DNA of 63,555 bases, filler included, from Halorussus marinus (lineage in GTDB: Archaea > Halobacteriota > Halobacteria > Halobacteriales > Haladaptataceae): NCBI RefSeq assembly GCF_004765795.1. It is 4 parts of 4 records of this genome, joined end to end, with 100 filler letters (N's around TTAATTAATTAA, not from the genome) between each part and the next. Parts side by side here need not be neighbours in the genome. Positions count along the whole stretch, not along the records: positions 55,339 to 63,555 come from NZ_SBIV01000021.1; 3 more parts are not named here. One strand, 5' to 3'. This document shows, piece by piece, positions 1-63,555 of the stretch. The first letter of the stretch is position 1. Each line of letters opens with the position of its first letter. Made by a program: the position numbers and the translations under genes. The notes under the pieces are model-generated. The model was not told the origin of the DNA and searched no databases. It was given only the letters and a program-made list of their open reading frames with translations.

Positions 1-126
1 CTTCGCCGTGCGAGCGCGGTCATGGTTTCGTGAGTTCCGCGAGATCGCGCTGATGTGTGTCGTCTATAACATCAAACGCTTCGTCAAACAGTGAATCTCT
101 CCGCCTTACAGCGATTCAACACAGCC
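1..126 (+). mobile_element. 3' end of IS5-family element (contig edge)
   Basis: Frame 2 reads FAVRARSWFREFREIALMCVVYNIKRFVKQ* (2-94), followed by terminal repeat gcgattcaacacagcc (111-126). The same sequence is at 20907-21032. Confidence 0.85.
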
Positions 127-202
127 ATTGTTAGTCAGCCTGCAGCTGTAGCTGAAAGTCGTAGCGGGCAAGGGTGGCGCGTTCGCGCCACCCGACGAAA
201 GC

Positions 203-1087
203 ATGATTCCACTCAAGACGTTCGTCTCGGAGCATCGCGCCGCGAATCTGCTGGCACAGGCTCGCTGGCGTGACGGCATCTATTGCCCACGCTGCCGTGC
301 CGAATCCGTGATTCGGCACGGCAGCTATCGGGTGTTTCAGCGATACCGCTGTAAGAATTGTGACCGCACATTCAACGATCAGACCGGCACCGTCTTCGGA
401 CACTCGGCGGTCGAACTCAGGAAGTGGTTTCTCGCCGTCTACAGATACATCCGGTTCAACACCAGTCTTCGGCAGTTAGACGTAGAACTCGATGTCTCCT
501 ACAAAACGGTGTACCGGCGCGTCCAGCGCTTCCTGCGGGCGCTGGACGCGCCTCGGCCACAACTCGAAGGACCGGTAAAAATCGACGAACTCTACGTGAA
601 AGCCGGGCTCAAAGGCCGCAAGCGCGACCGACCGTCGCGCTCGCGTGGCCTCTCCACACGCGGAAGAGGATCGTACGAACAGGACAAGTTACCCGTGTTC
701 ATTCTGGCTGATCGCGGCACCGGCGACCGCTACGTGCTACCAGCGAAAGCCGCCGACGAATCGACGATTCGACTCTTGCTTGCGAACCGCAAAGAGGAGT
801 CGCTGACCGTCTACACCGACGGCTTTCGGGCGTACGAACCGCTGGACGAGGACGACGCATTCAACCGTGAATACGTCGTCCACGGCGACGGCGAATACGT
901 CGATGGGGACGCTCACGTCAATACCTGCGAGAGCCACGGATCGCTGGCGCGATCCTGGCTCTCGCCCCATCGAGGCGTCTCCAAAGACAAGCTCACGTCG
1001 TATCTCAGAACGTTTCAACTTCGTCGTCGTGTCTACCGAAAACCAGGGGAAGAAACGCTGAAAACCATCCTTGAAACCGCACTCTAA
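203..1087 (+). CDS. IS1595-family (ISH4-like) transposase
   Basis: N-terminal CPRC/CKNC Zn ribbon; IDELY, YTDG and NTCES motifs; right IR ends at 1115 (...gccacatgagcg). Confidence 0.9.
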   Translation: MIPLKTFVSEHRAANLLAQARWRDGIYCPRCRAESVIRHGSYRVFQRYRCKNCDRTFNDQTGTVFGHSAVELRKWFLAVYRYIRFNTSLRQLDVELDVSYKTVYRRVQRFLRALDAPRPQLEGPVKIDELYVKAGLKGRKRDRPSRSRGLSTRGRGSYEQDKLPVFILADRGTGDRYVLPAKAADESTIRLLLANRKEESLTVYTDGFRAYEPLDEDDAFNREYVVHGDGEYVDGDAHVNTCESHGSLARSWLSPHRGVSKDKLTSYLRTFQLRRRVYRKPGEETLKTILETAL

Positions 1088-1161
1088 TTCACCAGCAATC
1101 TACGCCACATGAGCGTAGGTGGGATTTTCCAAGCAATCTGATTCTTCCAGACGTCTAAAGA

Positions 1162-2441
1162 ACTCAGCTTTGCACGTTAGCGTCGGCGGTTGAGTGAACG
1201 AAGAGGTGGTCGATCTCTTCCATGAGGTCATCGACGCCACGGTCATCGTTGTCTCGAACCCACGAGAGGAGATTGTACACGGTTTCTTTCAGGGAGTGTT
1301 CGAGGTTCGCTCGAAGCGATGACGCTTTCGAGCGAACCGTCCCCAAGGCGCTCGACTCAGGATCAAGACGAACGAGACTGTAGGCAGCCATCAGAAGGTG
1401 CCAGTGCCGACTGGCACCTTCGTCGGTCTGCATCTCGCAGTCTCCTAGGCCGAGATCATGCTTCGAGTCCTCGAAGAACGTCTCGATGCGCCATCGCATT
1501 CCGTAGGAGCGAATCACGTGCTCGGTTGGGGGCGTCGATTTTGTTCGTAGCGAGGTACTTGACCGGGTTCTCTTCGTCTTCGTCGGTCTCTTTCTCGGCG
1601 ATGACCAGCTTCACGTCTCCCAGCTGGGAGACGGGAAGCTTCTTCGTCCAGATGTGGTAGGTGTCGTCATCGACATCGCGCTCAACCGTGTCGATACGCT
1701 TGCAGAGCGCATCGACACGGATCTCGTCGCCACCATAGGTCACCTGTCGATTGCTCCGGAGCGGGCCGATCCAGTCCTTGTCGTAGGATTCGATGTGTTC
1801 GGGAAGGCTAGAGTCGTGAGCGAACCACGAGTCGAAGAGGTAGGTGTCCGCAGGCACACCTACCTCTTCTTCGAGTTCGGTAACGATCTCTCGGGCTAGA
1901 TCGTATTTGGTATCGTGGTCATCGTCCTCGTCGTCTTGCTGTTCGTAGAGGCGGAACGTGAGCGGATAGGCAGTTTTGTCGTCAGCGTAGAAGGCGTAGA
2001 TGAGGTCTTGGCCCCAGACAGTGTCGCCTTCAGCGTGATCGTAGAATCGGCCGACGCCGGGGACTTCGTCCCCGGCTTTCTCGGTGATCGTATCGTCGAG
2101 GATGATGTAGCCATCCTGTGACCAGCGCGTTTCACCGTGTTTCTGAAGCTCTTCGAGGCGTTCGTGGTTGAACTCCTGTTCGTCCCAGTCGTACTGGGTG
2201 AGGAACTTGTTGAGGGCGCGTTTCCCCTGAGCTGGAAGGACTTCGCGTGCGATACCCGCCACGGTCTTGTTGCTGGCCGCAACAAGACCGGTGGCGTAGG
2301 TTTTCGCGTGATGACGTTGTGCTGGTGACAGCGACTCGAACTCGTCGAACACGCGCGTACACGACAAGAAGGTCGTAATCGGCATCATCCGTCCCTGCCA
2401 CCGCCTACGTCACGCTACCACTTCAACGTGCAAAGCTGAGT
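1162..2441 (-). mobile_element. IS701-family element with frameshifted transposase (1164-2388)
   Basis: IRs actcagctttgcacgtt (1162-1178) and aacgtgcaaagctgagt (2425-2441); TSD aaaga; ILDDT, FDSWF and RWRIETFFEDSK motifs split over two frames at the G5 run 1528-1532. Confidence 0.85.
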
Positions 2442-2452
2442 AAAGAAGTCAC

Positions 2453-3340
2453 CTAGTGTTCGTCAGAGGTAACCTCTGGATCCAGCGTGTCGCGAAGCGC
2501 GTCGCCTAGTAGATTGAATCCGAGAATCGTGGCACCAAGAGCTAAACTCGGCCATAGCACGAACCAAATTGATTCATGCATCGTGGTTCGGGCCTGTGAA
2601 ACCATGTAACCCCAGTCAGGGTTTGGTGGTTGTGTTCCCAGTCCAAGGAAGGATAGGGAAGTCCCGATGAGGATGCCGAACCCGACTCTAATCGATGCCT
2701 CAACAATAATTGCCGGCATGACACTAGGCAGAATTTCAACAAAGGCGATGTACAGACTCGATTCACCTCTGGCTTCTGCCGCGGTGATATACTCCTCGTT
2801 CTTTATCGATAGTGTGCTACTTCTTGTAATCCGTGCCAGACGCGGCATGAAGACAATTCCGATCGCTAATACGGCATTCATCATTCCAGAACCGAGAGAC
2901 ACTACAACGAGTAAAGCCAGTAGAAGCGAGGGAATGCTCAAGAATATGTCCATTATACGCATGATGAACTCGTCGGTTTTCCCACCCAAGTATCCTGAGA
3001 GAATTCCAATTGGAACACCGAGAACGAGTCCTAATGCAGTAGCCGCTAATCCGAGTGTGATGCTCGCCTGCCCTCCGTAAAGGACACGCGAAAACAGGTC
3101 ACGCCCGAATTTATCGGTTCCAAGGAGGGTCTCGCCGCCAGGGTCAGCGAACTGGTCCGCTATCCCAGTCGCCGTTGGGTCGTGTGGCGCGATAACCGGT
3201 GCAAACAGGCTTCCCAGCAATATCGGTACCAGCAGCAGGATACTGAGTTGGCCCTTTCGCGAACTGAGTAGCCTATAGAGTATCCGATTGATACGTTTTA
3301 AGACCGATTCTTCGAACTCTACTGATTTTGTTTCAGCCAT
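2453..3340 (-). CDS. dppC: Peptide/nickel-family ABC transporter permease (DppC-like)
   Basis: LLGTDKFGRDLFSRVLYG, EAA loop EEYITAAEARGE, SLSFLGLG..PP.PDWG. Confidence 0.93.
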   Translation of the reverse strand: MAETKSVEFEESVLKRINRILYRLLSSRKGQLSILLLVPILLGSLFAPVIAPHDPTATGIADQFADPGGETLLGTDKFGRDLFSRVLYGGQASITLGLAATALGLVLGVPIGILSGYLGGKTDEFIMRIMDIFLSIPSLLLALLVVVSLGSGMMNAVLAIGIVFMPRLARITRSSTLSIKNEEYITAAEARGESSLYIAFVEILPSVMPAIIVEASIRVGFGILIGTSLSFLGLGTQPPNPDWGYMVSQARTTMHESIWFVLWPSLALGATILGFNLLGDALRDTLDPEVTSDEH

Positions 3341-3342
3341 CG

Positions 3343-4305
3343 TTAGCTTTCACCGTATTCAATCCGCGGGTCGAGGTACGTGTAGATAATGTCGGCTCCA
3401 AAGTTTGCGAACGTGTACACGATCGCGATGACCATGATCGAGGCCTGGATTACAGGCAGGTCCCGCACCTGAATAGACCTCACAATCAACCGTCCGAGTC
3501 CCGGATAGGAAAACACCTCCTCGACAATTACGATGCTCCCTAACAGATACCCGATGTCCAATGCCAACAAGGTAATTGTCGGCAGGAGTCCGTTTCGCAA
3601 GCCGTGCTTGAGCAGAACTGACCGCTCTTTCATCCCCTTGAGCCGTGCCGTTCGGATATAATCTGACTGTAAGACATCGACCATCTCAGAGCGTGTAAGC
3701 CGAACGACGTGAGCAATCAAGACGAACGTCAGGGTCACCGCCGGCAGAATCAAATGTTTAAGCCATGGTACGAACCCTTCACTGAGGGGGGCGTATCCCC
3801 CGAACGGAAGGACGTTGAACACAGGCCCCGTGAACAGCATCAGCAGCAGGATGCCGGTAACGAACTCGGGGAAGCTAATGCCGAGGTAGGAAGCGGTGCT
3901 CACCACAACGTCGGAGGGGGTATCTTTCTTGACCGCAGCGAGAACCCCAAGCGAAATTCCGACAACCGACACGAGGATCATCGTGACGAACGCAAGCACC
4001 GCTGACCGACGCAATGGGGCTGCAAGCGTTTCGATGACGGGACTGTTGTTCTCGAAGCTCTGTCCCCAGTTACCGGTGACAAAGTCAGCTAACCAGCTTG
4101 TATACTGGACGTACCACGGTTTGTTCAGCCCAAGTTGCTGCTCAAGCGCCTGAATGCTCTCTTCTGTCGCAAACTTCCCTAGAATCATTGTGGCAGCATT
4201 ACCCGGGAGCAGCTGGGTAATACCGAACACGATGAGGGAAATTCCGAGAAGGGTGAATCCAATATACACCAATCGCTTTATGAAATACTCCTTGAACCCT
4301 ACCAT
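3343..4305 (-). CDS. dppB: Peptide/nickel-family ABC transporter permease (DppB-like)
   Basis: LGLNKPWYVQY, DYIRTARLKG, EEVFSYPGLG, YTYLDPRI; start taken at MVGFKEY. Confidence 0.93.
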   Translation of the reverse strand: MVGFKEYFIKRLVYIGFTLLGISLIVFGITQLLPGNAATMILGKFATEESIQALEQQLGLNKPWYVQYTSWLADFVTGNWGQSFENNSPVIETLAAPLRRSAVLAFVTMILVSVVGISLGVLAAVKKDTPSDVVVSTASYLGISFPEFVTGILLLMLFTGPVFNVLPFGGYAPLSEGFVPWLKHLILPAVTLTFVLIAHVVRLTRSEMVDVLQSDYIRTARLKGMKERSVLLKHGLRNGLLPTITLLALDIGYLLGSIVIVEEVFSYPGLGRLIVRSIQVRDLPVIQASIMVIAIVYTFANFGADIIYTYLDPRIEYGES

Positions 4306-4562
4306 TCGTGTGTATGAGAGGCACACGCATACATAAAAATCTATCTTTCCCCGCACTATTTTCTGGATTTTCTTCTCCGTGCCTCCACGGGGCACTGTCT
4401 AGTTAAGCGAAACCGGTAGACTGCACGACGATGACCGTAGCTCGATTGATGCGAAGTCAGTGTTTGCATGGTGAGACATACTTCCGGGAACCGCTGAGCC
4501 ACGCGGATTCGACCGACTCAGCAAACACCTCAGTAGCGGTGCATGAACGTTGCTGCTTCATC

Positions 4563-4893
4563 ATGACCATCGCGCGCGAGGAGTGTATTCGGGCCGGTGC
4601 TCGGCCTGCTGTCGGTCGGGGATGTCGACGAGGCGATAGACGTGCTGAACCGGAGCTACTTCGGCAACGCCGCGAGCCTCTTCACGGGGAGCGGGTCCGA
4701 CGCCCGGAAGGTCCGCCACGAGGCCGACGTGGGGAACCTTGGCGTCAACGCCGCAACCGCCGCCCCGATGGCGTTCTTCCACTTCGGCGGGCGCAAGGAC
4801 TCGTTCTTCGGCGACCTCCACGCTCAGGACGAGGACATGATCCACTTCTATACCGACAAGACCGTCTGCATCGAACGGTGGCCAAACGCTTAA
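4563..4893 (+). pseudogene. mmsA: C-terminal fragment of CoA-acylating methylmalonate-semialdehyde dehydrogenase
   Basis: MTIAREE/(frameshift)/FGPVL...FGNAASLFT..PMAFFHFGGRKDSFFGDLHAQ..FYT; only about 110 codons remain. Confidence 0.8.
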
Positions 4894-4920
4894 CAAGCGA
4901 TTAGGCTACAACCAAGAGCC

Positions 4921-5401
4921 TGTCATAGAATCCATCTCATAGCTTCTCACAGCCCGGATTGGTTCCTCGTTCGTAGTTGGTGATTGCGACGACCAGCCGG
5001 AGGCAGAGCGCAACGAACACCTCTGTTCGTGCGTGGATGCGGCCTCGAGCGCGGACGTGCCCGAGGCCGCAGTCCTTGACCGCGTCGTTGGTTCGTTCGA
5101 CTCCCGTCCGGTTGTTGTACGTCTCGTCCAAGATAGATTGTTTCAGCTGCACGTCCTTACTGTGTTCCTTGATCCGGTCTTCGATCCTGTACTCGATGTC
5201 TTTGGGGTCGTCAGTGTTTCGCGGGTTGTACGGAGCAATTGGCACGACCCCTGCGGCCAGCAGGTGGTCGTGCCAATCGAGGATATCGTAGGCGCTGTCT
5301 CCGAGCATCCAGACCGGTGTATCGACGGCGAGCGCGTCACGCGTGACGCGCATCGCCGTCTTTTGATCTGCTTGCTTAGCCTGTGTGAACTCCGCTGCGA
5401 T
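4921..5401 (-). pseudogene. 3' fragment of ISH11-like transposase
   Basis: Close match to the C-terminal part of the 27664-28656 transposase (MRVTRDALAV..WMLGDSAYD..RTGVERTN); truncated by the IS6-like end at 5402. Confidence 0.85.
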
Positions 5402-5800
5402 GGCACTGTCTAGTTAGGCAAAATCGCCAGCGGGTAGGACGATGACCGTAGCTCATTTGGAGCAAAACCAGTGTCTGAACAGTGAGACGTACAGCCGGGA
5501 ATCCCTGAGCGGCCCCAATTCGACCAGCTCGGCAAACATCTCGGCCTCAGTGCATGAATAGTGTTGCTCCACCACCGGTCAGAGAGGTACTCTCACGCCA
5601 ATATTTCTACGAATCGCTTAACTAGACAGTGCCTCTCGCACCCTGCTGCTTCGTACGTGACGCTTTCAATGACACGCTCTTACAATCAAAGTTAGCCACG
5701 ATACGGGTCATCCGTTGACATTTATAGCTCTAAATGGTCTCCTCCGAAAGACATCGGAGGGTTATCCATAAATAGTTGAAGCTAAATGTATACCATAGCA

Positions 5801-7882
5801 ATGCAAACCACGACGCTCGAAGAAGATAGTGCTGGCCAGAGCGTGCTAGATATTACCTCGCTGGACGTGGAGTACCAGACGGAAGGGAAACCCGTCAAGG
5901 CTGCTAGGGACGTCTCGCTTCGCATTGAGCAAGGTGAAACAGTCGGCATCGCCGGCGAAAGCGGTAGTGGAAAGAGTACACTCGCCCTTGCCGTCATGCA
6001 GTATCTCGGAGATAACGGGAGAATCACCGGGGGAGACATCAAGTTCGACGGTGAATCTCTCTTGGACCTATCTCCTGAGGAGCTGAAAAGGCTCCGGGGA
6101 AACCGGATTGCACACGTTCCACAGGACCCGAAGACATCCCTCAATCCCAGTCTCAGAGTTGGTGAACAGATTGCCGAGACACTTCGAATCCATAGGGATA
6201 TCTCCAAAGAGGAATCGATGGAGAAGGTCTACGACGTGCTCCGGCAGGTTGACCTCCCGGACCCAGAGTACAACTCGGAGAAGTATCCGCACGAACTCTC
6301 AGGAGGGATGCAACAGCGGGTACTGTTCGCGATGGGACTGGTCTGCGAACCGGAACTGCTTATCCTCGACGAACCGACGACCGGGTTAGACGTAACGACC
6401 CAGGCAAAGATTCTGGACTTAATCGAGGATCTGAAAAGCTCTATGGACACGAGCGTTCTGCTCATTACACACAATCTCGGTGTGATAGCGGAGATTGCCG
6501 ATCGAGTCTCGATCATGTACGCCGGCGAGATCATGGAAAAGGGGCCAGTCGAGTCCGTATTCAACAACCCGGCAAACCCCTACACGCAAGGACTCCTCGG
6601 TGCGCTTCCCGACGAAGATATCAGTACTGAACTCAAACCCATCGAAGGCCAAATCCCGTCTCTGCAGGATATACCGGCCGGGTGTATTTTCTCGGACCGA
6701 TGCGAGTTCGCCCAAGAGGAATGTCGGGCAGGCACTATCGAAGAAGAAGTCGTTTCTGAGGACGACGGACACACTTCGAAGTGCCGCCGCTGGGAACACG
6801 CTCGTAACAATCCGCTCCAGTTGGATCATTCTCCTGAGAGCGACACCGAGATCCTGCAATCCGACTCGACCGGTGATACCCTGATCGACGTCGAGAACCT
6901 GAAGAAGTACTACGGCGGGGAGTCGTTCTTTGATCATTTCTTCAGTAGTGAACCGCCCGTCAAGGCGGTCAATGGTGTCGACTTTGAGATTAGAGAATCA
7001 GAAGCCATTGGTATCGTCGGCGAGAGCGGTTGTGGGAAGAGCACGCTCGGTTCGACATTACTCAATCTCCTCGATATCACGGATGGGTCCGTCAAGTACC
7101 GGGGGAGCGATATCGATGCCCTCTCCGAGTCAGAGCTGAAGGAGTTCCGCTCGGAGTGTCAGATCGTCTTCCAGAATCCGCATTCGAGCCTCAATCCAAA
7201 GCGCACGATTGGCCAAGCGTTGGAACGGCCGCTCGAACTGTTTACCGAAAAATCGGAGGCAGAGCGGAAGGAGCGAGTAATCGAATTGCTCGACCAGGTC
7301 GAACTCGGTGAAGAATACGTTGGTCGCTATCCGAAGGAACTCTCCGGAGGGGAAAAGCAGCGCGTTGCCATCGCGAGGGCATTCGCGGCCGACCCATCTT
7401 TCGTGGTCCTCGACGAACCCGTCTCCGCTCTGGACGTGAGCGTTCAGGCGAGCATCCTGAACCTGCTCTCGAAACTTCAGGACGAGTACGACGCCTCGTA
7501 CGTGTTCATCAGCCACGATCTCAGCGTCGTCAAGCACATCAGCGACCGAGTGGCTATCATGTATCTCGGGGAAATCGTCGAAATTGGACCTACCGAACAG
7601 ATATTCGAACCCCCGTTTCATCCATACACACGGTCACTTCTGTCGAGTATTCCGTCGCCCGATCCGGAGAAATCCAGCGAGCGGATTTATCTCGAGGGAG
7701 ACGTCCCAAGTGCACGGCACAGTCCAAGCGGGTGCGCGTTCCACACACGTTGCCCGCAGAAAATTGGCGATATCTGTGAAACCGAAGTCCCCCCGCTGGA
7801 ATCCGTGGACGGGGGCGACGGGACCCACCAAATCGCGTGCCATCTCGACAAAGAGGAGATGAGCGAGCCGATAGATCCCTAG
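5801..7882 (+). CDS. Fused double ABC ATPase (DppD/DppF-like)
   Basis: Two Walker A motifs (GESGSGKS, GESGCGKS), two LSGG signatures and two Cys-rich oligopeptide-ATPase tails. Confidence 0.95.
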   Translation: MQTTTLEEDSAGQSVLDITSLDVEYQTEGKPVKAARDVSLRIEQGETVGIAGESGSGKSTLALAVMQYLGDNGRITGGDIKFDGESLLDLSPEELKRLRGNRIAHVPQDPKTSLNPSLRVGEQIAETLRIHRDISKEESMEKVYDVLRQVDLPDPEYNSEKYPHELSGGMQQRVLFAMGLVCEPELLILDEPTTGLDVTTQAKILDLIEDLKSSMDTSVLLITHNLGVIAEIADRVSIMYAGEIMEKGPVESVFNNPANPYTQGLLGALPDEDISTELKPIEGQIPSLQDIPAGCIFSDRCEFAQEECRAGTIEEEVVSEDDGHTSKCRRWEHARNNPLQLDHSPESDTEILQSDSTGDTLIDVENLKKYYGGESFFDHFFSSEPPVKAVNGVDFEIRESEAIGIVGESGCGKSTLGSTLLNLLDITDGSVKYRGSDIDALSESELKEFRSECQIVFQNPHSSLNPKRTIGQALERPLELFTEKSEAERKERVIELLDQVELGEEYVGRYPKELSGGEKQRVAIARAFAADPSFVVLDEPVSALDVSVQASILNLLSKLQDEYDASYVFISHDLSVVKHISDRVAIMYLGEIVEIGPTEQIFEPPFHPYTRSLLSSIPSPDPEKSSERIYLEGDVPSARHSPSGCAFHTRCPQKIGDICETEVPPLESVDGGDGTHQIACHLDKEEMSEPIDP

Positions 7883-7991
7883 ATTTTCTCGGCTTCTACA
7901 ATCGTCGGCGCGGGGACTGCTGGCGAACTGGTGTGAATCCCTTTCAAGCTTCGATGCAGTTCTGACTCCGAATGAAGGGGGTTGGACCGAT

Positions 7992-9686
7992 TTAGTTCGA
8001 AACAGTCGGTGCATCCCCGCTCAACGCTATTTCGTCGGCGTAGAAGAGGTACGTGAGCGGACTCACGTTGTACTGTTCGACGTAGTCGTTGCTCGCGCCG
8101 ATCTGGTCGTCGTAGTACGGGATGGCATAGGGGCCCTGGTTGGAGACGACTTCCTGCGCCGTGGCCATTGCCTCGGCCCTCTCCTCCGAGTCCGTACTTG
8201 CGTTAGCCTTGTCAATTGCGTCGTCGAACTCCTGGTTCGAGAAGTGCGACTCCCCGTTCCACCCGCCTTCCGAATGAAGGAGCAGTTTCATGAAGTTAGC
8301 GCCGCTAATCCGCATCCCGTACATTCCCATGTAGCATGGCGCCTTCGTCCACACGTCGTTGATGTACCTGTCGTAGCTGACTTGCTCGATATCGAACGTG
8401 ATTCCGATTTCCTGCAGTTGGCCCTGAATCATCACCGCGGAGTCCGGGCGCTCTGGCGGATCGTTCGACGTGTAGAACGTCAGGTCGAAATCGTCTCCGA
8501 GGTCGAACCCGTTGGGATACCCCGCTTCAGCAAGGAGTTCCTTGGCTCGTTCGACGTCGCGCTCCGGGGGTCTGTCCTCGAGGTCATGGAAGAACTCGTA
8601 GGACGGGGCAATCGGGGTGTCCTGGGCCGGTTCTCCGAGTCCCCCTAGCACGTTTTCGATAATCGCTTCACGGTCGATTGCTAGCTTGACCGCTTCGCGG
8701 ACGCGCTCGTCGCTCCACGGCTCGACGGAGACGTCCATGATGAAGTTGACGATGTTCCCTGCTGGCACCCGTTGCGTCTCGACCCCATCGCTGTCCTGGA
8801 GACTGCTCCACTGGTCGGTCGGTGGCTCCCAGATGATGTCGATTTCGTTGTTGTTTAGCGCTCTCACTAGGGAACTCCCTTCAGGTATCGTCCGTGCGGT
8901 GACGCGGTCAACGTACGGGCGACTGTTCCCGTCATCATCCTCTCCGTAGTAATCATCGTACGCGACACCCATGACGTGATTGCCAGCTTCGAATTCCTCC
9001 AGTTCGAATGGCCCGCTTCCAAACTCCTGCGTCCCTAAGTCTTGCCGCCGTTCTTGGTCAGTGACGATTTCTTCTGGGACGATTGCACCCCACCCTTTTG
9101 CGACTAGCTTCGGGAGGTCAGCATTGGGTGAACTCAAGGTGAAGCGGACAGTCGTCTCGTCAACCGCTTCAACGGTATCGATGTCACCCATCGTTCCTGC
9201 CCCAGGACTCCCCACGTCTTCACTGTAGACCGTGTTAAACGTGGCAGCGACGTCCGACGCAGTTACGGTCTCTCCATTGTGATGGAACGTTGCATCGTCT
9301 CGAATCGTGAACGTCCATTCGTCAACATTGTCATTTGCCGACCAGTCTGTGGCGAGATCCCCGTACAACTCAAGGTTCTCGTCTAGTCTCGTCAGCGTGG
9401 AGTAGAACAGCTTCACTGCCCAGCGCTCGGTGAATTTCGACCCCATCATTACCGGGCTGATAGTGGCAACTGTTCTGTCCTGACCCACTCGAAGATGACC
9501 GTTTTGGGAGGCTTGCACGTCGCTGCTTGCGTCGCTTTCACCACTTACGTCGTTTTCGCCACCTCCCTTGTCCTCACTATCAGAGTCGTCTTCGTTGTTG
9601 TTACCTGTACAACCAGCCACGCTCGCCACCGTCCCACTACCAATGAGACTAAGGTACTTGCGGCGAGGAATGTCTATTGGTCGCAT
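7992..9686 (-). CDS. Family-5 ABC substrate-binding lipoprotein (DppA-like), Tat-exported
   Basis: PRRKYL Tat motif, lipobox VAGC, acidic linker; LATDW..WTFTIRDDATFH, GSGPF, DERVREAVKLAIDRE. Confidence 0.93.
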   Translation of the reverse strand: MRPIDIPRRKYLSLIGSGTVASVAGCTGNNNEDDSDSEDKGGGENDVSGESDASSDVQASQNGHLRVGQDRTVATISPVMMGSKFTERWAVKLFYSTLTRLDENLELYGDLATDWSANDNVDEWTFTIRDDATFHHNGETVTASDVAATFNTVYSEDVGSPGAGTMGDIDTVEAVDETTVRFTLSSPNADLPKLVAKGWGAIVPEEIVTDQERRQDLGTQEFGSGPFELEEFEAGNHVMGVAYDDYYGEDDDGNSRPYVDRVTARTIPEGSSLVRALNNNEIDIIWEPPTDQWSSLQDSDGVETQRVPAGNIVNFIMDVSVEPWSDERVREAVKLAIDREAIIENVLGGLGEPAQDTPIAPSYEFFHDLEDRPPERDVERAKELLAEAGYPNGFDLGDDFDLTFYTSNDPPERPDSAVMIQGQLQEIGITFDIEQVSYDRYINDVWTKAPCYMGMYGMRISGANFMKLLLHSEGGWNGESHFSNQEFDDAIDKANASTDSEERAEAMATAQEVVSNQGPYAIPYYDDQIGASNDYVEQYNVSPLTYLFYADEIALSGDAPTVSN

Positions 9687-10069
9687 ACCACACTTGTTCC
9701 TGAACCCGTCAATATTTATATCTACCTGAAAATTACGAGGGAGAGAATACTAATCATATTAAATGTCTAATCGAACGGTCCAGAAATCATCTAATTCCTT
9801 TGCCACGAAACATTATGTAAAATAGATTTTGTATATCGGCAGCCAGATTCTAGCACCTGAACTACCAGTATCGATGGCGGAGTTTACGGAACCGCGCTCA
9901 CAAACGTTCTTGAAAATCGGTCAGCGTGGTTCGATACCACTATACTGACGGGGTCGGGATTCGAATTGGCAAACAGGCCCAAGGAATACTTGAGGAAGTA
10001 CCCCGAAATGAGCGGGCCGGCAGGACTTCTATCAGACCGGTCTCTCCGAGAATCGGGTGTCTATTCTCG

Positions 10070-11215
10070 CTATAAACGGTCGATACTATGTTCTGAAACA
10101 TCATGTACCGTTTCCCCATCGTCCACGTAATCCGCCAATATTTCGCCGATCACGCTTGTGAACTTGAAGCCATGTCCGCTGAAGCCAGCACCCACGGTGA
10201 CTGAATCATAGTCCGGTACGCGTCCAAGGACGAAGTCTGTGTCCGGTGAATATGATTGAATACACGTCCGAAGCGATATCGTCGGCCCCGCTGCTTCGGG
10301 GAAGAACTTCTTCACATATCTCCGATGGAGTTCTTCTTCGGCCACCGCCGGTTCCCGATTCATCTCGTCAGGGTCAGTAACTTTTCGAAGGTCGCTCGAC
10401 CGACCGAACTTGAAGCCCGGGACGTCATAAATGGGAAATCCGTATCCGCCTTCTTCTTGGTCTCGAACTACGAACACGGGAAACCGGTCGGGAGTAAAGA
10501 GTTCCTGCTTCTCAGGCTGCAGCCACGCCATGAGGGCACGCACCGGAACGATTTCCTCGGCGAGTGAGTCCAAGAGCTCTGTCGTCCATGAACCAGCCGT
10601 TAGGACAAGTTCGTCCGCGACGTACCGGCGCTTATCAGTCTGTATAGTGACCCCCTTCTCGGTCTCCGACCAGTCAATTACTTGCTCGCGCCCATGTACC
10701 GTGGCCCCCTCCGCATGGGCTGCCTCCACATGGGCGGAGATACACCGCTCACAGTCGAGAAACCCTCCGTCCTTCTGATAGATAGCGCGAAATTCATCCG
10801 GCAGTTCGAACCCCGGAAAACGCTCGTTCACCGACAACCCTGAGAGCTCGTCGTATTCGATGTCGTTCTCCTCACATGAGAGCCGGGCATCCTCCACGAC
10901 ATCCGTTCCCGGTCCGCCAGCGTGAATTGAACCAGTCCGATGGAACAGGTCACGCCCGGTACGGGCTTCGAGATTCTCCCAAAGGTCGTACGCACGTTCG
11001 ACCAACGGAACGTATTCCGGCCCTTCTGGCTGTACCTTCCGAATGATACGAGTACTACCATGTGAGGAACCCATCGTGTGCGGTACGTCGTACCGTTCGA
11101 TACCGAGGACGTCGAGACCTCGTTGGGCGAGATGATACGTCGCTGCGCTTCCCATACCGCCAACACCGACTACGATGACGTCGTACTGTTGGTCAGAGGT
11201 AGGAGTCCGAGCCAT
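10070..11215 (-). CDS. solA: Monomeric sarcosine oxidase / N-methyltryptophan oxidase family
   Basis: GVGGMGSA, GSSHGSTRIIR, GFSGHGFKF; Cys in TCIQSY at the covalent-FAD position. Confidence 0.85.
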   Translation of the reverse strand: MARTPTSDQQYDVIVVGVGGMGSAATYHLAQRGLDVLGIERYDVPHTMGSSHGSTRIIRKVQPEGPEYVPLVERAYDLWENLEARTGRDLFHRTGSIHAGGPGTDVVEDARLSCEENDIEYDELSGLSVNERFPGFELPDEFRAIYQKDGGFLDCERCISAHVEAAHAEGATVHGREQVIDWSETEKGVTIQTDKRRYVADELVLTAGSWTTELLDSLAEEIVPVRALMAWLQPEKQELFTPDRFPVFVVRDQEEGGYGFPIYDVPGFKFGRSSDLRKVTDPDEMNREPAVAEEELHRRYVKKFFPEAAGPTISLRTCIQSYSPDTDFVLGRVPDYDSVTVGAGFSGHGFKFTSVIGEILADYVDDGETVHDVSEHSIDRL

Positions 11216-11624
11216 AGTCTCCTATCTGGTGGTCAGTCCAAAAGTATTTCGACTGTGACCCTTATCCGCCCTTTCTGTCTCAATATCCCTCCCACCCATC
11301 ACCGGGCTGATGGTAACAACGGTACCGTGCTGACCCACCTGATGATGGTCGTTTCCAGATGAAACTTCGTTATGACTATCGCTGCTGTCGTTGGCATCGT
11401 TTCCGTCGCTACTCTCGCTCTCCTCATTGCCTGTCTCTTCCGCTATCTTCAGCCCAGTCCCTGACCCAATAGGTCCGAGGTACTTACGACGAAGTGTGTC
11501 TGTAGATGGCGTGTCTCGGTCGATGAGGTCTCTGTAACTACGGCAGGAAATTCCGGTGTTACTGGCTTGTGACTCAAGTCCGGGAAAAAGACTAAGTTGT
11601 TAGTCTGTGATTCAACGGTTGACG

Positions 11625-12794
11625 ATGTCGAGTGAATATATTGTGGTTGGCGGTGGAGTTTACGGAGCGGGAACTGCTTGGAAACTAGCAACGCAAGGGA
11701 AGGATGTGACGCTTCTTGAAGCGGATACCATAGCATGTGGCGCCTCTGGAGGCCTCGGAAAGCGCGGTGTACGAGCCAACGGCCGGGACCCCCGTGAACT
11801 CCCGTTGATGGAAATCGCGTACGACCTCTGGCCCGACCTTGCTGATGAAATCGGATACGAAACAGGATACGAACGAACGGGACACCTGTTACTGTACGAA
11901 CACGAAACAGGAGGTATCCAAGGCGGATTCGAGAGCGCACGTGCACGCCAGTCCGTTCAGAACGAACTCGGAGTACCCACCGAACGCCTTAGTGCGAAAG
12001 AAGTGGAGGAGATGGAACCACACATCACTGAAAATGTTGTCGGGGCGCTGTACTGCCCTAACGACGGTATCGCTGACCACACCGCAACGACGCGGGGACT
12101 AGCACGCGCGGCAGAAGACCACGGGGCCACAATCCACGAAAACACCCCGGTAACAGGGCTTGAACGGAACGGCAATCAAGTAACTGCAGTTCTATCCGAA
12201 GACAATCGGTTTGAGGTTGACGGAAAAGTCATCCTCCTCTCGAATACGCACGTCCCAGAGCTTGTCGAATCCGAACTCGATATTACGCTACCAATCTGGA
12301 AGATCAGCCCCCAAGTTATCTCTACCGAACCGATGGACGACGTTCCCGTGAAACATCTCATCGGACACGACCATCGCCGACTCGCTCTCAAAGAAATCTC
12401 CGACAATCGCGTGATGATCTCTGGTGGCTGGCGCGGCGAATGGGACGACGACGCCCAACAAGGAGTCACAGTTCAGGCACGTGTGGAGGGGAACGTGGCC
12501 GACGCCCGCACTGTTTTCCCTGCCTTGGAAGATGTGGAGGTTCAAGAAGCAGATGTTAGCCGACGCGAATCCGTTACCGTGGATCGGATCCCCGTCATCG
12601 ATACGCTCCCTGGAGCGGAGAACATGATTGTGGGAACTGGATGGAGCGGGCATGGCTTTGCAATTTCGCTTGCTGTCAATCAGCTTCTCGCAAAATGGGC
12701 TATTGAGGGATCGCGACCGGAGCTCCTAGCCCCCTTCACGGCCAATCGCTTTGCGGCAAACGCTGAATTGGAAGCGTCTTCGTATATCCGTTGA
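11625..12794 (+). CDS. FAD-dependent oxidoreductase, DAO/glycine-sarcosine oxidase family
   Basis: GGGVYG dinucleotide fold; TGWSGHGFA at the C-terminus. Confidence 0.88.
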   Translation: MSSEYIVVGGGVYGAGTAWKLATQGKDVTLLEADTIACGASGGLGKRGVRANGRDPRELPLMEIAYDLWPDLADEIGYETGYERTGHLLLYEHETGGIQGGFESARARQSVQNELGVPTERLSAKEVEEMEPHITENVVGALYCPNDGIADHTATTRGLARAAEDHGATIHENTPVTGLERNGNQVTAVLSEDNRFEVDGKVILLSNTHVPELVESELDITLPIWKISPQVISTEPMDDVPVKHLIGHDHRRLALKEISDNRVMISGGWRGEWDDDAQQGVTVQARVEGNVADARTVFPALEDVEVQEADVSRRESVTVDRIPVIDTLPGAENMIVGTGWSGHGFAISLAVNQLLAKWAIEGSRPELLAPFTANRFAANAELEASSYIR

Positions 12795-12795
12795 A

Positions 12796-14466
12796 ATGGA
12801 TATATTGACGCCATTTGCATCGTATAACCGGAATTGGGAACACTTCGACGACTTGTGTGAAACGTTTACCTGGCGCCTGCCATCTCGGTTTAATATCGGA
12901 CACCGAATCTGTGAGCGACAATCGGATTCACCCGACCGACCAGCGATCCGAACTGTTGGGCCGACTCAGCCAACAAAGACGTACACATACGGTCAGCTTG
13001 CGGAAGAAAGCAACCGATTCGCAAACTACCTTGCAGAAGTTGGTGTCGAATCCGGAGACCGGGTTGCGATTCAGACGACGCAGCGACCGGAAGTCGTCGT
13101 CGCTCATTTGGCGACATGGAAGCTAGGGGCGATTTCTGTCATCCTGAATCCCTTGCTTGGTCAAGAAGAGACGACATCACAGCTGACTCAGACCGGTGCA
13201 ACAGCAGGAGTCTTCGACTCGGCTGTGCTTGAGCCATCGTCGATTCCCGAGCAGTATGGGGACTCGCTTTCGGCCCTTGTGTTCCTTGATGATTCAGCAC
13301 CTACAGTTGGACAGTCGTATGAAAGAGCGATAAAACACCAGACGGCAGAGCCCCGTGCAACGGATACCGCACCTGATGATGACGCCTTCATCGTGTACAC
13401 GAGTGGAACAACCGGCGATCCAAAGGGCGTCGTGCATACCCATTCTACGCTAATCGGCCATCTTCCAACATTCTGCCTTACGTTTGCGAACCTGAGTCTC
13501 GAGGCCTCACAGAGATTCTGGACAGTTTCGAACTGGGCGTCAATCGCTCTCATGAGTAACGTGATGGCTCCCCTATTTGCAGGACGGACAGTCCTTGCAC
13601 ATGCTCGGACGAGTCGCTTCGATCCTGAGGAGGCACTCAAAATCGTTGCAGATCAGCAGGTGACGAATTTGAGTGCAAGTCCGACTGCCCTTCGGTTGAT
13701 GCAACAGGTTCCCAATATCCGTTCACGGAGTAACCTATCTGAGTTGAATATTATTACAACGGGTGGCGAAGAGGTTAGTGACTCACTCGTCGATTGGTGG
13801 GCAGAGTTGGATGTCATAGTTCATGAGGTCTATGGTCAAACAGAAGCGAACAACATCGTTGCGGACTGTAATGAGCTACTGGATATCCAATCAAACGCGA
13901 TAGGTTGTCCGATGCCTGGTCATGACGTAGCGATACTTGATCCCGAGAATCCTACCTCTGAAGTAGGGTGCGATAAAGTTGGAGAAATCGGAGTTCGGAT
14001 AGACGACCCGATCTGCTTTGACCGTTACTGGGAAAGCCCAGAACAAACCACAAAATCTGTGCAAGAAGGGTGGCTTCTCACAGGTGATTTGGGTGTCCAA
14101 AATAGGGATGGTGCGATATTCTTTAGGAGTCGGAAGGACGATGTGATTATCTCTTCAGGGCGCCGTATTGGACCGGCTGAAATTGAGACTGCATTAGCGA
14201 CCCATCCAGCCGTTATCAATGCCGGTGTCGTCGGCGTTGACGACGAGCTACGTGGTGAAATCCCAATCGCGTTTGTTGCGATACGTGACGAAGTTCAGCC
14301 GTCCGAACGGCTGGTTATGGAGTTACAGGAACATGTGAAAGAGCGGATGGCTAAGTACAAACACCCACGAGACATCGTATTCCTCGATTCAGTTCCCACG
14401 ACAAACACTGGAACCATTGCGAGAGGGGAACTCCGAGAAATCGCCGCCCAACAACGAGACACTTAA
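12796..14466 (+). CDS. Acyl-CoA synthetase (AMP-forming)
   Basis: YTSGTTGDPKG, YGQTE, TGDLG, RKDDVIISSGRRIGPAEIE. Confidence 0.9.
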   Translation: MDILTPFASYNRNWEHFDDLCETFTWRLPSRFNIGHRICERQSDSPDRPAIRTVGPTQPTKTYTYGQLAEESNRFANYLAEVGVESGDRVAIQTTQRPEVVVAHLATWKLGAISVILNPLLGQEETTSQLTQTGATAGVFDSAVLEPSSIPEQYGDSLSALVFLDDSAPTVGQSYERAIKHQTAEPRATDTAPDDDAFIVYTSGTTGDPKGVVHTHSTLIGHLPTFCLTFANLSLEASQRFWTVSNWASIALMSNVMAPLFAGRTVLAHARTSRFDPEEALKIVADQQVTNLSASPTALRLMQQVPNIRSRSNLSELNIITTGGEEVSDSLVDWWAELDVIVHEVYGQTEANNIVADCNELLDIQSNAIGCPMPGHDVAILDPENPTSEVGCDKVGEIGVRIDDPICFDRYWESPEQTTKSVQEGWLLTGDLGVQNRDGAIFFRSRKDDVIISSGRRIGPAEIETALATHPAVINAGVVGVDDELRGEIPIAFVAIRDEVQPSERLVMELQEHVKERMAKYKHPRDIVFLDSVPTTNTGTIARGELREIAAQQRDT

Positions 14467-14469
14467 TCT

Positions 14470-15849
14470 CAGTCGATCACATCGGGTTAGAGGAAGTGTC
14501 TGCTTTGGGAGGATGTGCAACAACCCGAAGCAGACAGCGAGATAGAGGAAGAGCACCTGCTTAATTTTGTCGTCAACAGCCTTGACGAAGAACTTGCGAT
14601 AGGTCTCGGCGAGAACGTCGAAGTCACCACAGAGAAACTGTATGAGGTCCTCGCCGGCGCCAGCGCCGGCGGGACCTCAATCAACCACGTCTGCGAAACG
14701 ACAGACGACTCACCGCACGCCAACACCGTCCGGGGACATCTCACCGATCAGTTCGACCTTGACACTGTTGAGGCGGTTGGAGACACGCTCCTCCAACGAG
14801 ATGCGGTTGAGACACTCCCGGATCGGCCGGTGGAGGTCGTCGCCGACCTCCACCTCGATCCCTACTACGGTGACGAAGACGAGACAGAAGCGCTGTACTT
14901 CTCGGAAGCGAAACGCGGAACAACGGCGTTCCACGCGTATGCGACTCTCTACGCGCGGGTACGCAACAAGCGGTACACGCTGGCGGTGCGCCAGCTTGTC
15001 GCTGGCGACACCACCAGCGATGTCCTCGCTGAGTTTCTTGAACTCCTCGACGGCCTTGACCTCGGCGTCAAGGCCGTCTACCTTGATCGCGGATTCTACA
15101 ACAGCACCTGTCTCGGACTGCTGTACGCGCACAACTACGCCTACGTGATGCCGATCGTCAAGTGGGGCGAGACGATTCAGGAAGAACTGAGCAGAGGCTG
15201 GAGCCGCGAGATCGAACACGATCTCGCCGGCGAGGTGACGTTTCCTGTGTTCATCGATTGCGTCTACCAGCAAGGACGATACGACGAACACGGGGTGGCG
15301 CGTCACGGCTACGCCGCTGACGCGCCGTTTATCGACACGCCGCGGGATGCACGGGAACACTACAGCAAGCGCTTCGGCATCGAGTCAAGCTACCGCTTAG
15401 CCAAGCAGAGCCTCGCGTTCACCAGTTCTCAGGACGCTGGGCTGCGGCTGGTGATGTTTGTCGTGAGCCTGCTGCTGCAGAACAGCTGGCGGTATCTTCA
15501 CTGGCGGTACGTGGCGGCGCCCCGCCGCGGGGGGCGCCGCCTCTGGCAATGGTCGTTCACTGAGTTCTGTGAGATGGTGCTGCGGGCCGCTTGGACAGCG
15601 CTTGGTGTGCGCAGGGCTGTTCCAGCGAATCAGCCACTCAACGACCGGTTCTTCCGGTAGGGTAGCTGTCCACCGGTCCGGACAGCTGTCGTGAGTGGCG
15701 ACGCTGTCGCGTCGGCGGCAGTCCGCCGCCGACAGCGACGTTCCATCCCGAAGATTACACTCACCAGCGCTTCGAAGACGCTCCACAACCAGTTCGATCT
15801 GATTCACCGCCACCAGACAAGATTACGCGGCCGCCGATGTGATCGACTG
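14470..15849 (+). mobile_element. ISH3-family IS, complete (transposase 14515-15660)
   Basis: 16-bp IRs cagtcgatcacatcgg / ccgatgtgatcgactg; 5-bp TSD aatct (14465-14469, 15850-15854); LDRGF and YSKRFGIESSYR motifs. Confidence 0.92.
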
Positions 15850-16603
15850 AATCTCGAACAGTAGTGGCCTGTCCGATGGATTGTTTTCTCCGAGCTTCTT
15901 CGAGGGTATCTCCTATTTGCTCGGTCTCTGCAGAACGGAGAATCGCCAGTAACCGTTCGCTGACGTTCTGGTTCGCATCGAGATCTGCAATCAAGTCCGC
16001 CATATCTCGCGCCACATCATCGACGGTCTCCGCGGGTGCGACTCGGTTCACCAGCCCACTATTTTTCGCCTCCTTAGCAGTAAGCGTTCGGTGTTTCCCA
16101 AGAAGCAGTAGTTCAAGAGCTAAGGGAGTACCAATCTCGTTTTTTAGGTATGTTGCTAATTCAAGCGGTACCAATCCGTAGTTGCCCCCGGCCCACCAAA
16201 TTTCGATATCGTTGCTAACGATGCGGAGATCGGCAATCCAGCACAGGAGGCTTGCCCCAGCACCAATTGCCGCACCCTTCGCGCCAACAATGACGGGAAT
16301 TTTGTGACTCCGAAGGAGTTCGTACGCTTGATTGTACTGGTCAAGCATCTCGTTTCGATCTGATTCGTTCTCACTCTCCATCAGACTACGGTCTGCTCCG
16401 GCACAGAAAACAGGCCCATCAGCGGTTATAACGAGTGTTTTTGTCCCGTCTCGGTTAACCGCTTGAGATGTTAGCTCTAATAAATCCTGTGTGAGGCCGA
16501 GCGAGAAGCAGTTGCGCTTTTCTGAATCTGTAAATCGTAGTTCCGCAACGGGTCCATCGAGCCGGAGTTCTACTTTTCCATGAGGGCCTTCTTGGATAGG
16601 CAT
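15761..16603 (-). CDS. Enoyl-CoA hydratase/isomerase (crotonase) family protein; last 29 aa IS-derived
   Basis: VFCAGAD, AKGAAIGAG, LTAKEAKNSGLVNRV. Confidence 0.8.
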   Translation of the reverse strand: MPIQEGPHGKVELRLDGPVAELRFTDSEKRNCFSLGLTQDLLELTSQAVNRDGTKTLVITADGPVFCAGADRSLMESENESDRNEMLDQYNQAYELLRSHKIPVIVGAKGAAIGAGASLLCWIADLRIVSNDIEIWWAGGNYGLVPLELATYLKNEIGTPLALELLLLGKHRTLTAKEAKNSGLVNRVAPAETVDDVARDMADLIADLDANQNVSERLLAILRSAETEQIGDTLEEARRKQSIGQATTVRDSVDHIGGRVILSGGGESDRTGCGASSKRW

Positions 16604-16733
16604 ATGTCTCGGTCAGGTCGTCAGGTGGTAAAAATGTACCTGAGAATCAAAACGTGGCGCTCGAAAAATTCCACACCTAATAAGAACGTATTTTTCCATA
16701 AAAATAAATAGTTGGAAAGAGACCGGTCTATTT

Positions 16734-17918
16734 GTGTCCACACGATACAGTATCATCGGTGGTGGAATCGTTGGTGCAAGCATTGCATATCATCTGAGCA
16801 AACGAACCAACGAAGATATCGTCCTCTTTGAGCGTCAGTCCCCGGCCTCCGAGACGACCTACAAATCAGTCGCCCAGTATGGTTTCTATGGTGATGAGAC
16901 ACAATATCGGATGAAGAAGTACGGGATGCGACTGTACAATGAGTTTTTCGACGATCCCCGGGCGAATCCACGCTATCACTATGCCGGCCTTCTTGTTGCA
17001 GCAACCGAACAGGCGGATGCAGAACAACTCGAAGCAGTTGTTGAAACCGAGGGTGAAGAGTCAATTGGGAAAATCGGAAAGGGATTCGATCGAGATCTTC
17101 TCGAGTATCTCCCGGGAGATGAGATAGAAGATACCCTACTACTACCGCCAGTCGAGACAGATGCTATCGAGGGAGCACTCTACCGTCCGAAAGTCGGCTA
17201 CATGAGCCGTCCTCAGGAGCTAGCATACGAATTCCTAGAACGAGCCAAAGAGAATGGCGCAACGATTCGGCAGGGGACTCCCGTCAAAGAGATTACGACG
17301 AAAAACGGACGAGTCACAGGAGTTGTTACAGAGGACGGGGAAGCAATCGAGTCGGAAGAGGTCATCTGTGCTGCGGGACCGTGGAATATCGAGCTTGCGG
17401 AGTCTGTTGGTGTCGAGATTCCTGTTAAACATACGATTGCACCGGTTCTACAGCTTCGTCCGCAAAAGCCAATTGAATACGACATCCCGATCGTCTCCCA
17501 TTACGGATCTCCATACTCGTTCCATCGGCGGTCCGAAGAGGAATTGCTTATCGGATATAATCCGGGCTACGAAGCCGCAACGCGCTTCGATCCGAATACC
17601 ATGAGCGAGACTGTCCCAGAAGAGATTCGAGACGAAGGTATCCAGCTACTTTCCGAGCTCATTCCAGGGTGGTTGGATGCAGACGTCGTCGAACAATGGG
17701 TTGGAGTTCGCTCGCAGACGCCCGATGGCAATCCAATCGTTGGATGGACAGAGCTCGAAGGATTCTCCATTGCTGCGTTCCATACTTCCGGTATTCAGCT
17801 TGCACCGGCAGTTGGAAAAATGATTACTTCACAGCTCCTTGACAACGAGCCAACCTCATATTATGATGCTCTATCGATCAAACGCTTCGACGGGTACGAC
17901 GACCATCACCCTGAATAG
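16734..17918 (+). CDS. FAD-dependent oxidoreductase, DAO family
   Basis: IIGGGIVG, CAAGPW, WVGVRSQTPDGNPIVG, SGIQLAPAVG. Confidence 0.88.
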   Translation: MSTRYSIIGGGIVGASIAYHLSKRTNEDIVLFERQSPASETTYKSVAQYGFYGDETQYRMKKYGMRLYNEFFDDPRANPRYHYAGLLVAATEQADAEQLEAVVETEGEESIGKIGKGFDRDLLEYLPGDEIEDTLLLPPVETDAIEGALYRPKVGYMSRPQELAYEFLERAKENGATIRQGTPVKEITTKNGRVTGVVTEDGEAIESEEVICAAGPWNIELAESVGVEIPVKHTIAPVLQLRPQKPIEYDIPIVSHYGSPYSFHRRSEEELLIGYNPGYEAATRFDPNTMSETVPEEIRDEGIQLLSELIPGWLDADVVEQWVGVRSQTPDGNPIVGWTELEGFSIAAFHTSGIQLAPAVGKMITSQLLDNEPTSYYDALSIKRFDGYDDHHPE

Positions 17919-18121
17919 GCGCTTGGCACCGGTTGCGGCCATCCGTCTGGAAGCAGTATTCATTGAGAATTACAACATCTTCGCCTGGAGAAGATAGAAG
18001 AGTAACACAAACCGCGAGATTGGTTTATTTAGCACCGATGGATTCTAAGGGGGCATCAGAGAGCCCGGAGCTAAGTCGGCGGGAGGGAATATTTATATAG
18101 GGTCATTTGCCATTGTATAGT

Positions 18122-19276
18122 ATGCGAATTGGAATCATTGGTGGAGGCATCTATGGTACTGCTATTGCCTACTTCCTCCAAGAACTCGGTGATGTCGAAG
18201 TAGCACTGTTTGAGCGGCAGGAAATTGGCGGTAAGTCAACGAGCCGTTCAGCAGGGATTGTTCGCCACCATTACGCGAGACAAGGGCATATCAAACTCGC
18301 AAAACGAGGTCGGGAAATCCTAGAGAATCTGGAAACGTATGTTGGCCAGAAAGGTGGATTCCGTCAGAACGGTTACCTCGCTCTCACGGGAGAAAAAAAT
18401 GAAGAGCTGTTTCACGAAACCATTGAGAAGCAAAAGCAGATCGGTCTTGATGTCAGGCTAGTTGAGCCAAGTGAATTAGGCAATTACATCCCTGGTATCG
18501 ATTCGTCTGGGGTTACCGCAGCGGCATTCGAGCGAGAAGCAGGATTCGCAGATCCGTATCTCGTCGCACAGGGCTTCTCAAAGGCTGCTCAAGAGTCGGG
18601 TGCCGACCTGCGTTCACGAACAGAAGTAACGGACATCGAAATAGACAGAGGGGTTGTCACGGCAGTCGAAACAACAAATGGAACCGAAGAGGTTGATTTC
18701 CTTGTTAACGCAGCTGGCCCATGGGGAGCAGAAGTCGGGCAAATGGTCGGTCTGGACATCCCGCTCACATGGTATGAGTCGAAAGCCGTCGTGCTCTCCT
18801 CGACAAACCCGTACGATATTGAGACCCCCACACTTTCTGATTCACTACAACAAATGTATGTCAAACCTGAGCCAGGTGGAGACTTCATTGTCGGAGGCAT
18901 TGATCGTCCGGAAATCGACCGCGACGTCGGCCTAGAAGGAATCACGATTGACTATCTTAATCAGGTCCAAAAGGCGTTGAAACGCCGGATGTCTACCCAC
19001 GCTGATGCAGAGGTGATTGAATCGTGGTCGGGGATTATTACAGCCACCCCTGATTGGTACCAAATAGTCGGGGTTCCAGACGGATACGAGAATTTCTACA
19101 ACATCGTCGGTGGAAGCGGCCACGGGTTCAAGGAAGCACCGGGATTCGCTGAATCTATTGCTCAAGAGATACTGGGGAACGAACCCAACTACGATCTCAG
19201 TCCATACCGTCTCGAACGATACGAGGAAGGTGAACTTCTTAGTGATTTAGAGATGGCAAGGAAGAAAAACGACTAA
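18122..19276 (+). CDS. FAD-dependent oxidoreductase, sarcosine oxidase beta-like
   Basis: IIGGGIYG, STSRSAGIVRHHY, NAAGPW, GGSGHGFKEAP. Confidence 0.88.
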   Translation: MRIGIIGGGIYGTAIAYFLQELGDVEVALFERQEIGGKSTSRSAGIVRHHYARQGHIKLAKRGREILENLETYVGQKGGFRQNGYLALTGEKNEELFHETIEKQKQIGLDVRLVEPSELGNYIPGIDSSGVTAAAFEREAGFADPYLVAQGFSKAAQESGADLRSRTEVTDIEIDRGVVTAVETTNGTEEVDFLVNAAGPWGAEVGQMVGLDIPLTWYESKAVVLSSTNPYDIETPTLSDSLQQMYVKPEPGGDFIVGGIDRPEIDRDVGLEGITIDYLNQVQKALKRRMSTHADAEVIESWSGIITATPDWYQIVGVPDGYENFYNIVGGSGHGFKEAPGFAESIAQEILGNEPNYDLSPYRLERYEEGELLSDLEMARKKND

Positions 19277-19415
19277 AGAGGCGGATAAGGCGTGAAGTAG
19301 CAATAGATTCAACTGAGTACTTGACTTCCTGGAGTCCATTCGGGCAATTGTTGGTGCTGCAAAACCCGTCGGAATGTAATGCGGCTAGCAGGAGAGTGCG
19401 GTGATGCCGCTCATA

Positions 19416-20615
19416 TCACCGGTAATCACCGTATCCTTCAAACCGAGAGACAGAGACCGATTCATAATACGCAGTTGGCTCATCGTGAACCACCTGGTTT
19501 GCGATTATCTTACCAGCACACGGAGAGAGCTGTATCCCAGACGCATTGAACGACGCAACTGAGAGTCCCTGAATCGACGTCCAACCTATGATCGGTTCCG
19601 TATCAGGAGTTAACGATCGAACACCAACCCATTCATCGACAACGTTAGCACCTTCGAGATAGGGAAGTAACGATTTTGCCACTTCCAGCCCTTCGCTTCT
19701 GAGTTCTTCGGGGACCGTGTTCGTTACGTCGCCAGGGTCATACTCCGTCCCCGCAGATTCGTAACTGCCGGGGTTGTTCCCCAGAAAGACAGTTCCATCG
19801 GGATTCTGGCGCATATAATACCCAGTTTCTTCATGTTTCAAGCTAAAGAGAGAATGAGGACTCTCTTTTTGGGGCTGTAACACGAGCATCGGTCCGAGCG
19901 TATGCTTAAGCGGCAGATCGATTCCAACCGCTCGAAGGATGTTCTTATTCCATGGCCCGGCCGTGCAGATGACCTCGTCAGTCTCTATTTCTTCACCATC
20001 AACGATGAGGCCGCTCACGCGTCCACCCTTCGTAACAATCTCCGTCACTTCCCGTCCCGTTTCAAAGCTCACCCCGTTTTCACGTGCGCGAAGCACAAAC
20101 TCCTGTGCGGCCTGTCTGGCTGGCCAAAGATGTCCAAGGTTCCCACTATACGTTGCGCCCATAACCGGCCCAAGCTCGAGTTCTGGCAGCAAAAAAGAAC
20201 CTGCAAGCCTATTACTAGGTAGGTATTGGACTGGCGACCGTCTCATACCCGTCGTAATCCCTTCTTCTTCAATCGTTGCTCCGAGGTTCTGTTTGAATCT
20301 CTCGCGTAGGTTAGCGACACCGTCATCAGTTGTCGCCACCTGCAACCTTGGCGAGAAGTGATACGAAAGATTCGTTTGAGCATCGTCGAGGAACCTATTG
20401 TAGAGTCGCATTGAATAGTCCATCATCTGCAGTCGCCCCGGTGGCTCATGGCCCCAGTATCCAACGAATGCCCCAGATTTGTTTGTGGTCTCCATGCTAA
20501 GTTTATCCCGTTGCTCGTAGACGGTTACTGGCCGATCCGTCTCCTTACTCAAGTGGTAAGCGACACTCGCTCCAGTAATACCGCCACCGATTACGCTAAT
20601 GCCAGGTTCAGTCAT
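19416..20615 (-). CDS. FAD-dependent oxidoreductase, DAO family (paralogue of 16734-17918)
   Basis: VIGGGITG, CTAGPW, WVGVRSLTPD.EPIIG, SGIQLSPCAG. Confidence 0.88.
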   Translation of the reverse strand: MTEPGISVIGGGITGASVAYHLSKETDRPVTVYEQRDKLSMETTNKSGAFVGYWGHEPPGRLQMMDYSMRLYNRFLDDAQTNLSYHFSPRLQVATTDDGVANLRERFKQNLGATIEEEGITTGMRRSPVQYLPSNRLAGSFLLPELELGPVMGATYSGNLGHLWPARQAAQEFVLRARENGVSFETGREVTEIVTKGGRVSGLIVDGEEIETDEVICTAGPWNKNILRAVGIDLPLKHTLGPMLVLQPQKESPHSLFSLKHEETGYYMRQNPDGTVFLGNNPGSYESAGTEYDPGDVTNTVPEELRSEGLEVAKSLLPYLEGANVVDEWVGVRSLTPDTEPIIGWTSIQGLSVASFNASGIQLSPCAGKIIANQVVHDEPTAYYESVSVSRFEGYGDYR

Positions 20616-20654
20616 TCGATACTCATGTCCAATAGCTAATGATACATAACGATA

Positions 20655-20806
20655 GAGGGTGTCATAGAACGATTACCACGAGGGTGTCATAGAACGAGTA
20701 GCACACCAAAGAGCAGGGTGAACGCTGAGGTGGATGAGTTCAGCGACCCTGCAAGATGATCCTTCGGTAGAGTCGTTCTTCAATGTCGCGGAGACCGAGA
20801 CGCTAG
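20655..20806 (+). mobile_element. Doubled left end of ISH11-like IS (contig edge)
   Basis: gagggtgtcatagaac at 20655 and again at 20680, then the transposase start MSSATLQDDPSVESFFNV. Confidence 0.85.
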
Positions 20807-20906
20807 NNNNNNNNNNNNNNNNNNNNNNNNNNNNNNNNNNNNNNNNNNNNTTAATTAATTAANNNNNNNNNNNNNNNNNNNNNNNNNNNNNNNNNNNNNN
20901 NNNNNN
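20807..20906. other. Artificial contig spacer
   Basis: N run with a central TTAATTAATTAA (stops in all six frames); identical spacers at 39334-39433 and 55239-55338. Confidence 0.97.
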
Positions 20907-21032
20907 CTTCGCCGTGCGAGCGCGGTCATGGTTTCGTGAGTTCCGCGAGATCGCGCTGATGTGTGTCGTCTATAACATCAAACGCTTCGTCAAACAGTGA
21001 ATCTCTCCGCCTTACAGCGATTCAACACAGCC
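20907..21032 (+). mobile_element. 3' end of IS5-family element (contig edge)
   Basis: Identical to 1-126. Confidence 0.85.
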
Positions 21033-21623
21033 GGTAAAAGTGGATTTTACTCTCGCCATCAGCATCGTCATCGTTTCTGCCATCCCGTATTTGGTGGTCT
21101 CGGTTTGCTCAGGCTACAAAGGCCACGAGCCGCCGCGTGACAGTCGTCACCGCAGCGGCTCATCCCGACCGGGCCGTACCCGCTGGAAAGGACGCCACGG
21201 CGATCAACTAACGCTCGTCGCGGCAAGCCGCGACGTGCTACGAGTTATTCGTGGCCAGCTTGGCATCCAGTACGAGACGGACTTAGAACCGGTAATGCTG
21301 GAGGCTGAAGACCTCTCCCAGCCGCTGGGAGAGGTCTGGACAGACGGGCTGCAAGCCTACCGTCAAATGGAGTTCGACCACAAAATCGTGGTTCACGATG
21401 AGACGTACGTTTCGCCCGAAGGCGCCCACATTAACCAGGTCGAGTGTCTGTTTTCGGTGGTCAAACCATGGTTGTGAAAGTTTCGCGGCCTGTCCAAGCG
21501 TGGCTTGGAACAGGCCGCTCACACTTTCGGCATCGTTCGCTCGTTCAACCTCGTCGGCGCATCCCTCGAAATCCTCGTCGACAGCCTCGCTATGGGGTCA
21601 CTCCTCAGCTTTGAATAAGAGCG
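21033..21623 (+). pseudogene. Degenerate IS1595 (ISH4-like) transposase remnant
   Basis: WTDGLQAY..VVHDETYV..AHINQVECLFS, premature TGA at 21475, FRGLSK continues; ends ...gaataagagcg. Confidence 0.75.
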
Positions 21624-21725
21624 ACATCGGTACCGTCAATACTGACTGAAGATGAGTTCCCCCAATTCTGTCCTCGTTGATCGGCCTACGAGTGAGACAC
21701 TACTCGTTAGGTAGAAACTCGTCAG

Positions 21726-22172
21726 TCAGAGTCTCCCGACATCTTCGGGAACGAGTGTGAATCCGAGTGTTCGAAAGTCACTATCGAATGCAAAGATGTG
21801 GTTGATGTCGCGGCTTCCAGCGAGGACGCTACTGGTGTGGTCAACGAACGAGATCTGGTGGTCGTCGTACTGGGCGAACTCATCACAGGCTGCATTGAAT
21901 GCAGGTTTATCCACGGGAAGGATGTTGAAGCTCTCAGACGCTCGGATGGTCTCAAGTGTCTCGACGGCTTCAGCGTGCCCGACCTTCCGCAGTATCAACG
22001 TCGTGAGTTCTGAGAGAACTGACCGACTCGTGTAGAGCGGACGGTATGGGAGGTCGCCAACGGCAATCGCATCGAATACGTCTCGAGCGCGGTCGTGGCG
22101 TTTGGCCTGCTCGTAGGCCCACGCGAAGAACGCGCCTGTATCGATGAACAACGGGGTTGCACCCTATACCAT
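21726..22172 (-). pseudogene. vapC: PIN-domain (VapC-like) toxin with a nonsense codon at position 3
   Basis: FIDTGAF, ISFVDHTS, FAFDSDF. The coupled start reads ATG GTA TAG, whereas the copy at 51548 reads ATG ACG CAG. Confidence 0.8.
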
Positions 22173-22540
22173 TACGATTCGACCTCGCCGTAGAGGATAT
22201 CATCGATATCGTCCTCGCCGACGGGTTCGTCTTCGTCACCGGCGTGCGCCTCGGCATCCCAGAACGGGTCGTCTGGATTGATTTCGGCTGTGGTGTCTTC
22301 GGTGTCGGTGAGCCACCAGACGACGGCGTTCGCGCCGACGGTGCGGCGTTCGACTCGGCCTTGTTCGTGGAGCGTGATCAGTTTCTGGCGGGCGGCTTCA
22401 GAGCTACAGTCGAGGAGTTCGCCAAGTTCTTTCGCGGTGGCGACGGGGCTGTCGGTTTGGCGGATGGCTTCAAGGACGTCCTCAAGGGAGATTGTCCCCA
22501 CATATTGGCCGTGGTCGTTCCGCTCGCGGTCCTGACTCAT
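22172..22540 (-). CDS. wHTH putative antitoxin
   Basis: TAKELGELLDCSSEAARQKLITL HTH plus an acidic tail; TAATG-coupled to the PIN gene. Confidence 0.75.
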   Translation of the reverse strand: MSQDRERNDHGQYVGTISLEDVLEAIRQTDSPVATAKELGELLDCSSEAARQKLITLHEQGRVERRTVGANAVVWWLTDTEDTTAEINPDDPFWDAEAHAGDEDEPVGEDDIDDILYGEVES

Positions 22541-22749
22541 GACTACTCGTTCGTGGGCTACCTACCTAAACCTATTGCCACGGGGCAATAGGAGTAGGCA
22601 GATCAGCTATTTCCACGTACCAAAAGGACGAAAGCGACAGTTCCATCAAATGGAGAATCGAAATTCAAGCCTGACGATGCGAAAGGCGAACCCTGTTATC
22701 GATATATAAGCTGGGCTAGGCCGGTGTTTAATTCGTGACGGAACAGAGA

Positions 22750-23170
22750 GACCATCGCTTCCAGTGCTTTTCAGTAAAACTTCTCGGATGGGACTCTCAG
22801 TACCGAAATAACCTGTCTTAAAGTTACAATACGGACTAATTTAAACGCTATCCTAATAAATGCTAGTGTTATAGAGACCGTTTCTGAGCGAGTTCCAGTT
22901 GAAAGTCGTGAAGCACTGGAAACGACACTCTCTCACTGTCAGATATGGCCGCAACACAAGGGAAATAGTGTTTTATGCCTTCTACGTGGAATTCAGCCGA
23001 TAGCCATACCACTCTGAACAAAAGCATTGGAAACTGTGGTGTGTAGTATAGCATTGGAAACTGTGGTGTTGGGGGAAGGGGAAACGACTTTATCAATTGC
23101 ACTGGAAACGCCACTGTCTGAAGAGCACTGGAAACCACGCCCCAAACAGAACACTGGAAACACCACCCTA
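22750..23170. promoter_or_regulatory. Putative Orc1/Cdc6 replication origin (ORB-like repeats plus AT-rich tract)
   Basis: ca(c/t)tggaaac boxes at 22913, 23024, 23051, 23099, 23125 and 23151; gttccagttgaaa at 22892; G-string near 23071; AT-rich about 22800-22870; directly upstream of cdc6. Confidence 0.8.
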
Positions 23171-23173
23171 TCG

Positions 23174-24442
23174 ATGCACGAAATTAGCTTCCAACCTGAC
23201 GACAGCCTCTACCGCGACCGCGACACCCTCTTCGAGGACTACACCCCCGAAACCATCGTCGGCCGCGACGACGAACTCGCACAGTACCACGAAGCACTAC
23301 AACCCGCAATCAACGGCGAACAACCGAGCAACATCTTCCTCTACGGCAAAACCGGCGTCGGCAAAACCGCCAGTACTGACTACCTCCTCTCTCGCCTCGA
23401 AGAAGATGCCGAGAAATTCGACGTCGACCTCTCCGTCGTCTATCTCAACTGCGAAGGCTTGAACAAGAGCTATCAAGTCGCCATCCAACTCGTGAATCAG
23501 TTCCGCGACGAAGGCGACAAAATCAGCGAAACCGGCCACCCACGATACAAAATCTACGAATTCCTCTGGGACGAACTCGACACCGTCGGCGGCATCGTCC
23601 TGATAGTCCTTGACGAAGTCGATAACATTGGTGGCGACGACTCGATTCTCTATCAAATCCCGCGTGCGCGGAGTAACGATAACCTCCAAGATGCCAAGGT
23701 CGGTATCATCGGTATCAGCAACGACCTCGCGTTCCGCGACAACCTGTCCGCGAAAGTTCGGTCCTCACTCACGGAGAAATCCATCAGCTTCCCGCCCTAC
23801 GACGCAAACGAACTCCGAGACGTACTTCGCCAGCGAGCAGACATCGCGTTCCACGACGGCGCGCTCGCTGACGAGGTGCTTCCACTCTGTGCGGCGTACG
23901 GAGCGCAGGACTCTGGCGACGCTCGGAAAGCTCTCGACTTGTTGCGCGAAGCTGGCGACATCGCACGAGCGGAAGGTGCGGAGCAAGTTGAGGAATTTCA
24001 TGTGAAGCGTGCCCGCGAGAAGTTGGAACGCGAAGAACTGATGGACGGTATCGCCGATCTTGCGGAACATCAGCAACTCACGCTCTACGCGCTTGCGACG
24101 TTCGAGGGCGCTGGGGAAACCCCCGTCTCTTCGCAGACTATCTATGACCGCTATTCGGAACTCTGCCGCCACATCGGCAACGACCCTTTAACTTCGCGTC
24201 GCGTTCGGGATTTCCTCAAGGAGATGGCGGACCTCTCGCTTATTCAGTCGTCGGCTCAGAACGAGGGACTCTCGGGTGGAAAGTACAAGGACCATCGACT
24301 GCAATCTGACCTCGGGACGGTACTCGCCGCACTATCAGACTTACTGGAGTACGTCGGCGTTCACGAAAACATTCGAGACACGGTAGCGTCGTCAGACGAA
24401 ATTATGATTTCGACGGAGTCCGACGCCTCAACGCTACTGTGA
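23174..24442 (+). CDS. cdc6: Orc1/Cdc6 replication initiator
   Basis: DYTPETIVGRD, YGKTGVGKT, VLDEVD, FPPYDANEL, SGDARKALDLLR, C-terminal wHTH. Confidence 0.95.
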   Translation: MHEISFQPDDSLYRDRDTLFEDYTPETIVGRDDELAQYHEALQPAINGEQPSNIFLYGKTGVGKTASTDYLLSRLEEDAEKFDVDLSVVYLNCEGLNKSYQVAIQLVNQFRDEGDKISETGHPRYKIYEFLWDELDTVGGIVLIVLDEVDNIGGDDSILYQIPRARSNDNLQDAKVGIIGISNDLAFRDNLSAKVRSSLTEKSISFPPYDANELRDVLRQRADIAFHDGALADEVLPLCAAYGAQDSGDARKALDLLREAGDIARAEGAEQVEEFHVKRAREKLEREELMDGIADLAEHQQLTLYALATFEGAGETPVSSQTIYDRYSELCRHIGNDPLTSRRVRDFLKEMADLSLIQSSAQNEGLSGGKYKDHRLQSDLGTVLAALSDLLEYVGVHENIRDTVASSDEIMISTESDASTLL

Positions 24443-24542
24443 GTACGTAATTCTATCTCGTGAATAGTTTCGGAAGTTTGGTGTAGGCTTCGGAAGGTCC
24501 AGAACCGCTACTCCCCGTTAAAGCGTTCGGGAGTAGCCAAAA

Positions 24543-25642
24543 TGCCTTGTTGAACGCAAGACAGCGTCGGGGTTGGGTCGATTGTTCGCAGTCTCACGCC
24601 GTCAGAAGATGCAATAGCTGTCACTCACGGCGGTTGCTGAAGGGTCAAAACTATGGTATCTTGCTCCGTTGGTTCGGTGACGACGGCGATGCCTCTCCCG
24701 GATACGTCCGGAGAAGGGGAGCAGCCGGCGAGCTCTAACTCGCCGCCTGCGTCAGGTTATGGATGATGCACTTCCGAGTCAGCTCCCGGAACTGGCCGTG
24801 CCAGCTCCGGGAGCGCAGCTTCTCGCCGTCGTCTTCCTTCAACTGCGAGAAGCCTGTCTCACTCATCCAGCGCTGGTTGTAGTCCTCGCTCATCCGGGCG
24901 TTGTGAGCCTTCTGCAACGGTGTCTGCTCCCTGTGCTTGATCAACGGTCGCGTTGAGTTGGAGCGACACTCCTCTCGGAGGTCGCTCCACGAGTAGTTCG
25001 CGTCAGCAGACAGTACACGCAGGTCTTCCGCGTTCCGACGGAAGACCTGCATCCCAATGTGGCCGTCCCACGCCTTCTGCGTCGTGTAGTGAACGTCCTT
25101 GATCGCTAAGGAGTTCACGTCGATCAAGATCGTCGTCTTCATCGACTGGAACGAGTAATTCGCGCGGTCGCGGTAGTGGTAGCTAGTTTGATCACGCTGG
25201 AAGCCACTCGCATCAATCGCGGCTTCACCACTCCAGCCCGCCTGCTCCGCCGAAGCACGGAGCAGGCGGCGGAGTTCACGCATCCGATACTCTTGTTCCC
25301 ACCGGCACAACGAGCTGTAGTTCGGTGCCTCGTCAAGGTCGAATACAGCAAGAACACCTGGCATCTCGTTGAGGTAGTCTTCAGTTTCACGGAGGCTCTT
25401 CTCCAGTTCGACGGGGAACAGAATTAACGCGATCTGTGTCCACTTGGCGTACCCGTCCGCGCCGTCCGGCGCGGCGGGTACGTTCGGATCGTCAACGTGC
25501 TGTTTGGCAAGGTCTCGACACATTCGCGCTAGCCGTCTGAGCGATGCCATATCGCCAGATGGCGTCCATTTCCCGGTTAATCTGACGGAAGATAACCGTG
25601 AGAGCGTCTGAAACTGTCGTCATTCGGCGGCAAAACAAGGCA
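24543..25642 (-). mobile_element. ISH1-like IS5-family element (transposase 24735-25550)
   Basis: IRs tgccttgtt / aacaaggca; AIDASGF, ADANY and YNQRWMSETGFS motifs; no TSD. Confidence 0.85.
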
Positions 25643-26107
25643 TTCCACATTCAACGGTTTCACGTCCTCTGTGATCCCCTGATCAGAGAGAAGACCGTGG
25701 ATCTTGTTGGCGTACTTGGATTGGTCCTCAAATACCGTTTGTCGCCCGCGCACGAGTGCGCGGGCTTCCCTGATCTCGTCGGTCGGGACGTAGCTTTTTG
25801 GGACTGAGTTTAACTGCACCATCCGCGCGAGTTCTTTGACGTCAACGCGATCAGTTTTCTTGTCGGTGTCGGCGATCTGGGTCAGCTCTTGCGGGTGTGC
25901 GATAGTCACATCCAAATGTTCAGACAGCGTATCGTGGATGTGGTAGTAATTGCTGGTTGCTTCGAGTGCAACTTGTGCGCCAGCGTACCGCTGGGCGAGG
26001 TCGTCGAGGTTCGCGTGCTCGACGCGAACCTCTTTGACGATCTCACTGGCCTTATCCATTACTACCACCTGTGCGTACCGTTTGTGTACATCGATTCCGA
26101 GGTACAT
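25643..26107 (-). pseudogene. IS110-family transposase, 5' half truncated by the ISH1-like element
   Basis: MYLGIDVHK, ALEATSNY, KKTDRVD (DEDD domain). Confidence 0.85.
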
Positions 26108-26329
26108 GGTTTATTCACCCGGGACGCCAGTGCGTGAAGCAGAGATGCACCTATTTGGGCTTTCCTGGATGCCGCGCCGCGCGGCACCCGGGCTGTAGCG
26201 CCCATGACTCGGCTTCTTTCGCACACGGACCAGTCAACACTATGTGCTTGGTGGCACGAGCCACTCGTCGGTCTCTTGCGCCCCATGCTTGGTTTGCACT
26301 CTCATGGAGTAGCAGCGTTTCCATTGAGT

Positions 26330-26440
26330 CAACACCGTCGTGTCGGCGGCGAATCGCCGCCGACAGCGACTTCATCGGCCAAAACGCACCGGCTCTATTG
26401 CTCGGATGCCCGTTCCGTAGCGGTTACGCAGACTTAGCGG
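26330..26440 (+). mobile_element. Remnant of an ISH3-type right end
   Basis: gtcggcggc..cgccgccgacagcgac hairpin resembles about 15711-15740. Confidence 0.45.
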
Positions 26441-27608
26441 CTGCTGAACGCTATCGGGACTTTGCCAATGTGATCGACTGGAGATTCCTGATGGAGTCGC
26501 TCACTCATCCGTTCGACTTTATCCTTGAAGTGGGCGGCTTGGAGTTCATCGCGGATGGAAATCGTTTCACATCCGTCGGTGCCGTAGATGGCGACACTGT
26601 GGAGGTAGTCACCAGCGTGGTTTTTTCAGGAACGCGAGAAGAGGCTGTTGCTTGCTCCCAGCCATATATGAATGCTATACAAAAATAAAAAATCATAAAA
26701 TATTCTCTGTTCTGTCAGAGTCGTTCTGAGATGTAGCTAGGTAGAGGTACATTAGCTGTCAGCCTATTTCAAGTGAAGCATGTTCGAAGAGTAGTCTGAG
26801 AAACCTCCATGGTCTCATCTAGTGAGTTAGTGTTCAAGAACGGAGAAGAATATCTCCGTTCTTTCCTCGAAACGACTACCATGTGTACCAGGCAAGGGTA
26901 GTTGGGTACTGTTCAAGGCCCTGACAGACACTTGAACACTACCCAGCTACTATCCAAAATGGATGGCTACTCAATAATAATTCTTAGCATAGAAGCAACT
27001 TACTGTAGAAGAACAGGCTAGCACTGGTAGAGTGGCAAACTATCGGATCTCCCAGTACGAGAACGACGGGCTTGATTGCTGGGGGAGACGATTCTGGTAG
27101 CGTGTGCAGTAGTGTTCGACTGGTCTCTGTCTGCGTACTGAGACTGTATTGGAGACCTGGCCGCTCAGACCGACTGGAAGACATCTTAACACCGGAGAAC
27201 GTAGAATCGAAACGGGGTAGACGACCATGTTTACGGTCTACGATTATTCTGTGGGGTTGACTGCTAAATCCGCGTCGACGATCTGGGTTGAGCCGAATCA
27301 ACAATGCGGCTCCTGTAATTTGTTGTCCAGCGGTTGAGCAGGAGTTGCCGGAGGAGAAACATTCAATGAGTCACGGTAACATGTGTCGGTTGGTGGGCTG
27401 ATGCCACTGTCACTCGGAGTCAGCTTGTCATCCCTGGGCTGGGCATCCCAGAATACTGCCCTCCCAAACTGGCCGTCACTCTGACACTCCCGAACTTCAA
27501 TCGCCGAGTACCAATCCACCAAGTCCCGTACCGCCGGCACGACCTCCTTGGCAGAATCAGTCAGTTACGGACCCACCGTGCAAGTACTTGACCATGGTTG
27601 TTTCTGTA

Positions 27609-28677
27609 GAGGATGTCATAGAACAGTTCTCATACCAGAGAGCAGGGTGAACGCTGAGGTGGTATGAGCCCAGCGACCCTGCAAGAGAATCCTACGGTAG
27701 AGACGTTCTTCAATGTCGTGGAAACTGAGACACTAGCGCTGTTTGAGCATCTCTCCTTCGAGTTTCTCGAAGAGTTCGACGTGTTCGCCCCGGCGCAGAC
27801 GGGGCGAACACGAGTTCACAAACCACCCGAAATGATGCGTGGGTTTCTGCACTGCTACTACAAGGATATCTACGGCATTCGTCCGGTTGCACGAGAACTG
27901 AACAACACAGTCGTCTGGCTCAGCTGTGGCTTCGATCGACCGCCGTCCAGAGACGCGGTCGATCGCTTTCTCACCGATCTCGAACACGTCATCGACAAGA
28001 TTTTCGACCACCTCGTCGAGCAGGCCGCCTTGCGCGGCCTGCTCGACTTGACCTACTCGATTGATTCGACAGACGTGAGAACGATGCCTGCCGATCCTGA
28101 CGCATCGAAATGCTACGATCCAACGGCTGAAGAGTACTACTACGGCTACGGCTGCACGATCGTTTCGACCGGCTCGAAGATCCCGATTGCAGCGGAGTTC
28201 ACCGAGAGCAAACAAGCACCAGAGGAGACGGCGATGCGCGTCACCCGTGACGCGCTCGCCGTCGCTAAACCGATATGGATGCTTGGTGACAGCGCCTACG
28301 ATACACTTGACTGGCACGACCACCTGCTGGCCGCAGGGGTCGTGCCAGTCGCCCCCTACAACCCACGGAACACTGATGACCCGAAGGACATCGAGTACAG
28401 GGTCGAAGACCGCATCGAACAACACAGCGAGGACGTTCAGCTGAAGCAATCGACGCTAAACGAGACGTACAACCGCCGAACAGGCGTCGAACGAACCAAC
28501 GAATCAGTCAAGGGCTGCGGCCTCGGGCGAACGCACGCCCGAGGCCGCGTCCACGCACGAGCACAGGTGTTCCTCGCGCTGTGCCTTCGCCTCGTTATTG
28601 CAATCACCAACTATGAACGCGGAGACAATCCGGGAAGCACGATCATCACGGTGTGACAAGAGTTCTATGACACCCTC
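27609..28677 (+). mobile_element. ISH11-like IS, complete (transposase 27664-28656)
   Basis: IRs gaggatgtcatagaac / gttctatgacaccctc; flanking duplication tctgta; IDSTD, GDSAYD, RTGVER. Confidence 0.88.
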
Positions 28678-28796
28678 TCTGTAGCCTAAATAGTGAGACT
28701 GGAGTGGTATAACGTGTCTTGTACTCATTCTGTGGCAATACTCGCTGAAGGACGTATACTTAATACTTATCCGGGAATTTGTGATATCGAGATAGT

Positions 28797-30104
28797 ATGA
28801 ATACTAATAGATGCTACGAGCGTGAATTCGTCCGAACGTTCTTCACCTCACCGACAGCGGTAGAAGGCGAAGAAGACTCCGCAAAAATGATACGGAGTGC
28901 AGCCCAGCTCCGTGGAATGCAAGCTCCAGATGTCTGGGTTCCAGACAACGAGGACGCAACCGCGCCGTCAATGCGTGATGAGGGAGTCAAGAACATCATC
29001 GAAATTGTATCCGAGCATGGTGCTGATTTCCCTGGTGAGATTCATCCTCGTCTTGTTTGGCATCGTGAAAATCCAACGATTCGGTACCAAGGGTTCCAGC
29101 ACATGCTGGAAGTTGCTGACCCAGACAACAACGCCATAGAGTACATTGATGGCTTTGTGATTCCAGAAGTCGGCGATATCGATGACTGGAAGAAGGCTGA
29201 TGAGTTTTTCACTATCGTTGAGAACAAGTATGGGCTACCAGAAGGAAGCTTTTCGATGTCTGTCATTATCGAAAGCGGCGAGGCTGAGCTTGCCATGGCG
29301 GATCTCCGCGAGGAAATTGGAAAGCCTTCCAATAATCTCGAGCGTCTGTTTTTGCTCGTTGATGGTGAGGTCGATTACACCAAAGATATGCGAGCTATGA
29401 CACCTACCGGTGAATTACCGTCATGGCCCGAGTTACGGCATAACACCTCCCGTGGTGCTAGTGCTGCTGGTCTGATTGCGGTTGACGGTCCGTATGACGA
29501 TATCCGTGATATCGAAGGATACCATGAGAGGATGACTGAAAACCGGGCAAAGGGCATGAATGGGATCTGGTCACTAACGCCCAAACAGGTCGTTGAGGCA
29601 AACAAGGCGCCGCTACCGCCGAAGGCCGGCAGTTGGATCCTTGAGCTGGATGACCGTGAGATTGAACTGGAAGAAGACGCTGGACGGCAAATATATTCTG
29701 GTACCGAACTAAGAATCGAAGAGACGGCCGACGAGCAGTACACACTATCTGTCCGCGGTAATGAATACGAACTAGACAGAGACGGCTTACGTAAAGAACT
29801 CTTAGACATGTTGGTATATGTTCCTAGCATGGATGATATTGTCGATTCTATGGAGGAGTTTGAAGCGGCCAAGGAGTCCGGAAAGGGTGCAATTGCAATC
29901 ACACAGTCGACAACAGTAGTCGTTGACGGTGTCGAAATTGATGTGAAGAAAGACAGAATGTGGGATGAAGCGACGTACCAAGCTGCGCAAACGCCGGTTT
30001 CCCTCTTCAAAGACGTGTATAAGAATCGGCCTGACCAGCACGAAGAACTAGAGAAAATGTACGGCGAGGATATCGTTCAACGAGCGATAAACGTCGGTAG
30101 TTAA
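28797..30104 (+). CDS. aceB: Haloarchaeal malate synthase (MSH) / malyl-CoA lyase family
   Basis: REFVRTFFTSPTAVEGE, PDNEDATAP, LVDGEVDYTKD and DRMWDEAT, as in Haloferax AceB. Confidence 0.88.
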   Translation: MNTNRCYEREFVRTFFTSPTAVEGEEDSAKMIRSAAQLRGMQAPDVWVPDNEDATAPSMRDEGVKNIIEIVSEHGADFPGEIHPRLVWHRENPTIRYQGFQHMLEVADPDNNAIEYIDGFVIPEVGDIDDWKKADEFFTIVENKYGLPEGSFSMSVIIESGEAELAMADLREEIGKPSNNLERLFLLVDGEVDYTKDMRAMTPTGELPSWPELRHNTSRGASAAGLIAVDGPYDDIRDIEGYHERMTENRAKGMNGIWSLTPKQVVEANKAPLPPKAGSWILELDDREIELEEDAGRQIYSGTELRIEETADEQYTLSVRGNEYELDRDGLRKELLDMLVYVPSMDDIVDSMEEFEAAKESGKGAIAITQSTTVVVDGVEIDVKKDRMWDEATYQAAQTPVSLFKDVYKNRPDQHEELEKMYGEDIVQRAINVGS

Positions 30105-30309
30105 TACTGAATTCCCCCCTTTCTCAATGTCAGTCTCAAGCACCAGCCGAGGCATCAATATATAAATAGCTGAATAATAAATACGGTAGAAAACTAGCAA
30201 TCCAGCATACCGGTTATGGGAAAATCCGCTTCTAATATCGATATTGCAACAATATATAAAAGTAAATAAGATAGGTATCTTTATTGTGTTGGTCCACAAT
30301 TCCTTTGAC

Positions 30310-30681
30310 ATGGAAGTTGTCAAACCAAACAACGTCTATGATAGTAGCGCACCGAACTCCAGGGCTGTCGTACAGGATGATACCGTGTATGTCTCAGGCG
30401 TCGTCGGAATCGATCCTGAGACGGGAGAATATGGTGATACGATGGCTGAGCAAACACGAAACGCATTTGAGAATATCAGTGCTACGCTTGAAGAAGCCGA
30501 ATCATCGCTTGATCAAGTCTTACGGTTCCTTGTGTTCATAACTGATGGAGAGAAGAAACCAGAGATGGATGAAGTGTTTGAAGAGTATCTCGACGAACCA
30601 TATCCGACTCGTGCCGCAGTCATTAGCGACCTCGGTGGCGATGAAGCAATGGTCGAAATTGTCGTAACAGCATATCGATAA
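30310..30681 (+). CDS. RidA/YjgF family imine deaminase
   Basis: VYVSGVVGIDP, EQTRNAFENI, YPTRAAV (catalytic Arg), VEIVVTA. Confidence 0.9.
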   Translation: MEVVKPNNVYDSSAPNSRAVVQDDTVYVSGVVGIDPETGEYGDTMAEQTRNAFENISATLEEAESSLDQVLRFLVFITDGEKKPEMDEVFEEYLDEPYPTRAAVISDLGGDEAMVEIVVTAYR

Positions 30682-30804
30682 CGCCAATTCGTAATTAACC
30701 TTCTACTTCGACTTTATCGGCGAATACTATCGATACAAGATGCGACGATGCATCCGGAACCAGGCGAAACTAGATATCTTACGCTATTATGCCGACTCGA
30801 CATT

Positions 30805-31581
30805 TCACATTGTCTCACACGTTACCTCGATAATATTCGAACTCTGAGATATAATAGTAGGATACTCATCATAGAACTTCTCATCTGTTATACGGCTAAT
30901 TGGTCCCGAAATGCTAATGGCACCTAAGACATTTCCACCACCATCCACAATTGGAGCTCCAACAGCACGGGTACCACGAACCTCTTCTTCATCATTGAGT
31001 GCAATTCCATCGCGATTGCGGATTTTCTCGATATCTTCGAACAGTTCTTCCTTACTTGTGATCGTATTATCTGTCGCAGCGGGGAGTCCATGTTCCTGAA
31101 TTATGTGCTCTATGTGAGTATCATCTAGTTGTGCAAGGATTGCCTTTCCTGTTGAACTCCAGTGAAGGTGGTCCGTGTCCCGAAGAAGGGTATTATGATA
31201 TTCGTCTGCAATTCCCTTTTCACCTATCCGTTTGTATAGGTAAATCCCCTTACCGAACTCTTCGACCATGAGATTCACGGACTCCTCGGTAGTTTCAACT
31301 AATCGGTCGACCTCTTCTTTCGCAGCATTATATATCTCCGAACGATATTTGACTTCTTCACCAAAATTGTGAAAGCGATGGCTTATCTTGTATTGACCGT
31401 TGGTCTTTCTGACGAACCGTTCCTTTCGGAGTGTTGCCAAATGATTGTATACAGCACCCTTTGAAAGTTCGAGGACTTTTGAGAGTTCTGTTACTGTTGC
31501 TCCATCTACTTCTTTTAAAGCATTCAAAACGGAGCATGTTATATCAACTGTTTTTAGAGTCCGAGGTTCTGTATCATCCAT
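30805..31581 (-). CDS. IclR-family transcriptional regulator
   Basis: LSKGAVYNHLATL HTH; LHWSSTGKAILA, GAISISGP. Confidence 0.92.
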   Translation of the reverse strand: MDDTEPRTLKTVDITCSVLNALKEVDGATVTELSKVLELSKGAVYNHLATLRKERFVRKTNGQYKISHRFHNFGEEVKYRSEIYNAAKEEVDRLVETTEESVNLMVEEFGKGIYLYKRIGEKGIADEYHNTLLRDTDHLHWSSTGKAILAQLDDTHIEHIIQEHGLPAATDNTITSKEELFEDIEKIRNRDGIALNDEEEVRGTRAVGAPIVDGGGNVLGAISISGPISRITDEKFYDEYPTIISQSSNIIEVTCETM

Positions 31582-31926
31582 CACGGATTGGGCTAAGAGC
31601 ACAGTCCATAATAAATATTTGCATACCACAAATCTTTCCTAATGTCGACGAGGTTCTATAAAAATAATATTGGCGGATGTTTGCACTTCACAAATCTCGT
31701 CACGACATATATTAATATAGTTAATTTTATATCCAAATAGTACTGATTGATGTATTAGAAATTTTAATACTTATCCTGTGTTTTGATCCAGTTCCATAGT
31801 GCCATGATGTGTGTTACAAACATAAGATTGTAACATCCGGTTCACGAGACACAAACACGGAATTTTCAATACGCGATGAGCAATCGCTTAATCTCGATAG
31901 GGAAAAACGACAAGAATGGCCGTTTT

Positions 31927-33885
31927 CTATATTTGTGTTATAGTGCTGTGCTCGATATTGATTACATCTGCATCCTCTGGAAGGAGTGCAACAATTAGGA
32001 ATCTGGAATAGTCTGCAAAGTATTCAATCAGTCTGGCAATACGATCGGAATCTATCGCTTCTAATGAGTCGAGTACCATTACAGGTACTGATTCGTACAA
32101 ATCGTGGACGAGATATCCCGCTAAAGCAAATACCAGCCCTAGGACCTCCCGCTCGCTCTCACTAAGGGTCTCGACGGTTCCTTCGTATGTCTGCCCGGAA
32201 TTGGATTCACGAACAACATGGAGCTCGAAATGATTTTCTGTAACTTTACGCCGCCCCTGTCGGGCTTCACGTTCTACCCTTTCAATCCAGATGCGGGCAA
32301 TGTTATTGTACTCAAGTATTCCAAGGACGTCTTCCATATGCGCGTTAAATTCCTCTACTGCAGTTTCCTCAATTCGATTAATACGGTTACGCAGTTCCTC
32401 AAGTTGGCTAGTAATCTGCTCTCGTTGTTCTTCATATTCATCCCGGTCTGCGATAAGCTCCTCAATATCTGCGATCTCGCGTTCAACAGACGCAAGTTCG
32501 TCTTCTTTCTGCTCAATTTCCAGCTCTACGGTTGTCACCTGTTTGTGTAAGTCGAGGATTTTGCTGTAGCTCGACGTCTGGGTCTGCTCAATAGTCTTGT
32601 CAAGTGCTTCGATTTCTTCCTTAATCTCTGTTTTACTCTCTTCGAAATCTTCGATCTCGCTTTGTTTTTGGTCAAGGTCATCCTCGATTTCAGAGAGACG
32701 CTTGTTTATAGCTTCTAGCTTGCGCTGAGAGCGCTCAAGTTCAGAAATTCGCTCTTTTTTCTCTTCGATATTTCCTTGCAATGATTTCCGGGCACTAAGC
32801 TTGTTCTGCCGAAATCCCTGTAGCCGTTCGAGAGTACTTTCAATATCATCGCGAGGTACCTGGGATCCACAGGTCCAACAAACGACTGACTCGTCATTCT
32901 CCAAGAGTTGATCGGTGAGTTCGCTATCTGTCTCTTCTTTATCGTCCTCCCGAAGAACCTCTGCGATTTGACTATCCGTCCCATCTAGCATGTCTTGATT
33001 AAATTGTATCACCTTCTGCAATTCACTCACCTGGTTATTTATCTGCCGTTTCTCTTCACGTAAACCATCGAGTTCGTTCCGGAGTGCAGCGATATCTCCG
33101 TCTGAATCGACAAGGAGATTATCCCGTGCTTCCATTTTTTCTTCCCGCTCGTTGCGAAGCGACTCGACGGTCTCCTCGGCCGTCTCAATCTGGAATCGGA
33201 TATTATCGAGCTGGGAACGGAGCTCTTTCAATTTCTCCATCTTCTCTTCGACCTCTGCTTTCTCTTCGCGCCCAGTCTTGAGATCCGTATCCGCATTTTG
33301 GATTTCCGCTTGTAAGTCTTCAAGCTGTTCAGTTTGCTCCTCAATCTCTGCCTCCAATCGATTCTTCCGTTGCTCAAGATTAACGAGTTTCCGTTCTCTC
33401 TCGTCGATGAACTCTAACTGCTCATCGATTTCCTGCTTATCATCCTGAAGCTGTTCGATTTTAGCATTGATCTCTTCAGTATCAATCGGTCGAATAATGA
33501 GGTCGCGAAGGTTCTCGCCCTGTGTAACCGCCCGCCGGGCTTCATTATCTTCGAGTAAGAAGGCAAAGAGATCTGCAATCTCAGGGTCATCGAGAAACCC
33601 TTCACCTGTAGATTCAATAACGCCGTTTCGACGGTTGAATTCTCGTTCTACAACAGTATCGCCTACTGTAAGCTGTACGCGGCCATGGTCAGCATCGCCT
33701 TTAAGGCTAAAGCGATCACTACCCATTGCAGTCATTACTGCTTGGAGGAACGAAGTGCGATTCGTAGCATTTTCGCCCTTTAGTACCGTGACTCCATCGG
33801 AGATTTTAACGCTCGTCTGATCGATTCCACCGATTTTCTCTGCTTCCAATCGGAATGATTCGGAAAGAGTCTTTGCGGAGTTCAT
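31927..33885 (-). CDS. Archaea-specific SMC-related protein (Sph-like)
   Basis: IGGID, GENATNRTSFLQA, long coiled coil with central CWTCGS, LSESERE, VLDSLEAID. Confidence 0.88.
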   Translation of the reverse strand: MNSAKTLSESFRLEAEKIGGIDQTSVKISDGVTVLKGENATNRTSFLQAVMTAMGSDRFSLKGDADHGRVQLTVGDTVVEREFNRRNGVIESTGEGFLDDPEIADLFAFLLEDNEARRAVTQGENLRDLIIRPIDTEEINAKIEQLQDDKQEIDEQLEFIDERERKLVNLEQRKNRLEAEIEEQTEQLEDLQAEIQNADTDLKTGREEKAEVEEKMEKLKELRSQLDNIRFQIETAEETVESLRNEREEKMEARDNLLVDSDGDIAALRNELDGLREEKRQINNQVSELQKVIQFNQDMLDGTDSQIAEVLREDDKEETDSELTDQLLENDESVVCWTCGSQVPRDDIESTLERLQGFRQNKLSARKSLQGNIEEKKERISELERSQRKLEAINKRLSEIEDDLDQKQSEIEDFEESKTEIKEEIEALDKTIEQTQTSSYSKILDLHKQVTTVELEIEQKEDELASVEREIADIEELIADRDEYEEQREQITSQLEELRNRINRIEETAVEEFNAHMEDVLGILEYNNIARIWIERVEREARQGRRKVTENHFELHVVRESNSGQTYEGTVETLSESEREVLGLVFALAGYLVHDLYESVPVMVLDSLEAIDSDRIARLIEYFADYSRFLIVALLPEDADVINIEHSTITQI

Positions 33886-33946
33886 GTCTCAACTATTCTA
33901 AGCGCTTGTAAATAGTACTTTTTGTTCTCGTTGCAGACCGTCCAGT

Positions 33947-34546
33947 TCAACTATCCCGGCATTCGCAGCCCTGATTAATCGCGGTTTCAAAGTCCATTGA
34001 ATGACCACACTCATTACAGAGCACTTGGATATCTACTAATACGTCTGCATCTGCTATCTCCATGATTCCTGCAGAAGTGAGTGTTTTTATTGTTGATTCA
34101 GTCACGATCTCCGTTCGTTGTTGTAGCGCGTACACGGTATCTCGTGCCTTCTCACGCCGCTTTTCTGGCGCGGGGTCATCGGTCTTGGATACGCTCAGAC
34201 AATTCTTTAGATGCCGGTAAACTGTCTGGTGGGAGACTAGATTCGACGATAATTCCTCCACATCGACCCCGCTATGCTCCAATTGGCGTCGAAACTCGAT
34301 TTCTTTGGCCTCTTCTAATTCATCTGTGTGAAGAGCTTTATAAACTGCCGATTGTTCTTGCCCAATTTGGCTGATATTAGTATTCTTTAACTCTGACTGG
34401 ATAATTGCCTTGTTCAGCTCTTCGGTAAGTACGCGAATGCTCGTTCCATCTTGCCACCTTTCAGCTAGTCCCGCATATTCGTCTAAAACACTATGCATCT
34501 CACTCACTTGTCCGACCTTGCATTTACAATCCGGTTGTTGGCTCAT
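33947..34546 (-). CDS. rdfA: Rod-determining factor RdfA family
   Basis: CKVGQV N-terminus, VSHQTVYRHLKNCL, C-terminal CxxC...GCEC; lies upstream of sph. Confidence 0.75.
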   Translation of the reverse strand: MSQQPDCKCKVGQVSEMHSVLDEYAGLAERWQDGTSIRVLTEELNKAIIQSELKNTNISQIGQEQSAVYKALHTDELEEAKEIEFRRQLEHSGVDVEELSSNLVSHQTVYRHLKNCLSVSKTDDPAPEKRREKARDTVYALQQRTEIVTESTIKTLTSAGIMEIADADVLVDIQVLCNECGHSMDFETAINQGCECRDS

Positions 34547-34871
34547 CGTCGCTTCTCACGTATTGTTACAACCATAGGCTTGTAACTCTTTGGCTTTCTG
34601 TTCCCGATATCCTTTGGAAGCCACGATCTTTCCTGTTTGTTTTTCGCAAATGGAGGCTTCCCAAGAAGTGTCTTTATCGCAAACGGAATTTCTTATAATT
34701 ATAAGATTATAATAAATAAACAAGGTAGGCGATCATGAAAAATACATTAATAGGCCATTTAAAGCCCGTCTTTGGGGTTCGGTCTTCCTCACATAATCTA
34801 TCGTGTAATAACCGTTGAAAGGTGGATAACTGTGTTTGTGTTTAGCAAACGCACTTCTGTCTAATTTGCTA

Positions 34872-36488
34872 GTACGTGTTTAGCCCCGTCTGATTTCGTC
34901 ACTGTCTCGTAGGTGGTGGCCTGTGACAGACACATGGTCTGTCAGCAGAGAGTCAGTCTACATCCTCAGGGATGGTCTCCGAGCAGCGGAGACCATCCCG
35001 TCGGCCCTGCTGTCGTCGTTTCGAGGTGGAATCGATGAGCTGGGACGATCTCTCCAAGGACGAACTCCTCTCGCGGTTTCTCCAGATGGAGGAGCGAATC
35101 GACGAGCTGGAAGGGAAGATCGCCCAGAAGGACGAGCGGATCGAGGAACAGAACGAACGGATCGAAGAGCAGCAAGAGCGGATCGAAGAACTCGAAACAC
35201 GTCTCCGGAAGTACGAGAATCCACACACTCCACCCAGTAAGCGACGGTCGGGAACCGGGTCCCCGACCTCGCAGGACGACGATGTCCGAACTGATGGTGG
35301 TACTCCCGGTCGAAAGGACGGTCACAACCCGGAGTGGCGCTCTCCGCTCGATCCTGCTGAAGAAATCGAGGTCACCTGTGACTGTTGTCCCGAGTGTGGC
35401 GACCACTTCGACGAGTCAGTGGGCGTCAACCCCCGACTCGTCGAGGAAGTCCCGGATCCACAGCCACCAGAAGTCACCCAGTACAACCGCCATTGCTACC
35501 AATGCGACTCCTGTGGAACAGAGACGGTTGCGACCCACCCCGAACTGCCCCTCATCGGGGCAGTCGGGGTGAACGTCATCGCGCAATCTGCCCTGTCACG
35601 GTACGATCACCGTCTTCCTTACCGGAAAATCGCGGACCGCTTCGAGCAACTGCACGGACTCGAACTCTCAGGTGCATCCGCGTGGCACGCGACCGAGCGC
35701 GCCGCGCGCGCCGGTCGCTGTGAGTACGAGCAGATCCGTCGAGAGATTCAGAAGGCTGAGATCGTCCACGTTGACGAAACCGGCATCAAGCGTGACGGTG
35801 ACCAAGCGTGGATCTGGACGTTTCGGACGGACGAGCATACGCTGTACGCGGTTAGAGAGAGTCGTGGGAGTGATATTCCCGCGGAAGTCCTCGGCGAGGA
35901 CTTCGCGGGAACGGTCATCTGTGATGGGTGGACGGCGTATCCAGCGTTCAGCAGTACGCTTCAGCGGTGTTGGGCACATCTTCTCCGGGAAGCTGAAGAC
36001 GTTGCTAGTGACCACGAGGAGGCAGAACGGGTGTACCAGTATCTCAAGCAGATATTCGTCGGTCTCCAGTCGTGGCTGGAGACCGACCCGAGTCCTCGTG
36101 AGCGAGCACAGATGCATCGAGCGTGTCAGGACAGCCTCAGATCGCTCGTTGAGCGGTCAGTGAGCGACGAACCAGTAGCAACAGTCCTCGGGAAGATCGA
36201 AGGTGGACTTGACCACTGGCTCACCTTCGTCGGTGAGCCAGCGGTCTCCCCGACGAACAACGCCGCAAAAAACGCACTTCGTGAACCTGTGGTTCTCCGG
36301 AAAATCATCGGGACACTCCGGAACGACCGTGGCATGTTCGTTCACGAGACGATCTTGTCCCTGCTGGCGACGTGGCGCCAGCAGGGACGCAACCCATACG
36401 AGGAACTCACGCGGGTTGTCCACGACAACGAAATGATCTCACGCGAGCAGACTGTGCCGGTTGTTGAGACCTCGGGGTAAACACGTAC
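34872..36488 (+). mobile_element. IS66-family element (transposase 35035-36480)
   Basis: IRs gtacgtgtttagcccc / ggggtaaacacgtac; 8-bp TSD atttgcta (34864-34871, 36489-36496); HVDETG, CDG..AY, QRCWAHLLR, PTNNAA. Confidence 0.92.
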
Positions 36489-36542
36489 ATTTGCTATAAT
36501 CGGTATTATCTACGGTAGGGGGTTACATCTCTGACCCCCAAA

Positions 36543-37634
36543 TCACGCCCAGTATGGTTCTTCAAAGAGTGTCAGCTCTTGTCCAGCCCCACTCTCAAGA
36601 GCACGCTCGTACACGGTAGCAGCCCATGCAACATCTTCGATGGGGAGACCATAAGCCAAGAGAAGTGACCGACCAGACGATGGGGACGTACTGTTTTCAG
36701 CAATGAGCGAGGACAATTCCGTGAAGTCCTCAAACGACCATCGACCCTCATTAATTGTTCTCTCAATATCTTCCGTTATTTGCCAATCGGTGTACTCCAC
36801 GAACTCCGCGATGTTGCTGCGATCGTCAACATACACACCATCGTCAGCTATAGCTGAGAGTGGCAAATCAATATTCCCAAGGGGAATTATAGTCGCCTCA
36901 GAGTCGAGCCATTCAGCCTCTAAGATTGGAGGACTAGACCCTGCTGCAGCAACGACAACGACATCTGCGTCGGAAACAGCAGCCTTGGCGGTTTCCGTAT
37001 TCTGCACCGTAACGTCTAATTCGTTCGTTAATTCCTCGGCAAACTGCGCGCTTTTCTCGAGGTCGAGATCGTATACCTCGATTGACTCAAGATTGTCGAG
37101 GGCCGCATCTAATGCCATTGTGGCCGTCCGTCCAATCACACCAGTACCAATAACGGCCGCCGTTTTGGCGTCATTACCTGCAATCTGGTGGGCTCCAACG
37201 CCGGCTACTGCCCCAGTTCGCATCGCACTTACTAGTGTCCCATCAAGAAGTGCGACTGGTTTTCCTGTGTCGGGGTCGTTCAGGGTGATTACGTGCATAG
37301 ACCGTGGAAGTCCATGTTCTTTCGGATTGTTTATGTTTGACCCGTACCATTTGATTCCGACTTTGTACACATCGCCGCCGACGTATGCAGGCATTGCTGC
37401 GAACCGCCGATCGGGTCCTGCAGATGGCATCTGGGGGTCCGAAGAGTTTTCGGGCCACCTCAAGATTTGACCGTGAGTCAGGCTGCCGTCACCGCCCATT
37501 AGTGTTCGGCCATGCGCGTGCAACTCGAACGTATCTGCAATTGTCTCAACACATGCGTTCATGTCGGTTACTCCACACTCGATCGCGGTCTCCTGGCTGA
37601 GGAAGCGAAGCGTTATACTCCTGCTATCCGGCAT
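36543..37634 (-). CDS. Ornithine cyclodeaminase/mu-crystallin family, TynB-like subgroup
   Basis: GPDRRFAAMPAYVGG, KWYGSN, GLPRS, LNDPDTG.P, SAMRTGAV, GLPIEDVAWA. Confidence 0.82.
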   Translation of the reverse strand: MPDSRSITLRFLSQETAIECGVTDMNACVETIADTFELHAHGRTLMGGDGSLTHGQILRWPENSSDPQMPSAGPDRRFAAMPAYVGGDVYKVGIKWYGSNINNPKEHGLPRSMHVITLNDPDTGKPVALLDGTLVSAMRTGAVAGVGAHQIAGNDAKTAAVIGTGVIGRTATMALDAALDNLESIEVYDLDLEKSAQFAEELTNELDVTVQNTETAKAAVSDADVVVVAAAGSSPPILEAEWLDSEATIIPLGNIDLPLSAIADDGVYVDDRSNIAEFVEYTDWQITEDIERTINEGRWSFEDFTELSSLIAENSTSPSSGRSLLLAYGLPIEDVAWAATVYERALESGAGQELTLFEEPYWA

Positions 37635-37756
37635 ACCATACTTCCTCGTTTGTAGCGACTTTAATCTTCCTTCCATTTTGCCGGCTAGGTACGGCCGAGT
37701 GCAGAGCTATTGACGTGATGATGGCACGTCCCGAATTCAGATCCAGAGGAGATGGC

Positions 37757-38920
37757 TCAGGATCGACTCCCGTCACTGTACCCTCCTGTGAACAGATTAT
37801 CTTCTTCAAATCGCTGCAGGTGATAGGCCGAAAGCTCGTTAGATGGTGTCTCTCCAAGGATGTCCTCAGCGATCGATTCGGCGAAACCTGGTGCCTCCTT
37901 GAATCCGTGGCCACTCCCGCCAGCCGCTACGTAGAAGTTTTTCATAGTCTTCGGAATGCCAATGATTTGATGCCAATCCGGTGGAGCAGTAATGAATTCG
38001 CTCCATGGTTCGACCACACCTGCGTCGGCAAACCTCGGCAATCGATGTTCAATCATCGCACCAAGCTGCTCAAAATCGGTATTTGTGACGCCTTCCAAAT
38101 CAGTTCGGTCAGCCAATGGCTCATGCCCCCCTTCCCGCTCCATTCCACCTGCGATGAAATCACCAGTTCCCTCGGGTTTGGCGTACAATCCCTGGCCGAT
38201 ATCGGACACGGTTGGATACTCGGGCGAATACGATTTGGACGCGGATAGAGCAGCAACCTTCGCCTCATACCGCTTCAATGGAAGGTCGATATCGACCATG
38301 TTCGCCACGTTGGCCGCCCATGGACCAGCAGCATTGACGACAAAGTCGACGGAGTGGGAATCCTCAGCGGTTTGTATCGTGGTTACTTCACCGTCCTCGA
38401 CTTCTAGGTCCACTACCGGTGTGTTGGTGTTGATTGTCGCCCCAAGTTCCTCTGCCTTGCGGGCAAATCCCGTTGCAACGAGATACGGATCAGCGAAGCC
38501 TGCATCGTGCTCAAGTGCTGCAACAGCAATATCGTCACCTCGTAATCCTGGGACGTATTCGTCGAGATCAGAGGGGGCAATTAGCTCTACATCTACGCCG
38601 ACCGTTTGTTGTAGCGAGATATTGTGACGGAACTGCGCTTCGTCTTCTTCACCTGCTATAATGAGGTATCCATTTTGGTGGAATCCGCCGTCCGTCCCGA
38701 GGCGGTCCGGCAATTCTGCTAGTATTTCGCTACCTCGCTTTGCGAACCGTATTTGAATCTCATGTGAGTAATGATGCCGGACGATTCCGGCTGATTTCCC
38801 AGTTGATGCACTTCCAATTGAGTCCTTCTCGAACAGAACTACCTCTGGGTCACCGATTTCTTTTAGGAAATACGCAATCGCTGTTCCGTAAACTCCGCCA
38901 CCGACTATGCCAATACGCAT
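37757..38920 (-). CDS. FAD-dependent oxidoreductase, sarcosine oxidase beta-like (paralogue of 18122-19276)
   Basis: GGGVYG, STGKSAGIVRHHY, GGSGHGFKEAPGFAESIA. Confidence 0.88.
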   Translation of the reverse strand: MRIGIVGGGVYGTAIAYFLKEIGDPEVVLFEKDSIGSASTGKSAGIVRHHYSHEIQIRFAKRGSEILAELPDRLGTDGGFHQNGYLIIAGEEDEAQFRHNISLQQTVGVDVELIAPSDLDEYVPGLRGDDIAVAALEHDAGFADPYLVATGFARKAEELGATINTNTPVVDLEVEDGEVTTIQTAEDSHSVDFVVNAAGPWAANVANMVDIDLPLKRYEAKVAALSASKSYSPEYPTVSDIGQGLYAKPEGTGDFIAGGMEREGGHEPLADRTDLEGVTNTDFEQLGAMIEHRLPRFADAGVVEPWSEFITAPPDWHQIIGIPKTMKNFYVAAGGSGHGFKEAPGFAESIAEDILGETPSNELSAYHLQRFEEDNLFTGGYSDGSRS

Positions 38921-39206
38921 GTATCATTTACCTTGGGCCTTATTAATAAGCATTGTGTCCCGGTAACATCTCTCGCTATCAAGTGGCTTGTCGGAGGCGG
39001 GAGTGCGAGCCACTACCAATGTACTGCTTCAAGGAGGTTTCTTCTGCGATTACACCCTCTTTAGCAATGTGCGGGTCAGCGAAATCGTAAGCCTTCTCGA
39101 ACTATGCTCCATACATGGCACTATCCTATCGCTGCTGCATTAATCTCTGAGGTTCACCCACCTGTTCGGTACTGAGTACAGAAGGCCAGAGAAATACCCT
39201 ATCGTT

Positions 39207-39333
39207 GAGGGTGTCATAGAACTCTTGTCACACCCTGATGATCGTACTTCCCGGATTGTCTCCACGTTCGTAGTTGGTGATAGCGACGACGAGGCGAAGG
39301 CACAGGGCAAGAAACACCTGCGCTCGTGCGTGG
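39207..39333 (-). mobile_element. Right end of ISH11-like IS (contig edge)
   Basis: gagggtgtcatagaactc IR followed by the reverse-strand transposase C-terminus (HARAQVFLALCLRLVVAITNYERGD). Confidence 0.85.
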
Positions 39334-39433
39334 NNNNNNNNNNNNNNNNNNNNNNNNNNNNNNNNNNNNNNNNNNNNTTAATTAATTAANNNNNNNNNNN
39401 NNNNNNNNNNNNNNNNNNNNNNNNNNNNNNNNN

Positions 39434-39583
39434 TTTGAGCAACCGGTACAACCTCCCCGATGAAGCGGGAGATTTGCGTCATGGTCAACGGAACTCTCCC
39501 GCTTCAACTCCTTTGATTTAGCGGCCTACCTCTCTGCCGTATGGCGATTCAACACAGCCCTAACAATCCTCTACCCATGAGCG
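39434..39583 (-). mobile_element. Left end of IS5 element inserted in the left IR of an IS1595 element
   Basis: Reverse strand reads MTQISRFIGEVVPVAQ; IR ...gcgattcaacacagcc ends at 39559; IS1595-type end catgagcg at 39576-39583. Confidence 0.8.
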
Positions 39584-39767
39584 TCCCACCTATAGTAGAG
39601 GTGGCATTGAGCAGTGTGCCTACTTGTTTCATAACTCACGCTCAACGGACGAACGCCGGATACGGAGGCTAACTCGATAGTGACAGAGCTGTATAAACAC
39701 CTGAACAACCCCCATTTGTTGCCTCACAACCATACATATAATATGGTCCGTTTAGATGATGGATATG

Positions 39768-40559
39768 ATGAAGGTTTTAGTGACTGTGAAGGAGGTCGCC
39801 GAAGTCGCCGACGACTTCGAGATAGAGGGGACCGAAGTAGACGAACGCTACCTCGAGTACGACCTGAACGAGTGGGACGACTACGCCGTGGAGGAAGCCG
39901 TCCAGTTGAAGGAGGACGGCCCGGCCGAGGAGGTCGTGACCGTCACCATCGGTCCCGAGCGCTCCGAGGAGACCATCCGGATGGCGCTCGCGAAGGGCGC
40001 GGACCGCGCCGTCCGAGTGTGGGACGACGCGCTCGAAGAACCCGACCTGCTCGACGTCGAGACGAAGGCGAACCTGCTCGCCGCCGTCGTCGAGGAGGAG
40101 GACCCCGACCTCGTGCTGACCGGCGTGCAGGCGGGCGACGACGCGTTCGGCGCGACCGGCGTCTCGCTGGCCGACCACCTCGGCTTCCAGTGGGGCGCGG
40201 TCGTCAACGCCCTCGACTACGACCACGAGGCGGGCGTCGCGCACGTCCACCGCGAACTCGAAGGCGGCGTCGAGGAATTGACCGATATCGAACTCCCCGC
40301 GGTGCTCACCATCCAGACCGGGATCAACGAGCCCCGGTACGCCAGCCTCCGGGGCATCCGGCAGGCCCAGAGCAAGGAAATCGCGCCCAAGAGCCTCGAC
40401 GACATCGGCCTCGACGCCGACGCCGTCGAGAGCGACCTGACACTGACCTCGATGTACGAACCCGAGAGCGAGAGCGACGCCGAGATATTCGAGGGTGACG
40501 CGAGCGAGACGGCCGGGCAACTCGCCACCGTCCTCCGTGAGAAGGGGGTGGCAGAATGA
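39768..40559 (+). CDS. etfB: Electron transfer flavoprotein beta subunit
   Basis: MKVLVTVKEV, NEWDDYAVEEA, ALAKGADRA, INEPRYASL. Confidence 0.95.
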   Translation: MKVLVTVKEVAEVADDFEIEGTEVDERYLEYDLNEWDDYAVEEAVQLKEDGPAEEVVTVTIGPERSEETIRMALAKGADRAVRVWDDALEEPDLLDVETKANLLAAVVEEEDPDLVLTGVQAGDDAFGATGVSLADHLGFQWGAVVNALDYDHEAGVAHVHRELEGGVEELTDIELPAVLTIQTGINEPRYASLRGIRQAQSKEIAPKSLDDIGLDADAVESDLTLTSMYEPESESDAEIFEGDASETAGQLATVLREKGVAE

Positions 40560-41506
40560 GCGACGTGCTGGCCGTCACCGAGCACCGCCGGGGCGAACTC
40601 CGCGACGTGAGCTACGAAGTCATCTCCGCCGGGCGGGAACTCGCGGACGCGACCGGCGGCGACCTCCACCTCGCGGTCATCAGCGGCGACGTGGAGGCGT
40701 TCGCCGACGACCTCGACCGCGAGGGCGTCGATTACATCCACACGGTGGACGAGGGCGAGGAGTTCAACCACGATATCTGCGTGCAGGCCATCGAGGCGCT
40801 CCACGCTGAACTCGACCCGCAGGTCCTGCTGATGCCCAACAGCGTCAACGGACTCGACTACGCGCCCGCGGTGGCGAACCGGCTCGACCTCCCGTTGGTG
40901 ACCGACGCCGTAGACTTCAACTATGATGGTGGTCTCACCGTCACCCGCGAGATGTACGGCTCGAAGGTCGAGACGACCGTCGAGGTCGGCGGCGACCGGC
41001 AGGCCGTCACCGTCCGCGACGCCGAGTGGCCGCAGGCCGAGGGCGTCGGCGACGCCGAGATCTCGGCGTTCGACGCCGACATCGACACCGACACCGGGTC
41101 GACCGTCACCGGCTTCGAGGAGGTCGGGAGCGGCGACGTGGACATCAGCGAGGCCGACTTCATCATCTCCATCGGCCGCGGCATCGAGGAGGAGGAGAAC
41201 CTCGACCTCATCCGCGACCTCGTCGAAGCGACTGATGCCACCCTCGCGTCGTCGCGACCCATCGTGGACAATGGCTGGCTCCCGAAGAACCGGCAGGTCG
41301 GCCAGTCCGGCAAGGTCGTCACGCCCGACGTCTACCTCGCGATCGGCATCTCCGGCGCGGTCCAGCATGTCGCCGGGATGAAGGGGAGCGACACCATCAT
41401 CGCCGTCAACACCGACCCGAACGCACCCATCTTTGACATCGCGGACTACGGCATCGTGGGCGACCTGTTCGAGGTCGTGCCCGAACTCATCGAGGAGTTC
41501 GAGTAA
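40556..41506 (+). CDS. etfA: Electron transfer flavoprotein alpha subunit
   Basis: SIGRG, ASSRPIVD, QVGQSGK, GISGAVQHVAGM, NTDPNAPIF. Confidence 0.95.
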   Translation: MSDVLAVTEHRRGELRDVSYEVISAGRELADATGGDLHLAVISGDVEAFADDLDREGVDYIHTVDEGEEFNHDICVQAIEALHAELDPQVLLMPNSVNGLDYAPAVANRLDLPLVTDAVDFNYDGGLTVTREMYGSKVETTVEVGGDRQAVTVRDAEWPQAEGVGDAEISAFDADIDTDTGSTVTGFEEVGSGDVDISEADFIISIGRGIEEEENLDLIRDLVEATDATLASSRPIVDNGWLPKNRQVGQSGKVVTPDVYLAIGISGAVQHVAGMKGSDTIIAVNTDPNAPIFDIADYGIVGDLFEVVPELIEEFE

Positions 41507-41670
41507 CTTCCCACCTTTTTAGTCTTACTTTTGCGTGATTGTCTAGAGTAGTCGATTAACATACTATATTATCTGTAAATTTAGGAAGAATAGTGGGGTG
41601 ATATGTGCGGCCTTCCATACGTCCGCACGCCTGCTGAGGCCGATTGCTGTCTGGGGGGTTTAACAAGCCC

Positions 41671-42474
41671 TCACTTCTTGCTTTCCGGCGTTTCCCCGTG
41701 GGTTTTTGTCTGAAGGTCAATTTCGATTAAATTGGCGGTCCGTTTGACCTGTTGGGGAATCTCTTCCTCCCAACGAGACCCTTGCATACGTGTTACAGCT
41801 CCAGACACGCTAATCGCTCCATATGTATTTGATTGCTTGTCGACGATTGCGACGCCTACTGCCCGGGTCCCGGAGACCTCTTCACCATCGTATATTGCAT
41901 AGCCTCTCTCTCGAGTCTTTTCTAATTCGTCGAAGAGGGCTTCCTTGGTGGTGATTGTTTTTTCTGTAGATTGTGGGAGGCCATGTTCTTCAATAACTTC
42001 CTCGACGCGTTCACATGGAAATTCTGCAAGTATTGCTTTTCCGGTCGATGAGTGGTGGAGGTAATCGGGCTTTTGGTTTTTCCAGGCATGGAATTCTTCG
42101 GCAATAGCATTTTCGCCTCGCTCTCGATACAGATAGTAACCTAATCCATTCTCCTCGACCATCAGGTGTGCATATTCATCGGTTTTTTCCGCTAATCGAT
42201 CAACATACTCCTTTCCGACAGTATACAATGGTGATTGGTGTTGTACCGATTTCCCGTAATTAATGAACTTATTACTTAGCTGGTATTCATCGCCTTTTTT
42301 AACTACAAATCCCTGCTTGCGAAGGGTAGCAAGATGGTTGTAGACGGCTCCTTTCGAAAGTTCTAACTCGTTTGATAGTTCTGTCACCCCCACATTCCCA
42401 TGTCTCTGAAGAGCATTCAAAATACGACTTGTTGTCTCCACTGTTTTGAGTGTTCGTACGTCGTCTGCTGTCAT
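41671..42474 (-). CDS. IclR-family transcriptional regulator (paralogue of 30805-31581)
   Basis: RTLKTV, LSKGAVYNHLATLRK, LHHSSTGKAILA, GAISVSG. Confidence 0.92.
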   Translation of the reverse strand: MTADDVRTLKTVETTSRILNALQRHGNVGVTELSNELELSKGAVYNHLATLRKQGFVVKKGDEYQLSNKFINYGKSVQHQSPLYTVGKEYVDRLAEKTDEYAHLMVEENGLGYYLYRERGENAIAEEFHAWKNQKPDYLHHSSTGKAILAEFPCERVEEVIEEHGLPQSTEKTITTKEALFDELEKTRERGYAIYDGEEVSGTRAVGVAIVDKQSNTYGAISVSGAVTRMQGSRWEEEIPQQVKRTANLIEIDLQTKTHGETPESKK

Positions 42475-42654
42475 AGGTGTTCATAAGGATTAATGCTCCA
42501 AATAAGTTTGTGAATAACAAACAGGCCAGTCATTCTCGTCGTAGGATGTCCAAAGTGAAGAATATTTTCCCGGCTCAGATTCAACTCGAACCAATTATTT
42601 GGGAAATTATGGCCAATATTATAGGCATTTTCTCGCACAGACTATAGTAGTGGT

Positions 42655-43727
42655 TATACTCACGGACATAGATACGTGAAAACATTTGGTGGTTTGATGC
42701 TGTCGAGCGCAGAGAGCGCGGCATCACGAAGTTCGTCCAGCGTGTCGAAGAGGCGGTTTCCGAGTTCTTGATTGAGTTGTTTCCAGCACTCTTCCGCGGG
42801 GTTCAGCTCCGGTGAACCCCGCGGAAGATAGCACAGTTCGATCGGTGTTTCGTCGGCGAATTCCTGTACCTTGTTGGCCGTGAAATACGACGCGTTGTCC
42901 AAGACGACGCAGATTTTCTCGCCGAACTCGGTTTGGAGTGCGTCCAGTAAACGGATCGTCGTGTCGCTGTTGAAGTTTTCCGCACACGGCAGAAAGAACG
43001 TCTCGCCGGTATCGCTGACTGCACCGAGTAGTTTGATGCTGTCCCACGCGCCCGTCACCGGCAGTGACGGGCGCTCCCCCTCTGGAAACCATGCATAGAT
43101 CAGTGTCGAGAGAACCTGCCGTGTCTGATCTATTGCGAGGATCGTGTATTCGTCGTCCAGGTCGTCGCGCTTTTTTTGAAGCCTTCCTGCCAGGCTTCCT
43201 GCGCTCGCTCGTCGGACTTGTAGTATTCCGGCCGGGCTGTCTTCCAGGACAGCCCGGCCTCAGAGATCAACCGTCGGACATGGCGTTCACAGTATTCTAC
43301 ACCGAATTCTTCGATGAGATAGTGACGCGCGAGTGGCACAGACCACGCGGGCGCGTCGAATCCGACTTCCTCGGGAGATTGATGAAGTGCCTCAACGAAC
43401 TGCTCGTGCTCTTCGTCGGAGAGTTCGGAGGGTCTGCCCTCACGTGGTTTGTCGTAGACGACCTCCTCGAACGGCTCGTCGGCGAGCCGTTCGAGTCGGT
43501 TGAACCATTTCGAGGCCCAACTACCGGAAAATCCGTAGAGTTCGGCGGCCTCCGTCTGCGTGAGTTTGTCCATTTCTTTGTAGGTGATCGCCGCCATGAG
43601 CCGCTTTGTCGCGTCGGCGTCATCGACCTCTGCCAAGATCTGGCGGAGGTCTTCGACAGAGACGTTCTCTAACGTCGCCATACTGATCCTTGTTCCTCAA
43701 GCTCCATGAATTTTTAGCCGTCAGTAT
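42655..43727 (-). mobile_element. IS630-family element; orfA 43130-43681 and orfB to 42660 joined by a -1 frameshift
   Basis: HTH orfA ending GFKKS at an A7 run (43171-43177); orfB VLDNASYF, PELNPAEECW; imperfect IRs atactcacgg / atactgacgg. Confidence 0.88.
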
Positions 43728-43909
43728 GAGTATCAGACGGCTTGACGGCAAATTGAGCAATTGGCCTTGGCCCTATGCATTGAGAGAGCCAGTCTCAACT
43801 ACTGTGAGCCGGCGGTCTCAACTGAGTTCACCGTATAGAGGCGGAATCAGACTATTCTGAGGTTGCTGTTGGGGTATTGTAGAATAGTATCCTATTTTGG
43901 AATAGTACG

Positions 43910-44168
43910 CTATTCAGTCGATTCTGAAGAAGCAGATTCGCGAGCTTGTTCGAATCGTTCGGCCACTTCGTCTACGAGATCTTCCTCCACGACGGTTCGG
44001 AGAAGAGCATCAGTCATTTCCCGAACGACGATGTTCTGGTAACCCTGCTGGTTGAGCTCGCGTTCCAGTTCATACTTCAGCCAGGAATCGAAGTCCTCGA
44101 TCGTAGCCTCCCGGGCGTAGAAAGGCCGCTGTTTAGTTTCACTTTCACCGAACTATCGAGCCTTCTTC
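43910..44168 (-). pseudogene. Truncated acidic ORF remnant resembling haloarchaeal ParA-partner C-termini
   Basis: Reads ...*FGESETKQRPFYAREATIEDFDSWLKYELERELNQQGYQNIVVREMTDALLR...*; lies at the island/backbone junction. Confidence 0.35.
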
Positions 44169-44241
44169 AAGGGGCTTCCATCGGTAGCGCCGCCCACGGA
44201 TGTACGCCAGCGACCTGCCGCACGCGGGAGGTGACCGCCGC

Positions 44242-44733
44242 ATGACCGCCGTCTGCCCGGACTGCGGCACGCCGATCTCCGCTATCGTCACCCGCGGGCC
44301 GTCCGCGCACTTCCTCGCGCCCTGCGGATGCCGAGCGACCACCCGGACGGTCCGCGACCTCGCGGGCGACGCCGACCGCGGCCGGGGCGTCGCCACCGAC
44401 GGCGGCCTCGACGTCCAGCTCGCGTTCGCCGACTTCCACGCCTTCGAGCGCGACCTGCTGTACGCCGTCCGCGCGCTCGAACGCGACGGCGACCAAGAAC
44501 CGCCGAAGGGCCTCGCCATCAAGTCCTACCTCGAAGACGACTACGACGAGATCAACCACAGTCGGCTCTACCAGAATCTCGACGCGCTGATCGAGCGCGG
44601 CCTGCTCTCGAAAGCCGAGAAGGACGGCCGGACCAACGAGTACGCGACCACCGACCGCGCTCGCCAGCTCCTCACCCGCCACGCCCAGCGCCGCGCCGAC
44701 CAAGCCGGACTCACGGGGGTGGACCGGCCGTGA
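44242..44733 (+). CDS. Small Zn-finger plus PadR-like wHTH regulator
   Basis: CPDCG...PCGC, ATDGG linker, FERDLL..PKGLAIK..INHSRLYQNLDALIERGL..RTNEY; SD ggaggtga. Confidence 0.8.
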   Translation: MTAVCPDCGTPISAIVTRGPSAHFLAPCGCRATTRTVRDLAGDADRGRGVATDGGLDVQLAFADFHAFERDLLYAVRALERDGDQEPPKGLAIKSYLEDDYDEINHSRLYQNLDALIERGLLSKAEKDGRTNEYATTDRARQLLTRHAQRRADQAGLTGVDRP

Positions 44734-45002
44734 AGCGCGACCGTGATCTCCCCGAAGACCCTGAGGTGTGGCGGGACCCCGACGTGCTCGAAGCGCTGTA
44801 CGTCGAACGCGGCTGGTCGGTCGACGATATCGCCGACCACTTCGAGGCGCTGGGCGCTGAGGCCATCACCCCGCGCCGGGTGCGCTGGCTGCTCCACACC
44901 AACGACATCCGGTGTGGGCGCAACGACCGCCCGCCGGTCACCGGCACCGCCGCCCAGCTCTGGCAGACCGACAAGGACGCCGTCGGAGGTGACCGCACGT
45001 GA
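44730..45002 (+). CDS. Small HTH-like hypothetical protein
   Basis: GTGA-coupled start; WRDPDVLEALYVERGWSVDDIADHF. Confidence 0.6.
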   Translation: MKRDRDLPEDPEVWRDPDVLEALYVERGWSVDDIADHFEALGAEAITPRRVRWLLHTNDIRCGRNDRPPVTGTAAQLWQTDKDAVGGDRT

Positions 45003-45162
45003 CCCACCCGTCGGGTGCCGTCGGCCACACGCTGACCGACGGTGCCCCGCGCCACACGCTCGAGTCCGGTACCCCTGGCCATCTGGCGGGTGCCCCCGAC
45101 CACAGCCGTCACAGGCGCGGCATGCTCGCCAGCGTCGACGCCCACTCGGGAGGTGAGCCCGC

Positions 45163-45549
45163 ATGACCACCCACGGCGACGACCCGGACTCGTCAGTCCT
45201 CTACGAGCGCGACGCCGCGTCGGTTGACCGTATCGGCGACCTCGTCCTGCTGGTGCTGGCGACCGTCGACGCCGACCAACTCCCCCACGACGAGCTAGTC
45301 ATCTGCGTCGTCTCGCTCGTCGAAGATCACGGCGAAGCCTTCGACGTCACGACCGACAGCGCCGCCATCGAGACGCTCGACGCGTTGGGCATGCTCGCTT
45401 CCCTCGACTACGTCGACGGTCATCCCTATTCCTTGGAAGCCGAGACCGCCCGCCTGACTGACCGTGGCGAGCAGGCCGCCCACGCACTCATCGCGGGGCT
45501 CGGTCCCGAGGGGCAGGCCGCACTCACGGGGGTGGCCGCCGATGCGTGA
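45163..45549 (+). CDS. Hypothetical protein (possible wHTH)
   Basis: SD ggaggtga; acidic; ARLTDRGE wing-like motif. Confidence 0.55.
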   Translation: MTTHGDDPDSSVLYERDAASVDRIGDLVLLVLATVDADQLPHDELVICVVSLVEDHGEAFDVTTDSAAIETLDALGMLASLDYVDGHPYSLEAETARLTDRGEQAAHALIAGLGPEGQAALTGVAADA

Positions 45550-45967
45550 CGAGGGTGCGAGCGATCGGGAGCAGGTTCGAATCCATCGAGGCGGCCCGAA
45601 GACCGACGGTCCGTCGAAGCAGGCGATGCTCAGAGCCGAACGCGGCGACGCCCTCGATGTCGACGGCGTCGGCGTGCTGGAGATCGTGAAGCGGACGAAC
45701 ACCTACTACGGACCGAAACTCACGCTGTTCGATGAGGGCGATGATAACCGGAACTACCGACTCGTCGCGCCGGGATTCGCGTCGGAACTCGAACTGTGGC
45801 GGTCCATCCGGAACGAGGATGGCTTTATCGAGGCGTGGGAGCGGCTCGGGGAAGTCTCGGCGGAACTCGTGGACACCAAACAGTACGACATCTGCCCGGA
45901 GTGCGGTGAACCGCTGAAGACGATCGAACACGAGCGAGAGGCTCTTGCAGGGGTGTGTGGTCTATGA
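45542..45967 (+). CDS. Hypothetical protein with C-terminal CPECG motif
   Basis: Overlaps the previous stop; acidic halophile composition. Confidence 0.6.
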   Translation: MRDEGASDREQVRIHRGGPKTDGPSKQAMLRAERGDALDVDGVGVLEIVKRTNTYYGPKLTLFDEGDDNRNYRLVAPGFASELELWRSIRNEDGFIEAWERLGEVSAELVDTKQYDICPECGEPLKTIEHEREALAGVCGL

Positions 45968-46287
45968 CCGGTGGAGAGTCAATCGACGCGACTGCTCGCT
46001 CAGCGACGACGACGGTGGGGCGGAAAGAAGTCCCATCGGTCGGCGGACTGTGTTCGTCGTGTGGGGGCGGCCAGATCTACCGCGAGGAGGGCACGCGCGT
46101 CTGTGACGGATGCGGGACGTGGTGGTCTCGGCTCGAGCACGCGCCGAACAATTGGCGGACAAACGCTTCCGAGCACGACGAGACAGACGAAACTGGCGGC
46201 CTCGATGCGGAGGGGTGTCCACCGCTGACTGAGTGGGCCGACCACGAGTCTGGGACGGCCACCGAGCGGGACGGTGGTCAGGCGTGA
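45964..46287 (+). CDS. Small Zn-ribbon protein
   Basis: CSSCGG...CDGCG; ATGA-coupled. Confidence 0.5.
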   Translation: MTGGESIDATARSATTTVGRKEVPSVGGLCSSCGGGQIYREEGTRVCDGCGTWWSRLEHAPNNWRTNASEHDETDETGGLDAEGCPPLTEWADHESGTATERDGGQA

Positions 46288-46739
46288 CCGACGAGTGTGC
46301 AAGCGCTGGTCGGCGGCCGAAGGCCGAGCGACGAACGGCAGTCGACCCCACGAGTCGCCTGCAGGCACAACTGTACTACGATGCCGACCGGGGTCACTCG
46401 GTCTGCGTTGAGCGGCTCCGCGCACGGGATGCGACGACGTGGGTGGTTCGTGACGCTCGGACGGACGAGGTCCTCGAACGGATCTCGAAGGGCGTGAAAC
46501 GATACCGGATGGGCCCGGGCGGTCCGTTCCTGAACCTCGAAGATGCTCCCGAGGACATCCGGACGCTCCGTACCGAGACCGGCCTCTGCCCGGTCTGCCG
46601 ACGGGACCCCGCGACTAACGACGCCGAGCGCGACCTCACCGTCTACGCGAACCCCGCCGGCACCGACGGTTGGGCCGACTGCGATCAGGATCGGTGCCAC
46701 CGCACGGAGATCACGGAGGTGCTGATCCGTGTCGCGTGA
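46284..46739 (+). CDS. Hypothetical Cys-containing protein
   Basis: GTGA-coupled; CPVC...CDQDRC. Confidence 0.5.
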   Translation: MTDECASAGRRPKAERRTAVDPTSRLQAQLYYDADRGHSVCVERLRARDATTWVVRDARTDEVLERISKGVKRYRMGPGGPFLNLEDAPEDIRTLRTETGLCPVCRRDPATNDAERDLTVYANPAGTDGWADCDQDRCHRTEITEVLIRVA

Positions 46740-46980
46740 CCAGCCATCAGCCGGCCCGCATCACCGACCCGAATCCCTCGAGCAGAGAACACCCAGCGGT
46801 AAGTACCCCGACACCACCCATCGGATCGACCAACTCAGTCGCGTCGACGACGCTACCCGCTGGGTGTCGTTCGAGCCGCTAATCGAACCGGTTTGGGATG
46901 TCGACCTCACGGGAATCGACTGGGCGCTGGTCGGCGGCGAGATCGCGTCCGCGGCCGACCGCTGTGAGATGGACCAGCGT
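46729..46980 (+). pseudogene. Fragment of phage Gp37/Gp68-like (DUF5131) protein
   Basis: HRIDQL..RWVSFEPLIEP..DLTGIDWALVGGE; the N-terminal radical-SAM-like half is absent. Confidence 0.6.
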
Positions 46981-47488
46981 GAAAGCAGGGAGATGCCACC
47001 AGATCCCGACGTAACGGTTCGCGCGTGCTGGAGACTCCCTGAATCAGGTCATGAACCGGAGGAAACGCTCGTGACTGTTAGAGTTGTGACACGCGTCAGA
47101 CGCATATTTAATAAGGGGCGACTTCGAAGCAGACAGGCAAAGCTAGGCAAGAATCAGCGTCCGGAAGAACCCTGGTTGGCTACCCTGTTCTTCTGGACTC
47201 AGCGAAATAAATCTTTCCCCCTCAGTCAGTGGCAACCCTGTCGTTCGACTGAGAGGCGGGTTCTCGTTGAGTACGGCGGCGTGATCACGGCGGCCGCCAG
47301 CGCGTAACTCGCCGACCAACACTGATGGTCAGCGACGCGTCCACATCCAGACAGCGAGCGAGCCCTATCTGCCGTCACGACGGCACGGCCGTCCGGACGG
47401 TCCGTGAGTGTGTGGTCCACATCGACTGCGCCCTCACGGGCACACGTTCGTCGACGGCGAGCGCGACCGCCACTGGGGAGGTGGTTCG

Positions 47489-50400
47489 GTGACGTATCAG
47501 GTCGTCGGCTGTTCGGCCTGTGGCTCGTTCTGGATCGTCGAGGCCCTCCGAAACCAGACGACCGCCCAGTGCCCCGTTTGTTTCCAACAGCATCAGACCG
47601 ACCTCCTCAACGTCCGGTTCGAACACGAGGAGTTCGAGGTTGCCGCCGAGACCAGGTCGAAGATTCTTGCCGAGCAGGCCGGCCACCTCGACCAGTACGA
47701 GACCGCCGACGACTATGGTGTCCTCGGCGAGCGCGCTGACGACCCGGTCCTTTCAGACCGCGAGTACTGTGAAGCGCTCGGCCTCCCCCCCGAAGAGGCC
47801 GGTCTCGACACCGCAATTACTCGGGGGAAGACCGCCGAGAACCGCACGCAGACCGAGACTCTGACGACAGACCCCGGTAAGCCCCCCGATATCGAAGTTG
47901 ACATTGCGGACCGCCCGCAACTCGATGTCTCGAAAGCAGGCCACGCCGACCGTTCGCGTGGCCTCTCGCGTGTCCTTCCCGGAAGCCAACTCTCCGCGGC
48001 GGGCCACATCTACCAGCGGGTCACTCCGCGCGTTACCGAACTCATCGACGAGACATCCGGCGACATGGACCACGACCTTCGCGATGATCTCCGCCCACAG
48101 GCCGCCCGACTTGTCCATGAGCTCGCCGAGCAACGCGCGCCCGAACTCCTTGACCCGAGCGAACCCGAGTACCACGACGTCGACTGGTTTGTCGCCGAAG
48201 TCCTTACCGAGACGGTCTGTGACCTCCCCCGGACGGACGACGCGATCGACGATTACGCGGTCGTCGCGGAAGCGCAGGGCTACCTCCACGCGCTCGCCCG
48301 CTATGCTATCCTCTGGGCGGACGACGACTACCGGGACGGCCGTGGGTTCCGCGGCGAGGAGTTCGTCGAGCGCGTCGAACGGACGCTCGAGCAGGCCGCG
48401 ACCTCTCAGGGGTCGTTCCAAGCACCTGTCGTCGAAACGCTCAAGCACACGCTTGTCGCGCTGTTCACGGAGCGTGACGTACCGGAGGTTCTCACGTTCT
48501 ACCTCGACGGCGAGGCGTGGACCGAAGCCGACAAGCAGACCGTCGAGACGGCGCTCCAGCTGTTCGCCGTCCTCGGCGAAGGATTCGACGTGCGGCTCAA
48601 GTACTCGCCGGCTGTCGAGGACGTCATCGACCGTGCGGTCGACCGCGTCCGAGCTCGGGATGCTGACGATCCAGACTGGCTCGAACCGGTGACGAATCTT
48701 AGTGAGACCGAGATGAGGTCCGGGCGTCCGCCCGGTGCTGGGTCCGGTCAGTCCGGGCCGACGGCGTGGGACGCCTACGACGCGCTCGATCACCTCGCAA
48801 ACAGCGCGGACGTCCTCCAGATGATCCCGCATCTGCGCGCGCGAGGAACGCGCGCGGTCACGGACCTCAAGCGCGACGACGCTGTCCGCTGTGCTGACGG
48901 GTCCGTATACGCGAATCTCGACACGCTCGAAGACGCAGGCATCGTCACATCCGTGAAGCGGGCTGGCCGCCGCCACGTCTCGCTCACCGAACTCGGCGAC
49001 GTCGCCCAGCGCATCGTCACCGCCGACGGTCGCCTCCTCCACCCGTCCCAAGCGTGCCTTGGGCCGGGTCTTAGCGGCACCCCCCAGCTTCTCGCAAGTG
49101 AGTGTAACACCCGAACAAGGACGGAAGGGGGGCCGGATGGGCCGGGCCGCTCCCCCGCCGGGAGCGCCCCCGCGACCGCCGACGATGCGCCGTCGACGCC
49201 TGAGGAGTGGCTCGCCGCGACCGGCGATCCCCGCGACGAGAGCTTCGTGCAGTGGCTGGGCAACGCCACCGCAGACCGCCCGCTCCAGCCGTCAGCAATG
49301 CATAACCGCCTGCTGGCGGGCAACCGCGTCGAAGGCATCAATCTCGTCCATGAACCGCATCACAAGCGCTGGAATAAGACCGAGGACGGCGACGGCCGGG
49401 TCACGTACATCAGTGGCGGTGCAGAGTTCGACGACACAGCGCTGGCAGTGGTCCAGTGGGGTGGGCCGGCGGTGACGCTGGCACGTCTCATCGCAACCAT
49501 ATTCGGCAACGCCGCGTTCGGGAAGCTCCTCGAGGAGAGTCGGGTCGGAACCCAGTTGGAGCAACTCCATGGGGACGTCAGTCAGTTCGAGAAGGACCTC
49601 GACGCGATCCTCCGGCGTGGCAACCACCATGGCTGGCTGAGCGACGAAGAGCTCGCCCACTACGAGAACTGGAAAGACCGGATGGGCGATGTCCGGTCGA
49701 TGTTGCTGGCAAGGCTGTCCGAGCTCGCGAGCCTCGACGCCGGGTTGAAACGCGAGTTCCTTGAGGACCTCCACGGGCTGTTCACGACCGCGACCCACGT
49801 CTACGACGCGGCTGGGTTCGACCTCGTAGCCAACCTGCAGGTGCCCGATGTCGCAGAACTCCGTGACGACCAGACGCGGTACCAGCAGTTCCTTGACTTC
49901 ATGCGGTACACCCCGACGAAACAGGCGGTCTACCGCGACGAGCACGGCGTCCACAGCATCCATCGGATGCAACGTGACGACCGGCCCGAGAAGTTGCGGA
50001 ACCGCATCGAGTACGACGTCGACGAGGACGACCCGACGGCGGACCTGACCTGTTCGTGGATCATCTCGGCCGACGGTGCACCCCGAATGCAAGAGGACAT
50101 CCGGGCGGCGATCGGGAACGAACAGGAGCGGGTGCGGGAGCAGATTGTCGAAGGGGAGGAGGCGGCGGCGGTGCTGGAGATCCCAATCAAGAGCGCGAAT
50201 ACGTTCGCGGCCACGAAGCAACTGGTCCGGGAGTGGGCCGACCGGAAAGGCCACCGGCCGGGCGAGACGACACAACCACTTGACCGCCTCACACGGATGC
50301 TCCACGCCGTGCTCGGGACGCCGGAGTTCGGTCCGTCGCCGTTCGACGTGGCGTCGGTGATGATGGCGCTCGGCCGTCGCGACGGCTACGGCGACGAGCT

Positions 50401-51010
50401 GACGGTCGGCGACCTCGCGCACGGCCTCGGCGAACTCCCGGCGAACCGACTCTTGCCGAGCCTGTTTGAGGCGGCCGCCGAGCAACGGAAACCGGCGCTC
50501 CAGCGGATGGTCAAAGCTCTCCTCCAAGCCGAGGGAGCGCTCTCGCGCCAGGACCTGATCGACGTGACGAGCGAGAACAGCTACAGTCGGCTCCATCACT
50601 ATCTCGACGCCGCTGACCTCGTTGAGAAGGTCGACGACGGCCAGTGGACAATCTCGCTCGAACCGTGGTGGGCCTCGACGAACGACCACGTCGAACCGCG
50701 GCAGGACGGCCACGAGACGGAGATTCTGACGACGGGCGGACAGCCGGTCTGGTCGGACGTGGCGTACGGGATTGCATTGGAGTATCTCGATCAGGTGCCG
50801 AGTGAGGAGTGGGTAGATGTGTGGAACTCGCCTGTCGATCTGGGGGAAGTCGTTGATGTAATACCGGAACTCAGGCGGTTCGAGCATCTCCTGCGGACCT
50901 ATTACGACCTAGACGATCCAACAGAAAATGAGCGGACAGCCGTCGCGATGGTCGGACGGCATCCGGCGATGCCCGAAGAGGGCCAGCAGCAGCTTGGGGT
51001 GGTTGGATAA
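47489..51010 (+). CDS. Large plasmid replication protein, RepH-like, with N-terminal Zn-finger domain
   Basis: YQVVGCSAC..WIV..AQCPVC N-terminus; two wHTH-like segments; DGRVTYIS..VVQWGGP resembles haloarchaeal RepH-annotated proteins (from memory); SD ggaggtg. Confidence 0.6.
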   Translation: MTYQVVGCSACGSFWIVEALRNQTTAQCPVCFQQHQTDLLNVRFEHEEFEVAAETRSKILAEQAGHLDQYETADDYGVLGERADDPVLSDREYCEALGLPPEEAGLDTAITRGKTAENRTQTETLTTDPGKPPDIEVDIADRPQLDVSKAGHADRSRGLSRVLPGSQLSAAGHIYQRVTPRVTELIDETSGDMDHDLRDDLRPQAARLVHELAEQRAPELLDPSEPEYHDVDWFVAEVLTETVCDLPRTDDAIDDYAVVAEAQGYLHALARYAILWADDDYRDGRGFRGEEFVERVERTLEQAATSQGSFQAPVVETLKHTLVALFTERDVPEVLTFYLDGEAWTEADKQTVETALQLFAVLGEGFDVRLKYSPAVEDVIDRAVDRVRARDADDPDWLEPVTNLSETEMRSGRPPGAGSGQSGPTAWDAYDALDHLANSADVLQMIPHLRARGTRAVTDLKRDDAVRCADGSVYANLDTLEDAGIVTSVKRAGRRHVSLTELGDVAQRIVTADGRLLHPSQACLGPGLSGTPQLLASECNTRTRTEGGPDGPGRSPAGSAPATADDAPSTPEEWLAATGDPRDESFVQWLGNATADRPLQPSAMHNRLLAGNRVEGINLVHEPHHKRWNKTEDGDGRVTYISGGAEFDDTALAVVQWGGPAVTLARLIATIFGNAAFGKLLEESRVGTQLEQLHGDVSQFEKDLDAILRRGNHHGWLSDEELAHYENWKDRMGDVRSMLLARLSELASLDAGLKREFLEDLHGLFTTATHVYDAAGFDLVANLQVPDVAELRDDQTRYQQFLDFMRYTPTKQAVYRDEHGVHSIHRMQRDDRPEKLRNRIEYDVDEDDPTADLTCSWIISADGAPRMQEDIRAAIGNEQERVREQIVEGEEAAAVLEIPIKSANTFAATKQLVREWADRKGHRPGETTQPLDRLTRMLHAVLGTPEFGPSPFDVASVMMALGRRDGYGDELTVGDLAHGLGELPANRLLPSLFEAAAEQRKPALQRMVKALLQAEGALSRQDLIDVTSENSYSRLHHYLDAADLVEKVDDGQWTISLEPWWASTNDHVEPRQDGHETEILTTGGQPVWSDVAYGIALEYLDQVPSEEWVDVWNSPVDLGEVVDVIPELRRFEHLLRTYYDLDDPTENERTAVAMVGRHPAMPEEGQQQLGVVG

Positions 51011-51185
51011 GAACGCCAGACGGCGGCATGGGTGGTCTCTGTAAGAACGCTGGAACTCCGGGGAAGGTAAGCGGTCGCTTGCGAACGTGTCGAGTACTTC
51101 TGTGAATAGAGATATAGAATGGGGAGTCCCGTCCCAGTTGCCACGCGGCAATAGGTTTAGGTGAGTGGCTGGCGAACCAAGAGAC

Positions 51186-51548
51186 ATGAGTCAAGACCGC
51201 GAACGAAACGACCAAGGGCAGTACGTCGGCACGATCTCGCTCGAGGACGTAGTCGAAGCGATTCGCCAGACGGACAGTCCCGTGGCGACCGCACCCGAGC
51301 TCGGTGAGATCCTCGACTGTAGCTCAGAAACAGTTCGGCAGAAACTGGTCACACTCCACGAGCAGGGCCGGGTGGAACGGCGCACAGTCGGGGCCAACGC
51401 CGTCGTGTGGTGGCTGACCGACACCGAGAACACCGTCGCCGAAATCAACCCGGACGACCCGTTCTGGAGCGCAGACCCGCACGGCGGTGACGAGCCGGTC
51501 GGCGAGGAGGACATCGACGATATCCTCTACGGCGAGGCAGAATCGTAA
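51186..51548 (+). CDS. wHTH putative antitoxin (second copy)
   Basis: Near-identical to 22172-22540. Confidence 0.78.
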   Translation: MSQDRERNDQGQYVGTISLEDVVEAIRQTDSPVATAPELGEILDCSSETVRQKLVTLHEQGRVERRTVGANAVVWWLTDTENTVAEINPDDPFWSADPHGGDEPVGEEDIDDILYGEAES

Positions 51549-51994
51549 TGACGCAGGGCGCAACGCCATTGTTCATCGATACGGGCGCGTTCTTCGCATG
51601 GGCCTACGAGCAGGCCGAACGCCACGACCGAGCCCGCGAGGTTTTCGATGCCCTCGGCGCTGGCGACCTCCCGTACCGGCCGCTCTACACGAGCCGGTCG
51701 GTGCTCTCGGAGCTCGCTACGCTGATGGTTCGCAAGGTCGGCCATGCCGAGGCCGTCGAGACACTCGACACGATCCGTGAGTCGGAGAGCTTCAACGTCC
51801 TCCCGGTAGACAAACCTGCGTTCACTGCTGCGTGCGACGAGTTCGCTCAGTACGATGACCACCAGATTTCGTTTGTCGACCATACGAGTAGTGTGCTGGC
51901 GGGAAGCCGGGACATCGAGCACATGTTCGCGTTCGACAGCGATTTTCGGACGCTCGGGTTTACCCTCGTCCCTGCAGACGTAGCGGTCCCGTGA
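51548..51994 (+). CDS. vapC: PIN-domain VapC-like toxin (intact copy)
   Basis: FIDTGAF, SVLSEL, SFVDHTS, FAFDSDF. Confidence 0.87.
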   Translation: MTQGATPLFIDTGAFFAWAYEQAERHDRAREVFDALGAGDLPYRPLYTSRSVLSELATLMVRKVGHAEAVETLDTIRESESFNVLPVDKPAFTAACDEFAQYDDHQISFVDHTSSVLAGSRDIEHMFAFDSDFRTLGFTLVPADVAVP

Positions 51995-52267
51995 GGAAGA
52001 ACTCTCGCCGACATCCTCGTCTCGGTAGTAGATTCACGATTGGACGACCAACAGTGAAATCGAGTACACTAGGATATCTTCCTAGGAGGGTGTTATAGAA
52101 GACTTCACACACCCACAGAGATTGGTCACCATAGCAGTAGTCGATAATACGATTTCTTTATTCAGCCTTCAGGACGTAACCAATATGGACGTTTTTACTC
52201 GGTGTGGGACGTGATTCCGCCATACAATAATCACAACTGTTTTAATCACTATCGTTAATTCTATTTA

Positions 52268-52537
52268 ATGATGAATATTGTAGCTCTCCTTGGCGTTCTG
52301 TTCCTACTGTTGCTAGGTCTCTTCTCTATCTACGCCGGTTTACGACAACTATTCTACGTTCTCACCGGGAATCAAGAGCAATTGGAGGTAGCAGGCCGAT
52401 TCAAGTTTCTCTTCGGTTTCAAAGACCCGACGTTGACGCAAAAACGTCTCTTTTGGTTAATCGGCGGGTTCTTGTTGATTCTCGGTGGGCTCGCGTTTCT
52501 CGGAATGGTGGTGTTCTCGGTCAGTTCTGGAGTCTGA
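52268..52537 (+). CDS. Small two-TM membrane protein
   Basis: Two hydrophobic stretches; low GC. Confidence 0.55.
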   Translation: MMNIVALLGVLFLLLLGLFSIYAGLRQLFYVLTGNQEQLEVAGRFKFLFGFKDPTLTQKRLFWLIGGFLLILGGLAFLGMVVFSVSSGV

Positions 52538-52615
52538 CCCGAACAACTACTCCTCTATTTCACCACCAATTCTGAATAAAGAAACTGTGCTACTAACTAC
52601 TGATAGCACTGTGCG

Positions 52616-53029
52616 TTAGTAGTCTTTCAGCCAAGTGGGACCGCCGTACGCGTCGACGTAACACCGCTTGTGGACGGGCTCCTCACGCTTGTTCGGCACG
52701 GCCTTCTCCAACGGCACTTGGTCTCCGCAGAGATCGCACTCGGCGCTGTGGCCGTGCATCCGAGCATCCTGCGAGAGGTCTTTCGTCTCGATATACAACT
52801 CTTGGAGCGACTTCGGCGTGAGCCGAACAAAGATCTTCTCGCGGTCCTCCTTGTTCCCGCGTTCGGGCGTATAGGACAAGACCCAGTCCTGGCCGGGTTC
52901 ACCATCGCCGCCTGGGCCAAGTGAGATTGTCTGTGCGAGTTCGTCCGGGACGTAGTGCCACTCGTTGTCTGCGAACCGAGGGTAATGACCCTTCGGACGC
53001 GGATTTTCGGGGTCGATATCTTTACTCAT
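52616..53029 (-). CDS. Hypothetical protein with C-terminal CxxC...HxxC motif
   Basis: CDLC...HKRC; start MSKDID. Confidence 0.6.
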   Translation of the reverse strand: MSKDIDPENPRPKGHYPRFADNEWHYVPDELAQTISLGPGGDGEPGQDWVLSYTPERGNKEDREKIFVRLTPKSLQELYIETKDLSQDARMHGHSAECDLCGDQVPLEKAVPNKREEPVHKRCYVDAYGGPTWLKDY

Positions 53030-53040
53030 GGAAATCTCGT

Positions 53041-53076
53041 ATGTCTGTATCTGTATTTGTATATGGATATGTATAT
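53041..53076. repeat. Degenerate hexamer array
   Basis: atgtct gtatct gtattt gtatat ggatat gtatat. Confidence 0.8.
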
Positions 53077-53078
53077 GG

Positions 53079-53450
53079 CTACAACTGGCGGGCGCGCTCG
53101 CCCTTCGCGTCCTTGAACGCTTCAACTGCTTCCGGGCACGCTTCTTGAAGACCTATCCACACAGCCGAGATGATCAACTCCTGCCGGTTCACATCGTTAC
53201 CGCGACCGCGGACCTCGTGCAGTTGCTCAACGACCGCTTCTAACTCGCTCTCGTCAGCCTCAAGCCCACGGACGAACGCAGCAAGATCCTTATCACGGGC
53301 CGAGAGCGTTTTCATGTTCGACCCGCCGTCTTCGACCGCGTCAAGTGCGTCGATGAACCGGTCTTCGAGACTCGGTTCGTTGTTGGTGTTGCTGGCGCGG
53401 TCGCCGGGCCGGGACTGCTCGCGGAGCTCGTCGATGTCTGGGTCACCCAT
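53079..53450 (-). CDS. ParA partner protein (putative DNA-binding adaptor)
   Basis: Starts 2 nt after the parA stop; KTLSARDKDLAAF...VNRQELI. Confidence 0.6.
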   Translation of the reverse strand: MGDPDIDELREQSRPGDRASNTNNEPSLEDRFIDALDAVEDGGSNMKTLSARDKDLAAFVRGLEADESELEAVVEQLHEVRGRGNDVNRQELIISAVWIGLQEACPEAVEAFKDAKGERARQL

Positions 53451-53452
53451 GG

Positions 53453-54322
53453 TTATTCCCCTCCAGTCAGACGCCTGTAGAACGCTTTAGCGTTGACACG
53501 GTAGGCTTCAATCGCCTCTTCGGCGGTCTTCGATGGCTTGTCAAGCGCGAACACGGTCTTGCCTTGGTTGCAGGCGTTTCGAATGTCCTGACTCACAGGA
53601 ACATACGCAGGTGCGAACGCATCAGGGTATGCGTCCTCGAACTGTTGAAGGTACTCCTCGGCGAGGTTCGTTCGCGTGTCCACCTTGTTCGGAAGGACCA
53701 TCGTCAGCTCGAGCTCGATGTCGAAGTTGGTGGCGATACGGTCCAAATCGTCTCGGAGTCCGTTGGCTTGTTTCTCTTCGAGCGGCCCCATCTCGACGGG
53801 CGCGATGATGTTCCGGGCGGCCCAGAGGCCATTGTAGCTGACGTTGTTCGTGAGACCGGGGAGGTCGAAGAGGATCACGTCGTACCCCATCGGCTCGAGA
53901 TGCTCGGTGGTGAACTCGTTGAGGCGCTGGTAGCGATCCTCTTGGTCGACGCTGGCGAGATCGTCGTCGACGCCGTCGAGGTCTGGATGGGCGGGGATGA
54001 TATCTGGGCCTTCACTGGTCTCCCAGATCATCTGCTCGGCGGCGTCGGGAACAGCGCGCGCAATTTGCTCCCATTGGTCGGTGAAGACGGTGCCGATGTT
54101 CGGCCAGTCTTGGTCGTCGTCATCATCGGCGTCGATAGCGGCCTGCCAGTCGTCGAGTAGACCGAAGTATTCGGCGAGGTCGTTTTGTTTCCCAGCGAGA
54201 TCGACGATGAGGACATTGTGGTCTTGCTCGGCGAGTGCGACGCCGAAGTGTGCTGCGGTGGTGGTTTTGCCGGTGCCGCCCTTGTCGAGGAAGGTAGCGC
54301 CGCGGACTGTTTTTGTAGCCAT
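53453..54322 (-). CDS. parA: ParA/MinD-family ATPase
   Basis: DKGGTGKTT deviant Walker A, IVDLA, YDVILFDLPG, NKVDTRT. Confidence 0.9.
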   Translation of the reverse strand: MATKTVRGATFLDKGGTGKTTTAAHFGVALAEQDHNVLIVDLAGKQNDLAEYFGLLDDWQAAIDADDDDDQDWPNIGTVFTDQWEQIARAVPDAAEQMIWETSEGPDIIPAHPDLDGVDDDLASVDQEDRYQRLNEFTTEHLEPMGYDVILFDLPGLTNNVSYNGLWAARNIIAPVEMGPLEEKQANGLRDDLDRIATNFDIELELTMVLPNKVDTRTNLAEEYLQQFEDAYPDAFAPAYVPVSQDIRNACNQGKTVFALDKPSKTAEEAIEAYRVNAKAFYRRLTGGE

Positions 54323-54356
54323 ATCTGCATCTGTATCCATATACAGATATGTATAT
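54321..54356. repeat. Degenerate hexamer array over the parA start/promoter
   Basis: atatct gcatct gtatcc atatac agatat gtatat. Confidence 0.75.
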
Positions 54357-55096
54357 AAAACTTGGCCAGACGTAATCGCTGAAACTAACTGAGAACGGGG
54401 GTAGCTGTTGCTCAGAGGAATTGAAAAGCGAGGGATGACTCCCTCGAAACCCATCTATCTGTTCGGTGCCGGAGTTTGAAACTCTATCGCCACCCGCCAC
54501 TAAATAAGAGAAGTAGAGGTCGTCTACGGAGTCGTCGCGGTCGTCCTCCGCGAGGCGCTCGACGATGCCGTATGTGGAGTCCTGTTCGAATGCTGACGAC
54601 CGCTAATCCATATACCGGTATAGAGTTTACGAATTATTGTCTCGTCACTCGCCAGACCAAGTGGAAATGGAACTCGCTATCTGGAGCGTCTCACACTCAG
54701 AGAACTGTGGGAGGTTGGCGTGCCCAAATCAGGTCCGCAGAACGGAATGGGCGGTCGACAGCGGAAATCTGGGGTTAGTCGTCGGGATCGTGAAGCGCCT
54801 CGCCGAGCGCCCACCTCCGAGCGCCACTACCGCTCCGACTGCCGGACTCTCAGTCACGCTGTAGGCGAGCGCTCCGCCGGCGACTGCTCCAACGAGGCCG
54901 CCACCACGTTCGTCGATGCTTGAGAGTAGACTGTGTCCTTTGTCAAGCACTGTCGGCTCATATTTTCCGGGATTGAACTACGGAATTTCCGAGTTATCAT
55001 AGAAGTCGGAAGCGAACCCCTGCTTTCGGGGTGAATACCAGGGTGATCACCACTGTATCCTCGGGTATTTTGTGCAAGGTTATTTTAGAAGTGCAC

Positions 55097-55238
55097 ATGA
55101 GGCTCGAGGCGACCGCGAAGGAAGACGAATACAAGGTCTGGATGACAGACGGAGAACTCGAGGAACTTCGCCGTGCCGCTGCGAGTCACCGAGACGACCT
55201 TGTCATCCAGCTGGGTGGCTATGTCGGCCTCCGCGCGT
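55097..55238 (+). CDS. Tyrosine recombinase/integrase, N-terminal part (cut by gap)
   Basis: KVWMTDGELEEL..RDDLVIQLGGYVGLRA (box I, GLR). Confidence 0.75.
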
Positions 55239-55346
55239 NNNNNNNNNNNNNNNNNNNNNNNNNNNNNNNNNNNNNNNNNNNNTTAATTAATTAANNNNNN
55301 NNNNNNNNNNNNNNNNNNNNNNNNNNNNNNNNNNNNNNGTGACGAG

Positions 55347-55910
55347 GTGGTACTGTCATGCGTAATCACCAGCGAGAAGCGCCGGCACTACCGGCAGACG
55401 CCGGTGTCGCTGGACGCGGCCGCGACGGTCCGCCGGCGGATGGCGAAGAAGTTCATCCGGCCGGCCTGTCGCGCGGGCTATCGCACGCTCCGGAAGGACG
55501 CGGGCGAGTACGTCCAGGAGGACAATCGCGTCGACGTCGAGGACGTCTCGATGTTCGCGATGCGGCCGTCGCTCCAGACGCTGAAAGACCGACAGACGGT
55601 CGCGTTGCGGAAGCTCCTCGACGGATTTGAATCCGAGGACGCACTCGACACCTGGCTCCATCACCTCGATGACGTCACGCTCGGGGAGCTCGACCGGATC
55701 GACGCGGATCTCGACTGGCGGCTGGAGATGGAGCGGACTGCTCGGGACGTGCTGCTCGGCGACCGTAGTGATCACGCCCGCCAGCGCGAGCAACTGGCGG
55801 CGTTCTACCTGCTTCCGGCGTTTTCGCTGACACCTGCGCTCCAGTTAGAGCGCGCGCAGGAGCTCCGCGAGGACCCGGACAAACAACGACTGGAGGAGAC
55901 ACAGATATGA
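55347..55910 (+). CDS. Hypothetical protein coupled to the ATPase (5' end uncertain)
   Basis: ATGA overlap with the next gene. The SD-preceded ATG at 55358 is out of frame, suggesting an indel near the contig edge. Confidence 0.6.
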   Translation: MVLSCVITSEKRRHYRQTPVSLDAAATVRRRMAKKFIRPACRAGYRTLRKDAGEYVQEDNRVDVEDVSMFAMRPSLQTLKDRQTVALRKLLDGFESEDALDTWLHHLDDVTLGELDRIDADLDWRLEMERTARDVLLGDRSDHARQREQLAAFYLLPAFSLTPALQLERAQELREDPDKQRLEETQI

Positions 55911-57055
55911 CTGCTCCCAACCCTGATAACTTACCTGACCCACACACGCAGACACGCGAGTACCGAGACGATGACCGATTGCATTCCGACGCGGACTACC
56001 TCCGCCGGAGGTTCGGGATGCGGAAGTTCGACCTCGACGCGTGGGACTACGACGATCTCGGTCCGGCGCTGTTCGACCACACATGGGACGGCGGGACAGC
56101 CCGCGTCTCCGGCGGCCCGGGGTGTTTCACGGTCGGGAAAGAAGGCTCGGGAAAGTCGACGCTGTTGCTGCGGATCGCCAGCGTCGAGATGGCACTGAAC
56201 GAGGCGCGGGTGGTCTGGTCGGCGGTGACCGGCAGCCGGTCGGAGTGGCTTCCGTTTGCGCCGGTCGCGCGGGTGTGCGTCCCGAAGGGGTACGAGCCGA
56301 CCGCTCGCCTCGTGCCGAAACAGCGATCGCGTGGCTCGCGTGGCGTCGAGGTCGATCTGGAGGACATCGTCCGAGAGGTGGTCTACTACAAAGACGTGAT
56401 GGACCTGAACCTGCGGGTTCTCCGAGACGGCCAGTTCAACGTCGTGTACCCTGATCCGAAGATGCGGGGGTGTCAGTGGGTCTACGAGGAGAGCGACCGC
56501 GTAGTCGCCGACTCATCGGACGAGGTCGAGTTCACGGCCGAGGACCCGGTGAACCACTGGTGGTTCGGCTGGGGGCTCTCGCTGGTTGAGCGCGGGCCGT
56601 GGGCGTGGACGAGCTGGATTCAGGACGAGGTCCAGAGTCTGGCGCCCGAGGGCGCGGCGAACGACAAGTACCTGACGCGGCTGAAAATCAAGATGCTCGG
56701 CGAGTCGATGGAGGACTTCCGGAAGAACGGGATCGCGCGGTACTTCGCGGGCCACAAGGACAAACACCTCCATTCGCTGTGGCGTGACCGCATCTCGTTC
56801 CGGATTCACATGAACGGGACAGCGAACCCGCGCCAGTCACGATCGTCGTCGATTCCGGTCGGAATGGAGTCGGTTCCGATGGAGGAGGACCTGATGTCCG
56901 ACGAGGACATCGGGACGGCCCTGCTCTACACCGAGAGTTCGTTCGAAAAGGTCGGGTGGCCGAACATCCCGAAGCCGATCAAGGGCGATTTGAAGGTGTA
57001 CCTCGATCCGGACGGCCGGGAGGGGGCGACCTCGACGGGAGGGGTGACGGCATGA
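55907..57055 (+). CDS. P-loop ATPase resembling the pleolipovirus conserved NTPase
   Basis: Walker A GKEGSGKST, Walker B WIQDE; RSEWLP and VVYPDP blocks recalled from haloarchaeal pleolipo-proviral ATPases. Confidence 0.65.
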   Translation: MTAPNPDNLPDPHTQTREYRDDDRLHSDADYLRRRFGMRKFDLDAWDYDDLGPALFDHTWDGGTARVSGGPGCFTVGKEGSGKSTLLLRIASVEMALNEARVVWSAVTGSRSEWLPFAPVARVCVPKGYEPTARLVPKQRSRGSRGVEVDLEDIVREVVYYKDVMDLNLRVLRDGQFNVVYPDPKMRGCQWVYEESDRVVADSSDEVEFTAEDPVNHWWFGWGLSLVERGPWAWTSWIQDEVQSLAPEGAANDKYLTRLKIKMLGESMEDFRKNGIARYFAGHKDKHLHSLWRDRISFRIHMNGTANPRQSRSSSIPVGMESVPMEEDLMSDEDIGTALLYTESSFEKVGWPNIPKPIKGDLKVYLDPDGREGATSTGGVTA

Positions 57056-57618
57056 TTGCCACCCGACCGACGTCGACGATCGGCGTGGCGACGTCGAGCG
57101 CGAGCTCGCGCTCAGATGAAAATCCGGGGGGTCGGATGCGGCGAGGAGGCGGTCCCCGGCGGAGTTCGGCCTCGATCGGGAGCAATTACGCACGCGCGCG
57201 TTTCGGATATGAACGGAATATCCCCCCCGGGGGTGCGGGCGCATTATGCGCGTCGCGAGCAGGTGCGCGGTTGCTCGCTCGGTGGCGTGGTTCGCGCGCT
57301 CGGTTCAAGGCGCGGGCGGGTGCTCGCGATGGACCGCGGCCGCGGGCGACCTCGCGCGAGCGCTCGTCTTCGCGTGGGTTTTTGAACGCGCTGGCGGGCG
57401 AGCGGTGGCGAGCGCGCGAGCGAAGGATTTCGCGGAGACGCGTCCGCGGCCGCGTCGGTGCGGACGTGACCGGAGGCGGGCAGGCGCGTCGGTGTGCGAC
57501 GGCGCGCGCGGTGCTGTGGGCGTGGTTGCCCGCGAGCGCGGTCGGCCTCGCACGGGCGGAGGATACCGCGTGCGGGGCGCTCGCTCAGGCGCGAACGGAG
57601 GTGGGCGCGGATGCGTAA
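57052..57618 (+). other. Arg/Ala/Gly-rich 188-codon ORF over palindrome-rich, CG-rich DNA
   Basis: ATGA-coupled to the ATPase and overlaps the next start; 18-bp perfect palindrome at 57096-57113. Confidence 0.4.
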
Positions 57619-60600
57619 ATCGCGAGCGCTCGCGCTTGTCGCGCTCGTCGTGATGGGTGCGCTCGTCCCCGTGTGGTCGCCCGTGGTGGTGAGCGCGGCC
57701 GAGGAGACGGGCACGTTCGCGGGCGAGGTTTCGATCGAGATGGACGCGGCGACCGACGGCTCGACGAGTCGCTACGAGCTGGCGGACGCCAGCAAGGCCG
57801 AGAACTTCTCGGTTGAATTGACCGGTCGTGAATCGACAGAACAGGAGTCGGTGTCGGGAACGGCACTCTCAGATGGCGAGATGTTGCCGGTTACCGCGGC
57901 TGGAACGAACGCCCCGACTGGGCCAGCAAACGGCCAGCCTGAAGTGACATTTATGGGGGTCGAGGAGACTCGCCAGACGTTCTGGGCCGGATCGGCCAGC
58001 GATGGCTCGACTGATTCCATCAGCGTTGGCGGGAATAAACTGCCCGTGAACTCGACCGTAACATTCACTGGGAGATCGAACACGTCGGATGCGTCATGGA
58101 CTGCGACGAGTCAATCTGACGGTGCGACGGAATCAATCTCGGTGGACGGGAATGTCGTTCCGAAGAACCAGCAGATCACATTGACAGGGCGAGAGACGGC
58201 GATGTGGGTAAATTCGAGTGGTTCGAATATTACTCCGTCATCAACGCACTCGATTATAACGGGTAATTTGCCATCGGTGGGCCCGGCAACCGGAGACCCG
58301 CAGCTCACAGTCACGGGTCATGCAACGACCCATCAACGCGCTGGTAGTCCGGAACATGGATGGCGTAATAAACCAATTCTTGGAAGTTATAGTAGTAAGC
58401 CAATTCACGGAGAACTCACGTTCAAAGACTTAGAGGGCAAGGTGTCATCAGTGTCGTTGAATGCGACGGTGGATTATGGTGATCCGAGTCAGGCGACGGT
58501 GGATATCTACATGGTCAACGAGGGACATGATCAGACGTATGGCGAGGGGACGGTGGTCAAAAGCGGGTGGACTCCGCCGTCGTCGGGTGGCGAGATAACG
58601 ATTGACCTCGACTCGACTTTTGTCGCTGACGGAGGGCGCACTACTGTCGAGTTTGTCACGACAGGTGGAGTTGATGACACCTGGAAATCGCTTAGGATCA
58701 GCTCAATGTCGGAAGCCGATGGGCGAGACAGCCTGTCGTATAAACGGGGTGGTGATACGTATACTAGCACCCTGGACCCTGATATTGAGGCGACTGTGTC
58801 GCCGACGAATGTGGCGGTCTCTGATGGTCACGGTAATTCGACGTCGTTCGGTGATCTATCTGATGGCGAATCCGTGACAAAATCGATGCCATTGGCTGCT
58901 GATGCGACCGACCTCCAGTTCTCGGGAGGAGGTGGTGCGCTCGACTACCAGTTAGTCAAACAGGACCGTTATGCGCCAGCAAACCCGACGGTCGATATCG
59001 ACGGTGATGGCTCACCAGATGCCTCGTATTCCGGCATCCTCAGTCCGGGTGAGTCAGTATCTCGGGATTTATCGTCGTTGCAAGCAGGGACACAGTCGGT
59101 GATGACCTCTGTTGATGAGGGATCAGTCGACTGGAAGATTGAGGCCGACGAGGTAACTGCGACCGAGAACCCGAAGGTCGATGTCGGGGCGGATGGGTCA
59201 ATCGATGGAACGTACGAGGGTGTTCTTCAGAGTGGCGAGACCGTGACAGTCTCACTATTAAACCTCGACAACGGGACAAATGAACTGGCATTTGCGACGA
59301 CAACCATGGGCTTCGACTGGGAGATCAACGCTGATGAGCGCAGCGTCACCGAAAACCCGCAATTGGATTTCGACGGCGACAGCACCCCCGAGGCCTCGTA
59401 CTCGGGGGTGCTTGAGCCGGGCGAAACGGTGACCCGTGGCGTCGACCTCTCGCTCGGGTCGCATGAGACAGTTGTCTCAACGCGATCGTGGTCGAGGGTC
59501 TCAGTCGCGGTCAACTATACCGAAATTTCTGAGTCGGTGAATCCAAGCGTCACTGTCAACGGCTATGAGGCCGCATTTGACGGAACCCTCGCGAAAAATG
59601 AGACCACGGAGCTGAACGTCTCGACTGCGTGGCTCGCGAACGGGACGAATACTGTCGAGGTCGGAGTCGGCGAATCGCTGTCGGCGGAGGCGCCAGCCGC
59701 GCGCGTTGGGGTCGACTACTACCATACGGCGGCGACGAGCCACTCGACAAGCTACAACAGTACGGCGTGGACCGAGGAGCGCACGATCAACAAGACGTTC
59801 GTCGACGACCAGCAGGACGCGACGCTCCAGTTGCCGTTCCACGATTCGGTAGTCAACATCAAGACATTGGAGATCGCTCGGAACGGGTCCGAGTACACCC
59901 GGATGGATTCTGCGAACTACGAGTACGATGCGGAGTCGGCGGTGGTGACGGTCAAGCTCGGCGACATGGAAGCGAACGAGTCAGTGTCGGTCCACGCGAA
60001 GGGCTGGCGGGTCAAGGTCAACGATGGCGACATCACGATCCGCGAGCCGACACTGCCGGGCGATCGGCTCGACACCGCTATCGAAGTGACCGAGAAAGGC
60101 GAGAACTTCTGGCTGGGTATCCAGAACCAGCGGATCGTCCACACATACAACGAGTCGTGGAGCCAGCCCGAGGAGTATTCGCAGGTGACCGCGGATGGCG
60201 CCCAACGAGTCCATCTCCCGAACGCTGGCGAGGGTGCGACCGCTCGGGTCGAGTACACGCCCCTGGAGGTCACTCCCGAGCGCGGGGATGCGGAGGTCCA
60301 CATCGAGGACCTCGATGCCCAACAGTTCCATCTCGACCCGGGGCGGACGAACGGGGGCCCGGTGACAATCCGGTGGCTGAATGCGGTCGAAGACAAGAGC
60401 TACGCGCTCTGGTCGGTGACCCACTCGGATACACGGACGGTTGAGAAGGCCGGCGCTGACGGCGTCGTGTTCGTCGACGATGACAGTCCGGAGACGCTCC
60501 AGATCATCGCGAGCGAGAACGCTGGCGACTCCGGCATCGGTGGGCCATTCGGGCTGGGCCAGTCGCTCCAGGGCGGACTGGTGCTCGCGCTGGTTGCGGG

Positions 60601-61162
60601 CTCGGTCGGGCTCGTTTACTGGCTCCAGCGGCGGTACGGCTCGCGTGGCTACGGCCGGCGGGACGTGCTGGTCTTGTTGACGACTGCGGGAGCGGTGACG
60701 CTGCTCGGGATGGAGATCGTGGCGCCCGGGTCGGCGTCGGGCCTGATCTCCTCGGGCACCGTCCCGATCCTGGGTGGCGCAGTGCTCGCGATCCTCGGGC
60801 TCTACTACGGCATCGACTACCTGCCGGGCGGCCGGCGGCTCAAGATCGGCTACCTCGGCGTGGGCGTGGCGTTCGTCGGTATCCTCGCGCTGGAGGTGCT
60901 GGCGCCCGGGTCGATCTCCGGGACGCTCGGGCCGGTGATCGCGGAGGCGCTCGATCCCGCGATCCGGCTCGGCGGGCTCGCCGGAGTCGGGCTCGCCACC
61001 TACGCGCTGTACCGCTGGCTGTTCGGCAACTCCAGCAGTGGCTCGGGCAGTTCGTCGTCCTCGTCTGGCGGGAGTTCCAGCGAGGACGATTCGGCGATGA
61101 CGCAGGTGATCGTCCAGGACAACGATGATAGCGTCACGACGTCGTCGGGAGGTGACGACTGA
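57611..61162 (+). CDS. 1183-aa secreted, C-terminally membrane-anchored repeat protein (adhesin/spike-like)
   Basis: Signal peptide MRKSRALALVALVV..; beta-rich repeats; DxDGDG loops; many N-x-S/T sequons; about five C-terminal TM segments; Ser-rich tail. Confidence 0.8.
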   Translation: MRKSRALALVALVVMGALVPVWSPVVVSAAEETGTFAGEVSIEMDAATDGSTSRYELADASKAENFSVELTGRESTEQESVSGTALSDGEMLPVTAAGTNAPTGPANGQPEVTFMGVEETRQTFWAGSASDGSTDSISVGGNKLPVNSTVTFTGRSNTSDASWTATSQSDGATESISVDGNVVPKNQQITLTGRETAMWVNSSGSNITPSSTHSIITGNLPSVGPATGDPQLTVTGHATTHQRAGSPEHGWRNKPILGSYSSKPIHGELTFKDLEGKVSSVSLNATVDYGDPSQATVDIYMVNEGHDQTYGEGTVVKSGWTPPSSGGEITIDLDSTFVADGGRTTVEFVTTGGVDDTWKSLRISSMSEADGRDSLSYKRGGDTYTSTLDPDIEATVSPTNVAVSDGHGNSTSFGDLSDGESVTKSMPLAADATDLQFSGGGGALDYQLVKQDRYAPANPTVDIDGDGSPDASYSGILSPGESVSRDLSSLQAGTQSVMTSVDEGSVDWKIEADEVTATENPKVDVGADGSIDGTYEGVLQSGETVTVSLLNLDNGTNELAFATTTMGFDWEINADERSVTENPQLDFDGDSTPEASYSGVLEPGETVTRGVDLSLGSHETVVSTRSWSRVSVAVNYTEISESVNPSVTVNGYEAAFDGTLAKNETTELNVSTAWLANGTNTVEVGVGESLSAEAPAARVGVDYYHTAATSHSTSYNSTAWTEERTINKTFVDDQQDATLQLPFHDSVVNIKTLEIARNGSEYTRMDSANYEYDAESAVVTVKLGDMEANESVSVHAKGWRVKVNDGDITIREPTLPGDRLDTAIEVTEKGENFWLGIQNQRIVHTYNESWSQPEEYSQVTADGAQRVHLPNAGEGATARVEYTPLEVTPERGDAEVHIEDLDAQQFHLDPGRTNGGPVTIRWLNAVEDKSYALWSVTHSDTRTVEKAGADGVVFVDDDSPETLQIIASENAGDSGIGGPFGLGQSLQGGLVLALVAGSVGLVYWLQRRYGSRGYGRRDVLVLLTTAGAVTLLGMEIVAPGSASGLISSGTVPILGGAVLAILGLYYGIDYLPGGRRLKIGYLGVGVAFVGILALEVLAPGSISGTLGPVIAEALDPAIRLGGLAGVGLATYALYRWLFGNSSSGSGSSSSSSGGSSSEDDSAMTQVIVQDNDDSVTTSSGGDD

Positions 61163-61494
61163 TGCCCGCGGACGTGTTCGTGGTGCTGCGCGAGGCGGTC
61201 GGTCAGGTCCTGGCGACGCTCGGACTGAAAGGCATGATCGGGGCGAGCGCGGTCGTCTCGACACTGACGCTGTTCTGGTGGGGCTACCGGCTCTCGTCGG
61301 TGGTGGCGTTCCTGCGGACAGCAAGCACGGTCGCCGTTCGGTACGGAGCGGTGTCGGTGGCCGTGCTGGCGGTCGCACTCGCCGGGGCGCTCCACGCGGG
61401 GGTCATCCCGGGCGTGAATATCGCGCCAATCTACGACCTGCTGGACGTCCTGGTCGAGACGGTCTCGCCGAGCGGTGGAGGTGGGATACTGTGA
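61162..61494 (+). CDS. Small integral membrane protein
   Basis: TGATG coupling; SD ggaggtga; mostly hydrophobic 110 aa. Confidence 0.7.
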   Translation: MPADVFVVLREAVGQVLATLGLKGMIGASAVVSTLTLFWWGYRLSSVVAFLRTASTVAVRYGAVSVAVLAVALAGALHAGVIPGVNIAPIYDLLDVLVETVSPSGGGGIL

Positions 61495-62180
61495 GCGACG
61501 CGACCCTCGACACGTTTACCGCCGACGACGACGGCGACGACGTCGAGGATGACTCGGGGAGCCGGAGTCGCGTCGACGAGCTGCGCACCGAGTACGAGCC
61601 CCGCATCCGGTCGGGGCTTGCGAGCCTTCGCGACGAGATCGAGACGCGGGCCGGGCAGGCACGCGAGACGTGGCGCGCTGAGTACGAGCCCCGCATCCGG
61701 GCGGCCCTTAGCGACGCCGAGGACTGGCTCGACGAGCGGTACGCCGACGCGAGCGAACGCCGGACGCGGTTCTATCAGGGACTGGTCGCGCTGGGGCTGG
61801 TGGTGGCGTGGACGGTCGGGAAACCGGCCATCTACGGCTGGCTCGATACTGTTGCGGTCATCGTGACGGTCGGGCCGTTCCTCTGGTTCGCGACCGAGTC
61901 AGAGATGTGGTCGCGACTGGCCGAGCTTACGGCGCTGATCGCGGTGAGCCTGCTGGCCGCGATCCTCGCAAAGGCGACTATCTTTCCGTGGCGCTCAGTC
62001 GAGGCGTTCGTCACCGAGACCGTCGTCGGGCGAGCGATCGGTGTGACGTTCGGAACGGCCGTCAACGCGGCGCTCGCGCTGTTCGGGGCGGCGGCGCTGT
62101 TCTGGCTGTTGAAGGCCTACGAGTACCGCCGGACGAGTCCCGAGGACCGCGTGCTGACCGACGGGAGTGGTGAGCAGTGA
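61491..62180 (+). CDS. Membrane protein with acidic/helical N-terminus and about four TM segments
   Basis: GTGA-coupled; duplicated EYEPRIR (21-bp direct repeat at 61590 and 61680). Confidence 0.7.
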   Translation: MSDATLDTFTADDDGDDVEDDSGSRSRVDELRTEYEPRIRSGLASLRDEIETRAGQARETWRAEYEPRIRAALSDAEDWLDERYADASERRTRFYQGLVALGLVVAWTVGKPAIYGWLDTVAVIVTVGPFLWFATESEMWSRLAELTALIAVSLLAAILAKATIFPWRSVEAFVTETVVGRAIGVTFGTAVNAALALFGAAALFWLLKAYEYRRTSPEDRVLTDGSGEQ

Positions 62181-63555
62181 GCCAGACGGTCCAGCCCGAG
62201 GACGTCGACGAATCGCTCCCGAAGCCAGTGCTGTCGGTCGGAGACGAGCGCGCGGAGCATCTCGGGGAGACCATCACGGTCCGCGGGCAGGTCGTGAAGC
62301 GGTCGAGCGTCCGGCCGAAGGTGACCACGGCCGCGTTTGAATGCCGTCGGTGCGGGCACCTGGAGCGCATCGAGCAGGGGTACGGCGACATCGACCAGCC
62401 GGCAGTCTGCCCGGGCTGTGAACTCAAGCGGGTGCGGTGGCGATTCCGAAAGGACTGCTCGGAGTGGACGGACTTCCAGAAGCTCCGGCTCCAGCAGTTG
62501 CCCGAGGAGATGACCAACGGTGAGACGGAGTCGATGGACGTCTTCTTGACTGACGAGCTCGCACGCCGCGGGCTCGAAAGCGGGCGGTGCGTCTCGCTGA
62601 TCGCGGAGTACCTCCCGCTCCAGGATGGCGGGTCGACGGTGTTCGACAAGGCGTTCGACGCCGAGGATGTCCTCGTCGAGGACACCGATCCGGGGGAGTT
62701 CGACGTCGAGCCGTACCGGGAGGTCATCGACGCGGTCGCGAGCCGCGACGACCCGGTGGACGTGCTGGTTGAGTCGGTCGCACCGAGCCATCTCGGCGAT
62801 CGTCACATCAAGGAGGCGCTGATCTGCCAGCTGGTTAGGGCGAATGCCCCGACGGGCGCCGACGGGAAGGACTACCGTGGGCAGATTCACATGTTCCTGC
62901 TGGGTGACCCGGGCGCGGGCAAGACCGACTTCGGGGAGGCGCTGGTGCGGCTCGCGCCGCGTTCGCAGAAGTCGAGCGGGAACGAGGGGACGTCGGCGGC
63001 CGGATTGACGGCGGCGATCACTCGCGACGATTTCTCGAACGCGGAGTTCACGGTGACGGCCGGCGCGATCCCAAAATGTTCGGGCGGGGCGCTGTTCCTG
63101 GACGAGCTCGACAGCGCTGGCGATCAGGAGCAGAACGCGCTGCTGGAGGCGATGGAGTCGGGCGTAATCAACATCGAGAAGGCCGGGCAGAAGGCGACGC
63201 TGGAGGCCGAGACGGCGATCCTCGCGGCGGGGAACCCCGAGAATGGTCACTTCGATCCGGAGCGGTCGCCCGCGGAGCAGACGAACGTGCTGTCACCGCT
63301 GCTCGACCGGTTCGACCTGATCTTCTGTCCCGAGGAGAAGACCGATCCGGACGCGGTCGAGGCGATCGCGGACCACATCACCGCTGGACGTGACGCTGCG
63401 CAACGCCGGGAGATCGACAAGAACGTCCCCGAGTCGGCGGACGCGGTTGAGCCGGAGCTGTCGACCGAGGAACTCCGGGCGTACTTGGCGGCGGCGCGGG
63501 AGAAACGGCCGGTGTTCGGGAGCGACGAGGTACGCCAGACGCTCCGGGACTGGTA
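62177..63555 (+). CDS. mcm: MCM helicase (runs off window; absent from the ORF track)
   Basis: Own translation: VRGQVVKRSSVRPK, ECRRCG..CPGC Zn finger, DFQKLRLQQLPE, RGQIHMFLLGDPGAGKT, SAAGLTAA, FLDELD, LLEAME..IEKAG, AAGNP, LLDRFDL. Confidence 0.93.
   Translation, partial: MSQTVQPEDVDESLPKPVLSVGDERAEHLGETITVRGQVVKRSSVRPKVTTAAFECRRCGHLERIEQGYGDIDQPAVCPGCELKRVRWRFRKDCSEWTDFQKLRLQQLPEEMTNGETESMDVFLTDELARRGLESGRCVSLIAEYLPLQDGGSTVFDKAFDAEDVLVEDTDPGEFDVEPYREVIDAVASRDDPVDVLVESVAPSHLGDRHIKEALICQLVRANAPTGADGKDYRGQIHMFLLGDPGAGKTDFGEALVRLAPRSQKSSGNEGTSAAGLTAAITRDDFSNAEFTVTAGAIPKCSGGALFLDELDSAGDQEQNALLEAMESGVINIEKAGQKATLEAETAILAAGNPENGHFDPERSPAEQTNVLSPLLDRFDLIFCPEEKTDPDAVEAIADHITAGRDAAQRREIDKNVPESADAVEPELSTEELRAYLAAAREKRPVFGSDEVRQTLRDW

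Follow-up and report, generated by a model that had tools for sequence, protein, structure and literature searches.

Contig C21 of the haloarchaeon Halorussus marinus (GCF_004765795.1) is probably the central part of a tRNA-integrated, virus-like mobile element, and the family to which it belongs is widespread and apparently undescribed. We consider it slightly better than an even bet (about 0.55) that the family comprises temperate, non-lytic, PAV1-like viruses of haloarchaea that are extruded through the membrane and are distant from PAV1; it is known here from sequence alone. The original prediction was right that the element is mobile and virus-like and that it combines a membrane module with MCM and a large, variable adhesin; the affiliation with pleolipoviruses that it proposed is not supported.

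Structure of the integrated element

The window is the whole stretch of 63,555 nucleotides that was analysed, in which four unrelated draft contigs of H. marinus are strung together via N-linkers. C21 (8217 bp) coincides exactly with the region for which the prediction was made; the DNA before position 55339 is a different contig, C19, and no overlap between C19 and C21 was found in the end-overlap graph of the genome contigs. Seven co-oriented, coupled ORFs had been predicted, and stop and start codons indeed overlap at 6/6 junctions (Table 1). The P-loop ATPase, the 1183-aa anchored surface protein, the two membrane proteins and MCM are all present on C21. The first ORF (55347-55910), predicted as hypothetical, is present but is only a fragment of s8, and the complete protein of 286 aa is encoded on a sister contig.

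Table 1. Features of contig C21 and of the linker before it, in window coordinates
Feature	Position	Strand	Basis
Artificial N-linker joining C19 to C21, two unrelated contigs	55239..55338	.	N runs and blastn against genome contigs
s8, soluble core protein (last 189 of 286 aa)	55339..55910	+	Full ORF on sister contig
FtsK-HerA-superfamily ATPase, 382 aa, PAV1 ORF375 family	55907..57055	+	tblastn, PHROG, HH, fold comparison
Arg-rich ORF, probably non-coding intergenic spacer	57052..57618	+	0/54 loci; no codon-position bias
Conserved ~45-bp cis-acting DNA motif, candidate signal	57180..57244	+	In place in 29/46 non-seed loci
Big surface protein, 1183 aa, putative adhesin / receptor-binding protein	57611..61162	+	Hydropathy, repeats, sister-copy comparison
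Membrane protein, 110 aa, accessory	61162..61494	+	Homologue in 1/54 loci
Membrane protein, 229 aa, acidic N-terminal repeat, accessory	61491..62180	+	0/54 loci; identical in sister copy
MCM helicase, cut at contig end, exchangeable replication gene	62177..63555	+	Pfam match; runs on into C4

The genome contains two copies of the element, of ~28.5 and ~35.4 kb as inferred from contig overlaps. Both encode an integrase, Cdc6, MCM and an initiator of the Rep-Arvir type, and both have an att repeat of 13 bp. The element is placed at a tRNA 3' end, with the tyrosine integrase and the att repeat at the opposite end: the 3' ends of tRNA-Pro and tRNA-Ala recur as 13-bp copies at distances of 81 and 79 bp from the respective integrases, and the tRNA-Pro 13-mer occurs only twice in the whole genome. 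These repeats were identified after the tRNAs had been located; a blind repeat search had been uninformative. Upstream of the C21 genes are a lectin-fold surface protein (s2), three paralogous hydrophobic hairpin proteins (s3, s4, s5) and a large membrane protein (s7). A 94-aa ORF ('s5b') is also found upstream.

The integrase/Cdc6/Rep-Arvir backbone is the same as in SNJ2 and LSV-48N. LSV-48N and Tebi-SV1 (proposed Almyrocitroviridae) are temperate, lemon-shaped haloarchaeal viruses of ~25 kb. LSV-48N has the integrase (41%), Cdc6 (47%) and Rep-Arvir in common with the element, but neither the structural-module profiles nor the ATPase found a counterpart in its six-frame translation at E<=0.05; the one match, to its Cdc6, covered Walker A only.

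Distribution of the family and its replication genes

An ATPase-alignment scan of genome contigs recovered 54 related loci, while a single-protein pattern scan of the same contigs gave no match. In 47/54 loci this upstream core shows synteny with the ATPase, and 53 of 301 genomes, about 1 in 6 of the Halobacteriales genomes sampled, have a strong ATPase match. Every one of these 47 loci encodes s2, the big surface protein or, in 25 cases, both; across the 54 loci, homologues of s8 and of the big protein occur in 52 and 34, respectively. Element genomes measure 28-40 kb across the family. A free circular relative, pNG300, has s3, s4, s5, s7, s8, MCM, the ATPase and the big gene. The gene combination had been proposed as a new type, but it is not unique, since it belongs to this widespread family. 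No relative was found in IMG/VR by a pattern scan with the ATPase alignment, a method of low sensitivity. A description of the family was likewise not found in the literature searched, the coverage of which ended short of the PMC12934983 supplement on the PAV1 family core, a source that may bear on membership.

MCM on C21 matches Pfam MCM (E 7e-58) and MCM_OB (E 3e-20), reaches ~615 aa once extended onto contig C4, and is 35% identical to the chromosomal MCM. It had been predicted as the replication gene. MCM is present, but it is found in only 8/54 loci, at three different positions, and is therefore not family-defining; it is an exchangeable extra, and the typical initiator is of the Rep-Arvir type (40/54 loci). 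The profile of the 614-aa Rep matches PAV1 ORF528 (DUF7845; E 2e-36), and in the PAV1 family MCM and DUF7845 are reported to swap at the replication locus (PMC12934983).

The ATPase and its relatives

Several comparisons indicate that the nearest viral relative of the ATPase in sequence is PAV1 ORF375. PAV1 matched by tblastn (E 3e-11), phrog_22963 matched the ATPase (E 2e-13), and HH comparison with ORF375 gave 99.55% (E 2e-23, 269 columns). The ATPase family profile detected ORF375 at E 5e-31, and its scores were 105 bits for PAV1, 17 bits for His2 and nil for HRPV-1 and HRPV-3. A PDB sequence search gave Walker-A-level or chance matches only. The AF2 model (pLDDT 93) resembles HerA (Z 16.2, rmsd 3.8, 230 aligned), STIV2 B204 (Z 14.1, rmsd 3.5, 194 aligned) and VirB4 (Z 13.6, rmsd 4.2, 226 aligned). 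The ATPase was also checked for grouping with the conjugation proteins VirB4 and VirD4, which would have counted against the original prediction, and it groups specifically with neither. We regard it as a putative genome packaging or extrusion motor. s8, which almost always adjoins the ATPase gene and has no family in Pfam, PHROG or NCBIfam, may be its partner or a DNA-recognition adaptor.

The HerA and VirB4 fold scores are about equal to that of viral B204, which would also suit an integrative, contact-dependent DNA-transfer element like pT26-2 or Ced. In such an element, s3-s5 would be pilin or channel subunits, the ATPase a translocase, Rep-Arvir also a relaxase and the conserved DNA motif a transfer origin. 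Conjugation-like systems such as pT26-2 are likewise marked by an FtsK-HerA ATPase in company with small hydrophobic proteins (PMC6972569). Compared by description, the pT26-2 family is similar in logic, with a membrane-protein core, a HerA/VirB4/B204-like ATPase, MCM and tRNA integration, but there it is reported only from Thermococcales and Methanococcales. The cargo on the element, a PAS kinase and a large surface glycoprotein, also fits DNA transfer. On the other hand, the element has a single ATPase, of 382 aa, which lacks the N-terminal domain of VirB4, and it has no coupling protein; a crude Walker-A screen of the 54 loci gave only 2 further ORFs >450 aa. Furthermore, among named viruses a clear homologue of the ATPase sequence occurs in PAV1 only, and the integration backbone is common to proven viruses. 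We thus regard DNA transfer by contact as rather unlikely. ORF375-like genes are also borne by non-viral pTN2-like plasmids (PMC3543421).

Weak Zot matches, in 3/78 members of the ATPase alignment, raise a filamentous, inovirus-like virus, in which Rep-Arvir would produce ssDNA by rolling circle, the ATPase would extrude it and s3-s5, each with a long amphipathic helix and a TM helix, would coat it. The rolling-circle-type Rep of most loci agrees with this. However, hydropathy revealed no TM anchor in the ATPase, the fold score for Zot (Z 9.9, rmsd 4.2, 170 aligned) is below those for HerA and B204, and the 28-40 kb genomes and the Cdc6/MCM genes fit dsDNA, making a filamentous virus improbable.

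Two candidates were set aside. Halfvol2 of Haloferax volcanii is also tRNA-integrated, with many membrane proteins and a PH1/B204-like ATPase candidate, but judged by size it differs: it is 12.3 kb long and its ATPase HVO_0377 has 206 aa, whereas full-length family members mostly have 345-530 aa. Fusexin elements are >50 kb and carry VirB4/VirD4.

Surface and membrane proteins

The big protein starts with a hydrophobic signal (3-31), contains 18 sequons for N-glycosylation and has tandem acidic beta-type repeats at residues ~450-620 and hydrophobic segments at 985-1104. Between the sister copies, a hypervariable segment of its gene (~58.1-59.1 kb) has 35-61% nt identity, while most parts outside it have 90-100%. 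This single, sharply divergent segment makes the big protein resemble receptor-binding proteins, and we consider it a putative adhesin or receptor-binding protein. Neither it nor the N-terminal part of s7 had a tblastn match in the phage collection, and the C-terminal part of the big protein had no usable match in the ESM Atlas. The s2 model contains a CBM jelly-roll at residues 95-261 (Z 13.2, rmsd 2.8, 144 aligned). In sequence searches, s2 had no match in the PDB, and its sole match in the ESM Atlas was one archaeal cluster. The small, hydrophobic, hairpin-like proteins s3, s4 and s5 are mutually paralogous (HH 81-99%), and s5 gave generic helical matches only in the PDB sequence search.

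PAV1 (proposed 'Osirisviridae') has homologues, over their full length, of the ATPase (ORF375) and the Rep (ORF528/DUF7845), and it is also like the element in its two anchored surface proteins, at least one with a lectin-type fold, and several small membrane proteins. Of what marks the PAV1 type, the element has an ORF375-type ATPase and a DUF7845/MCM-type replication locus; the PAV1 family core is reported to retain two membrane-anchored lectin proteins (PMC12934983). Unlike PAV1, the element has three paralogous hairpin proteins, 28-40 kb, an SNJ2-type integrase and haloarchaeal hosts, and there is no detectable homology to ORF121, 676, 678, 180b, 137 or other PAV1 structural genes. Specifically, s2 and the big protein gave no profile match to ORF676/ORF678, and s3/s4/s5 scored HH <1% against PAV1 ORF121 or His1 ORF21, resembling ORF121 in size and hydropathy only.

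The combination of this kind of ATPase with hydrophobic proteins also marks plasmid vesicles (PMC10818511). A pR1SE-like element would leave the cell in irregular vesicles formed by its own membrane proteins and carrying the element and flanking host DNA, with no regular capsid. By the same description, pR1SE and other apHPVs are haloarchaeal, integrate, and encode an ATPase of the VirB4/HerA/B204 kind together with a large, beta-rich surface protein and often MCM. However, no subtilisin-like serine protease (ORF7) or WD40 (ORF6) annotation was found among the scanned module proteins, and, against pR1SE as described, the membrane module is one compact operon of ~12 kb in an element with precise tRNA/att ends. 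Vesicle transfer is thus unlikely, though a shade less so than filamentous extrusion.

Comparison with pleolipoviruses

Pleolipoviridae (HRPV-1, HRPV-3, His2, SNJ2) share tRNA integration and the integrase/Cdc6/Rep-Arvir backbone with the element. The predicted pleolipovirus-like ATPase is borne out as a remote NTPase similarity (HH 79%, E 1.6e-5, 110 columns around Walker B), but PAV1 ORF375 is much closer; relative to HRPV-1 ORF8 the similarity is of superfamily level and not that of an orthologue, and the HRPV-3 NTPase (ORF5), used as a query, had no match in the H. marinus genome. The s7 ectodomain weakly matches ORF6 (HH 84%, E 8e-6, 32 core columns), which together with the remote NTPase similarity and the SNJ2-like backbone could suggest a highly divergent true pleolipovirus. 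Against this, no VP3/VP4-like genes were recognised upstream by profile comparison, an outcome that the original prediction itself had named as contrary to it. VP4 matched only over a 59-column membrane tail (HH 45%), ORF7 reached HH 9%, and ten element profiles scored HH <1% against a 6-sequence profile of VP3, a protein that can diverge beyond sequence detection. The ORF4-6-7-8 order within 4.5 kb of Pleolipoviridae (PMC10599561) is absent; the module is different and much longer, spanning ~6-8 kb from s2 to the ATPase with several genes in between. Lastly, s2 has a predicted CBM jelly-roll domain. A true pleolipovirus is therefore very improbable, the least likely of the readings considered. 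The s2 fold searches carry no weight in this: no pleolipovirus spike or fusexin was among the 50 matches listed per search, but the CBM domain filled these lists.

The Arg-rich ORF and the conserved DNA motif

The Arg-rich ORF, predicted as a gene, is probably not protein-coding, as it has no homologue in the 54 related loci. Compared with the sister copy, it has 12/8/17 substitutions by codon position, with no third-position bias, whereas the ATPase gene has 22/22/87; the synonymous to non-synonymous codon ratios are 13:21 and 65:40, respectively. Acidic residues make up 6% of its product versus 14-19% in soluble and surface neighbours. Its start codon overlaps the ATPase stop codon, so it might be a filler ORF serving translational coupling only; from its sequence, the region is probably an intergenic spacer covering the conserved motif.

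This motif, immediately 3' of the ATPase stop, is made up of an alternating CG run, a 15-20 nt spacer and a C6-G run. nhmmer found no off-site match in 1.8 Mb, and in the H. marinus genome matches are confined to the two element copies. The motif regex alone matched 12/55 regions, compared with 0.6% of Markov resamples and 1/270 upstream bins. The motif is a candidate packaging or origin signal.

Model and implications

If the family is viral and PAV1-like, the integrase would excise a circle, whose replication would start from Rep-Arvir and be assisted by MCM or Cdc6. The ATPase, steered by s8 and the downstream motif, would pump the genome across the membrane at a site formed by s7, and s3-s5 would coat the DNA during non-lytic extrusion. 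The product would be a lipid-containing, spindle-like or pleomorphic particle, on which s2 and the big protein may both bind host glycans. A further proposal, which we hold tentatively and at somewhat less than even odds, is that these elements are temperate viruses of haloarchaea whose lineage ranks as a new family and includes the long-sequenced plasmid pNG300 as a free circular member. The viruses would have their own three-paralogue hairpin capsid and an extrusion motor of the FtsK-HerA type, served by a conserved packaging signal in cis. Satellites of the lineage would keep the ATPase only, with or without s8 and often with the motif. Through a shared ancestral extrusion module, the lineage would connect spindle viruses of the PAV1 kind with pleolipoviruses.

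The motif fixed beside the ATPase gene offers a candidate signal, for packaging or for an origin, that can be tested directly in hosts amenable to genetics, and could help to show how archaeal viruses of spindle-like or pleomorphic shape choose their genomes and extrude them. If the elements are conjugative or vesicle-borne instead, they would represent a minimal, undescribed archaeal DNA-transfer machine. If they are viral, they would be among the commonest nameless resident elements of haloarchaea, Haloarcula marismortui pNG300 would be reclassified as an episomal virus, and the PAV1 lineage would be extended from vent hyperthermophiles to halophiles.

Gene content and two integrated copies

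The window consists of contigs C17, C18, C19 and C21 with N-linkers between them, and C21 is exactly the DNA that the original prediction singled out as an element. Its seven ORFs, described there as co-oriented and coupled, all lie on the + strand, and stop and start codons overlap at 6/6 junctions. The ATPase, the 1183-aa surface protein (the big protein below), two membrane proteins and MCM were all judged real; the first ORF and MCM are present but truncated at the ends of C21, with full lengths of 286 aa and ~615 aa. The Arg-rich ORF is unlikely to be a real gene, because homologues were found in 0/54 related loci, acidic residues make up 6%, and it has no third-position bias relative to the sister copy.

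This sister copy, on C22, shares 90–92% identity with C21 across two long blocks. Exact end overlaps link the contigs in the order C12 or C23, C29 plus C31, C22 or C21, and C1 or C4, and the two copies are bordered by tRNA-Ala(GGC) on C12 and tRNA-Pro(GGG) on C4. For each tRNA, a 13-bp piece of the 3' end is repeated, 79 bp after the C1 integrase and 81 bp after the C6 integrase; the genome contains the Pro 13-mer twice and the Ala 13-mer four times. Therefore, from the overlaps, the flanking tRNAs and the 13-bp pieces recurring near integrases, the genome carries two integrated elements of ~28.5 and ~35.4 kb. We infer the pairing of the element ends, because the assembly collapses the middle shared by both copies. 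C21 is most likely part of the tRNA-Pro copy, as judged from contig sequence, because its end runs into C4 at 100% identity versus 96% into C1. The tRNA-Pro copy has apparent cargo (see table), whose presumed path passes the short repeat contig C37. Two or three copies per genome are also seen at L035/L036 and L017/L018/L040.

Both copies encode Cdc6, an integrase, MCM and a 613–614-aa protein matching phrog_15150. The profile of this protein matches LSV-48N CDS26, HRPV-3 ORF9 and PAV1 ORF528 (E 4e-59 to 2e-36), which fall in the Rep-Arvir/DUF7845 rolling-circle initiators according to the available part of PMC13107129.

Features of the element and of other DNA in the window (window positions unless a contig or related locus is named)
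Feature	Position	Description
Plasmid-type replicon genes (C19)	47495-54454	~1170-aa DUF5817 protein (PHROG replication-protein match, E 7e-28) and ParA
ORF pair (C19)	51165-51994	small HTH-like ORF overlapping 148-aa PIN-like ORF; presumably VapBC-type toxin-antitoxin
Integrase-like ORF (C19)	55098-55238	presumed start, truncated at C19 end; common to C16 and C30, unrelated to C21
s1	upstream of C21	small membrane protein
s2	upstream of C21	492 aa, secreted, C-terminal anchor
s3, s4, s5	upstream of C21	three small hydrophobic proteins
Further small membrane ORFs	upstream of C21, listed between s3-s5 and s7
s7	upstream of C21	large membrane protein
ATPase	55907-57055
Arg-rich ORF	57052-57618	probably not a gene
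Motif	57180-57244	~45 bp, beneath Arg-rich ORF
Big protein	57611-61162	putative adhesin
Divergent segment of big gene	~58.1-59.1 kb	C21 vs C22, 35-61% identity (200-nt bins)
Apparent cargo, tRNA-Pro copy	G000 C6:283890-288062, L011:1874-3292	1390-aa cell-surface-glycoprotein-like ORF and PAS histidine kinase
C5 cytosine methyltransferase, tRNA-Ala copy	L008:6571-8097	within Rep operon

Conservation of the module

A 78-sequence ATPase alignment, used as the scan query, recovered 54 related loci, nearly all labelled haloarchaeal. Near-duplicates are among them, and none extends beyond 10 kb on either side. With iterative profiles, s8, the soluble protein directly before the ATPase, was detected in 52 of them, s7 in 50, s3 and s5 in 48 each, s4 in 46, s2 and Rep-Arvir in 40 each, the big protein in 34 and MCM in 8. 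In 47/54 loci s3, s5, s7, s8 and the ATPase occur together, and all 47 of these core loci have s2 or the big protein (both in 25). Among 301 genomes of the order, the ATPase profile matched 65, 53 strongly (E <= 2e-46, including Halorussus marinus) and 12 at the Walker A level only. MCM, proposed as the element's replication mode, lies at three differing positions, and Rep-Arvir accompanies it in 7/8 loci. For these reasons, by gene content MCM is an add-on, not the replicon type of the family. One locus, L037, in a record titled Rhizobium, is nearly identical to the Halobaculum loci L035 and L036 and is probably contamination in that assembly.

In Haloarcula marismortui, the circular plasmid pNG300 has s3, s4, s5, s7, s8, MCM, the ATPase and the big gene, and lacks s2 and Rep-Arvir. 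It also encodes a DUF5817 protein and ParA. Plasmid pHBOR05 has two s8 copies and the ATPase, and pNG100 has essentially the ATPase alone. The ATPase is likewise kept, with or without s8 and often with the motif, where the membrane module is missing (L001 on pHBOR05, L004 on pNG100, L013, L014, L016 and L065); such reduced elements are possible satellites or remnants.

The motif profile was built from the window and eight regex-selected loci. The motif lies 31–174 nt past the ATPase stop in 29/46 other loci (>=8 bits), and across the 1.8 Mb searched just seven further hits came up, all of them this site read on the opposite strand. Within the H. marinus genome it occurs on C21 and C22 only, and it is retained at L013, L014 and L065, where the membrane module is lost. 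This motif is a candidate packaging, transfer or replication signal.

The ATPase and candidate structural proteins

PAV1 ORF375 was the sole tblastn match of the ATPase among 50,697 phage records, and profile comparison of the two gave 99.55% across 269 columns. ORF375 homologues are present on pTN2-like plasmids and in a Methanococcus provirus, according to the accessible portion of PMC3543421. The pleolipo-type NTPase assignment was borne out as a remote likeness (79%, E 1.6e-5, 110 columns from Walker B onward, against a 38-sequence profile) but not as a direct match, since the HRPV-3 NTPase as query found nothing anywhere in the H. marinus genome. The AF2 model of the ATPase (pLDDT 93) has an FtsK-HerA-type fold, with HerA at Z 16.2, STIV2 B204 at Z 14.1 and VirB4 at Z 13.6; the PH1 packaging ATPase is the top viral model. 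Because of these scores, the modelled fold supports DNA translocation and leaves virus and conjugation unseparated. A contact-dependent transfer element, to which a VirB4-like fold would also be suited, is an unlikely reading.

The s2 model is confident (pLDDT 86), and residues 95–261 form a carbohydrate-binding jelly-roll (CBM11, Z 13.2, rmsd 2.8, 144 aligned; HFTV1 turret, Z 10.5). s3, s4 and s5 are paralogous (HH 99, 81 and 88%); in each, a long apolar helix leads through a Gly-Pro turn to a second hydrophobic helix. Their likeness to spindle-virus capsid proteins is limited to size and hydropathy, and their profiles did not match PAV1 ORF121 or His1 ORF21. The VP3/VP4-like genes considered in the original prediction were not recovered: no element profile matched VP3, and VP4 matched at the membrane tail only. 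The s7 ectodomain weakly matches pleolipovirus ORF6 (84%, 32 core columns). In the big protein, a signal peptide and tandem acidic repeats accompany a conserved C-terminal ectodomain and a number of membrane segments; because of this topology and its variability, we regard it as a putative adhesin.

Proposed life cycle and relatives

We consider the element to be a temperate, non-lytic virus, with a probability of roughly 0.55. The observations cover integration, gene content, folds and conservation, and for particle formation we infer every step. The element would be excised by its own integrase, and replication would start from Rep-Arvir, aided by MCM or Cdc6. The ATPase, s8 and the motif may drive DNA through a membrane site built on s7, and s3–s5 would coat the DNA there. 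Host glycans may be the targets of s2 and the big protein. Among other readings, plasmid vesicles are quite improbable, a filamentous extrusion virus is very doubtful and a divergent pleolipovirus is highly improbable.

PAV1-family viruses exchange MCM and DUF7845 and retain two anchored lectin proteins, as stated in the available part of PMC12934983, and this parallels the anatomy of the element. Under the four-gene criterion in the accessible text of PMC10599561, the element falls outside the pleolipoviruses. LSV-48N has only integrase, Cdc6 and Rep in common with it (PMC12714723, in part), and Tebi-SV1, grouped with LSV-48N in the portion of PMC13612827 available, was compared by its description as a relative of that virus. 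Halfvol2 differs in size (PMC7911831; PMC12091111, both in part). apHPV (PMC10818511), pT26-2 (PMC6972569), fusexin elements (PMC9259645), dark-matter islands (PMC4158269) and Danakil spindle viruses (bioRxiv 2025.02.15.638363) were set against the element by the descriptions in the available parts of these sources. We found no description of the family in the literature searched, mostly without subscription papers, and an earlier account is possible. With some candidates compared by description only, the element apparently represents a widespread, unnamed family, kin to PAV1 through its motor and Rep.

Follow-up and report, generated by a model that had tools for sequence, protein, structure and literature searches.

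The 1183-aa protein encoded by the ORF at 57611-61162 (+) of the Halorussus marinus window (the whole stretch of DNA analysed, 63,555 nucleotides) carries two sets of repeats on either side of a unique segment. The questions raised by this locus are whether the two sets fold together into a single out-and-back stalk, and what kind of genetic element carries such a protein. The window consists of four contigs joined by N spacers, and the genes left of 55239 were therefore set aside (ParA, DUF5817 Rep and toxin-antitoxin genes, dropped as context of the stalk gene).

Organisation of the stalk gene and its protein

The features of the contig carrying the gene (A, outgoing halves; B, returning halves) are the following:

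55347-55910 (+): conserved soluble operon gene (cluster 4; HMM E 1e-43), 5' part lost at the contig start; present in 50/60 loci
55907-57055 (+): P-loop ATPase, homologue of PAV1 ORF375 (tblastn E 3e-11, 25%; phrog_22963)
57611-57697 (+): signal peptide, aa 1-29, putatively cleaved; basic N-terminus, hydrophobic aa 9-27, model helix 5-17
57704-57826 (+): A1, aa 32-72, pairs with B5; A1 profile 52 bits; model range 31..707
57827-57958 (+): A2, aa 73-116, pairs with B4; 41 bits
57959-58072 (+): A3, aa 117-154, pairs with B3; 33 bits
58073-58189 (+): A4, aa 155-193, pairs with B2; 38 bits
58190-58318 (+): A5, aa 194-236, pairs with B1; 18 bits
58319-58798 (+): apical tip domain, aa 237-396, predicted beta-sandwich, weakly CBM/lectin-like, exchangeable
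58799-59731 (+): B1-B5 (aa 397-455, 456-517, 518-579, 580-641, 642-707); 42-70 bits, couplings to the A halves
59732-60514 (+): conserved pedestal, about three beta domains, aa ~708-968; all-beta in the model, family anchor
60563-61024 (+): membrane anchor, about five helices, aa ~985-1138; hydropathy, model helices of low pLDDT
61162-61494 (+): small membrane protein 3' of the stalk gene; cluster 8 HMM E 2e-5, position conserved
62177-63555 (+): MCM helicase of the element, running off the contig; Pfam MCM E 7e-58

The arrangement proposed by the sequence-only reading, five repeats of each type (A and B) on either side of a central tip, was recovered by motif positions and by profile HMM scores. 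The A-strand motifs start at aa 66, 110, 148, 187 and 230, and their spacings (44, 38, 39 and 43 aa) do not all fall within the 40-47 aa originally proposed. The B motifs start at aa 397, 456, 518, 580 and 642, the spacings of 59, 62, 62 and 62 aa agreeing with the anticipated ~60 aa, and each B unit contains the expected GE[ST]V or a close variant (at 419, 480, 542 and 604, with a variant in the fifth unit); the unique segment of ~160 aa between the halves corresponds to the tip, which measures 160 aa. The scores of the profile HMMs built from the family were 18-41 bits for A2-A5 and 42-70 bits for B1-B5, compared with best scores of 11.1 and 10.0 for reversed sequences; A1 constitutes a subtype that requires a separate profile (52 bits, against a maximum of 13.3 in the reversed null). 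Divergence among the repeats is too great for self-BLAST, with zero internal matches in the 1183-aa protein. The stalk protein had no family above threshold in Pfam or PHROGs, no usable match in the ESM Atlas and no meaningful match in whole-model Foldseek (TM ≤0.08), and nothing significant was obtained in PDB-sequence profile searches for the stalk family, cluster 6 or cluster 1 (both encoded in the same operon, see below).

Beyond what had been described from the sequence, the protein contains three C-terminal beta domains (aa ~708-968) and a multi-helix membrane anchor (aa ~985-1138), beyond which lies a Ser-rich acidic tail. The pedestal was the anchor used to define the stalk family; its first domain is CNA/MSCRAMM-N-domain- or mu-homology-like (model range 710..801, Z 7-8), and an A1 strand (aa ~53-57) is lent to it (model range 53..801). 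Both termini had been expected at the membrane: the N-terminus, from which the signal peptide is probably cleaved, does come back to the base of the stalk, but a 260-aa pedestal separates this base from the anchor.

Pairing of the outgoing and returning halves

The numbers of A and B repeats were counted in 188 non-redundant homologues (range 1-7), and they co-vary, as expected if the halves belong together: they are equal in 165/188 (Spearman 0.96, permutation maximum 68) and differ by no more than one in all 188. The 23 homologues with counts off by one are tentatively attributed to missed divergent tip-side units. The association persists in independent contrasts (r=0.90); parsimony gives 79 changes in the A count and 79 in the B count, and in the 17 sister pairs differing by at least two units, A and B always shift in the same direction (17/17). 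Tip length is unrelated to repeat number (rho -0.08).

The anti-diagonal pairing (A1-B5 to A5-B1) put forward in the sequence-only reading was supported by similarity mirroring and residue couplings, and by the composite domains predicted by AlphaFold. Within-protein similarity of the internal units follows the mirror order (rho 0.565, versus 0.064 for the parallel order; 112 pairs), as does the Mantel statistic (0.505 versus 0.189; null 0.22 ± 0.04, maximum 0.325). Mean-field analysis of 373 pooled unit pairs, a pool that includes related sequences, yielded 11 A-B couplings with z>5 for the mirror pairing, several of them in antiparallel register, and none for the parallel or the shuffled pairings (9/0/0 for n≥3).

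Each of the five mirror pairs in the AlphaFold model is spanned by an alignment to a single solved domain: A2-B4 (101 residues of model range 74..641 aligned to one domain at Z 7.9, rmsd 3.2), A3-B3 (120..577, Z 8.2, 96 aligned, rmsd 2.5; and 122..576), A4-B2 (159..517, Z 8.2, 91 aligned, rmsd 2.1; and 157..516) and A5-B1 (196..451 and 195..454, Z 7.6-8.0), besides the A1-B5 range listed above. This pairing was read from the aligned residue ranges, not from coordinates or a contact map. The pLDDT over the repeats is mostly 85-95; global pTM is 0.38, so the model does not fix domain orientation or rigidity. Each composite A-B domain, as modelled, resembles a jelly-roll/CUB sandwich, to which the A half would contribute three strands and the mirror B half five, so that the next domain would sit inside a loop of the one below; this nesting would continue up to the tip, the whole stalk standing on the three-domain pedestal and the multi-helix anchor. 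A relaxed DxDxDG-type motif is found in 150/209 internal B units, 20/164 tip-side units, 0/165 basal units and 11/1320 pedestal windows (in the 1183-aa protein, in B2-B4), and these loops may stiffen the stalk by binding Ca2+.

Tip exchange and comparison with known stalks

The tips of the family fall into about 35 clusters, and that of the 1183-aa protein belongs to the largest (112/165). Its model (range 234-399) matches CBM/lectin folds weakly (Z 6.8-7.1, rmsd 4.1-4.8, pLDDT low in parts), some tips of other homologues being propeller-like or FG-GAP-like; binding of host surface glycans by the tip is likely. The identity of close relatives drops symmetrically toward the tip. In a same-genome paralogue the profile is V-shaped, being 93, 98, 82, 59 and 49% for A1-A5, lowest at the tip (32%), then 38, 50, 58, 89 and 80% for B1-B5 and 91% for the pedestal; in 37 close pairs, which include related sequences, identity averages 75/72% for the base level and falls to 43/40% by level 5 and to 27% in the tip. 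Repeat number, and with it stalk length, ranges over 1-7 levels and differs even between sisters, a variation seen between elements and not within a population. Reach and specificity have likely been changed when related elements recombined through two crossovers: with the first in an A repeat and the second in the B repeat that pairs with it, everything nested between them would be exchanged as a unit, and this would be the only simple event keeping the A and B numbers equal.

The composite domains align to both CUB halves flanking the thioester domain (for example, 91 residues aligned over chain range 909..1332 at Z 7.9, rmsd 2.9). The split CUB of the thioester proteins (alpha-2-macroglobulin, CD109, complement C3-C5, TEP1) is a single fixed nesting, whereas there are 1-7 here; identity to CUB is 6-16% and Z about 8, the level of a common fold, and therefore no homology is claimed. 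Pfam CUB matched neither the 1183-aa protein nor four homologues. In streptococcal antigen I/II and GbpC, too, N-half and C-half repeats run out and back as a stalk whose two ends lie near the cell and whose apex is a variable ligand-binding domain, but their stalk is an alpha helix wound with a polyproline helix, whereas the stalk described here is predicted to consist of complete beta-sandwich domains made from both halves, in a number that varies between relatives. Domains inserted in domains, with a variable domain outermost, are known in influenza-type haemagglutinin-esterase and in bacterial flagellin/hook proteins, as fixed numbers of unrelated domains and not as a repeated unit with coupled copy number. 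In periscope proteins and fibrillar adhesins, according to the accessible part of PMC9704523, repeat number sets the length of a stalk projecting a functional domain, as in the stalk protein; those repeats are near-identical, individually folding tandem domains with a terminal head, in contrast to the divergent, discontinuous half-domains and central head found here. The searches found no counterpart of this telescoping-stack repeat design, and in the literature, covered mostly through papers outside subscription, no description of the stalk protein or of the element family was found.

Nature of the elements carrying the stalk gene

The stalk operon is conserved and present in 68/401 Halobacteria genomes. 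The elements carrying it are often 21-35 kb and integrated at tRNA genes, with att repeats and an integrase in 17/20 loci tested (an att pair was looked for in the Halorussus marinus copy and not found), and one 16.5-kb contig carries the module in permuted order together with Rep. The ATPase gene is present in 52/60 loci, MCM in 19/60, and Rep-Arvir or MCM in 46/60. Several small membrane proteins of 2-4 helices each are encoded in the operon, together with cluster 1, a polytopic partner with 5-6 hydrophobic segments (matching only unnamed archaeal clusters in the ESM Atlas), and cluster 6, a second anchored protein, of spike size, with a CBM fold (Z 11.9, rmsd 2.6, 144 aligned), the CBM matches covering aa ~95-292 of its model and barely the other half. 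The reading of cluster 6 as a pleolipovirus fusogen was not supported, no fusogen being present among the fold matches listed. Cluster 3 has two hydrophobic segments in 55/83 members, fitting the profile of a helical-hairpin major capsid protein, with no sequence match to the capsid proteins of PAV1, His1 or TPV1.

The closest virus found was PAV1. In tblastn of four operon proteins against GenBank phages it was the only virus found and the ATPase's only match, no relative of the stalk protein being present; the ATPase family HMM reaches E 1e-28 against it. Rep-Arvir/DUF7845 is common to the elements and PAV1 (E 4e-47). The elements thus share with PAV1 and the proposed 'Osirisviridae' an ORF375-type ATPase and a Rep-Arvir/MCM replication locus. 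According to the part of PMC12934983 available, the core genes of Thermococcales spindle-shaped viruses include two membrane-anchored lectin proteins, one highly variable (ConA2 in 'Osirisviridae'), a possible likeness to the two anchored proteins found here, one conserved and one variable, for which carbohydrate-binding-type folds are predicted; that part does not mention a nested stalk. The elements differ from PAV1 in showing no sequence similarity to ORF676, ORF678, ORF898 or ORF121, and in having haloarchaeal hosts. ORF898, proposed as the stalk orthologue from its position 3' of the ATPase, was discarded, having no similarity to the stalk family.

Other viruses gave less. The small-membrane-protein profiles reached at best E about 0.02-0.04 against PAV1, LSV-48N, His1, TPV1 and HRPV-3, none convincing, and no capsid protein of the elements was identified by these comparisons; of the Pleolipoviridae core homologues sought (spike/fusogen, matrix protein, ORF6-like and NTPase) none was found, the operon profiles matching only the Rep of HRPV-3. 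IMG/VR pattern scans, of low sensitivity for so divergent a family, confirmed no relative. LSV-48N and Tebi-SV1 (proposed Almyrocitroviridae) are described in the accessible parts of PMC12714723 and PMC13612827 as spindle-shaped viruses of haloarchaea that integrate and measure about 25 kb. Tebi-SV1 VP29 is described there as a large membrane protein, Ig-like and bearing a domain that binds sugar, which the stalk protein may resemble. Grouping with LSV-48N was rejected by sequence, only Rep (Rep-Arvir) and integrase being clearly shared with it; there was no convincing match to the A, B, pedestal or other operon profiles (best scores, E 5e-4 for the ATPase profile and E 0.005 for the A profile, the latter on an unrelated 150-aa ORF).

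We favour, as the probable explanation, a nested stalk of five predicted jelly-roll-like domains acting as the receptor-binding spike of an enveloped temperate haloarchaeal virus, of a family apparently undescribed and known here from genes alone. The fuller version is about evenly balanced between right and wrong: a telescoping stack of jelly-roll domains, each inserted in a loop of the one before, in which exchange of nested cassettes adjusts height and tip jointly, and which would serve as the spike of an undescribed, PAV1-related family of enveloped viruses present in roughly one haloarchaeal species out of six.

The same nested stalk could instead be displayed on the host cell as an adhesin for cell contact, encoded by an integrative or plasmid element that is not viral, moves through cell-cell bridges or vesicles and uses the ATPase to pump DNA. 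The presence of homologues on named plasmids (among them pNG300 of Haloarcula marismortui, which has ParA), the lack of a capsid protein detected by the operon profiles, and a five-helix anchor and polytopic cluster 1 that also suit a cell-membrane machine speak for it; however, the ATPase matches only PAV1 among phage records, the cluster representatives scanned have no Pfam match to VirB4, TraG or relaxase, and the 16-35 kb size, tRNA integration and Rep-Arvir/MCM swap are as in known archaeal proviruses, making this reading unlikely. It is less probable still that the element is a provirus whose protein stays on the lysogen surface (superinfection exclusion, aggregation, biofilm) and not on the virion: the hypervariable tip and the two divergent versions in one genome would suit this, and provirus-encoded surface proteins modulating host interactions are discussed in the accessible part of PMC13612827, but the gene lies beside the ATPase within the conserved operon in nearly all loci and is not accessory. 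That A and B are independent tandem arrays, equal in number through shared ancestry or a length constraint and forming no composite domains, is highly improbable: the off-by-one counts, a unit-length correlation that does not tell the pairings apart (mirror 0.34, parallel 0.28) and a fold known from prediction are compatible with it, but the counts shift together across 79 inferred changes, the couplings appear only for the mirror pairing and the AlphaFold model shows composite domains.

Repeat stalks normally lengthen by tandem duplication of whole domains. In the nested stalk favoured here, lengthening by one domain requires a pair of matching insertions separated by hundreds of codons, and yet the A and B counts have repeatedly changed together, so that the recurrent insertion of nested domains becomes an evolutionary mechanism open to direct test. 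The design tethers a variable head at both ends, at an adjustable distance from the membrane, a reach that would suit the crossing of glycosylated S-layers of differing thickness, and the stalk offers a natural display scaffold. The stalk gene also marks a common, apparently uncharacterised family of haloarchaeal mobile elements.

Layout and predicted fold of the stalk protein

The only true genomic context of the stalk gene is 55339-63555 (contig C21). The features used in this analysis are listed below.

Features of the stalk protein and its surroundings (window coordinates, or residues where aa is given).
57611-61162, + strand: stalk protein ORF, 1183 aa
aa 66, 110, 148, 187 and 230: A motifs (sequence inspection)
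aa 397, 456, 518, 580 and 642: B motifs (sequence inspection)
160 aa between the A and B arrays: tip segment
20807-20906, 39334-39433 and 55239-55338: artificial N spacers joining contigs C17, C18, C19 and C21

The sequence-only reading had described five A and five B repeats around a central segment, and the motif positions and family-profile scores agree on this layout; the profiles score the repeats far over reversed-sequence controls, and self-BLAST of the protein did not detect them. Hydropathy and the model indicated a signal peptide at the N-terminus and, towards the C-terminus, about five hydrophobic helices; about 260 aa more of beta structure, absent from the earlier account, lie between B5 and the anchor.

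The AlphaFold2 model, built with 32 five-level sequences, had a mean pLDDT of 74 (repeats mostly 85-95, tip blocks 46-86) and a pTM of 0.38. Composite domains were judged from the model residue ranges covered by a single solved domain in structural alignments (31..707, 120..577, 159..517, 196..451, 74..641, 157..516, 195..454), which correspond to the pairs A1-B5, A2-B4, A3-B3, A4-B2 and A5-B1. The solved domains were CBM6, PNGase F, XepA and the CUB domain of alpha-2-macroglobulin/complement proteins, at Z values of 7-8 (common-fold level); this CUB domain is likewise split by an inserted domain, according to PMC3464232. The first pedestal domain is completed by an A1 strand (model range 53..801), so that the mature N-terminus would be clamped at the base.

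Pairing and copy number of the A and B units

Internal units from 62 proteins having at least four levels were compared. A-unit similarity followed that of the mirror B unit (rho 0.565, 112 pairs; parallel 0.064), and the Mantel r across proteins was 0.505 for the mirror and 0.189 for the parallel order, with a within-protein shuffle null of 0.22 ± 0.04. Unit length alone did not separate mirror (0.34) from parallel (0.28). In a mean-field analysis pooling 373 unit pairs, the mirror order yielded 11 A-B couplings at z>5, against none for the parallel order and none after shuffling; together with the composite domains across all five pairs of the model, these couplings support the anti-diagonal pairing (A1-B5 ... 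A5-B1) anticipated from the sequence. The strongest couplings paired the first A with the last B strand (antiparallel register), A strand 2 with B strand 4 and A strand 3 with B strand 3, suggesting a jelly-roll topology in which the next level would be inserted past the third strand.

The start set of 217 sequences was reduced to 198 (4 without pedestal anchor, 12 without A1 and 3 starting at A1 were removed) and, after redundancy removal, to 188, in which A and B units were chained with separate profiles. The two numbers, whose joint variation had been proposed as a check, did vary together: they were equal in 165/188 proteins and differed by at most one in all 188 (Spearman 0.956), in a set ranked by a 5:5-dominated profile that may favour long members and cannot force equality. 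Permuted counts were equal in a mean of 49 and a maximum of 68 proteins. The equal classes were 1:1 (1), 2:2 (70), 3:3 (32), 4:4 (22), 5:5 (30), 6:6 (7) and 7:7 (3), and tip length showed no relation to repeat count. On the pedestal tree, independent contrasts gave r=0.90 and parsimony 79 changes for each count; 17 of the 60 sister pairs differed by at least two, A and B shifting in the same direction in all 17. A nested architecture is strongly supported by prediction and statistics, and we consider it almost certain.

Inspection by eye of two family members (P0005, aa 168-210 and 421-495; P0036, aa 330-365 and 874-940) showed an internal B unit of the basal (B-last) subtype in the exact mirror position of an A unit that is itself atypical and resembles the basal one; it looks as though an entire basal level had been re-inserted.

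Spread of the family and exchange of tips

A word-indexed search returned 8 relatives. Out of 1.84 billion representatives, a profile of 8 sequences matched 533 at E<=0.001, of which 452 reached E<=1e-10; the best 150 were taken for analysis. The profile matched 68/401 Halobacteria genomes; a second profile matched 12/301 phylum-wide genomes, and none of 254 genomes in families beyond those found at class level. Sixty loci were fetched from the other 67 matching genomes, 55 of which were covered. In 166/188 homologues A1 begins at residue 90 or later, leaving N-terminal room that could hold an additional domain without counterpart in the window's protein. One homologue (L039:8031-11809) is broken inside the last B unit, giving separate ORFs of 809 and 458 aa. 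In P0062 (2679 aa), at least 13 A-type and at least 15 B-type matches flank a centre of about 390 aa, beside a carboxypeptidase-regulatory-like domain; because this protein lacks the pedestal anchor, the nested module may also serve in proteins of a different kind.

The tips of the 165 equal-count proteins fell into 35 clusters, the largest (112) including the window protein's tip, which weakly resembles CBM/lectin folds (Z 6.8-7.1); further types include propeller-like and FG-GAP-like repeats, and the tip cluster differs within 24/49 sister pairs. The same genome carries a second stalk copy (contig C22), whose identity to the first is 93, 98, 82, 59 and 49 upward along the A arm, 32 in the tip, 38, 50, 58, 89 and 80 downward along the B arm and 91 in the pedestal. 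The DNA alignment of both copies is interrupted between 58035 and 59129 (aa 142 to 507), and the same V-shaped identity was found in 37 close, non-independent pairs. A nested central cassette exchanged through two crossovers would account at once for the swapped tips, the changes in level number and the equality of A and B; the V shape alone could also come from a selection gradient toward the tip.

Operon, element and probable role

The conserved operon comprises an anchored protein of about 500 aa (cluster 6, 49/60 loci), several small membrane proteins, a polytopic protein of about 600 aa (58/60), a soluble protein (50/60), an ATPase (52/60), the stalk gene and a small membrane protein, as counted in 20-kb windows where some loci are incomplete. 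Rep-Arvir/DUF7845 (designation following PMC13107129) was found in 39/60 loci and MCM in 19/60, one or the other in 46/60. A tRNA 3'-end repeat (13-24 nt) lies 21.5-34.6 kb off, with an integrase adjoining, in 17 of 20 loci picked for a nearby tRNA. No att pair was found for the window genome's own element, whose other operon genes lie on small collapsed contigs linked through end overlaps; a repeat of about 126 nt is common to the ends of many contigs. The 16.5-kb contig G291:C4 (L119) carries a circularly permuted operon and Rep-Arvir, without integrase match or visible terminal repeat, and resembles a minimal circular version of the element, near PAV1 in size. Plasmid pNG300 bears most of the module, with no cluster 6 match.

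The ATPase gene and the stalk gene are separated by 555 nt (57056-57610) of G-skewed DNA with 74% GC and no credible ORF; in relatives this junction ranges from overlap up to 556 nt, often about 170-220 nt. On a contig separate from the stalk gene (C19, 47408-54454) lie genes for a DUF5817 protein, an HTH-PIN pair, and ParA with its partner; DUF5817 and ParA genes are also on pNG300.

Stalks that run out and back, and single nested insertions, are already known (antigen I/II, flagellin, haemagglutinin). CUB/TED is one such single insertion (PMC3464232). Tebi-SV1 VP29 aside, the literature searched contained no account of a nested domain stack that is repeated with coupled copy numbers, and none of this element family.

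The operon ATPase is homologous to PAV1 ORF375. The cluster 6 protein has a CBM-fold domain (Z 11.9), which at L058:17656-19146 (aa ~100-270) is flanked on both sides by beta-rich parts, and in its predicted structure this second anchored protein also appears nested. The CBM fold of cluster 6 is reminiscent of the pair of anchored lectins, one of them variable, that Thermococcales spindle-shaped viruses carry (PMC12934983). Operon profiles detected no capsid homologue for the element against the compared viruses, and the structural module had no match in LSV-48N, His1, TPV1 or HRPV-3. The most likely function of the stalk, and a reasonably probable one, is as the spike of an enveloped, probably PAV1-like temperate virus; a role in cell contact, as the adhesin of a non-viral element, ranks second and seems rather unlikely.
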